In this document: positions 1 through 64,000 of the stretch, one piece after another
How the letters are laid out: the number at the start of each line of letters is the position of its first letter
Position numbering within the stretch: the first letter of the stretch is position 1
Source: Amoebidium appalachense
Lineage: Eukaryota > Protista > Ichthyosporea
Assembly (NCBI GenBank): GCA_963693365.1
Contig: CAVNZM010000013.1
Span: 5,446,640 to 5,510,639, forward strand
Reading direction: 5' to 3'
Length of the DNA stretch: 64,000 nt
Position numbers and translations under genes: made by a program
Notes under the pieces: generated by a model
What the model was told of the DNA's origin: nothing
Databases searched by the model: none
What the model saw: only the letters and a program-made list of their open reading frames with translations

Positions 1-570
1 GCCAAAGCAGAGTGTCACATGCCGGGCACCAAGAAAAAAGGGGGTGGTATCTTTATTCTTCCCTTTCAAACATAATAAACCTTCACATGGATTGTGCATG
101 TTATACAATACCAGCTTCAACAAGAAGACCATTCGTAAAAAAGTGCACCGGCACCTGATTTAAAAAACAAAACCAATCAAGAAAACGGCAAGAGTTAGTT
201 AAAAAAACTGCTTTAAACGGATAGGCTTTCTAAACACCGTGAAAAAGAGGCTGGTATCTAATGTTTAACTCAGGACAATATCGTCATTTCGCTCAACCGA
301 GATACCTACGGCCAAAACCACCCGGATTTCTGGCGTCCACAAGTGTGGGATTGCCCGCAGCTCTGTAATAAGATGAGTGGACACGTGTCTGTGTGTGCAC
401 CTCGTGTCATACGGTTTGTAGGCATTGGGCGAACGGTTACCTATCCACCATACAACCGTTGGCAACTCCCCCGAAATAGAAAATATACACACACATCCGT
501 CGCCCACGCGGACACTGTGACACATGCACGTACACATTCACGCAGACTCACCCACCCACCCACCCACCCC

Positions 571-618
<48 letters not shown>

Positions 619-685
619 ACACAGTCCCACCTCCCTCCACCTCCCCCCTTCTCCCCATCCCCAAACACACACACACGCACACAAA

Positions 686-943
686 TCATAACTCGATGGT
701 ATGCTCCTTGTCACTGCAGGCCACACACATCAACCTCTTGTTTCTCACGACCATAGGCTTCCCAGCCAGCATGGCACTGCATGCCACACATCTGAAATGT
801 GGGGGATGGAACCGCATCCCCTCTGTTTCCAGATAGCTGCCTTCAAGGGGTCTCTGGCATGCTTCACACAGCTGCCCTGTAACACGCCAATAGTGCACCT
901 GTGTGTGTGTGTGGGGGGGGGGGGGGGGGGGGGGGGGGGGGTG

Positions 944-978
<35 letters not shown>

Positions 979-1324
979 CCGGGAGAGGGCGGGGGAGGGG
1001 GGTTGGGGAGGGGGGAGATATCGGTGGGAAGAGGTGAGAAGGGGATATCTTTGAAAATGGGAGACTTTGTGTTGATTATGCAGCATTTCGAATTCGAAAT
1101 ACAGGATTCACGAGATGCAAAATGGAAATGGAGTGCTGAAAGGGAAAGAAATGAACAGACACACCGGAGGACGAGGAGGGGGAAGAAGGGGAGGAAGGGG
1201 GGGGGGGGGGGGGGGGGGGAAGGGGGAAGAGGGAAAACGGGGGGGGGGGGGGGGGGGGGGGCTAGAGAGAGCAAGAGAGACAGCCTTTTTTTTTTTTTTT
1301 TTTTTTTTTGAGGGGAGGGGCGGG

Positions 1325-1360
<36 letters not shown>

Positions 1361-1791
1361 AGGGGGTGGGGGGAGGGGGGGTATGTGGGTGTATGGGCAG
1401 TCAGAGATACACCCATGGATGGTTGTGCGAGACTGAGAGTATGTGGGCTCAGATGGGGACGGGCGGACGATGGTTGGTTGGGATCAGCCGTGTGAATATG
1501 CGAAAAGCCCTGCGCAAGTGCAGAGCGAGTCGATAGGAGGTGGGATTTGTGGGGGGGGAGGGGGGGGAGGGGGGAAGGGGGAGGGGGGGGAGGTGGGGGG
1601 GGGAGATCTAGAGGGAGGGGTAAGAAAGTGTTAAGGAGTTAGAAGTACTGTGACACTGGCTACGGACAACACAATGCCGATTGGGGAAAAAAAAAAAAAA
1701 AAAGCAGACCCAAGAGTTAACGGAGCAACAAGGAAGCCGGTGGAGGAGGGAGCGGGTGGTGTGTGGGTGTGTGAGTTTTTTTTTTTTTTTT

Positions 1792-1833
<42 letters not shown>

Positions 1834-2291
1834 GGGGGGGGATGCTGGACGTATAACGGTCACTAACCTCGCAATAAGCCTTCCCCTTATGCTCCCAAAA
1901 GTCACCGGTAGGGAACTTCTGATCGCACCCACTCTCCATGCATCCGAAGCAGTCCTGGTGCCAGCTCATATCACACGCCTCGAGTACTTCCCCATCCTCT
2001 ACCGCCTTTCCACAGCCACCACACCTAACACCAAATAGCTGCTCGTAGTCTCTCTTGCAGTAGGCCTTGCCCCCGTAGTTGTAGAAGCACTCGTCTGTGT
2101 GCGTGTGTGTGTTTGCGTGTGTGTGTGTGGGGGGGGGGGGGGGGGGGGGAGGGGGGAGGGGGGCTATTTGTGAGTGTGTGTGTGGGCAGGGGGAGGGGGG
2201 AGGGGGGGTGTTTGTGCGTGTGTGTGTGTGTGTGTGTGGGTGGGTGGGGGGAGGGAGGGGGAGGAGTGGTGTTTGTTTTTGTGTGGGCAGA

Positions 2292-2329
<38 letters not shown>

Positions 2330-2347
2330 GTTTGTGTGTGTATATGC

Positions 2348-2416
<69 letters not shown>

Positions 2417-3342
2417 CGCGTGTGTGTTTGTGTGTATTTGTGTGTGTTTGGAAGTTGGGGGTTGGGGAAAGGTGGGGAGGAAGAGGGCGGGGGGGGGGGG
2501 GGGGGGGGGGGGAGAGAGAGAGGGGTTGTGCAGGTGAAGGAGGAAGGGGGGGGTGGGGGGGAGAGGTTGTTGTGAGATGGGACGAAGGAGGGGAAAGCAG
2601 TGGGGAGGGGGGGGGGGGGGGGGGAGAAGCGGGGGGGGGGGGGGGAGGAGAGAGTTGGGGGGAAGAGGGAGGAAGATAATGGGAGGGGGGAAGGAGTGAA
2701 GAGAGAAGGTTTCAAGAAGGGGAATGTATTCCATGGTGTATTCGTGTGGGAGCGAAGAAGTGGGGAGACTGGGGAGACGGAGAAGGTTGGGGGGAGGGGG
2801 AGGGGAGGGGGGCTTGGGTAGAATACGTTGTGATGCAGAGCATGAAATAAGCGTTCACGAGGGACAACACAATGCATATTTTGCAAAGACGAGCAGACCG
2901 TTAGAGTACCGTCATATAGATGGTCCATCCTGGGGTGGAGATCAAGCTATAGAGGGAGAGGAAGGGTGAGAGGGTGGAAGGGTGGGGGGGGGGGGTAGAA
3001 GTGGAGGGTTGAAAGAGAGGGAGAGTCGTATGGAGTGGTGGTGAGTGTTTAGGTTCAGAACTTCAGGGGGGGTCGGGGAAGCGAAAAGAGGAAATAGAAG
3101 GCAATTGAAAATGAGAAGAGGGGGAGGAGGGAGTATGGATTTACGCACCCGTTTCAGCGTGCCTGCCACAGTGAGCGCAGAAGAAGCACTCCCTGTGCCA
3201 GTAGCCCCCCAGTGCCGTGAGGGCATCCTCCCCAGTGTTCTTGTTGCAGTACATGCACGGTGGGCCCTTGGGTTCCGTGGCTCTGTGTGGGGTTAACAAG
3301 GTGTGTGTTATGTGTTGGTTACCTCTTTTGCTCTGTAGTTGT

Positions 3343-3410
<68 letters not shown>

Positions 3411-5083
3411 ATGTGTGCGCGCGCGCAAGGTTATTTGTTGCTTATCTCTTGTTCCGCGTGTGTGTTTTACATGTGCGTGGTCCGACTCCTTTGGTGTGTG
3501 GCTCTGTATGTGTTTAGAGGTTTTGTGTGTTACATATAGCTCATCTCGTTCAACTCTTGCCCCGCGGTCTTTGTATGTGTTTTGAGCAACATGTATGTCA
3601 TGTTGTTCATTTTGAGTTGATATTGCGGTAGTTTTGAAGACTAATGCATTCAGTTGCGGTACGTGCATGCTTGACCCTTGTCTTCCGTGGCTCCTTGTGT
3701 GTGTGAAATAGCACAGTTTCTTGTGTTGAGGAACGTGTGTGAATCTTTGTGTCGTGGTAGGGCTGATGATTTGGGTGTTGGCGGTGAGACAGACGTCGGG
3801 TAAGGGCAGAAGGTGCAAGAGTGCAGGACCAGTTTTCCCCTTTTGCGGTGGGGGAGAGGGGAGGGGAGGGATGTAGTGAAAGGTTGGTGGAGCAAGTTAG
3901 AGAAAGATGTCAGGAGGAGGTCGGGTGGGGTTGGTGGGTGTGTATGTGTGTGTGTGTGTTGGGGGGGGATGGGGGGGGGTGGGGGAACGGGGGGGGTAGC
4001 TAATAAGGCAAGATGACAGATCTTCCGTTACAGGATTGTTGAGAGTGGGAGAACATACTCGAGTGTGAGTGCTCTAGGGGTAGGGCTGGACCTCTCCACA
4101 GCCAGTTTAACCCTATCCACCAACTCCTGGTCCCCACAGCTGTCCACACGCACACCAAGGCTGGACAGGCTGCTGCGTAGATCGGCAACGGAGGAGCAGT
4201 TGGGGTCGGAACGGGAGGAGGTTTGGTCCAAATCTTGCGAATTTGGAGAGAGTTTCTGTAACGGGAAATGTATGTTATTAGTTTTGATAGAGCTAGTGGT
4301 GTGTATGTGTGCTTACACGTGCGAAAGGGAAGTGCAGGGAGGAGGGGGGGGGGAGGGGGTGGGGCTGCATGGGCACGTGCATATGCTGAGGTGCTTAGGG
4401 CTGGGGAGGGGGAAATGGCAACTTATTATATGTACTTGTAATAGTGGTCATGGGTGGTGGGAAGGGAAGAGGGAGAGGGGGCGGAATGGGGAGGAAGGGG
4501 GAGGGGGGCGGGGAAGGGGGGGGGGGGGGGGGGGGGGAATGCACCGCACCGGCCACAAGTGTTTGCATGGAATCTCGTTCCTTATATAAACTTCACAGAT
4601 GCGTGACAAACACAATGCGGGGAAATTGGGGTCACTTTATCATTCATTCTGTTTCATAAGCGTGCTCAGGCCATGTTGCACTCATGTAAACCCAGAATGA
4701 CCAGGTTCAGAAACCGTAGACCATACCTGCCACTCCACTGCGGAGGTGACCGGCGGATCTTCAACCTGCTTATTCTCAGCTGGTGGCGCGTTCATTTCAG
4801 CAGCCTTTTGTGAAGATGCTGTGCTAACCTTTTTCTCCAACGCCTTTTTTGTTTTTTCTGGAGACTGCTTGCCAATAGCTTCATCCTGTTTCTGGACTGG
4901 TTTTGTACCATGTTCGCTCACAGTTATGGTAATAGGAGCATGGATCTTTTCCTTTACTTCTGGTGTGCTTGGCTTTACCACCTCCATTCCGCTCTTAGCA
5001 TCTTTTCCATCGAGAGAGTTAGCCGAACCACGGCGTTTTGCCTTGTTTGACTTCCCCTTCTTGAAAAAGCTAAAGAGGCCCAT
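686..5083 (-). CDS. Triple LIM-domain protein (paxillin/zyxin-like C-terminus), ~375 aa; exons 5083-4727, 4255-4059, 3282-3149, 2094-1868, 898-686
   Basis: All four introns are GT-AG and phases match (0,2,1,0). The spliced product has three LIM zinc fingers: [42 protein letters not shown] and [20 protein letters not shown]. The N-terminus [18 protein letters not shown] is followed by a low-complexity K/E/S/P region. Confidence 0.9.
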
Positions 5084-5099
5084 TTTTGCTGATTTCTGA

Positions 5100-5700
5100 T
5101 AAATAAGATAGCGCGCGGATACTAAGATAGAGAAAACCTCGTTGGGGAAGCTTGATTAGGAACTCCCTAAAAGCATTCACACTCAAGTTTCAAAGATGTG
5201 AAAAGGAGCCGTTTTTTCCAAACTAACCATCCTTTCATTCAATTTTTGGCACTACTGGTGACTGTATGTATATTAGGCCTATTTTCTTGTTACGAGGCTT
5301 TGTCGGCTTTGCGTGTGTTTTTGGCACAGGCACGTACCCCATTCACCCTAGATCTTATAGTCTACCCTGTGTTTTTGGTTTATGAAGAAAAATGACGTAG
5401 AAATCTCCTGAATAAGGCTATTGCTCTGGGAGGTTTTTCCGGGCTTCATGAACCCGATTGGACAGATAAACCGCAAAGCGTTTCGATTGGCTCGAAATCT
5501 TGGTCACAACCTGATTGGTGCAGCGCGCACCGCTCGGTGTGCGAAAACCAAGTGGCGCATGTGCATCTGGCGAAAGAGAGCCCCACCTCGTTCCCACCTC
5601 CAAAAAGTCACACAGGTATGCATTTTGTAGGGCTTGCAAAGTAGTTCCGGATAATGGATAAATCTTTCACATCAACCTCCAACCCTAACTAGCGCACACG
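5100..5700. promoter_or_regulatory. Probable promoter region of the LIM gene, with clustered CCAAT boxes
   Basis: Microsatellite-free DNA upstream of the ATG at 5083. GATTGG at ~5456, ~5485 and ~5513 reads CCAATC on the gene strand. Confidence 0.35.
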
Positions 5701-6072
5701 GCGTCGAACACCAATACTAATACACGAGACCTGCATGAGGCCAACTCCGTAAGGGCTGTTGACGTCCACATGTACAGAGTCGCTTCGACCTCAGGTAATC
5801 CTCGCATTTTCTTTTCCTTCAGTCACTCCATTCACTTCATTTCCGTCCGATGCCAGCAGCCCCCTCCCCCACCTTTTGCCCCCCTCCCCCCCCCCCCCCT
5901 CCCCCCCCTCCCCCCTTCCAACTCTCCTTCCCTGAGGCTCCCATTTAAACCTCAAGAGCCGCTTTCCTTCTCTATTCAAGAGGCTCAGGCTGAAATCTCA
6001 GGCCCCTGGTCCAATTGCTTGCAAGTTTGTGCTCCTTTTTTTATGTCTCCCACTGGCACCCTCCTCCCCCCC

Positions 6073-6109
<37 letters not shown>

Positions 6110-7171
6110 CCCCCCCTCCCCGCCCCTCCTCCCCCCCCCTCCCCCCTACCCCCTCATCCACACCCACACCCACGCCCCCGTACTGTAAACCAGTGCGTAG
6201 TACACCCACACCAACAGCTACACACGCACACACACGCGCGCACACACACGCACACACACATACACACACACACACACAAACACACACACAAGAACACACA
6301 CAAGCACGCACGCACACACGCACGCACACGCACACACCTAAATGTCCACAAACGCGCGTGAGCGCGCGCGCACACACACAAAGCACGCAAGCACGCACGC
6401 GTGCACACACATGTGCACCACACAGACACGCACGTGACACAACACACATATGTGCATCACAAAGACACGCACACAACACACACACGCGCGCGCGTGCGCC
6501 CGTACACACGTCTACACACGCCTACTCACACGCAGCCCACTCTCCGCTCTTTCGTCTGGCCAACTCTACTGAGAACTCTACTGACTTTACCTAAATTGGG
6601 AACTGTTACGCAACAACACGATATTTCGTGCACCGTGCTGGCTGGCCATGGTGGCTCACCGGCGCGCAACATGAGCCAATCATCCACGCACTGCTTTTGG
6701 GCTTGAAAAGACCTCAGAATACGGAGAAATGAACCGGGGAAGCCCTTCTCAACATGGAAACCAAAGCCTCAAAAGCATACAGTCGAACTATAGTACCGAA
6801 TTACGGCACTGATGTCTTCGGAAGAATTTTACACCCTCTGAGAAAGGCAGATCCTTTTCAGTTTGTGCCTGCTCCTTCGTGAGATCACGTTTGTTATCAC
6901 AACGGTTTGGCAACGTCAAAACGTAGCCTCGTTGCACCAAGCATCTTTTCACTACTTATATATGTAAATTCTGGGTTATTATTTCAGCACTAATCATTGA
7001 TTCAGAAGGGGTTTTCAGTTTACTGTACATTCCCAGTGTCCCGTGTTTGCGCAGAATCTGTCGGCGTGCACGTCGAGGATAACTACTAAATGTACCTCTT
7101 CAGCCTAAAGTCAGCCAAACATATGTGGTTTGATTTTTCACATGGCCATAACTTAACCTGCTCGTCCGCAG

Positions 7172-7428
7172 GAGGTCAGAGCGCTCGTTGCATCCCTGGA
7201 CCTGCCGCAGTACTACGAGCCCATCTTCCTGCTGCTCAGAAGGATCTTTGAAAACCTGTCCAAAAACGTAGACATTGAGATACGGCGGAAGATGGTGGAT
7301 GCTATCAGAAATGCGGTGATGGCCGGGTACATGGCGACCACAAGATACGCAAAGGGGAGAGGGCAAAGTTGCATGTTACAACGGAGGAGAGGAAGAAACT
7401 GACGGGGATGTTGAGGTGTGTGTGTGTG

Positions 7429-7459
<31 letters not shown>

Positions 7460-7784
7460 AGGGGGGGGGAGGGGGGGGGGAGAAAGGGGAAGGAGGGTTG
7501 GAAGGAGGGGAGGGGGGAGGGGGACAGGGGGAGGTGGGAGGGGAGGGAGGTGGGGGGGGGAGGGAGAGAGAGGGAGGTGGGGGGGGGAGGGAGAGAGAGG
7601 GAGGGGGGTAGGCTGCAGGGGATGGGTCGAGGGGTTGGTGGGTTGGGGGTAGAAGGGGGGGGGGAGTGAGGGGGGAGAAGAAGGGGTCGAGGGGAGGGGG
7701 GAGGGTTGGGTTGGCTGGGGATTGGGGTTTGGGAGGGATGGAAGGTACAGAGCATATTGGAACGGGTAAGTGTGTGTGTGTGTC

Positions 7785-7824
<40 letters not shown>

Positions 7825-9541
7825 GGAAGGGCGGGGGGGGGGGGGGGGGGGGGGGAGGGGAGGGGGGGGGGAGGTGATGGGGTTGGTAGAGTCGGTTTGA
7901 ATGAAGACAGGGAGTAAAGGGGGGCCGGATTTTGAGGGTGACGGGATGGATTTGGGGGGAGGGGAGAGTGGAAAGGGTTAAGAGGCGTGGGGAGGAGGGG
8001 AGGGGGAGGGGAGGGGGGTTGTGATGGAGTGTGAACAGGGTAGGGGAGGAGGGAAGGGTGGTGGGGACATGGTGTAGTGGGGTCTTGAAAGGTGGAGAGG
8101 AAACGGAGAGGGAGGGGGGTGGGGGGATGGAAAATGTATCGCGTGTCTCTGCGAACGGGTAGGCAGGGGGTGAAGGGGGGGAGGGGGTGGGGTGGGGGGA
8201 GGGGGCCATTTGAGGAGAGGGGAGGGTGCATGTGGGTACCAGGGGAAGTGGGGTTGGATTTGTCCGGGGGAAAAGGGGGGGGGGGGGGGGGGAGGGGGGG
8301 GGGGAGGGGGGGGGGGGGGGGAGAGATTCGGGGACAGTTTGGGGAAAGTGGATGCCGAGGGGATGGAGTAAGTGAGGCAGGGGTTGGGGGGGGGGGGGGG
8401 GGGGGGGGGGGGGAGGGAGTTTTTCTCCACCCTTAAGACCGATCAAACAACTAAGTCGTTCTCCAAATAGGTTTGTTTGCATTTTGCCGTCCAAGGTTAG
8501 CTTCTTTCCTCCTTGTTTCCATTCACTCCATACACTAAAACCGTGCAAATTGCAACATTTCTTAACCGATTCACCAACACATTGACCTTTCTCTTCCTGT
8601 GTTCGTTCTCCACAGGGAGGTGTTCTCACGGGCCATCTTTGAGCGGAGTGTTGTGGGCACACCTGGGATCTCATGTGACACAAAGGTGGATGCTGAGACC
8701 CTGCCCGTCATTCTCTCCTTCATCACTGAGCCCGCATTCCTGGTTGCACTGGTAACCCCCCCCCCCCCCCCCCCAAAAAAAAAAAAAAAAAAACCCTCCC
8801 TGCTCCCCTTTCTCTGCTCCCCTTCTTCTGCTACGCTCTTTATGCCCCCCTCTTTCTTGCCAACCAACCAACCCCCTTCCCCCCCTCCCCCCCCCCCCCC
8901 CCCCCCCCTCACCCCCACACACACACCCACACACCCACCCCGGCAGCTCGCTTCTTTTCAAATCTACCCACCCAACCTCCATCCTCCCGTCCCCCCTTTC
9001 TTCCCATCTCCCAACTCTTCTTCTTCCCTCCTTGTTGCCGCCCCCACCCCCCCCCCCCCCTCCCCCCACCCCCCCGCCCCCACCTCCTCCTCCCCCTCTC
9101 CTCCCACCTCTCCCCCCACTCTCCATTCCTCCCCCCCCCCCCCCCCCCCGGCCACCCTCCTAACTCCATCCCATCCTTCCCTCCCCCTTTCCCCCCCTCC
9201 CCCTCCCCCCCCCCCCCCCCACACACACACACACACACCCCCTCCCCCGCTGTTCCTTCCCCTTTTACTCCCTCCTGCTCGCCCTTCCGTTCTTCGACCC
9301 ACTTTACATCCTCCCCTTCCGATATACAGGAACATATATCCCTCGCCTAAACAGTTCCCACTCTAACCTCACAACCATGTGTACCCATTTCATGGCACCC
9401 GCCAGTACTCACTGCCGGTACCTTCAACACAAAAGCAAAATGCAGATCTGCAGAGTGGGATGGTTAAACTGGAATAGCATTGGTTTTCGAATCATGAGCG
9501 AGATGTGTGTGTGTGTGTGCCACGGGGTAAAGGAGGGATTG

Positions 9542-9585
<44 letters not shown>

Positions 9586-10398
9586 AGGTGGAAATTTAGG
9601 CTAAAGGGAGAGGGATGTGGAGGGGAGGTGGGTGATAAGGGAGAGAGAGGGAACGGATAAGGGAGGGCATAGATAAGGGGTTTGTGATGAAAATAATCAG
9701 AAAGAAAATAATGCGAACTTCATGAAAGTTAAGAATATCTGTGGGACCAGAAATGATATGAGTTAGAGAAAAGGTTGCCCCCTCCCCCCCCCCCCCCCCC
9801 CCCCCCTCCCCCCACCACACCTGCTACGCAGGCCCCGTATCCCCCCATACCCTCCTTGTTTCCATATCTCTTCTTTAAGTCTTACTTTTTTCTTCGTTGG
9901 TTATCCTCCTGTTATCTTGTGGCTTTCCGGGGGAAGCAAGGGGTGGGGGTGAGGGAAAACGGTTAGGGAAGTAGGTGGAGAGGGGATGGGAGTGGATGGA
10001 GAGGGCCGGAGGGGGGGGGGGGGGGGGAGGGGGGGGAGGGGGGAGCTGTCCTTGCGAGTTTGTGGGGAAGAAGAATTAAGATGGTGACAAAACTCTGTAC
10101 AGAACGAGGTGGAAAGTGGGTGGGAGGCACGCGAGGAGAAGAAGAACTCAGTTGCACCAGCAGAGGCAGGGGATCTCTTGCATGCGGTATCAGATCCCCC
10201 CTCTTTCCTCCTGTCCCCCTTTCATAGCCTACAAAAAAGGAAAGAAAGAGAGATAGAAGTTAAGACAGGACACACACACGTGCACGTTTGAGATGGTGAC
10301 AAAACTCTGTACAGAACGAGGTGGAAAGTGGGTGGGAGGCACGCGAGGAGAAGAAGAACTCAGTTGCACCAGCAGAGGCAGGGGGTCTCTTGCATGCG
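7172..10398 (+). CDS. Partial hypothetical protein; internal exons 7172-7326, 8616-8751, 10103-10186 and duplicate 10315-10398; first and last exons unresolved
   Basis: Islands of high-complexity sequence bounded by CAG/GT inside low-complexity DNA. Phases match (2,0,0). Spliced peptide: EVRALVASLDLPQYYEPIFLLLRRIFENLSKNVDIEIRRKMVDAIRNAVMAG-EVFSRAIFERSVVGTPGISCDTKVDAETLPVILSFITEPAFLVAL-NEVESGWEAREEKKNSVAPAEAGDLLHA. A TTAAC branch-like motif precedes 7171. No family recognised. Confidence 0.6.
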
Positions 10399-10502
10399 GT
10401 ATCAGATCCCCCCTCTTTCCTCCTGTCCCCCTTTCATAGCCTACAAAAAAGGAAAGAAAGAGAGATAGAAGTTAAGACAGGACACACACACGTGCGCGTT
10501 TG
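10079..10502 (+). repeat. Direct tandem duplication, 2 x 212 bp (10079-10290, 10291-10502), each containing an 84-nt phase-0 exon
   Basis: The copies are identical apart from two substitutions I could see: GAT/GGT in the exon and tgcac/tgcgc in the intron. Confidence 0.9.
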
Positions 10503-10628
10503 CCGGAAACACACATACACACACAAATGCGCACAAGCCCACAAAAGCGCATGTACGCACATGTCCGAAAGCACCAACACGCACAGGCGGGTGCACACGC
10601 GCGCGTACATGCGCCACGTGCGCAAATA

Positions 10629-10675
<47 letters not shown>

Positions 10676-10765
10676 CACCAAAAATACTCACACCCTGTCG
10701 CGAACACACCTATACACACACACACACACACACATGCATACACACACACGCACGCACCCTCGCGC

Positions 10766-10828
<63 letters not shown>

Positions 10829-12746
10829 CTGCTTGCGCAACTCTCCTCCTCTCTTTTTATATACTTTTTTAACGATCACGAGTTCCAACATCATATGTAT
10901 TCTTTTGATTGGCAGGGACTTGGGGGAGAAAGATGGATGGGGGGAAAGGGGTAGTGACAACCTTAAAGAAAACACACAAAAATATGAATCTGCTTACAAG
11001 TTACTGGTGCTAGTGTAGCTTTCTAACTATATAGTTTATTGGTCAGAGGGGGGAACCCCGGGGGGGGGGGGGGGGGGGGGGTAAACAGGTTACAGATAGC
11101 ACACAACAATACACGATGAATCTGATAAATAATGATTTTATCCCATTTTAACGGTATCGTTTGATTGGCAGACACCACCAAAGCACAACCTGGTATACAG
11201 CAATTCACCAAGGGTGCCGCCACGGGATAGACCTTGTGGGCAAATAGTGGGGTACCGACTGTCGAAAATTTCCTATGTGTGAGCAAAAAAAAACCTGGCA
11301 TGCAGTATTATAAACCACGTCGGGAAAAATTACTGATCAAAGAATGGTGGTGGCGGCGGCGGTGGCGGTGGTGATGGCAGGGAAAAGAATGGAGGAGGGT
11401 AAAATCCTGTTTCGAATGCTCGAACTTTTGGAGCACCTTGGATTTGTGGTGATCATGAATATGCTGGTTTATTGCAGGAAGGTTTAAGAAATCCTTTTGT
11501 CCTTTTTTCTATGTGAATGGTTTGGAAATTTGTGTAAAAAATGCGCCTTCACAGCGTGTGATAATCTGTCAGTTTTACGACCATTGTAAAATTTATGTGA
11601 TTAGTGCCGTGTGTCTATCCTTGAACAACGCACGTGTGAGAAAGAGAGATCTCTAGAGAAAGGAGCTATTGTGAGCAAACTGCATGAAGCCACGTATAAA
11701 GACTTACCTGCCAAGCTTCTGAACACGCGCACAAACACCCACGCACACACATACGCAACACACACGCACGCACACACGCACACACGCACACGCATGCACA
11801 CACACACACACATGCACACACGTGCGCACGTGCGCCTCCAAACACACACACACACGCACGCACGCACGCATGCACATACACGCACACACACACACACACA
11901 CAATCGTGCATGTATGTACGAATACACTGTGTGGAATGAGACTAATATTAACTACTGGTGAATTATATGTACGCGTGATTGGCTACCGAGGTACATTTAT
12001 AACCTACGTATACTACTGTCCATGCACGTGGGCGTGGGTTTATCAGACATATCTATTGCTAGGTGGCAAAAAAAGCCACCACCCACCCCTTAGAGAGTTT
12101 AAATTTTATATTCGGTGTTTGGGTCGCATGCTCAAATCCCGTTGGTCATTTGGTTTATGCATGTACAAGTACAAATGACACCCTAGGCTGGGGTTAAATT
12201 TCGTAACTTGAGCATACGCCTCTTGCTAAGATAACCATTGTAAGTCATGATGATTGCCCCATCAGGTGGCTCGTATAAACTTATTGCATTAATGAGTTAT
12301 GCAACCAATTGAATAATGATCATAAATATGTACCACTCCATGGATCCTAGTAATATGAGAAGGCATGTGAAGATGCGGGTTTGCTTCCTTTGCCCCATCC
12401 CCCCTTCCTCCCCCCCCCCCCCCCCCCCCCCCCACCAACACCCCCCCGCGAACGCATATGTACGCATGCTACCCCACAACACCCTCTCCCCCCCCCCCCC
12501 CCCCCCCACCCCCCCCCCGGCCCAAAGGTAGATAATGCAATTGTCATTTACATTCTAGGCATATTAAAGTGTCACCACCGGTCACCAGGTTACTTTACCC
12601 CCGTCCCCTCCTCCTCAGCCTGTCCAAACAAATACGCACACACACCGTGACACACACATAAGCACAAAGCGTCACGAGAGGAGGGTATTCTGTGGGGAAG
12701 GGGGAGGGAGGGGAGGGGACGGAGTTTCGAAAGGGAAGGAGAGATG

Positions 12747-12777
<31 letters not shown>

Positions 12778-13394
12778 GGGGGGGGAGGGAGGGGGGAGGG
12801 GGGGGGGGGTACTCTTTGGCCTCTGTTCGTGTATGATTGCTTGTTAATTTTTATCTGGAGGTTGAACTACATGGCATACCATCGCCATCCCAATCATTGA
12901 AGAGCTTGTAATGCGCCTGCCTCCCTCTGAAGGTGTGTGAACTGGACGTCAATGTAATGCACACAACAAAAAATAAACACAAATACCCAATAAGTTGAAC
13001 ATGGGTTTTCAACACAACCTGGTCAAAAAGGGATGTCCACAAACAGCCATTGCAGCTCTGCTAAATTTGGAGGCGAAACACTTTCATAAGTGAAAATGCT
13101 GAAGTCTATTCAGCTTGTTATCTGTCTGATTTGAATTCATATAAAGCTGCATTTCGCAGCGGTTTTGGTATGGTGGTGTGGGTTTGCCCTGAGAATTGGG
13201 CATTGTTTTGCCAAAGACTTGTAAAACCTTAGATTGCTTGTACATATGCATCATCATGTTTGAACGTGTGGCCAAGGGCATGGTGCTGGGTGTACGTACG
13301 AGAAGGGCAAATACATACGTGTGTACCTGTGCGTGAGGGTTCAAAGTCTTAATTCATAAAAAAATGATCATGCTACTTAATTATAAAAACGCGC

Positions 13395-13487
<93 letters not shown>

Positions 13488-13997
13488 TGTGTTTGTGTGC
13501 CATACATGTGCTTGTTTGTCTGCCTGAGTCTGTTAAGGCCATGCACTAGCCGTGTGGAGAATTGTGTGGCCATGGCCGCGGGTGTGCAGCACACACGTGT
13601 GCAACGTATGCATCATCCGCAGGTTTTGCAAACTGCACATAAGCCGCTATGTGAGTGCCAATGGCGTGTGAACATGCAGCAGTGTGAGCACGTGAGTGGG
13701 CGTGCGTGTGTGCGTGTGTGCGTGTAGGTGTTCGTGCATGTTATATGTATCAGTAAAACGTTTGCGGCTGGGGAACATGAAAATGTGCGCACAGAGCATG
13801 AGCGAGACAGTAGTAGAAAAGGTAGTAGAAACGGAAAGTGTCATCATGTTTCCACATGAATATTCGGTGATGATTTTTCGCTCATTTGCAGAGTGTAGTG
13901 CACTGTGCATCTTTACAGACTGCGGTCTGACTGTAGTCTTCAGGATATTTACCCACTGACTTACGTAAGTGGCCGGGCACTACTACGCCACGGGACG

Positions 13998-14037
<40 letters not shown>

Positions 14038-15134
14038 AAAGAAAAAAAAGAGGCCGCCTGCACAGGGAAGACAGACAGCACTCAGAGTGACTACAAAAGG
14101 CTGACTGCCCCAATTATTGTGGTGGGCCGTCGAATGCGATTGGTTAACTAAGGTTTTGGCGCGGTGCATGCGCCAAAAGACGGGCATGCAATGATTGGCT
14201 TATCCTGCACCAGGCACAAACCAAACATGAATGTCAACAAACGCAAAGGAGAAAATTTTTCTGTCATAAATCCTTCAGTCCTATTTTATACCTAACAAAA
14301 AAAACCATCATTATGTAAAATGGCTTTAGAGGTACTTTTTACTTTGCTTTGTTTTCGAGTCAGATTGACTCTGTCTGAAGTGATTAAGTCGACATGAATG
14401 CAATCGATTCGTTTATTATCATGCATCAAAACAGGAAAGTATTCCAGTACGCCAATCTTAACCAATCACAGGGCGCCTGGATACTTGAAAGACGTTCCAC
14501 TAGTCTACGTAAATATACTACATTCGACATTATAAGGGTAGCATTTTGGCTCCATGAAAACCCAAAATGACGTCATATGGGCTAGACTAATGCCTGTGGG
14601 TGTTGAACGCCGTTGCATAACGCACCAACTTGAAAACGGAAACGACAAAACAAACAAACTTTGCACATGTATGTGATGTTCAAACAACTAATATATTAGG
14701 TATGTAAATGATATAGAAAAGGAAGTAGTCATTAAAGAAAAATTAGTGTTAGGCAACTTATAGAGTACGAGCCAAGGCGAGTGGCAGCCTCGTCAAGTGA
14801 ACAAGAAACCTCACTTCTTCAAATCATCGACTAAGCAGATCTAGATGTGTACACACCTATTACGCGTATACTGGCACAACTAGAGCCACACCATAGCAGC
14901 GGTTTTAATGACATGGTTTGAGTTAAATTTAAATTAGCTTGAGAGTATAACAGTTGACCTCAACCAACAGTGGAAATACCAGCGAATGTAGGCCTGTCCC
15001 AAAACCACCATCTCGAAATCATCTTTGCTAGCACAAGAAAACCAAGAGATCCAGTGGCCCACATTGCCCATTCTTACACAAGAAGCAAAGGGGAAACCAT
15101 ATTTTTTCAAAAAAGAGTAATATAATAATAGAAA

Positions 15135-16979
15135 ATGTCCACATCATCATCGTCGTCCTCGGCTCCTCTTCGGCGGTATTCAACGGGTGGGTCATCTCTC
15201 GACCGAGCAACTGCCCTGCTCAAGTACTCTTGGGTTCCCAAGCTCAAGCGTGCAGCCCTAAGCATCATGCTGGCAGGGTTTGCCTTGTATCTTCTAATGA
15301 CAAGCACACATAACCCTCAGGCTGCCCACCCAGGCATGCCTGCACGCAATCTTGCATCAGCCGTGCAGGAAAACATTGATGCTGTAACCAAGCACATTGC
15401 TGGTGGTCGTTCAAACCCGCTGGCTGCACTACCACCAAGACCGAAAACGGTGCATCACTTGCAGCAAGCACACCAAATCAGGAGTGATAAAAGGCTGCCT
15501 TTGGAAAAATACTCACCTGAAAACTACGTTTACCCATACACGGAACCCCAGAAGCGCGCAAATGCGGCTATTGTCCTCTTGGCACGGGAATCAGATCTGG
15601 GCGGGCTAGGGCCTGTTTTGGAGAGCTTTGAACGTAGATTCAACAGGTAAACATACCCATGCCCGATACAAGATGCAGCTTCTCTCTATGGGTTTTGTGA
15701 GTTGCACCGTTTTTAGAGCTATTGCACGCTATCACATGTCGCTTAAAAAGGTCTACAATAGTGGAGGTGGAACAACATACATGCATTCCATACTGGACAT
15801 TGTGTAGCGTAGCGCAGATGGCTGGGCAGTAGATGCCACCAATGACAAGGAAGAACGGCGTTCAACTTACAGAAAAGGTAGCACAATACAATAGTTTGCG
15901 GTGCAGCCTTGGCGGAATTTGTAATTTTGCATTCCTAATTTTCAACGAGCACAAAACCTCGCTCGAAATCTCGCCACATTGCTCGCTCAAACTGCAGGCA
16001 TGTGCATGTTATGTATGCCCCCAGCAACGGCGCAGGCAAAACCATAACCGTAATATCGTCTTCAATACCCAATATTTTATCTGTTTTTCCTACTTGTATT
16101 TTCTCCAGCCGTGTTTGGGTGACTGCAGTACCATCCCCCCGGGAGCAGTACCACTAAATCAGCCATACAGGCTGTGCCCCTGACCAAACCCCATTTTTAA
16201 TCTTAACATTAAAACATTATAATTTAATGGCATTACGATTGTACTTAACAACGGACCACCCACCACCAGGAAGTACAAGTACCCGTACGTATTCTTCAAC
16301 AACGACGAATTTTCAGACACGTTCAAGCGGACGGTGGAGTCTATGGTGTCCAGCAACATCACCTGGGCAAAGGTCACCCCAGACCTGTGGGAGCCCCCCA
16401 GCCACATCGATATGGTTAAGGTGGGTACTGCTAGAGTGTATTCTGTTGACTAGTGTATCAACCCTTCCCTCCACCCCCCCCCCCCTCCCCCCCCTCCCCC
16501 ATCCATCCCCCCCTCCCCACCCACTCCCCTTTGATTTCGGGGACCACCCCGTTTCACAACAAATATACCTTCCCCCTTCCCCCCTCGTGAATGGGCACAA
16601 TGAAACCCTTTCCCCTCCCTCCCCTCCCCCCTCCCCCCCCCCCCCCCCACCTCCCTGAGGATGGGCTCTGCTTATGACGCATACTGTGCGCATGGCTGAT
16701 GTTGCATACTTGAATGTTTGCCTTTGCATGTGTCCTTCGTGTATGCGTACTTCGTACCGTGTTCCGCATTCAACCCCCCCCCCCCCCCCCCCCCAGGCTC
16801 TGCTTATTATGCATACTCTTTATGTATGGCTTGCATTCTGCATCGTGTTATCCGTTTGTTCTTGTGTACTTCGTACTTTTTGACGCATTCAAACCCCCCC
16901 CCCACCCCACTTCCCTTCCCCCACCTCAAAAAAGACTGCATCAGCGTGTTTTGGTGACACAAGCATAAAGACACGCCGT

Positions 16980-17012
<33 letters not shown>

Positions 17013-17020
17013 AGCGCGCG

Positions 17021-17108
<88 letters not shown>

Positions 17109-18178
17109 ATCTCGACACAACTGCATACACCACTTGGATTTTAGTGAAACCCTCCCTCCCCAACCCCCTCCTCGCCCACCACCACCACAGTCACCCACAC
17201 ACAACGCTCCCCCCCCCCCCCCCCCCATCCCCCCCCCCTTCTGCCCCCTCTCCCGTCGTGTTTCATCTCCTCAGTGACATTTACGTGAGGGGTTCTAATA
17301 ATAGGGGGGTTTTAAACAGACGGAGGAAAAGATGAGAGAGATGGTTGCAAACAACGTCATCTACGGTGGGAGTCTTTCCTACCGCAAAATGTGCAGGTAG
17401 GCATGCTATGTTACAAGTTTCATGCATGTTATAGGTGGTATTCTCAAGCACCCCTCGATGCAGAAGTCCCGCTACTTCCCGTTTGTAGTACACAAACATG
17501 TAAATGACTTCAAAATGTGTGGAAATTAAACTCCACGAGACAATTGCAGAAACAAGCCTGATTCAACACCTCTCTTTATCATTTTAGAATTAAACTATAA
17601 AGTGTGCTTGCAGATTGGTCACACCGTGTAGTCTCTCTCCCGTGCATGCTGTCAAAGCACCCCGAAATTAGAAAGCAAACCCAAGCATTACGTAATTTTC
17701 GTTCGCAGTACACGTAAAGGTCAATCACATAAGTACTTGAACACAGCTTGTGGATCTTGGCAAAATCAGCACCCCTTGAAGAACATAATCAAAGCATGGA
17801 GAACATAGATTTAACACGGGTTACTATGTAGGTTCTTCTCCGGCACGCTGTTCAAGCGCCCTGAGCTTGAGATGAAGAATCACGACCACTTTCCATTCAT
17901 TGTACACGTAGAAGACTCACAATGTGTAGAATGTATACTCCAAAACAATTTACTTAAATTCAAAGCAAAGCCCCTTCAAATGTACTTGTTTTCTTGTTTG
18001 TACACATTAATTTTGATGGCAACATGTGGTTACTGTGTAGGTTTTTCTCCGGGATGCTTTTCAAGCACCCTGAGATGAAGAAGTACGACTACTACTGGCG
18101 CCTGGACAGCGGAAACGTGAAGTTCCACTGTGATGTGGACTTTGACCCCTTTGTCTACATGCAGGTGTGTGTGTGTGT

Positions 18179-18271
<93 letters not shown>

Positions 18272-18648
18272 TGTGTGTGTGAGTGGGTGGGTGGGTGTGT
18301 GTTTGTTTGTGTGGTTGTGGAGGGGGGGAGGGGTGTGTGTGTGTGTGTGTATGCACGCGCGGGTGTGTGGGTGGGTGGTGGGTGGATGGGCGTATATGCA
18401 TGTATGTGCGTATGCTCGCGGCCTTTGTGTGTGTGCGTGTGTGTGCGTGTATTGTGATGGCTGGTTGGCTGGATGCACACAGCCATATGATTGTGCGAAC
18501 GAGAGTTTTCAGCTCTATAGACAGCGCAAAAATGCTAACATCCATATTTCCAGGAACGTGACATGGTGTACGGGTTCACCATTGCCCTTCACGAATACAT
18601 GGCTACAATCCCCACCCTCTGGAACACAACCATGAAGTAGGTCAAGCT

Positions 18649-18690
<42 letters not shown>

Positions 18691-21293
18691 CCCGAAAAAA
18701 AACAAAAAAAAAAAACACACCCAACCACCAGCCCCCTTGCCGTCATCCCCCCTCCCCCTTCCGCCCCCTCCCCCTCTCCCGCCCCTTCGTCCCTCTTTGG
18801 ATCACATGTTTGGTAGTCAAGCAACCAGCTCACATACCCCACCACGCACCCACACACCATTCTCACCCCCCCCCCCCCCCTCCCCCTCCTTTCCCCTCCC
18901 TCCTCCCTCTCTCACCCTCCCCCTCCCCCCCACCCCCCCACACCCTCTCCCCCACCATCGCCACCACCACAACCCTACCCCTCACCTTCCCACCACCCAC
19001 ACACCGCTTTTCTTCCTCGTACCCACAGATACATGCAGGAGCGCGGTGGCAGTGTCCCTGGCTCATGGATGAATTATTTCACCGACGACGGAGTAAACTA
19101 CAACGGACACCACTTCTGGTCAAACTTTGAAATCGGGAGCGTGAAGTTCTTCTCAGGGAAGGAATACCAAGATTACTTTGACTTTCTAGACCGTTCGGGA
19201 GGGTTCTTTTACGAGCGGTGGGGGGACGCACCCGTGCATTCATTGGGTGTTGGGCTATATGCCCGGCACGATCAGATCCATTGGTTCAATGAGATTGGGT
19301 ACTATCATGGACCCTGGGCTCACTGCCCTACCCAGCCACAACTGCTGAAGAAGTGTGACTGTCAGAAGCAAAGACAGGTCGATGATATACGTGTGTTTCC
19401 CTCCCCCGCTCCTTCCCTCCCTCCCCTCTTCCCCCCTCCCTCCTCCTCCCCCTCCTCCTCCTCTTCCCCCTTCCCCCCCCCCCCCCCCCCCCCCGCGGCG
19501 ACCTCTCCCTTGCCCATCTTCCCCGTGGCCTCTTCTGCCACCCCACCTCCTGCCCCAAACTCTCATTCACTCACCTAGACCGGGTCTAAGCGTTCCACCC
19601 TCTCCCTCCCCCAACCCTTTTTCCCTGGTGCATGTGTTTTGCATGTTGGTTTGTGCAAACAAAACACACATCGTGGTTTCGGCATGTAGGTCTTGTACCG
19701 TGCACCATGTTACAGCTTACAGTGTGCTTTTTTTTTTTTACTCCCCCCACCCCTTTCTTACCACTGGCCAATCCTTCCTCCCCCCTCCCCCCCCCCCCCC
19801 CCCCCCCCCGGCGCGGTCCTCTGTGTATCCTGTGTCATCATTTTTTACTGTGGACACCCATTCTAACACCCCTGCCACCATCCAGCGTTTTCCAGCATGT
19901 ACGACTTCCACATGCTTCCAGCAAAGACCATGGCTGAAAACCGCAGGGAGATGCTTGGGGCCGTGGACCGGCTGATGGTTGAAATTCAGCCGAAGGACCC
20001 TACTATCTGCCAGCCGGCCATAAAGGTACCCCCCCTCCCCATTTTCTTTTGTCATTCCATTGTCTCCCCCTTTCGCACGTACATCCTCTCCCTGCTGTGT
20101 GGCCAATGGTCCCCCCCCCCCCCCCCCATCCCTTCCTTCTCTCCCCCCCCCCCCCCCCCCCAATCCACATGCACACACAAACATTCACACGAGGCCTACA
20201 AATACAACACACACACGTAGAAAAGTATACACGAACACGAACACACCAACTCTTGCCACGTGTCGTCTGCCCAGACATGAACCCCTTATGCCACCAGCCC
20301 ATATGTTTTCATTCCATGAGGGAAATCCGCTTACCAACACCGCGCTTGTTTGCAGGTATCTGATGGTGGGGAATGGTTTGTTTGTGACAAGCCGGCCTTG
20401 TCCGAAATCTGCACCGTGTACTCTTTCAGTGTCAGGTACCCACTTCATAACACCCCCCCCCCCCCCCCCCCGGGGCCCCGCCTCCCTCACCATTTTATAT
20501 GCATCAATACATGCACACACGGGCGCACTCACGTGTGAGTGTGCTCAGGCACGTGCACTGCACAAACGCCTACACATGCAACACACACACGTACGTGCAT
20601 GCACTGACACAAGTAGGGGCACTTACACACACGTACATGGATTTCATACACACACATTCACACAGGCAACACTTTTCACCATTTCCATGGCGTATATATG
20701 CCTCCCATCGCCCTGCTGGCAAACAATACTGGGTGGGTTATTTTATTCCTTAAAACCCGCACCAAATATAGCACCATAACTTCTATGTCTGCATCTTGCA
20801 GCATAAATTCATTAAGGGGTCACAGTATATTATTGGCTTTGCAAATATATGGCTCGCTATCCATTTCCAGAAATGCTGCGATTGCCATATAAAGGAACCT
20901 AGTATCAATCTAGATATAGACTTAATATAAGCCTATTTCAACTTTCACTTTTTGCACCGCCACCAACACTGCCACATTACCCACACAGGGGTGCATCCGA
21001 ACAGTTGAGTTTTGAGCTCGAGGCACAGAAGAAGGGCTGCACGGTCTACTATTTCAACCAGGTAAACTATGAACCCCCCCCCCCCCCCCCCTCCCCCAAC
21101 CCACCCACCCCATTTTCCACCCACCCCCTTCCCCACCCATACTCAGTGTTGTGCTCGTGGTTTGCGCTCTGTATCGTGTTGTCCGTTGTTTATGTGTACT
21201 TCGTAGAGCGCTTTCAAACTCTCCCCCCCTCTTTCCCCTTCGTTTCCTTTTTATCTCTCCCTCATTTTTTTTCTTTCCCTTTTTTTTTCCTTT

Positions 21294-21338
<45 letters not shown>

Positions 21339-22447
21339 AGGAAGGGGCCAGGTGAGAGGGGGAAGGGGAAGGAGAGGGAGGGGGAGAAGCAAACCTGCAT
21401 TGTGTTGTAAGTGGTGACTATGGGAGTACTTTGAAACGCATTGTAAAGCCCCTATTTCCCCACGCGATGTGCTCTGCTTATGTATCGTTTTGTCTGTCCG
21501 TCAATTCCCGATTTTTCATTTGTATTCGCATTAGGTCATCTGTTATCACACCGTCCTCCATATGTCTACCACGCTCTAACCTACCCCCTCCGCTCTCCCC
21601 CTACCCTTCCCTCCCCATCCCTCCCCCCCCCCCTCTCTCGCCCCCTTCCCCCTCCCCCCTCCCCCCCCCCCCCCCCCGCACCCCGCAACATCCACCCACC
21701 TGGGAATTTTTACCTCCCTTCCCCCAACACACACACACACACACGCACACGCGCGCATACACACACGCAGACACCTCCCCTTCCCTCCCCCCTCCCCCTG
21801 CCCGCCCCTTCCCTCCCCTCCCCTTCCCCCTCTCCCTCCCCCCCACTCTTCCCCTCCTGCCCCCGTTCCCCTTTCCCCCGTTCCCCCTTCCCCCCGCTCT
21901 TTCCCTCTCGTCCCACTCCCCTCCCTCCCGTCCCCCCCCCTCCCTTCCCCCCCGTCCCCTCCCTCACACACGCACACACAATCAACAGTGGCGCAACCCC
22001 CACGACATGCTCTCCATCATCAACGAGTATGACCGTCAGGTGCTGTACGGTCTGCACTGGCACCAGTACACACTGAGTGACGTGGATGCTGATGGGCTCA
22101 GGAGGGACTCGGATACGGCTATGGCTATAAACGAGAGAAGGTAAAAGAGTCTTCTGTTCATGACTGTCCAGAACATAGAATTATTGCATGTTTGACTAAT
22201 AAATACTTATGATCTCCATTTTGCACGCCTACACATGTATGTGTTCCCCAACGTACACACGTGGATGTGCACAGATACAGACACATGCACACATACACCA
22301 TGCCACGACACACCACACATGCACTTGAATAAAAAAGTACACGTACTAACGAACACACACACGAACACACGAACACACGAACACGAATATACACACGAAT
22401 GTACACACGAGTGCGCACACACACGCACACACGAACACAAACACACG

Positions 22448-22521
<74 letters not shown>

Positions 22522-23399
22522 TACACACACACGCCCACGCACACAAACACACACACATACAGAGAGAGACAGACTTATTGGCACCCTCAAATGCATCCTT
22601 GTTTTTAGAAATGTTGCAAATAGTGTGTTGCGTCGTTGATCAGTGTTCAAGTTTGCAGCCGCTAACAGCCCCCTCCCCCTCCCCCCCCCTCCCCTACCCC
22701 TGTGCTTTCAGATAAGTTGGCACGTGCATAAAAACACCCGTGTACACTCTCTATGGTCTATAACTCACACACACAAACACGCACACACACACGCACGTAC
22801 ACGTACACGTACACATGCACAAACGCACACACGTACACACACACACACACACATACCTATACATCCAGCACACGCACACACATCCACGCACGTACTTGTC
22901 CACGTCACACAAACACACACCCACACACATACACCTGCACGTACACGCGCACGTACACACACACACGTACAGGCTGGCGACACTCATGGACATGTTTGGG
23001 CACGGAGACAGCGTCTTAGACGTGGTCAAGTTTGATGTGGAGGGGGACGAATGGCTGGTGCTGACGGACCTGGCAGCCAGCGGGGTGCTTGGGAGGGTCA
23101 AGCATCTTATGTTTGAGGTGCATCTTAGGAAGGAGAAGCTGTGGAAATATCCCGAACACCTCCCCGTGGTATGTGCGCCTTTTTATATATATACCCCCCC
23201 CCCCTTCCCCCCCCCCCCCCCTCCCCCCCACCCCCTCCCGCCCCTCGGATTTCACATGCAAAGGTGATTGGGTAGGAACTTGTACAGTGAATGCCTAAAC
23301 GTCTGGAAAAACCACCCATGGCCCCCTTCTTTTCCTTTTCTCCCCTTCCTCTACGACTTTTCCCTCACCGTACCTCTTGCGCCTCTTTTTGGCGTGTTT

Positions 23400-23463
<64 letters not shown>

Positions 23464-23510
23464 GTGTGTTTGTGTTTTGAGGGCCGGGTGGGGCTGGGGG
23501 GGGGGGGGGA

Positions 23511-23544
<34 letters not shown>

Positions 23545-23725
23545 CGCGGATGTGTGCATGGCAAATCTAACAGGGAAACAACCACAGGTTTTGAGTATGC
23601 TCAGTTCGCAGCAGTTTGAACTGGTGTTTTCCAGTCAGAACCCTTACAGCACCGTGGAGGATGTGGGTGGAAGGCAGCTACCGTGTTGCTTTAAGCTGGT
23701 CTATAGAAACAGGGCTTACCTTTAA
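15135..23725 (+). CDS. GT15 (Kre2/Mnt1/Ktr-type) alpha-1,2-mannosyltransferase fused to a C-terminal Methyltransf_22/METTL24-like SAM-dependent methyltransferase domain, ~695 aa; exons 15135-15646, 16270-16420, 17320-17396, 18041-18164, 18554-18636, 19029-19390, 19886-20025, 20356-20435, 20989-21061, 21989-22140, 22973-23168, 23588-23725
   Basis: Eleven GT-AG introns with continuous phase give 2088 nt with no internal stop. One N-terminal TM helix ([16 protein letters not shown]) indicates a type II Golgi protein. GT15 motifs: [96 protein letters not shown]. Methyltransferase motifs: [48 protein letters not shown], and terminal CCFKLVYRN. Confidence 0.88.
17430..17891 (+). repeat. Three decayed copies of the acceptor plus 5' part of GT15 exon 4, inside intron 3
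   Basis: The AAGC(A/G)C anchor occurs at 17446, 17655, 17854 and in the real exon at 18063 (spacing 209/199/209). The copy at 17832 reads [20 protein letters not shown] versus the real [18 protein letters not shown] and keeps the ttact(a/g)tgtag acceptor. Confidence 0.75.
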
Positions 23726-24480
23726 AGAATCACCCTTTGTCCTTGCTGCTTAGAATGCAAGCTGATTGTAGCTGCGTGCGGGGCTGTGTTTGCGAAACGA
23801 ACGTGTTCGTGTATGCTGGAATTAACGGTTGTCCTTTTATAGGCAAAGTATTAGCATGATTCAATTGTGAGTGGACGAAAATTTTAGTACGAATATGGGA
23901 GCTGTAGCTTAGACAAAATTGTTGCATAGCCAAACTTAAGGGCTGTTATCTACGAAAATCCATACGTGCGCCCTACATGCACGTATATACATTTATGAAC
24001 CAACTTTCATGGCGTCTGTCTGAAAATTTTAGAATTCGATATATGTGTGATGATATATAGGAGTAGAAGCGAATAGTGCACGAGCACATGTAGTGTGCTT
24101 GAGTAATATTAGACTGTAGTTGGGCCTACCATCAATTGCAATCTGATTCGTTTCAAAAGTCAAACAACGGAACTTTTTTTTGTTCCTACAGCCGGTGCCA
24201 CTGGCAAAGTTTCTGCATGCACCTCTGAGTCAATGTACACGCATCCTCAACTTAATAAACTTTAATGTGTGTGATTGGGTGAACCAGCTTTGATCATGAT
24301 CATGGTAAACATTTGAGTTCACAGCTCATAATATTTGAGTATTGCCGACAAACGGAATTTAATTGTTATGGCAAGCGACTCTATTGCCAAAGTGCACGTG
24401 CATGCACGGGCGCGTGCATGTGAATGGGTGGGGGGCGGGGGTGGTTGTGCATCGTGGGGTTGTTGTTGTTGTGTATGTGT

Positions 24481-24526
<46 letters not shown>

Positions 24527-24556
24527 AAAACGTTATGATCTGATCATGATATCGTA

Positions 24557-36840
<12,284 letters not shown>

Positions 36841-36857
36841 CTCCCAGGCATACGTGC

Positions 36858-36986
<129 letters not shown>

Positions 36987-37438
36987 CGGACTGAGGTAGA
37001 GGAGGTGTTGGGGGGGGGGGGGGGGGGGGGGGGGGATCGGTGCCCGCGCCAATGGCTTTGTGTCGGTGATGTGTGTGTGTGTGTGGAAGTGTGTGGGTGT
37101 GTGTCTGTGTGTGTGTGCACGCGCGCGTGTGTGTGTGTGTGTGTGCGTGTGAGCACGTGCAGGTGTTCTATTCAAATAGGTCTCTACAGCCTGAGCTCTG
37201 CATGCTGGTGTGTCTGCGCCTGCCATAAAAATACACATGCATGCGCGGGGACGCACAAATAGGCGCACACGCCCACTTCAAACCCACAGGACTGGCACCC
37301 ATACAAGCATACACCGCAGCACGTATGCATACACACACAGTGGCGCTCGCACACTTCTGCACACGCACAACACTCGCACACACTGGCAGGGAGGCAAAAA
37401 CAATACATACACATACACATACACACACACGGCGCGCG

Positions 37439-37507
<69 letters not shown>

Positions 37508-37613
37508 TCACGAACACGCACACACAAAAAAAATCACACACGCACAACTGGGACAATGCACGCGCGCACAAACACAAACACACACACAAACACCAAACAC
37601 AAACACACACGCG

Positions 37614-37686
<73 letters not shown>

Positions 37687-40039
37687 GCCCCCAGTGTCAA
37701 AGGCTACATTACCTCAGTGACGAATCGCGAGAGAGTTGAAGCAGCTGCTAGCCTGTTCCAAGGACGTACACATGCATCTTCACCCGCAAAAGTCCTGGTC
37801 GTGTGGTTTACAAACAACGTATTGGCCTGGCCTTCGTATTCTTTGATTACTCAGCAACGGAAAAAATGATGTCTCCACTAGGGGTTCTGACCAGAGCTAG
37901 GAAAAGACCTCTGTACACTGCTTCAACGACACAGTGCCCAATGCCGTCAATATGCTTCCCAAATAACTCCTTGCCATCTAGAAAACATCGCCAAAAGTTG
38001 GTGTCATGTTCTGTGGTTGGTGTGTCAGCTCTGAGCTGCTCAGAAGTACATAACGGCCAGGGCTAGTAATTGTATCGGATGAAGTTAATACACCGGGAAA
38101 TATTTGGCTTGCCCCGTTATAGTGTCGCGGCCCGACCGCCGGCCGGGTGACAGCAGCGCAGGTAGTGCAGGCTTCTTCTTTTATTTAGCTCTCTCACTGC
38201 TCATGCACTATACCTAATATCTTATGATAAATATTAAAATATTTGAAGTATTCAAAACGCTACCTTAGAAGCAAAAAGATCTTAAAGTAGCCCAGATAAA
38301 GGATCGTGACGATGGTCGTCGCACATTCCCCCCATCGATATTGTCGGTATTGTTTTTCCCACAATAGTTGATATTTTGTACCCTGGTGCCACAGAGTTAT
38401 TATTGGCCAACCATTTTGTTACATTGGAATGTGCACACGCGATAAATACCTTCAGATCTGAGGAACGAACACCGGCAATTAGCATGCATGACGTTAATAC
38501 TAAAAATAAACGTGTGGAGACTCCAGCTTGGAACGGTAGAAATCCTCGATCAATTGGACATCCCAGAAAATCTGCGGTTTCAAGACTCTACGGGTATTAT
38601 ATAGTTATATAAATTCCATATATATGCGTTCTATTTCGATTTCTCTGACTACCAATACTTAAAAGAACACATTCATATCTGTTGGTGCGCCACCTTGATT
38701 CAAACTGCGCACATTCTAAAAAAAAAAAAAACGGTAAAAACTTACACATCTGGTATGTCACTTATACGTCACCTATACTCTATGAGAATTATCAAGAATA
38801 GATGAACACAAAAGTCGTTGAGTTCTGCGTAGCACATAAGAGGGGGAAACTCCTTTTTTTTCCTTCCCCACCTTTTTTTTTCGTGGTGCATAACACACCA
38901 CCGGAGTCCAGAAGTTTTTGGTATTTTCAGCATTGTTTTGATGTCGGATGGATGTACGTGTGGGCATCTTGAATTCATTTTTTCTATGCCATTATACTGT
39001 AGTGACCTTATATCTGGCCGGGCCTGGTCAACACTGGATGTTGACGTGTGTGGCATGCGCATTGCGCACGGGTTTGGCCACGTGTACTTGACCCACGTGG
39101 CACGTAACCCACAAAAAATTTATGTGTACACGTGTACTAGTATGGCTGAATATTCAAAGATATATATTTCTGTTGAGCAGCTATTCACTACTTAAAATTT
39201 ATGCGGCCAGGCTGCACTGCATGAAGGATGTATTGCAGCGCTTGCCATGCACCCTTGGACAGTTGGAAGACCGTTCAACCCGATATTTGGATATGATACG
39301 TTTTCACGTGCGGATTCGCAGGCTCCATCATCATTGAAGTTGGCAAGTTGGTCTGGCCAGCCATGGGCCGCTTCGCGGGCGCCAGTCAAGGAGCTGCCAC
39401 GTCTGACGCACTGTAACTAAAATCTGCGGCTCTTGCTACCCCCTCAAGCTTGTGTATAAAATGAAACATTACTATGTAGTCCGAGGCTCTCTCTCTCTCG
39501 CTCAAGGCTCGCTCTTATGTAGGTATGTCTTTTTCTCTCCATCCTGTGAGATCGATGTGGCACGCGCCGGATGAAATTTCACTAACGGTATCAAAGGTGT
39601 GGGAGGTAAAGCAGTTTTTTTATACTTATTTTTATATTATAGTAAATCCACACAACTTCGCCTGCTACTTTCAAGAATAAATAATAATAAAAAGTCGCTG
39701 CTGGATTCTACTTTGTTTGTTCTGGGGTTTTACGGTTTTTATTGAGTCACTTGTTTGCCAAGCCTAACATGATTGGCGGTAAATGTTTGAGGAATTCGAG
39801 GTGTTCAGGTCACTCCTTCAGCGATTGGGTACATGACCTCGTTTAAAAATATGAGGAGTTTATCCTCCAGTCAAAGGGAGTAAACGCTTATCACATTTCA
39901 CCGATATTTGTCATTGCGGAAGCGTTCCATTCTTGGTTGGAATGAACAACAACAAATGTTCTGATCGTTTAGAATCTAGATTACATAAAGCATATTCTTA
40001 GATTATTCTAGGGCTAATATGTACCTTCCACGAGAAGAC

Positions 40040-41297
40040 ACTCCGAAGTTAAAGCTCAATCGCAGCGATTGAAGTGGTGCAAGGCAAACCTTATGATCCT
40101 TAACATTAGACAAATGTGGTGTTCTTGTACCTGATATAGCTAACAATTTACACACATTTACATTATCATCTAAACCTGTACCTATAGTTCCAGAATACAA
40201 ATATCTTGGTGTTCCGGTTGATTCTGTTGGTGTTATGTTTCCCCATATGGTCGAAAAGAGGGTAGAGTTGGCTCGTAAGCGGTTAGCTTTCTTCTCGGCT
40301 AATATTTTTAAAGACACACCCCTCCATCCTTCTCAGATAGATGATTAGACTTACATTTATTCGCACTTTTGTCTTCCCGGCATGTGAATATGGTTTACCC
40401 CTTCTCGCCGCTTGGATCAAGAAAGAGAGAACTAGAGCGCTTAAACCCTTGGCAAATTTCCTTGAAGCAGAAGTTGCCTCCTTTCTATCTAACAACTGTT
40501 GTAAACCTGGGCCTGTAACGCTCTCGATATATGGTCTGGTCCCAATAGCTGCTAGAGTATCCTATCTCGCGCTGAAATTCAATAAGCACATAAGCCGCTT
40601 AAAGAAGTATTTGCCCTCCCACCCTCTCTTCTCTATCCGACCTGTCCCCTCCTCACCTCTCCCCTCTTTCCTCCCCTCTCTCTCCCCTTCTCCCCTGGGC
40701 ACAAATACAAATAAACCCCGCAATAGTGTGTGTGTGACTTTGGACTGCCACTTACTTATTAAACATGTACACAATCACAAGATAATCACGCAATATAACA
40801 AATGGAAAAAGATACCACACGACACTAGACCCGATGAAAGCATACACCTTGAAGAACTAAGTCTTATGTCTCGTTTTATATATACTGACCGCCTCAACCA
40901 TATTGCCAAATATGGCACTCGCAAATGTATAACACCTAAATACATATTACCCTCCTGTAGAACTGGTCTTTCTCTAGCTGATGGTATTATTGATCAATTA
41001 CCACGCTTTTACTGTACACGTGCTATACAGTGGAGATCTAATAAGTATAAGGTGGCATCGTTTGCATGCCCAAACAACACACACACACACCAGTTTAACC
41101 GGTCATGTATCGCCAAATGTAGTTTGATAGACCACATAATACCGCAACACACACATGTCACATTCACAACAGACACCCAGAAAGATAGCCTACCTGTAAA
41201 TTACAACATCCTTGATTTTATACTAAACACGCGTAACTACGACCTGTTTATTAGATGTATTGATTGGCTTGAGAAACACATCACTACAAAATTATAG
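40040..41297 (+). mobile_element. 5'-truncated, frameshifted non-LTR retrotransposon (LINE): RT C-terminal motifs and downstream domain
   Basis: Peptides KWCKANLMILNI/DKCGVL (frameshift ~40107), EYKYLGVP (40193-40216), then after a frameshift at ~40335 IRLTFIRTFVFPACEYGLPLL and a C-terminal Cys/His knuckle-like CPNN..FNRSCIAKC. These match the usual LINE W..N....N..KC, YKYLG and R..Y/F..P..EYG motifs. No intact YADD motif or endonuclease domain. Confidence 0.8.
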
Positions 41298-41317
41298 CGC
41301 ACGCGCACACACACACA

Positions 41318-41380
<63 letters not shown>
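41298..41380 (+). repeat. (CA)n tail immediately after the LINE stop codon
   Basis: TAG at 41295-41297 is followed directly by cgcacgcgcacacac...(CA)n. Confidence 0.8.
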
Positions 41381-41382
<2 letters not shown>

Positions 41383-41413
41383 CCAGCTGATACCGAGTGT
41401 CCCAGGGGAGCCC

Positions 41414-41446
<33 letters not shown>

Positions 41447-42148
41447 CGGGGAACCCCAACTAATTGATTTCTCCTTGTAGTCTTTATGGTGTCTCGTAGA
41501 GAAAGTAAACCCTGATATATAGTCATCACCCGACATCTATGTACGTGTTCATGATATACCGCTGAGGGGATATTCCGAGCAAACCCCCCCCCATACCTGA
41601 GACTGGTTTCTCTTTGCCTCGAGTAAACAGCGTAAACCCCCTTAACTTTTATATCCAATGGTTAGCTATCTTTTATGGAGGACATGGTTGTCTCGAACGG
41701 GAGGAGGAAGCGGTGAGAGATGGCACGATCTCGCATTCTTGTGAAAATGTACATTTTTACGGACAACAAGATAATTGTTTGAGTGGTGCGTGGCTCTTAT
41801 AGAGTAGTGATGTGATTGGTTGTAGATCATGAGATTAGAGTTTTGATCCACGGGTATATAAAGTGGGTTTGTGTATGTATTTGGGTCAGTTCTCAGTTTT
41901 AGAAGTAGAGTTTGTGTGAGGAGGAGACGGCAAGGGAGAAAGGTAATAGATAGTCGTTTTTGGTTGAATTTGGTTTTGGTGGCCCCTTCGTTAGGAGCAC
42001 GAACCTGTTGCCAGCGGCTAATTAGTTATATTTCTTCTCTGTGGGCTCGTTTTTTCTCCCACCCTCCCTCCCTGGTAAATTAGATGAAGGGGTTCCTTCG
42101 GCCATTGAGAGCTGAAGGGGCTGTTCCTTCCCTAGGGTAGGGGGCCTC

Positions 42149-42351
<203 letters not shown>

Positions 42352-42889
42352 CCACAGACACACACGGTTGTAGATTTAAAAGGGTTAAGGGGTGTGTTGT
42401 TGTTTTAGGCTTAAAGGTTTAATAGTGTGAAATTTACAAAACAATTTAGGATTTCATCGTCCCTGCCATGCTCTGATTGGCCTAAACGTATCACAAACTG
42501 GCGAACAGCATTGCGTGCTGCAATTGCGAATAACCAAAAAAGGTTAGAAATGAAAAAGCAAAAAAGCAGCTTTGTGCCGCTTTGAATCAAGGTTCTGCGA
42601 CATCGAAATGTGATGGGAATATGAATTTGAACACGGATGAAAGTCGGATGGGGGACGGGTGGTCACAGCTTTCGTAGACAAGAACTATGTTTAGGACAAG
42701 GAAAAGACTGAGGACGCCAGGTCCCGGAAGCCCCATTTACATCGTGATGTTTATTGATCTGGGGGGCTTCCGTGTCTGAAAGAGCTGCACGTAGATCATC
42801 TTCCCATACTCGTGATTGAATTGCACCGTTTAATGTCACTTCTCCTTGATATATACCAGTAGTTGGTGTCTCTTACAATGCACACAAAG

Positions 42890-43250
42890 AATGGACGGGG
42901 GCATGGAACTTGGTGATGGCAGTGGTGTGGGGTTCGAAGCAGGGGCACTTGACTCGGATTTCTTTGACAATATTTTTTCCGACGATAGCACACAGAGTGA
43001 TACAGAAGACAGCGAGGCTACAGAGGATACCGCTCTCTCAGGGAAATGGCGTATTTTTGACCCCAAGCAAGTAGACATAATAACACTCAAAGCAGACGAT
43101 ATTGAAAACAGGCTCCTAGACGTTCAGGCGCAAGTCCAGTAATCCAAACGCCAAATCCTGCTTCAATATATGGCACACGAACAAGGATATCAAAACACCT
43201 GAATACTGGGCAGATTACGAGCCTCAGTAGACACGGTGGTCGCAGTGTGA
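42890..43250 (+). pseudogene. Disrupted coding-like fragment of unknown origin
   Basis: An acidic, protein-like stretch (MELGDGSGVGFEAGALDSDFFDNIFSDD..ENRLLDVQAQVQ*SKRQILLQYMAHEQGYQNT*) continues in frame through stop codons. Confidence 0.3.
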
Positions 43251-43373
43251 AATGATTGGTTAAGTTAGAGTCACGTCACTTGCAGGCTTTGCTGTTGCCA
43301 AAGAGTTCTTCTTGTGTTTTTTCCTTCACCTCCCCCCCCCCCCCCCCCCCCCCCCCCTTTTTTTTTTTTTTGG

Positions 43374-43439
<66 letters not shown>

Positions 43440-45619
43440 CCCTGTGTGTGTGCCCCTGTGTGTGTGTGTGTGTGTGTGTGTGCCCCTGTGTGTGTGTGTG
43501 TGTGCGTGTGTGGTGGTGGTGGTGGTGGGGGGGGGGGGGGAGAGGGGAGGGCTCGGGAGGGGGGGGGGGGGGGGGGGATTGCCTATGATACCCAAGTTAA
43601 CCGTTAGAGGGACTGTTGTAATTTCAAGTGTAAGACATTTAATAGTTCAAATTTCGTGGTCTATAAAACAAACACTACACCCCTCTCCCCGAAGCTCGTA
43701 CCCGGGCCACAGATCTATAACACCCCGTCCCCCAGCCCCCCAGCCCCCTTCCTCCCCTCCCCCCTTCCCCCCTTCCCCCCCCTTCCCCCCCCCCCCCCCC
43801 CCCCCCCCCGGACCACAACCACCACCACCGTCCCTTCCTTTGGCACACAAACAATTATCGCTCTTCTTCCCAGTGTGTGCACGTGTTAGCATACATGTAT
43901 TTTCCTCCGTCTGGATCCCTCCCCCGAGGCCACCCTGAGGCTCTCCCCGTCCCTACTATTTGCTTCGGTTTCCTGGTATAATTATGGTCACGACTTTGAA
44001 ATTACGAGTCAAAAGAAAAATTACCAGAGGACCCGAGTCTCCCCGACACGTACGGGGCCCTCGGTGCATTTTGAAACACTCTTTTTTCCCTTCTTTTTGG
44101 CTATTAATGCATAAAAGGTTTGGTATTTTTCGTCTAAAACGTGTTTAAAATGGATTAAATAGTATACCGGAGTTGGTATTACATAACGTGTTCATACAGC
44201 TTTTGGTGTATTCAAAATGGGCTTTGGCAATGACCCATTTCCAGAATGGGTCCCAGGTTACGGGTAAAAATTTGTACACGTGGGGCGAAATAAGCGGCTT
44301 TTGAAACATCTGTCTCTCTTTTTGTATCCCAGTAAATAGTACATAATCGGTTATTTGCGTCTTTTGTATGTCTTTTTATCATTTTTTTTGTTAATATTAA
44401 CTGGTAGGTGCACATTCATAAGGCATTTCATGCAATCAAAGTTGGCCCCGGCAACATTTCCTGAATTTGGGGTCCTAAAAAACACGTACGGGGGCCACGG
44501 ATGAATTTTTTCTTCTTCTTTTGACTCGGGTTTATTGATCCGTTGATGAAGGCAACGTGCAGCCACAGGCTACATAACCACCAATAGAACTGAAAAAGCC
44601 AAAGCTACGAAATAAAAATAAAGCGACAAGTGACAAAGGACACCAGCGGGCAAAACCGTAAGTGTACGTGTATGCGTGAAACTAGGTTGCTCCAACTTGT
44701 CATATGCACCGATGTTGACCAGACCACATTCTGCAAGAAGACATCATTACTGCTCCTTCCCAACAGGCCCCCCTCAAAACCTATCGAGGCACAGCAAGCA
44801 AGTCAGCCTCTAAAAGAGCAATGCAGACCAAATCTAAGCTAAAAAACAATCCCAACGGGCCCGGCCCCTAGATAACCCGGAGAAACTGCATCTAGCTCTC
44901 TGATAAGGTGGCCTAGTTGTGGCAGGACACACAGAAAAACACAATTACAGAATGCATGCAAGCATTGCAATACGACTGGAGGCTAAGGGCTGGCAGTCAC
45001 TTGGAAAGCTCCCCGACGACCAAGTAGCCGCCCCAGGGCCTCCACTCACGCAGCGCAGAAGTAGCTGAAGAAGTTGCAGCAGCCCACCGCCAATAGGTCG
45101 CGTAGAAGCGTAGACAGCGTGTAGAAGTTACCATAGGTTGCAGTGGACCACCAGGCGTTGAAGAAACCACTTCTCAAGCGAGAAACTCCGCGAAAGGGAG
45201 ATGAAAATTCAGACACTCTTTTTGTTATTTGTTTTTTAAACTATTAATACGTTTTTTAATGTTCTGGTTCAAAGCATCCGTATATATTGTTTTCGTACTG
45301 TTTTTGGGTCTGGAATCAAGCTTTATTATGGTTTTTGGTGCACTCAAAGTGGGTCCCAGCGCCGCAAGTTCCTGGGACGTGGCCGCACTAAAGTAAAAAG
45401 TCCGAGACGTCTTTTAGTATTAGATAATGGGCCTTTATCATATGACATGGTGGATATATTCGAAAGCTTCATTCAAATAATCAATTGATGTTTACACGTG
45501 CGATTTATACACACTAGCACATGAGCAAGCGCACACGTGGTACTTCATCCGCACGCACACAGGTATGTACCTACCACTATTCATCAGTTCTGAATTAGAC
45601 CTTAAATAAAAAGGATCAA

Positions 45620-46198
45620 ATCAACTGATACATACTCTCCGTGGCTCGGTCCGACCCCAAAAAAAGGTCTCATGCTGGTTATCTTTCACATAGAGGTTAA
45701 ACGTTCCAGATAAAAGTGCACACCGTCTTTTCAACTTTTGACCTTTAAGCCTGGGCAAGGAACTGAACATAGCTGAAACCCCGAGGCCTGTCAGATTCAT
45801 CCTCTTATTAAACTTTCTATAATGGTCAAGAGTACTTCTGTGAGTTTTTAATATTTTTTTGGCCACCGGGGGTGAGGCCGGGGAGGGAAGGGGAGGGGGG
45901 GAGAGCAGAGAGAGGGGGAAGGGAGGGGGGGGGGGGGGGGGGGGGGGAGGGGGGGGGGGGGGGGGGGGGGGAGGGAGGGAGGGGGTAGGGGGAGAGCGGG
46001 GGGAGGGGGAGGGGGGGAGGGGGGGGGGGGGAAGGGGAGGGGGGGGGGGGGGGGGTGCTAATAGCCCACAGCCTAAGAATAAATTTAGGTCTCAGGCCGT
46101 GTCATTATTCTTCTTCTTTTTTTTTTTTTTTTTTTTTTTTTAGAGAGGGGGAGGGGGGAGGGGGGGGGAGGAGGCCTTAAGGGGTGGGTGGGTGGGTG

Positions 46199-46237
<39 letters not shown>

Positions 46238-48047
46238 GGGGGGGGGGGGGGGGGGGTTGTTAACGGTTTGTTTTTTCTTTTTTATTATAATAAAATATGA
46301 GCAAAAGAGGGGAAAGAAACACGCTCCGGGTCACAGGCTGAACTTGTTTGGCTCAATGGCCAGGGGGGTCTATACCAACGACTGGTAGAGAAGGGGAGGT
46401 GGATGGGTGTGCGGAGGATCATACCCACCAGAAAACCGAGGCATAAAAGGTTGGCGGATATGTTTAAACAGCGTGGATATATTTGCCAATTGTGAACTTC
46501 GGGAGAGTATTCATTAGATTGACCAATTAGGAAATAGAGCTGATATATTGGCAAATTCATAATTAGTAGGGCTATATTGGCCACTTAAAAAAGGCGCGGG
46601 TACATACAAATAAAAATCTGACGATTTAAAAAAAACGTGCCAATCAAACTGTGAGTTCAATTTCTATCTAGCCTCTATAGGCATGCACCCTCTAGATCTG
46701 CAACACGGAGTCCCTGGCTATGATCTCAGTCAGATTTCTTGTAAAACGCACTCACCAGAGCTGGAATGTGATGGCAGCGAGGGTTGTTGTGGAGTGTGCA
46801 TGCATGTGAATAAAGGTAGCCCCTGGAGGAATGACCTGGGAGGACTTGGGAAAGTGGATGGGTGGGGGGGGGGGGGTGGGGGGATTCAGAATTTTGAAAA
46901 GCACCCCCCCTCTCCCCCCCAGGCGCCCTTAAGCTTCCTATTTCTTTGGATGGGGGTGGTGGGGGCGGTGGTCCGGGTGGGAAGGGGAAGGAGTATAAGA
47001 GGGGGGGGGGGGGGGGGGGGGAGATGGAAGGGAAGGAGGGCAGGGGGGAAGGGAATAGGGGGGAGGGAGGAGGGGGGGGGGGGGGGGAGTTAGTTAAAAC
47101 GAGAGAAATTCAGCTGAATCAGATCACCGGGTAGTGATTTTCACACCATTGACAGACGATTACGAATCTGGGCCATGGCTTTGTTGGGGGGGATAATTGG
47201 GTGTTAGTAGTCTAGGCTTCTCGGTTATTCTTTTTGTGGGTTTGGTATCGGATTCCAATTAGATTTTTAATTTTTTAAAGCAACGATGAGACCGTGTACT
47301 TTCGAATCACCCGAAGGTAGCGCTATGATCCTTAACCTCACATGTGGTCAAGTCACGGACGAATGTGCATGCGGGTTATGCTGGTTAATGGTTCAGGTGC
47401 GTGGTGGTGGTAGTGTTGTACGCCTGTGCGCATATGCGCGCCTGTGTGTGTGTGGGGGGGGGGGGGGGGGGGGGGGGGGGGTGGACGCGGGGGAGGGGGT
47501 GGAGGAGGTGGAGGGGGTGGAGGGGTGGGGGGGGGTTTTGATATCATAAACAGTCTGAGTGAGAATGCAGCATGTAGTGTACTTATTATCTTGTTCATGT
47601 AGGGCCAATTAATTATATTATGGTTTTTATTGGTGTCAAGCGTTACAAATCTCAGCTACCATTCACTGAACAGTGCATTGGATTTTATGTGAATACAAGG
47701 GGTGGTATAAATTACCCTTCCACAGGTCTAGATCACAATATTGCCTAATATTGGGGGGGGGGGAGGGGGGGGGGGGTCTATGCAATTTGAAGTTACTCGT
47801 GTCTCAGGGTCACGGTATCCGCACTTGCCTTATTTATATACAGCCCATCAGGGGTCTGGTTACACAGTGATGGGGGGAAGTGGGGAGGGGGGGCGGCTGA
47901 AAACTGAGGCCTCGGGGGGGAGGATGGGGGGGAAGGTGGGGATATGTGGGTATTAAAGGGGGGGCAGAAGCGGGGGGGAGGGGGGGGGGGGGGGGCAGGG
48001 GTGCAGGGTGCAATAGGAGGCAGGAGAATCGGGGGGGGGGGGGGGGG

Positions 48048-48087
<40 letters not shown>

Positions 48088-48452
48088 GGGGGGAGGGGAG
48101 GGGGGCCGCATGAGTGATAGTGTGGGGCACCCAGCGGGATATGGGGGGGGGGGGGGGGGGGGGGAGAAGGGGGGAATGATAGTTTAATTTGCAATTTCTG
48201 TGTAAAATGACAGGCAACATTCAGTGGTTACATGTACGTGTATGGGTTGGGGGCTTCTGCAAAGGTGGCCGGGGGTAAAGTGGGGGGAGGAGAGGAGGAC
48301 GGGGGGAGAGGGGGGGCGGAGGGGGGGGGGGGGGGGGGTGGGGGGGGAATGGGGGGATTAGCGTGCCTTTCGTACACGTGTTGATACGATTCGGTTCCGG
48401 GGGTACTGTGTGTGTGTGTGTTTGCATGTGGAGTGGGTGAGTTCAAAGGGTG

Positions 48453-48489
<37 letters not shown>

Positions 48490-50000
48490 GGTGGAGAATG
48501 ATAGCCTTGGAGACTCTGAGATGTAAGAGACAGATGACTGCGTGTGATTGTGTTCTGAGAGATACGGGGGGTGCAGGGGGCGGGAAGGGGGGAGGGGGGG
48601 GGGGGGGTGAAGGATGTGTGCGTGATGGGGGGGGGGGGGGGGGAGGGAGGAAGGGATGGAAGGGGGAGCATGGGGATGGTGGAGGCACGGGGGGGGGGGG
48701 GGGGGGGGGGAGGGGAGAGGGGGGAGGGGGGGGGGGGTAGAAGAGACGGAGTGTCTACAAAGTCGAAAGTATTTCAAGCAGAGACAGCACACCAAAGAAA
48801 GGCTCATGCAGTTGTGATCTCCCGTATCCTCCCCCTCTCTTCCCCCCCACCCCCCACCCCACCTTCCCATGTTATTCCCAAAACTGAATGGGTGTCACCA
48901 CAAAAGCACTGTACTTGCAAGAAATGCGACAGCCCGAACAGTAGGCAGGGAGGAGGGGGCGAGGGGGAGGGGGGGGGGGGGGGCGGGGGAGAATGGAGGG
49001 GAGAGGGGGGGGGGGGGGAGGGAGGGAGGCGGAAAGAAAGGGCTATTTGAAGCACTTCAGGAGAAATAGTGTGTGTGTGAGAAGGGAAGATGTGTGTGGG
49101 GGGGGTAGGGAGGGGAGTTGGATGGCTGGTGAGGGGGGGCCAAAGGAAGGGGGGGGGGGGTTTAACAAACCAAAAACTTGGTTTCCGATGCGGGTCATTC
49201 GTGCTACCACAATACCGACCTCTGATGTATCCTGGTGTCAAAGCAGGGGTTTGCCCGGGTTTTGGGGAGAGGGGGGGGGGGGGGGGGGGGGGGGAAGGGG
49301 GTAGTTGCTAGCTCACACCTTGATCTGCCGCCAAAACCAAACAAATCCCAAGTGGTTTACATACAGTGGGTGTGGGTTTGGGGTCTGAGCAAAGGGGGAG
49401 AGGAGTTATCGGGACCCCGGGGCCAGGGCGAGGGGAGGAAGGGTGGGTGGGTGGGTGGGGGAGGGGGGGGGGGGGAGATGGGAGGGGCGAAGGGTGGGAG
49501 GGGGGGGGGGGGGGGGGGGGGGAATAGCATGCTATTTATATATTACAAATGTGATCGGATACAATTCGGGTGGAATCAGTTGGCAGGTTTGTGCGTGTGT
49601 AGAGTGGGTGAGTTCATAGTTCGGCGAGCCCCCTCGCCGGGGGAAGGGGGTGGGGGGGGGGGGGGGGGGGGGGGGGGGAGAGAGAGAGAGAGAGAGAAAG
49701 GGGGGGGGGGGGTATGTGATTGTGAAGTAACTTCCGTATCCCCCCAAACCCCCTCCCAACCACTGCTGCTTCTCCCCCCCCCCTCCCCCCCCCCTCTCCC
49801 CGTCCCCCCTTCCCCTCTCCCCTCTCCCCCTTCCCCACAGCCCCCTCCCCCCCCCCCATCTCGAGGGTCCGCCGTTGCCCTCAAACAAATCCGTGTCACC
49901 ACAAAAGCACTTTAGTGGTGGATAAATCTGGTGTGCGAAAATAATACAGCCCGGCAATGAGGGGAAGGGGGGGAGGGGGGGAGGGAGGGGGGGGGGGGGG
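45620..50000 (-). mobile_element. Possible decayed, intron-containing KDZ (Kyakuja/Dileera/Zisupton-like, CxC5/CxC6-associated) transposase relic
   Basis: Exon-like islands on - give, in the expected order: YPPLKCFCGDTDL (~49920), TPGYIRGRYCGS (~49230), PDGLYIN (~47850), TCEVKDHSATFG*FES (~47330), SLPGDLIQ (~47125), GHSSRGYLYSHACTLHNNPRCHHIPAL|gtgagt (46830-46755), (N)SSACDP (~46340), LDHYRKFNKRM (~45820). Recalled KDZ consensus: PP..C.C, PCG....TF.G.E, LPVDVFH..H....C.LH.NP...P.L, NSS.CEQ. Heavily degenerate, with stops and frameshifts. Confidence 0.35.
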
Positions 50001-50080
50001 GGGGGAGGGGACGGAAAGGAAGGAAAATGTAGAGGTTCTGTGCAGGACCCGGTTGTACTGTGGAAAGTGTGTGTGCGTGT

Positions 50081-50211
<131 letters not shown>

Positions 50212-50886
50212 TGTGTGTGTGCGTGTTTTTGTGTGTGTTTTTTGTGTTGGTGTGTGTGCATGTGTGTGTCAGAAAGGAGCCCCAGGTGGGGGGGGGGGGG
50301 GGGGGGGGGGGGGGGGTGCATGCTAATAATATTACACAACTGACCACAAACTCAGTTCCGGGTTTCAAAACAAAAAAAAATCTGCTGGGTTGCCTCTGGG
50401 GGAGGGGAGGGGGGGGGGGGGGGGGGGGGGGGGAGGGAAGGGGGGGGGGGGGGGGTGATGGTGTGTGTGTGGGGGGGGGGGGGGGGGGGGGGGGGGGGCG
50501 GGGGGCGGGGGAATACCACACTGAATCATTTGGGCCATTCTAGTGGTGGAGTTCGTTACAAGAGCTTTGAAATTCAAGGGGAGGGGAGACGGAGTTTGTG
50601 AAAACTGGAATGCGGTACTGCGAAATGTGTTGCGGAGTGGGCGGGTGGTGGTGGTGGTGGGGTGAAGGGGGAGGGAGTGGAGGGGGGGGGGTTGGGAGGG
50701 GAGAGGGGGGTGAGATTGTTTTGGAGAAGGTGGGGTTGATTTGTATGGCTAGAAAGAACAACGAGTTTAAAAAAAAGTAGAACGACTCGGCCTTACGCTA
50801 AATTTTTAAAAAACATCAGGGATATTGCTTGTATTTTAGGAGCCCACGTGCATAGGGGTTTGGCGAAAGAAGTTGGTCGACCAAAA

Positions 50887-50919
<33 letters not shown>

Positions 50920-51490
50920 GGGGGGGGGGGTACGATAGGCAAGGTCTAGCCGGGGTGTGTTTGGGGGGGGGGGGGGGGAGGTGGGAGTGGAGGGGGGGGG
51001 GGAGAGGGGGGGAAAGGGAGGGGGGGGGGGGGGGGGGGGAGGGGGGGGGGTGAGGGGGAGGTGCGCTTCGAAGGAAGAGGCAGAGGCTTCAAGTAGATGC
51101 GGGGGATATAGTGGTTTGGGTGTGGATAATAGTAGGTTTTGGTTGTGTTCAGGTAACGCAAAATAGGCAGCTGTGTATTTTTGTGTTTCCAATGTGTCGT
51201 GCAGGTTTAAGTGGAAAGGGAGGATGGTGTGTTTGGGTGTGGCATGGTTTAGTGGTGGTGGGGTAGGGTGGGGTAGGTTGGAGCGGAGGGGGGGGGAGGG
51301 GGGGGGCGGGGGGGGGGGGCTTAGAGGTTAGGCGGTGGTGGTGGTGATGGGGAAGATTGACGGGACAGTAGGGAAAGACGAAAGGGAGACAAAAGACGGT
51401 ACAGGAGAGATAGGAAGAGAAAGGTAAGGGGTTGGAGTGTGAGAGAGATGGGGAAAAAAAAGTGAAGGGGGGGGGGGGGGAGATAGAGAG

Positions 51491-51529
<39 letters not shown>

Positions 51530-51931
51530 TGAGAAGTGGGAGAGGGGATGGATTTTGGGACTCGGGCCGGAAGCATAACTTTCAATATTGATTCTCGGTC
51601 TGTATTTGAGGTATCACCAGATACCAAAGTTAACGTATGACTATGTCAGCAACGACATCCAAAAGCAAGTGGACATATGCCGAAGCTCTGTCTAGGGGTG
51701 GGGATTATCACATTCTTGTATGATTTCGAAATACCAATACAAAAAAACAGTTATCTAACCCAGGTAGCTCGTTCATTCCAAAAAAAAATGTTCAGCTTTA
51801 GTATCTGATATTTTTGATACTCTGTGTTTACCTGGCAGAGTATACAAATCATTTAAATATCAAGATTGACAAATATTACAGGGAAAAGGGGAATGTACAC
51901 TGAACAACCGTGACGGTATATCCAACTAATT

Positions 51932-53485
51932 TCACGAGGACGATTTTTTCTCCGCACCCTTGTCATCTACCCTAATAATCTCAGGAGGAACCCAAGTACC
52001 CGTGAACACGTCCAACTTAGCCCAATAAATACGGAGCATCAAGTTAAAGGGGGCATCGGTAGGTGCAGGGAGCCAGTTTGACTTTTTTTCAGTCCCTGGG
52101 GACTCCTTCTGAACATAGATAGTGGTGCTTCCATCCACGTTCTCTTTAAGGGGGTCCCGGCCACCGATCGAATACTTGTTGAGCGGGTTGGGCAAAGTGT
52201 ACCCATCGGCATCGTAGAGGGTGAGAGACCAAAACCCTTTGCCTGGGGGCATACGTCCCTTGGGGAAAGTGATCGTGTACTTGAACTTTCCCTCGAGCGG
52301 GTTACCGGTAGAGTCGTCGTGCGCGGCGGGGTAGATGGCGTCTTCGATAACGTTTGTAGCGTGAAGGAAAACACCGATGGCTGCGCGCAGGCGATAGTTG
52401 GTGCCGAAGGAACCCAGCTGATCACGGCGGTAGTACCAACACTTGCTGCCGGCGGCAAAAGGGGCTTCGTGGTAGCTCAATGTGCGCTTAAGAACGTTAA
52501 CCTCCGACGAATTCATGACGCTGGTGAGTGCGTCAGCAACGACGTCACCGTTAGCATTAAGGCCCGCGAAGGGTTTTCCGTAGTGCAGACCAATCCGCCT
52601 CATGCGCTGAATTATGGGGTAGTCCATAACGTGGTGGGGGTGTGCGGTAGACAGCTTCATGGCGTACGTGAAGAATTGCTCGGCCGTCATGTTTGCAAGC
52701 TGCCGAGGTGGAGGGATGCGCATTTCGATGGTTGGGTTGGGGACGAAGTTGGTGACGGGCTCGGGTACATAGTCCATGCCAACCTCGACGTACTTGGAGA
52801 GGGGAATGGCCTTCAGCTGGTCCTGCAACTTGTGCACTGCATCATAATCCTCCTTGGTGCCGCTGGTGTAGATGCGGGGGATAAGCCATGCCATAGTAGT
52901 GCTGCAGTTGACCGTGTGATCTTTAAGCTCCTCCGGAAGGTCACCCGTCCAGCCGGGGGGGATGAGGACAACCTTTCCAGCCCCCTGACCAGTCGTGCGC
53001 GACCCCGGGGAGTGCTGCACGTCGGAGAACATGTCGTAGATGGGGAGCAGGAAGTACCGGTCGCCAAAATCAGGCCAGGCGCACACGTAGGGCTCCGTTA
53101 GGTGCACCCATGCTGAAGAGTAGATGGTGTCGTAGTTGGGCCGCACCACACGCTTGAACTCAGCTGCAGGGAAGGTGCGCAGGTGGACGAAACGGTTTGG
53201 GGGCCCCAGCCCGGGCAGGGTGCTGCCGTTGGAGTTGGTGAGCACAGCGCGGGTGACGTCAGTCAGCACCATGGGGAAGAAGTAGTTGTAGGCATCCAGC
53301 GCAAGGTTGTGTGCATCCTCTTTGGTGAGGTTGGCAGCAGCTGCAGCAGCTGGGGCGGCATCGGCAGTGCCTTTTGACTTGTCCGCATCCCTGACGGCTC
53401 TCCGCACAGCATGAAGGGGGTTGGCTTGGGCGAAGGTGCTCAGGCACAAGGCCGCAGCCGCGTAGACGGCGAGAGCGTACCGCAT
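51932..53485 (-). CDS. Secreted DUF1254 + DUF1214 domain protein (bacterial VPA0735-like family), 517 aa, intronless
   Basis: A single uninterrupted ORF. Signal peptide MRYALAVYAAAALCLSTFAQA. DUF1254 motif VVRPNYDTIYSSAWVHL..DRYFLLPIYDMF..PPGWTG. DUF1214 motifs AIYP..D..G.PL.G..KYTITFPKG..PP.KGFWSLTLYD and N.DGS.TIY....PG..K.SNWLPAP...FNLMLRIYW. Confidence 0.92.
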   Translation of the reverse strand: MRYALAVYAAAALCLSTFAQANPLHAVRRAVRDADKSKGTADAAPAAAAAANLTKEDAHNLALDAYNYFFPMVLTDVTRAVLTNSNGSTLPGLGPPNRFVHLRTFPAAEFKRVVRPNYDTIYSSAWVHLTEPYVCAWPDFGDRYFLLPIYDMFSDVQHSPGSRTTGQGAGKVVLIPPGWTGDLPEELKDHTVNCSTTMAWLIPRIYTSGTKEDYDAVHKLQDQLKAIPLSKYVEVGMDYVPEPVTNFVPNPTIEMRIPPPRQLANMTAEQFFTYAMKLSTAHPHHVMDYPIIQRMRRIGLHYGKPFAGLNANGDVVADALTSVMNSSEVNVLKRTLSYHEAPFAAGSKCWYYRRDQLGSFGTNYRLRAAIGVFLHATNVIEDAIYPAAHDDSTGNPLEGKFKYTITFPKGRMPPGKGFWSLTLYDADGYTLPNPLNKYSIGGRDPLKENVDGSTTIYVQKESPGTEKKSNWLPAPTDAPFNLMLRIYWAKLDVFTGTWVPPEIIRVDDKGAEKKSSS

Positions 53486-56026
53486 TTTGGACGGCGAGTG
53501 GTGGCGCTCGGAAGTTGCAGCTCTTGTGTGACGATCAGCGCGCTTGTGAACTCACTAGAAAACTGTTTGATTTCAGGAAACGTGCCGCTTTTTTATGGCC
53601 ACCGCTTGCACCATGACCATGATCAGATCTTTCACCGCCGAGCACTGGCCTGCACGGAGCTCACAGGCTCACACTGTCACACACGCCCACGTCAGGGCTT
53701 TTTCCCCCGTGAAACGATGCCGAGTATGTTCGGTTGATTCATTTGAAGTGGCCATCAGCTGTGGCCATCGATATCATGTTCAACTGCAGTGAGATGTTGA
53801 TATGCTGCACACGCACATGTGCATGTATGAGAATGACGCTGGGTTTTCTCGCTTCCGCGTTATCTTGAAAGCCAACCCAGGTAATTATCATGGTTTGTGG
53901 GCTGGTGCGATTTCCCAGTTTCGAATGATATCCGAACGCGTGGACCGTTGCGCTGAACTTCAAGTTCAACACAGTTTGTTTGTTCCGCGCCCTGAGCTCA
54001 GCCCGCGGAAACCTAGCCAGCTATTGGCTATTTGAAATGTGCTGAATCAGTAATTGATTGGCCAGCTCACCTCTACACCATTTTGATTGGTGCGGTTTGT
54101 TGTTGACCGAATTAGGCAGATGTCGCTCATTCCAATTGGAGCGCTGTCGTCACTGACTCACTGCTGAGTACTGGCACTGAGTCACTGACTGCTGAGTGTG
54201 CGAGCAGGGTGTGAAATTCATTTTTGGCTTGTGCCTATTTAGCAAGTTGGATGGCCCTAATAGAGCCAACACCGTTTTAGGAGGCAATTCTTTTAAATAT
54301 TTTAGCCTATGGTTGAAAAGTTGGTGAAAAAAGTTAGGGACACGTTTCGGAGTTTCTGAGGGACAATTCTGTGGCAATAAAACACCCCCTAATTTCACAG
54401 CCTGTGTGTGAGGCTCATAGTCATGCGTATGACTGCCTCACGATCATCGATGCAGGATTCATCTCCATCCTTCTTTCGGACGCACATGCAAGCCGAGGAG
54501 CCGGCCGCGGATATCGATGTTTTGGGATGACGGCTGCGCGGCACGGCGCACGCTGAGATATATTGCAATATGTAAGTGTAAATATCTTATTCCCTATATA
54601 TAGCTAGCCCCCCGAGCGAGCACGGCGCGCGAGCAGCATTCATCATGTGCCCATGGCCAGCTACAGGGGCCACTGGCCAGCTCAATTGATCGACGTTCTA
54701 GAAATATCATAGCCAAATGCATGCCCCGCACCCAGCCCGAATCCAAGGCCCGCTCAACTCATGATAGGCTCTGAATATATGGACTTCTTCCCTCTTCTTC
54801 CCGAAGTCACGCATCCGAAGTGTAAAAAATCAAAGTCACATATGCATCGCGTGTTTGCACCTGCCACTTCGACTGCAGCTGTGGCCTCAGCCGCCGTATA
54901 TATGCATCCGTATAATAGATATATACATATCTATTTTTCAAGGGTATGCCATGGCGCCTGATCAGTCGCTTCGGAAGGAGAGTTTTGTCGATCAGCCATG
55001 AAAAATAAGAGCTATAGGTAGCTAGGCTCCAATTCAGTAGCAGGGTTTGCACATGCATGCCGCGGGCCTCCGACCCGGGCCCTACTAGTAGAGCTCGAGC
55101 AATTTATGATAATATTAGTACAGTACTATAGCTAGTGACTGTACTGAGATGTGGCGAGTTAGTCTTGTGTGGAAGCTCCTTTTATTATATTTCCGATATT
55201 TGTCATGAATATGTACAGCCGAATCAGTATTATGGCGGCGCGATAACATATGATCTCCGTGGGGGCCTGGGGGGGGGGGGGGGGGGGGGGGGGAGGGGGA
55301 GGGGGGCGGGGGGAGGGGGGGGTGGCCTAGATGATTGATCGATATCATGAGGCAATGTGATGATCGAATTACTAGGAATCTTTAATTCCGAGTCACTGTG
55401 GGCCGGGGGTTCCCCCCGGGGGGGGGGGGGGGGGGGGGGGCTGAGGAGGGGCGAAGGAGGGTAGTATCATTATAAAGCGGGAGAGGCCCGGGGGGAGGGG
55501 GGGGGGGGGGGGGGGGGGGCCACTGGCAGGGGGGATGCACATACATGCATGCATGACGTATTACATTGTATCATCAGGAGGGGGGAGGCCTAGCTGGGGT
55601 GGGGGAGAGGGGGGGGGGGGGGGGGGGGTAGGGGGGGGGGGGGGAGGAGGAGGGGGAGGAGGGAACGACTGGGCCATCCGGCGGTTAACGTTAGCGGTTC
55701 AGCTCCCAATTCGAAAGAGCTCCCCCCGGGCTGAGAATAGCTGAGTCCAAAATCGCACACAATGAGTGTGCGGTTGCTTTGTTTTGTTTTTGGTTGGACG
55801 TTCTCTTTGATGATTTTCTCTTTTCCTTCTTTTTTTTCGTTTCAACGATGTCTTTTAGTTGTAGGTTTGATGTAGTAGAACCTTTCTTCGTTTGACTCAA
55901 CCGTTTAGCCACTTTGAATTGGGTTAGTTTTTGGTTTTGTTAAGCCGCACGGACCACACACACACGCACACACACACACACACACAAGCGCACGCGCGCA
56001 TGCACGTACGCACGCGCGCGCGCGCG

Positions 56027-56116
<90 letters not shown>

Positions 56117-57226
56117 CCGTTACCGATGACACACACTAGCGCACACGTGCGCGCGTGCGGCAGCGACACCCACAAACGCACGCCACATCCGACGCGCACC
56201 GTGCCATGGACACCTCCTCCCACCCACTTCACCTACCCACCCGTACACACACTTTCACACATTTTCACACCACACCTTCTCCACATGTTGGTTACCCAAT
56301 TAAAAAAAAAGGCCCCCACGAGTCGGCCTTCCATTCAGGGGGGGGGGGGAGGGGAGTGGGGTGGTGGGGTGAGGGTGGGTGGGGGAGAAGGAGAGAGAGC
56401 ACAGAGGGGCCGGGAGCCCCGGGGGGGGGGGGGGGGGGGGGGAGCAGGGATGTGGAATAATTGAAAATGTTGATCCCGATCGCTAGGCTCCTAAAGACCC
56501 AGGTGATCACGTACTGTAACATTTGTTTTGCTTATTTTGTTTTGGATTTTTTGTCTAAGCAGCTGGTGTTGGCTACATATTTTTGTTTTAGGCTTTTGCC
56601 AATCATTGATCATGAAGTTCATGTTGCTCTTTTCGAACAACTGTCTGGCAGTGCCTCCGAGTGTCGCTTCTGTGTTTTTTTGCAGCAAAACACACACGTA
56701 CTGCAGATAAGCACACATTATGTAATCACGCCCCGAAAATTTGCATACACTGCTCCAGTTCAACGCTTCACTGGCACTGAGTCAGAAGCCCCCCCCGCCC
56801 TCTCGGAGACTCAGTCCCCCGGTCAGAAGTTCCCCCCTTCCCTCGAGATCCCCCCTCTCCCCTCTCCCCCTCCCCTTCCCCTCCTCCCCCTCTCACCCCT
56901 CCGGATCCGTTATCTTGTTTGCCACCAGTTTCGGTAACCCCGTCCTTGAATGGTATTTTCTCCCCAGAAATTCTAGACTGCACTAAGCACATCTTACAGC
57001 ATACGGTATATAATCTTACTAATTACCCTGAAATGATCCCTGCACAGTGTGTCAGACTAACCCGGGAGAAAAAAGGTCCATAAGATCACGCACACATGTG
57101 TACATGCGCCAAACGCACACGTTGCCATACGTGACTTGAACTGCCAAGGACATTTCAAGTGTCTACACTGAGTCACAGAGCTGGCAAAACGAGACGTGAC
57201 CGAAACAAACATAGCAAACCTGCGTA

Positions 57227-57320
57227 CAGGGGTAGGCCGAATTTAAGATTACGTGGATTTTCGCCCTGGTGGGCTAGAATCTTAATTCTGCAACCCCTAG
57301 CCCAGCACAATCTTACATTG

Positions 57321-57369
<49 letters not shown>

Positions 57370-58422
57370 GCTTCCCCCTGGGTGCCCGCCCGCCCGCCCA
57401 TATTATGTTTAATATGTGCTGCATTTTCGCCTATGCAGCATTCTTGGTGTGCAGAGCCTGTCACGTAAGTGTGAATATTATGTGTACTCGTGTCGCCGTT
57501 TGTGTGCGGGTGGCACATGTTTGTGTGCATTTGTATGTGTGAGTCATGTGTGCATGTCTCTGTGTGTCGCGAGTGTGTGCGTTTGTGTGGTTTGTCTATG
57601 TTTGATGGTGTATATTTGTGTATGTTGCGTGTGTGTGCCAATGTGTGGGTGTGAGTGCACACGTGTAATTGTGTGCTGTGTGTCACACAGTTTTGCGGGG
57701 GCTTGTGTGTGTGGGGGGGGGGGGGGGGAAGGAGGAGGGAGAGGGGGAGGGGGGGGGGGGGGGGGGGGGGGTCAGGGGCTGATCGGCTGCATGATGCATG
57801 TGTGCGTCATTAGTACGCACAAAAAATCGTCACAGGCCGAAGTAAAACGAGGCAAAAAAAAAAAACCCAGCCTGTCTGAAGTGATCAAAAACCTTGACAA
57901 AACAGCAGCAACAAACAAAATAAACCAAAAATCAAAAACTATATTATTATCTTTTCCAAACAACCTGTCTGAGACTCAGGTGATCGAGAACCAGGGCAAA
58001 ACAACGGTTATAAAAACAAAATGAAAAGCTATACCAACTTTTCCAAACAACGAAAACAAGGCACGTGTACGTACAGTCGCTGTGTGCGACTTTTATTGCT
58101 ACAAGACTGTCACAGATATTTGGGGATTCCACATACTGCATGCAAGCATAATCGCAATGCAGGATTGGCCGGCCCACACTTTGGCCCGTGCATACCCGGC
58201 AAAGCAGCAATTAATATCCTGCAGGCAGTGCTCGAACATAATTTCAAACGCATTATCCCCCCCCCTTCCCCCCGCCGGAGTCCCCGCCTGTCCCCCCCAC
58301 CCCCACCCCCACCCCCTCCCCCCCGGATGCCCTTGCTCTCCTCCTCCCCCCCTCTTCCCCAGCCAACACACACCACACACACACACACACTCTCTCTCTC
58401 TCTCGCTATCTCTCTCTCTCTG

Positions 58423-58503
<81 letters not shown>

Positions 58504-58728
58504 ACTCTCTCTCTCTAAGACTTGCTCTCCCTGTAACACGCACCTCCCCCACCGTACCGCAGAAAAAGGTCCCAGGACTTCATGGGAGAAGTTTTAGGGC
58601 TGGCCCAGGGGGAGGCGGGGAGGAGGGGAGGCATGTAAGGTTGTCAGCACATATGAAATGTGCCGCTCAATGGTCCAGTGTGTGGGAGTATTATTGTGTG
58701 TGGGAACATTAGTGTGCGTGTGGTGTAT

Positions 58729-58759
<31 letters not shown>

Positions 58760-58842
58760 GGGGAGGGGGGAGGGGGGCTGTTTATGTCTTGTGTATATGT
58801 GTGTGCGTGCGCGCACGTGCATGGGTCACAGTGCGTTGTCTA

Positions 58843-58914
<72 letters not shown>

Positions 58915-58916
58915 CG

Positions 58917-58951
<35 letters not shown>

Positions 58952-58983
58952 CGTGTGTGTGCACAGTGTGTGTGCGTGTGTGC

Positions 58984-59069
<86 letters not shown>

Positions 59070-59126
59070 CGTGTTTGACACTGTGTGACGTGCTTTTGTG
59101 TGTGTGGTGATGGTGGTGGCACGATG

Positions 59127-59165
<39 letters not shown>

Positions 59166-59293
59166 GTTGAAGGGGGGTTTGAAAAAATATTATTCCTAGA
59201 CTGGCAGGTCTAGACCACTAGAATCTTCAATTTTCAAAAATTTCTAGCGCTATAATCTTAAATTCGGAAAATCTTAAATTTAGCCTACCCCTG
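57227..59293. mobile_element. Non-autonomous DNA transposon with ~24-bp TIRs and TA flanks (Tc1/mariner-like architecture)
   Basis: Left end TA|CAGGGGTAGGCCGAATTTAAGATT (57225-57250). The reverse complement of the right end is TA|CAGGGGTAGGCTAAATTTAAGATTTTCCGAATTTAAGATTA (22/24 identity, plus a repeated CCGAATTTAAGATTA). CTAGAATCTT occurs near both ends. No transposase ORF inside. Confidence 0.75.
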
Positions 59294-60204
59294 TAGCTCA
59301 CATACAATACGTAAAGCGTTATCGATCCGGTTTGGCCGCTTTCTAGACCATTCACCCTAGATGGTTTGGGGGATTTGCCCCCACCCCCCCTCCATTGTGA
59401 GCTCCACAAAAAAACATCTACATTAGCCAAGCCATGTAAAACTTCTTTTTTTAATTAACAATATATGTATTTAAACTATTTTCGCGCCTATACATTGCGT
59501 TGCTGCATTTCTATACGCCCCGGGCCATCAAAAACTCGGTTTCCGAACCACGCGCGCGTGTGGCGAGTGTGTGTCTGCCCCACGCTGGTTTCAGATGCCA
59601 AGTATCATTTTATAGTTAACATTTTAACAATGCGGTTATTGGCTTTAAGTCACAAGGGAGTTTCGTCAGGAATTTTCCCGCCAGTTTTTTTGGCCGGGTG
59701 TGAGCCACCGTTCCGGTCCCTTTTTTTCTTTTCTTTTTTTTTGCTTTACGAAACCATGCACATGCAGCTACGTAAGTACCAGAAGGTGCCGTCTGGCTCG
59801 TCTGTAGAGCACTAAATACTATCATAGCCAACGACGTGCACCAAGACCTTCCCAAACATCATAAATTACGATTTTTTTGAGCTACCATTCACTCTTTTCA
59901 CCATCCGTTGAGCATCGATCCTTAACCCTTTTATAATGGCGTGTTGGGGACGGTCCCAATTTTCCATTATGTCCTCACAGCCACCAAAGCTTGTTCAAGA
60001 ATTTTCGTTGTCTTAAAATTGTGGCTATGGTACAGCCGTGCTCTGGCGGGGCAACAGATGATAACGCGTCAGACCCCTTAGAGCGGTTTCGTGCTTCTGC
60101 CAATGACATAACAGATGGTGCCCACTTGCGCATGTTAGAACGAGGAGGTGCCCCCCTCCTCCCCCCCCTCCTCCTCTGCGCTTGCCCTCCCCTCACCTTA
60201 CTAA

Positions 60205-60239
<35 letters not shown>

Positions 60240-60870
60240 AGGGCCCCACCACCACCACCACCACCACCACCACCACCACCAACCCCGCCGCCGCTGGCTG
60301 CCGCCCGCGCTCGGCCCCGGGGCCCCGGCTAAAAACAAATCTGCAAAAAAAAAAATCAAGAAATAAAAAAATTGCTATAAATTAAAGCCGTGTATTAATG
60401 AAATGACGTGATCACACATACTACTACGGATACACAGACGCCGTATTCCGGCAAATGCAACATGCAATGGCTAACAAGTAGGGGGCTGATATCGATACTA
60501 TGATAGATGTTTTTGATCTATTCAATCATTCATGTAAAACTTTTAAACCTCCCATGATACGGAAAAAACGGCCGTATCTGCACATCGTGGTCTCTATCCC
60601 CCCCCCCCCCCCCCCCCCCCCCCCCCACATAAACACACCGAAAGAAAGAAACAATTCTTCATAATGTATTAAATTATTTTGATCGTGGCATCAGACGGGG
60701 CTAAGAGGATATATATAGTACAGTTGCGATAGACACAATGAGATAGTCGTTGAGATAGCTTCATCGAATATCCAACGAGATATACCAAAATCAAGGATTC
60801 TACCATAAGACCGCTAAAAGCTGCACGTATGAGCTCAACTACGGGGGTCAACAATGCCAATTAATCCCCC

Positions 60871-60901
<31 letters not shown>

Positions 60902-61034
60902 AAAAAAAAGATAATCACACCCTGCACCCTCTGCCCCTCTGCGCTCCACAACTCCAACTACGCACCTCCCGGGCATCTCAACTCCCCCCCCCCCCCCCCC
61001 CCCCCAAAAAAGTAAAAACAAATGAGCGATATTA

Positions 61035-61290
61035 TCCCACACCTCCGCACCTCCGCACCACACCTCCGAACCTCCGCACCACCAAACCACCGCACCTCCG
61101 CACCACACCTCCGCACCCCCGCATCTCCGCACCACACCTCCGGACATCCGCATCACACCTCCGCACCCCCGCACCCCCGCACCCCCGCACCACCACACCT
61201 CCGCACTTCCGCACCTCCGCCCCACACCTCCGCACCTCCGTACCACCACACCGTGACCTCCGCACCTCCGCACCTCCGCGCCTCCGCAAC
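61035..61290 (+). repeat. Minisatellite of an 8-bp core (ACCTCCGC) with variants; further copies at 61525-61580
   Basis: Many direct copies of cacctccgca/caccacacctccg. Confidence 0.9.
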
Positions 61291-61311
61291 CTTCTCCCTT
61301 CCCTAACCCCC

Positions 61312-61342
<31 letters not shown>

Positions 61343-61587
61343 AAAAAAAAAAAAAAGGTGAAAAAAACAAGCTGAACATATACTATAATGCAGACTGACC
61401 GCACACAACATACACACATGCAGCCTCAACGAAACTCCCTCGTCCCCCCTCCCCCCCCTCTCCCCTGTCTTTGAATGGTAGTACCGCATACAACCCAAAA
61501 AAAAAAAAAAGCTCCCAAACCCCAAACCTCCGCGCCTCCGCACTTCCGCACCACCTAACCTCCACACCTCCGCACCTCCTGTTTGTG

Positions 61588-61671
<84 letters not shown>

Positions 61672-61672
<1 letters not shown>

Positions 61673-61741
61673 ACTGCGTGCGAACGCGGCCGCGTGTATA
61701 TGCGTGTGCGCGTGCAAGTATGTGTGAGCGTGTGTGTGTGT

Positions 61742-61808
<67 letters not shown>

Positions 61809-62100
61809 GGCTTGCGCCCGTGCGTATGTGTGTGTGCCTGTGCCAATATGTGTGAGTGTGTGAGTGTGTCACAGTGAGAGTGTGAGTGTGAGTGAGTGTG
61901 TGTGTGTGTGTGTGTGTGTGAGTGTGAGTGTAACTGCGTGCGAACGCGGCCACTCGTATGTATGCGTGTGCACGTGCCAGTATGTGTGAGCGTGTGTGTA
62001 CGTGTGTGCGTGTGTGCGGGCTTGCGCCCGTGCGTATGTGTGTGTGTGCCTGTGCCAGTATGTGCGCATGTGTGAGTGTGTCACGGTAAGTGTGTGAGTG
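61672..62100 (+). repeat. Degenerate direct duplication (offset ~260 bp) of a GT-rich unit
   Basis: actgcgtgcgaacgcggcc and gcgggcttgcgcccgtgcgtatgtg each occur twice (61673/61933 and 61806/62036). Confidence 0.8.
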
Positions 62101-62104
62101 AGTG

Positions 62105-62173
<69 letters not shown>

Positions 62174-62238
62174 ACCTGTGTGGTGTGTGTGCGCGTGTGC
62201 CTGCATACGTGTAGCATGTGTGCGTGCGTGCTTGTGTG

Positions 62239-62287
<49 letters not shown>

Positions 62288-62561
62288 AAGTTGTGGGTGA
62301 GTGAGTGGGTGGGTGGGTGAGTGAGTGAGTGAATGAGTGAGTGAGTGAGTGTGTGAGTGAGTGTGTGAGTGAGTGTGTGAGTGAGTGTGTGAGTGTGTGT
62401 GTGTGTGTGTGTGTGTTTTCGGGCTGGGGGGTGCGGGGAGAGGGGGAGGGGGGGGGGGTGTCATCTATGTTCAGGGTTGTAACCCTGTCCTCCCCTTCCG
62501 CTCCCCCCCCCCCCCCCCCCCCCCCACCCCTCCAACCACCACCACTACACCCACCCTCCCT

Positions 62562-62647
<86 letters not shown>

Positions 62648-62884
62648 CACACACACAAAACACACACACACACGTTGGCGCGCGCGCACATACACACAAC
62701 ATACCCCCCCCCCCCTACACACACACACGTACATTTGTTTGCGCAGACGTGCCCACACACACATACCGACACACCACAAAAACACATGCACACACACGAC
62801 CCGGGCAGACACACTGGGCCTGAGGGGGAGAAGGAGGGGGAGCGGGGGCTGGGTAGGGGTGCAGGGGGGAAGGGGTGCGCGTGT

Positions 62885-62931
<47 letters not shown>

Positions 62932-63027
62932 AAAGCAAGTTCAGGTGCATGAGGACTAAGGTGCACTTGTGTGTGCGTGTGCATATACATGTGCATTTAA
63001 CATCTGGTCATATCCACACAACGTTGC

Positions 63028-63076
<49 letters not shown>

Positions 63077-63080
63077 CTAC

Positions 63081-63258
63081 CTGCAATACCGGAATCAGAG
63101 GAAGAAGTTTGAACCACAAAATCAACAGTGTCGCCAACCCTACACACATCACCTGGAACATGGCGAAGTTCGTTTGAAGACAACCCAACACACCAACATG
63201 ACACAGACAATGGCACACGGTGACTACCGCCTAGATAACACCGTCCCATGCCAGTGCC
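63081..63258 (-). CDS. Probable internal exon of a gene continuing beyond the window (hypothetical)
   Basis: Acceptor ttaacctttag| and donor gcag|gtagcc flank the open frame GTGMGRCYLGGSHRVPLSVSCWCVGLSSNELRHVPGDVCRVGDTVDFVVQTSSSDSGIA. Possible downstream exons at ~60840 and ~60125 were not resolved. Confidence 0.4.
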
Positions 63259-63294
63259 CTAAAGGTTAATGATGAGAGACCATACCTTGTGTTT

Positions 63295-63353
<59 letters not shown>

Positions 63354-63833
63354 CGCGCGTGCGTGCGTTAGCGCGTGTGCGCATGCGTGTTTAAATGTGG
63401 GAGTGTGAGAGTGCAAAACACATGCTTATAGCTATGCGGCTGCTAGCCCGTGTGATCGCAGGGGTAGGGGAGGGGGAGACTCGGAGGCCGGGGGGAGGGG
63501 GGGGGGGGGGGGATGGGGAAAGAATGTTTAGATAAATGGGCTACAGTATTCAAGCTATATGGAGAGGCCCAACGTGATTGGTGTGCACGGGGCTTTGTAC
63601 TATGTGGTGTTGGGTGTGTGTTAGCCTGCGTGGGAGACTACGTCAGACCAAAGATGTGTGCATGCGTGCGTGCATGGGTGTGCATATGTTTTTGAGTCAC
63701 GAATGCCTGCGTGTGTGTGAATGCTTACAGGCACGCACGTGCGCGCATGTGTGCGTGTGGTGTCCCGGGGTAGCTGTGATGGTTGTAAGCGAAGCCCACA
63801 ACAGCCGGTGCATGTCTGTCGGTTTTTTTTTTT

Positions 63834-63864
<31 letters not shown>

Positions 63865-63909
63865 GGAGAGAGAGATAGAACGCGGGGGGGGGGGGGGGGG
63901 GGGAAGAAA

Positions 63910-63983
<74 letters not shown>

Positions 63984-64000
63984 TGTGTGTGTGTGTGCGT

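Follow-up and report, generated by a model that had tools for sequence, protein, structure and literature searches.

A transcribed GT15–METTL24-type fusion protein in Amoebidium appalachense as a candidate mannose-adding and mannose-methylating Golgi enzyme

Does a single gene of the ichthyosporean Amoebidium appalachense encode a protein that both adds mannose and O-methylates it? The locus lies in the window analysed here, a 64,000-nucleotide stretch of contig CAVNZM010000013.1, in which twelve GT-AG exons (15135–23725, forward strand) splice to a 695-aa open reading frame with a GT15 mannosyltransferase domain followed by a METTL24/Methyltransf_22-like domain. Searches of open-licence PMC and bioRxiv found no description of such a fusion. 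For microalgae, the enzymes responsible for O-methylation of eukaryotic N- and O-glycans are described as yet to be identified (PMC7773692, PMC6344472), and the same is stated for glycan O-methylation in C. elegans (PMC7614267). Methylated glycans are described as targets of innate immunity and as a hindrance to therapeutic glycoprotein production in algae (PMC7773692, PMC6344472, PMC7614267 and PMC11514484 as a group).

All eleven introns begin with GT and end with AG, their phases agree, and the sole stop of the 2088-nt coding sequence is terminal. The spliced model is identical at 695 of 695 residues to P0121, a protein of transcriptome origin that EukProt labels Amoebidium parasiticum; this identity bears out the single in-phase reading frame of the initial annotation. 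Transcript contigs were looked for in three runs (X1, X2 and X3) of one sample, whose RNA status is guessed rather than recorded. Exons 6, 7, 8 and 9 are contiguous, with no foreign letters, in one X1 contig (3110 nt) and one X2 contig (1908 nt); run X3 contains nothing matching the gene, and the introns have no depth save for matches to poly-C repeats and a single short piece from X2. Read-level joining covers exons 6–9, and exons 1–5 and 10–12 are touched by loose contig ends alone. The X1 and X2 contigs cross both junctions that had been marked for checking (19390/19886 and 20025/20356), and the splice of exon 6 onto exon 7 in two runs agrees with the earlier observation that no stop follows the GT15 domain.

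It is extremely improbable that two adjacent genes have been merged, whether through mis-splicing or in the gene model. The identity to P0121 and the exon 6–exon 7 splice both argue against it, as does the identical architecture of three more proteins from two other genera; no support for it was found, the P0001 isoform also carries both domains, and for the main transcript it is refuted. Since the contigs do not reveal RNA ends, a minor GT15-only isoform may accompany the main transcript. The same component also yields a second protein derived from transcripts, P0001, which begins at M293 and spans both domains, so other isoforms exist. Within intron 3 lies a decayed, incomplete duplicate of exon 4 that covers its acceptor and 5′ part (17819–17890, forward strand; 79% over 72 nt) and is absent from the 695-aa protein. 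No glycan genes are present among the 139 of 189 neighbouring ORFs scanned, and Rfam gives no match.

Exon 1 (15135–15646) encodes a cytosolic tail, a signal anchor, a stem and the start of the GT15 domain. The anchor is a hydrophobic 19-mer at aa 40 (aa 40–58, about 15252–15308; mean 1.72) from which hydropathy predicts a type II membrane topology, and there is no comparable second segment, in keeping with the proposed lack of a separate signal peptide for the second domain. PF01793 matches the whole protein with an E value of 3.9e-99 (332.5 bits, cut-off 25) over aa 124–411 and profile positions 36–325 of 325. Its matches run in order across exons 1–6 (six of the twelve), continuing through exon 2 (16270–16420), exon 3 (17320–17396; Y236, Y242 and M245), exon 4 (18041–18164; R267-L-D269-S, the EPD-equivalent metal motif), exon 5 (18554–18636) and exon 6 (19029–19390; E350, R379, D382 and H409), so the anchor, stem and complete GT15 domain first described are all found. 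Residues R151, Y236, Y242, M245, R267, E350, R379, D382 and H409 are kept, with equivalence to Ktr4p taken from motif spacing; D269 replaces the Mn-binding Glu, a substitution also found in a Syssomonas GT15. With the roles of metal and nucleotide residues taken from PMC4546622, the predicted Mn/GDP ligands D269, H409, Y236, Y242, R151 and M245 are present. Judged by these residues the GT15 active site is kept, and family membership predicts mannosyltransferase activity.

Exon 7 (19886–20025) contains the end of GT15, a linker of about ten residues, and the start of the methyltransferase-fold domain, with its first helix (aa 452–469) and first conserved Cys (Cys478). The short linker of the initial annotation is thus retained, but the domain start it placed at 20356 is not. 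The domain continues through exon 8 (20356–20435; beta-1 and motif I, VYSFS), exon 9 (20989–21061; beta-2 and post-I, FNQ), exon 10 (21989–22140; beta-3 and a hairpin insert), exon 11 (22973–23168; beta-4/post-II, K604-x-D606-x-E608-G-x-E611, and beta-5, E633-x-H635) and exon 12 (23588–23725; beta-6, beta-7 and the stop), all on the forward strand. Its assignment as Methyltransf_22-like is upheld by a PF13383 match in P0121 at 23.3 bits (cut-off 22.4; aa 484–636); the FkbM profiles PF05050 (21.9 bits, cut-off 22.7) and TIGR01444 (19.4, cut-off 37.7) fall below their cut-offs, the former just below. A structural model of the domain (pLDDT 89.6, pTM 0.89) predicts a seven-strand, class I methyltransferase fold, with FkbM 2py6 as its best VIA match (Z 11.9, rmsd 6.1, 199 aligned). 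The 50 VIA rows listed are methyltransferase-fold chains from RNA, protein and small-molecule enzymes, and WbdD is one among many class I folds matched. PDB sequence searches with second-domain alignments gave one weak unrelated match each, and a full-length model from four sequences (pLDDT 40.5, pTM 0.35) was left out of the analysis.

The same fusion occurs in P0005 (Creolimax) and in P0004 and P0006 (Ichthyophonus), with PF13383 scores of 47.4 bits in P0005 and 19.3 in P0006 and no match in P0004. The fusions are 48–64% identical in GT15 and 29–43% in the second domain, which diverges faster. In GT15 they group as a single clade (support 0.995). In a tree of 176 methyltransferase domains the five ichthyosporean ones group at 0.64 support with no resolved sister, and no donor lineage is claimed for that reason. 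Both Ichthyophonus models end at the E633 position without beta-6 and beta-7, which may reflect gene-model truncation. With the second domain as query, word-index searches returned P0001 and P0005 alone; as these searches missed known members, they do not bound the range of the fusion.

Among 148 new profile matches, all 50 scanned match PF13383, and an N-terminal hydrophobic segment is present in 104 of 132 full-looking relatives. Most near relatives that carry a name belong to molluscs and a flatworm, and some are named 'probable methyltransferase-like protein 24'; O-methylated glycans are described in mollusc and flatworm groups (PMC7773692, PMC6272458). An extra segment of at least 150 aa occurs in six of 147 relatives, and the two globular-looking ones are glycosyltransferase folds. 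One is P0127, an independent fusion of Methyltransf_22 to a GT15-like fold; this call rests on Atlas and a weak HMM match (E 0.017 among 148), and in HH-suite the C-terminal part scores against GT15 no better than two of ten shuffles. The other, in Symbiodinium (P0283/P0268), has a fucosyltransferase-like partner fold and intact methyltransferase motifs. These two further independent fusions strengthen the Rosetta-stone link originally drawn from Methyltransf_22 domains to Golgi glycan methylation. A fusion partner in L001 (C-terminal 350 aa) has no Pfam, PDB or GT15 profile match and was not counted.

Three family-conserved residues on the SAM side of the second domain are replaced, a point that the initial annotation did not raise. 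The motif I Gly is Ser508 (Gly in 111 of 113 relatives and one of four ichthyosporean domains), the post-I Asp is Asn533 (Asp in 110 of 113 and none of five) and the beta-3 Gly is Thr562 (Gly in 100 of 113 and none of five); all three are kept together in 99 of the 113 relatives. The post-I change is narrow, being to Asn in four of the five ichthyosporean domains, and Creolimax has the sole ichthyosporean copy retaining any of the three (one Gly). At motif I and post-I the protein has S508 and N533 where the canonical Gly and acidic residue would stand; because these motifs are described as carrying residues critical to SAM binding (PMC11514484), their alteration counts against methyltransferase activity. 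The post-II and beta-5 substrate or catalytic residues are all present: K604, D606, E608, E611 and E633 are kept in five of five ichthyosporean domains and H635 in all three that extend that far.

The main rival reading, which is possible but on balance doubtful, takes this pattern to mean that GT15 is active and that the second domain no longer methylates, having kept its acceptor/metal site and now serving in sugar binding or regulation, where it would hold the growing mannan or set acceptor choice. Loss of the SAM-side residues in every ichthyosporean copy bar the one Creolimax Gly, retention of the substrate-side post-II motif (motif roles in PMC11514484), differing lengths of the pre-beta-1 and motif I loops among copies, the faster divergence of the domain and the missing last two strands in Ichthyophonus are consistent with it, and inactive seven-strand proteins such as SAMTOR are described (PMC11514484). 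Both methyltransferase domains of P0127 are degenerate on the SAM side and the substrate side, so GT15-fused methyltransferase domains may tend to lose catalysis. However, among 160 other domains ten have no more than one of the three SAM-side residues left, and nine of these ten also miss at least two of the six post-II/beta-5 residues; the second domain is thus unlike ordinary decay. The Ser/Asn combination also occurs in P0263, a stand-alone and unrelated protein in which none of the six residues is lost; this points to a variant that can work, and Asn should still be able to hydrogen-bond ribose.

The consistently altered cofactor pocket would also suit a domain active on another substrate (sugar, lipid or small molecule) or with a SAM-like donor, the fusion merely co-locating Golgi steps. 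This is unlikely. The fold match reveals no substrate, given the range of enzymes in the VIA rows; METTL24 is described as an uncharacterised human enzyme of a family without demonstrated substrate (PMC11514484), literature searches found no Methyltransf_22 member with one, and GT137 exemplifies other chemistry on a methyltransferase-like fold (PMC11231755). Against it, both partner domains identified in the family sample are glycosyltransferases, and the linker is so short.

The preferred reading, to which we give an even chance, is that the transcribed fusion is a type II Golgi enzyme whose GT15 domain adds mannose and whose METTL24-type domain O-methylates that same mannose. The data directly support one mRNA, two domains, a kept GT15 site, a seven-strand fold in the structural model and occurrence in three ichthyosporean genera. 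The earlier proposal that the protein both adds and methylates mannose stands as to the single polypeptide, the two families and the lineage-wide fusion, and is weakened as to activity by the replaced SAM-side residues. The signal anchor, sequons and conserved Cys point to the Golgi lumen, where GT15 would add alpha-1,2-mannose from GDP-mannose and hand the product to the second domain, which would methylate one hydroxyl on the terminal mannose just added. SAM would bind in a pocket remodelled by the change of Asp to Asn533, and D606, E608, E633 and H635 with K604 presumably form a metal/sugar-diol site by analogy with metal-dependent O-methyltransferases. The likely outcome would be methyl decoration of short mannose chains on wall or surface glycoproteins, which may halt further extension. 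Counting against sugar methylation, vertebrates have METTL24, yet monosaccharide methylation is stated never to have been detected in them (PMC6272458); literature searches found no ichthyosporean glycan analysis.

More broadly, and more tentatively, METTL24/Methyltransf_22 proteins could be the Golgi enzymes, so far missing, that O-methylate glycans in molluscs, worms, algae and protists, with at least three independent glycosyltransferase fusions, the ichthyosporean one adding and methyl-capping mannose via its remodelled SAM pocket. As a lead that can be tested, the fusion points towards the enzymes behind glycan methylation in animals and algae; it suggests both a family and an acceptor as candidates, and the question therefore becomes one enzyme assay and one monosaccharide analysis. 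If the second domain is inactive, it would still be an undescribed addition to a mannosyltransferase of fungal type in a group closely related to animals; the better test objects would then be the stand-alone proteins of molluscs and the fusion in Symbiodinium, all with intact motifs.

A type II anchor followed by a stem and an entire GT15 domain is shared with Kre2p/Mnt1p and Ktr4p of S. cerevisiae (PDB 1s4n, 5a07) and A. fumigatus Ktr4 (7boo) of CAZy family GT15, whose structures are matched at E 7e-80 to 5e-69. Compared with these enzymes the metal and nucleotide residues are kept, and the fusion alone adds a C-terminal methyltransferase-fold domain; a methyltransferase Pfam domain accompanies none of the 116 other GT15 matches among 120 listed. 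It differs from the GT15 family in having D-S and one inserted residue for E-P (E in 108 of 113) and His343 where 107 of 113 have Cys. With METTL24/Methyltransf_22 (PF13383), near FkbM (PF05050; 2py6), it shares the seven-strand fold, four conserved Cys and the K-x-D-x-E-G-x-E-W and E-x-H motifs, whereas its domain sits behind a glycosyltransferase and has the three SAM-side residues replaced.

Chlorovirus PBCV-1 A064R likewise combines glycosyltransferase and sugar O-methyltransferase domains in a single polypeptide, where they modify the same glycan, but is viral, cytosolic, rhamnose-specific and of different families. Glycan extension is coupled to a terminal methyl group in E. coli O8/O9a WbdA-WbdD and Klebsiella O7 ORF6 (PMC11231755). 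These are polymerases with a coiled-coil ruler and, in O9a and O7, a kinase, none of which is seen in the fusion; with one 18-residue helix between its domains, the length-controlled extend-and-cap analogy is not sustained, and any methyl decoration would not be a ruler-controlled polymer cap. WsaE of Geobacillus stearothermophilus, like the fusion, joins glycosyltransferases (rhamnosyltransferases) and a methyltransferase (2-O-methyltransferase) in one chain, but is bacterial and cytosolic, acts on rhamnose, has its methyltransferase at the N terminus and is linked to ABC export; its activity has been demonstrated, whereas that of the fusion is predicted (PMC2943079).

The GT15–Methyltransf_22 fusion is real. 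As the initial annotation had it, the 12 exons at 15135–23725 (+) form one 695-aa open reading frame in which the introns are GT..AG, the phases agree and a single stop lies at the end. PF01793 matches are ordered along exons 1–6, and exon 11 gives weak FkbM and Methyltransf_22 profile matches. Exon 6 as a query identifies P0001, a transcriptome protein with both Pfam families whose cluster includes the 695-aa protein P0121 (EukProt label Amoebidium parasiticum); the spliced model is identical to P0121 at 695/695 positions. Exons 6–9, across the GT15/methyltransferase junction, are contiguous in one contig from sequencing run X1 and one from run X2 (one sample, with RNA status guessed by the tool and nothing from run X3), and that the fusion is an artefact is highly improbable. 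The proposed one-chain order of GT15, linker and methyltransferase stands, with the start of the second domain relocated to exon 7, so that the linker is ~10 residues.

The X2 contig extends 209 letters upstream of exon 6, the combined length of exons 5 and 4 and two further letters, and the assembly may therefore branch at the exon 4 acceptor. P0001, from the transcriptome component that also yields P0121, is a second-isoform protein that begins at M293, with no anchor and only half of the GT15 domain; intron 4 retention and exon 4 skipping are candidate causes. Intron 3 contains a decayed partial copy of exon 4, comprising its acceptor and the 5′ portion of its coding sequence (17819–17890 (+); 79% over 72 nt), and a weaker trace of such a copy at 17441–17476. 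Elsewhere in the window, a multi-exon gene encoding three or more LIM domains is located at ~689–3896 (−), and an intronless 539-aa open frame at 51935–53551 (−) matches DUF1254 (E 3.6e-39) and DUF1214 (5.1e-34) in an otherwise intron-rich genome. This family is mostly bacterial, and the frame is therefore a candidate gene transfer.

The GT15 domain matches Kre2p, Ktr4p and A. fumigatus Ktr4 (E 7e-80 to 5e-69) and by family is probably a mannosyltransferase. Counterparts of the Mn- and GDP-binding residues of Ktr4p (PMC4546622) are, by motif spacing, D269, H409, Y236, Y242, R151 and M245, and E350, R379 and D382 are invariant in 113/113 GT15 domains. The acceptor site may be tuned by two changes specific to the fusion clade: E-P is replaced by D-S and one more residue, and Cys by His343.

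Creolimax CFRG3693T1 and two Ichthyophonus proteins share the architecture, and a Sphaeroforma fragment carries the second domain; a methyltransferase Pfam is present in 0/116 other GT15 matches (120 listed of 3918 found). The GT15 domains of the four fusions form one clade (support 0.995; FastTree, 113 domains, with seven long matches and P0001 excluded), adjacent (0.917) to a group that includes Syssomonas GT15, one microsporidian and five other proteins. The Syssomonas protein stops after GT15 and shares with the fusions an Asp in place of the metal-binding Glu. The simplest history would be an inherited holozoan GT15, with the second domain acquired in ichthyosporeans. The two Ichthyophonus models (P0004, P0006) break off at an identical position, short of both the last two strands and the conserved His, possibly through a missed last exon.

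A profile built from the second domains of the four fusions recovers 3346 proteins, and PF13383 matches 50/50 of the new hits scanned (of 148 new); named relatives are mainly METTL24-like proteins of mollusc, flatworm and hemichordate origin. The structure is predicted with confidence (pLDDT 89.6) and adopts a class I fold, for which the best match is FkbM 2py6 (Z 11.9, rmsd 6.1, 199 aligned). Comparison of the ichthyosporean domains with 113 relatives reveals that the motif I Gly (111/113 relatives) is S, G, F or T, the post-I Asp (110/113) is N, N, S, N and N, and the beta-3 Gly (100/113) is missing from all five. Motif I and post-I residues bind SAM and post-II residues bind substrate, according to the available text of PMC11514484, and these replacements are the main result counting against the methyltransferase first proposed. 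The post-II/beta-5 residues K604, D606, E608, E611 and E633 are kept in 5/5 ichthyosporean domains and H635 in 3/3. At most one SAM-side residue is kept in 10/160 other domains, nine of which also lack at least two of these six post-II/beta-5 residues; the remaining one, P0263, has the ichthyosporean pattern.

Judged from these residues, the SAM-side changes are not plain decay, and a remodelled active pocket and a binding-only module are both compatible with the sequence. Methyltransferase activity has about even odds; a module that binds and does not methylate is a tentative alternative, and use of another substrate or donor is unlikely. Metal/diol sites occur in metal-dependent O-methyltransferases and are the basis of an active-site analogy. 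Our best reading, held with middling confidence, is that the GT15 domain would act in the Golgi lumen to add alpha-1,2-mannose, and that the adjoining domain, with a putative metal/diol site and an altered SAM pocket, would methylate this terminal mannose on one hydroxyl. Golgi methylation requires SAM import (bioRxiv 10.1101/2021.07.06.451061). O-2 methylation would stop further alpha-1,2 extension; O-3 methylation would be a finishing mark, as on Chlorella terminal mannoses (PMC6344472). A ruler-controlled cap, like that of WbdA/WbdD or O7 ORF6 (PMC11231755), is unsupported.

Among 147 relatives (the top of one profile search rather than a census), six have at least 150 aa outside methyltransferase domains; four of these segments are poor in hydrophobic residues, with no further Pfam family matched, and two look globular. 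P0127 (937 aa) has two methyltransferase domains, both degenerate, then a divergent GT15 (Atlas score 0.97, TM 0.74; by HH-suite no better than 2/10 shuffles) of a kind known from giant-virus clusters; with reversed order and domains elsewhere in the tree, it is likely an independent fusion. In Symbiodinium P0283/P0268 (S. pilosum 'mettl24') the Methyltransf_22 domain is intact and is fused with a fucosyltransferase-type fold; this protein is a candidate fucose add-and-methylate enzyme. A 704-aa frame at L001:741–2855 (+), also at L002:2474–4054, pairs an intact Methyltransf_22 domain with a C-terminal domain of 350 aa that matches no Pfam, PDB or GT15 profile and is GT-A-like by eye only; GT2, GT32-like and FkbM-like frames overlap at L004:1480–3687 (+). 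An N-terminal hydrophobic segment is present in 104/132 full-looking relatives at the threshold set here. Putative methyltransferases, of a family unstated in the available text, occur in glyco-gene clusters of C. elegans (PMC7614267). Sugar methylation is described as undetected in vertebrates, although METTL24 is present (PMC6272458), which counts against a universal glycan role.

The available text of an ichthyosporean review names chitin synthase and nothing further for wall glycans (PMC11286789). No description of the GT15–Methyltransf_22 architecture was found in open-licence literature, and the fusion renders a stated open question testable. Glycosyltransferase–methyltransferase fusions also occur in a chlorovirus. 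Bacterial examples are WsaE (PMC2943079) and O7 ORF6.
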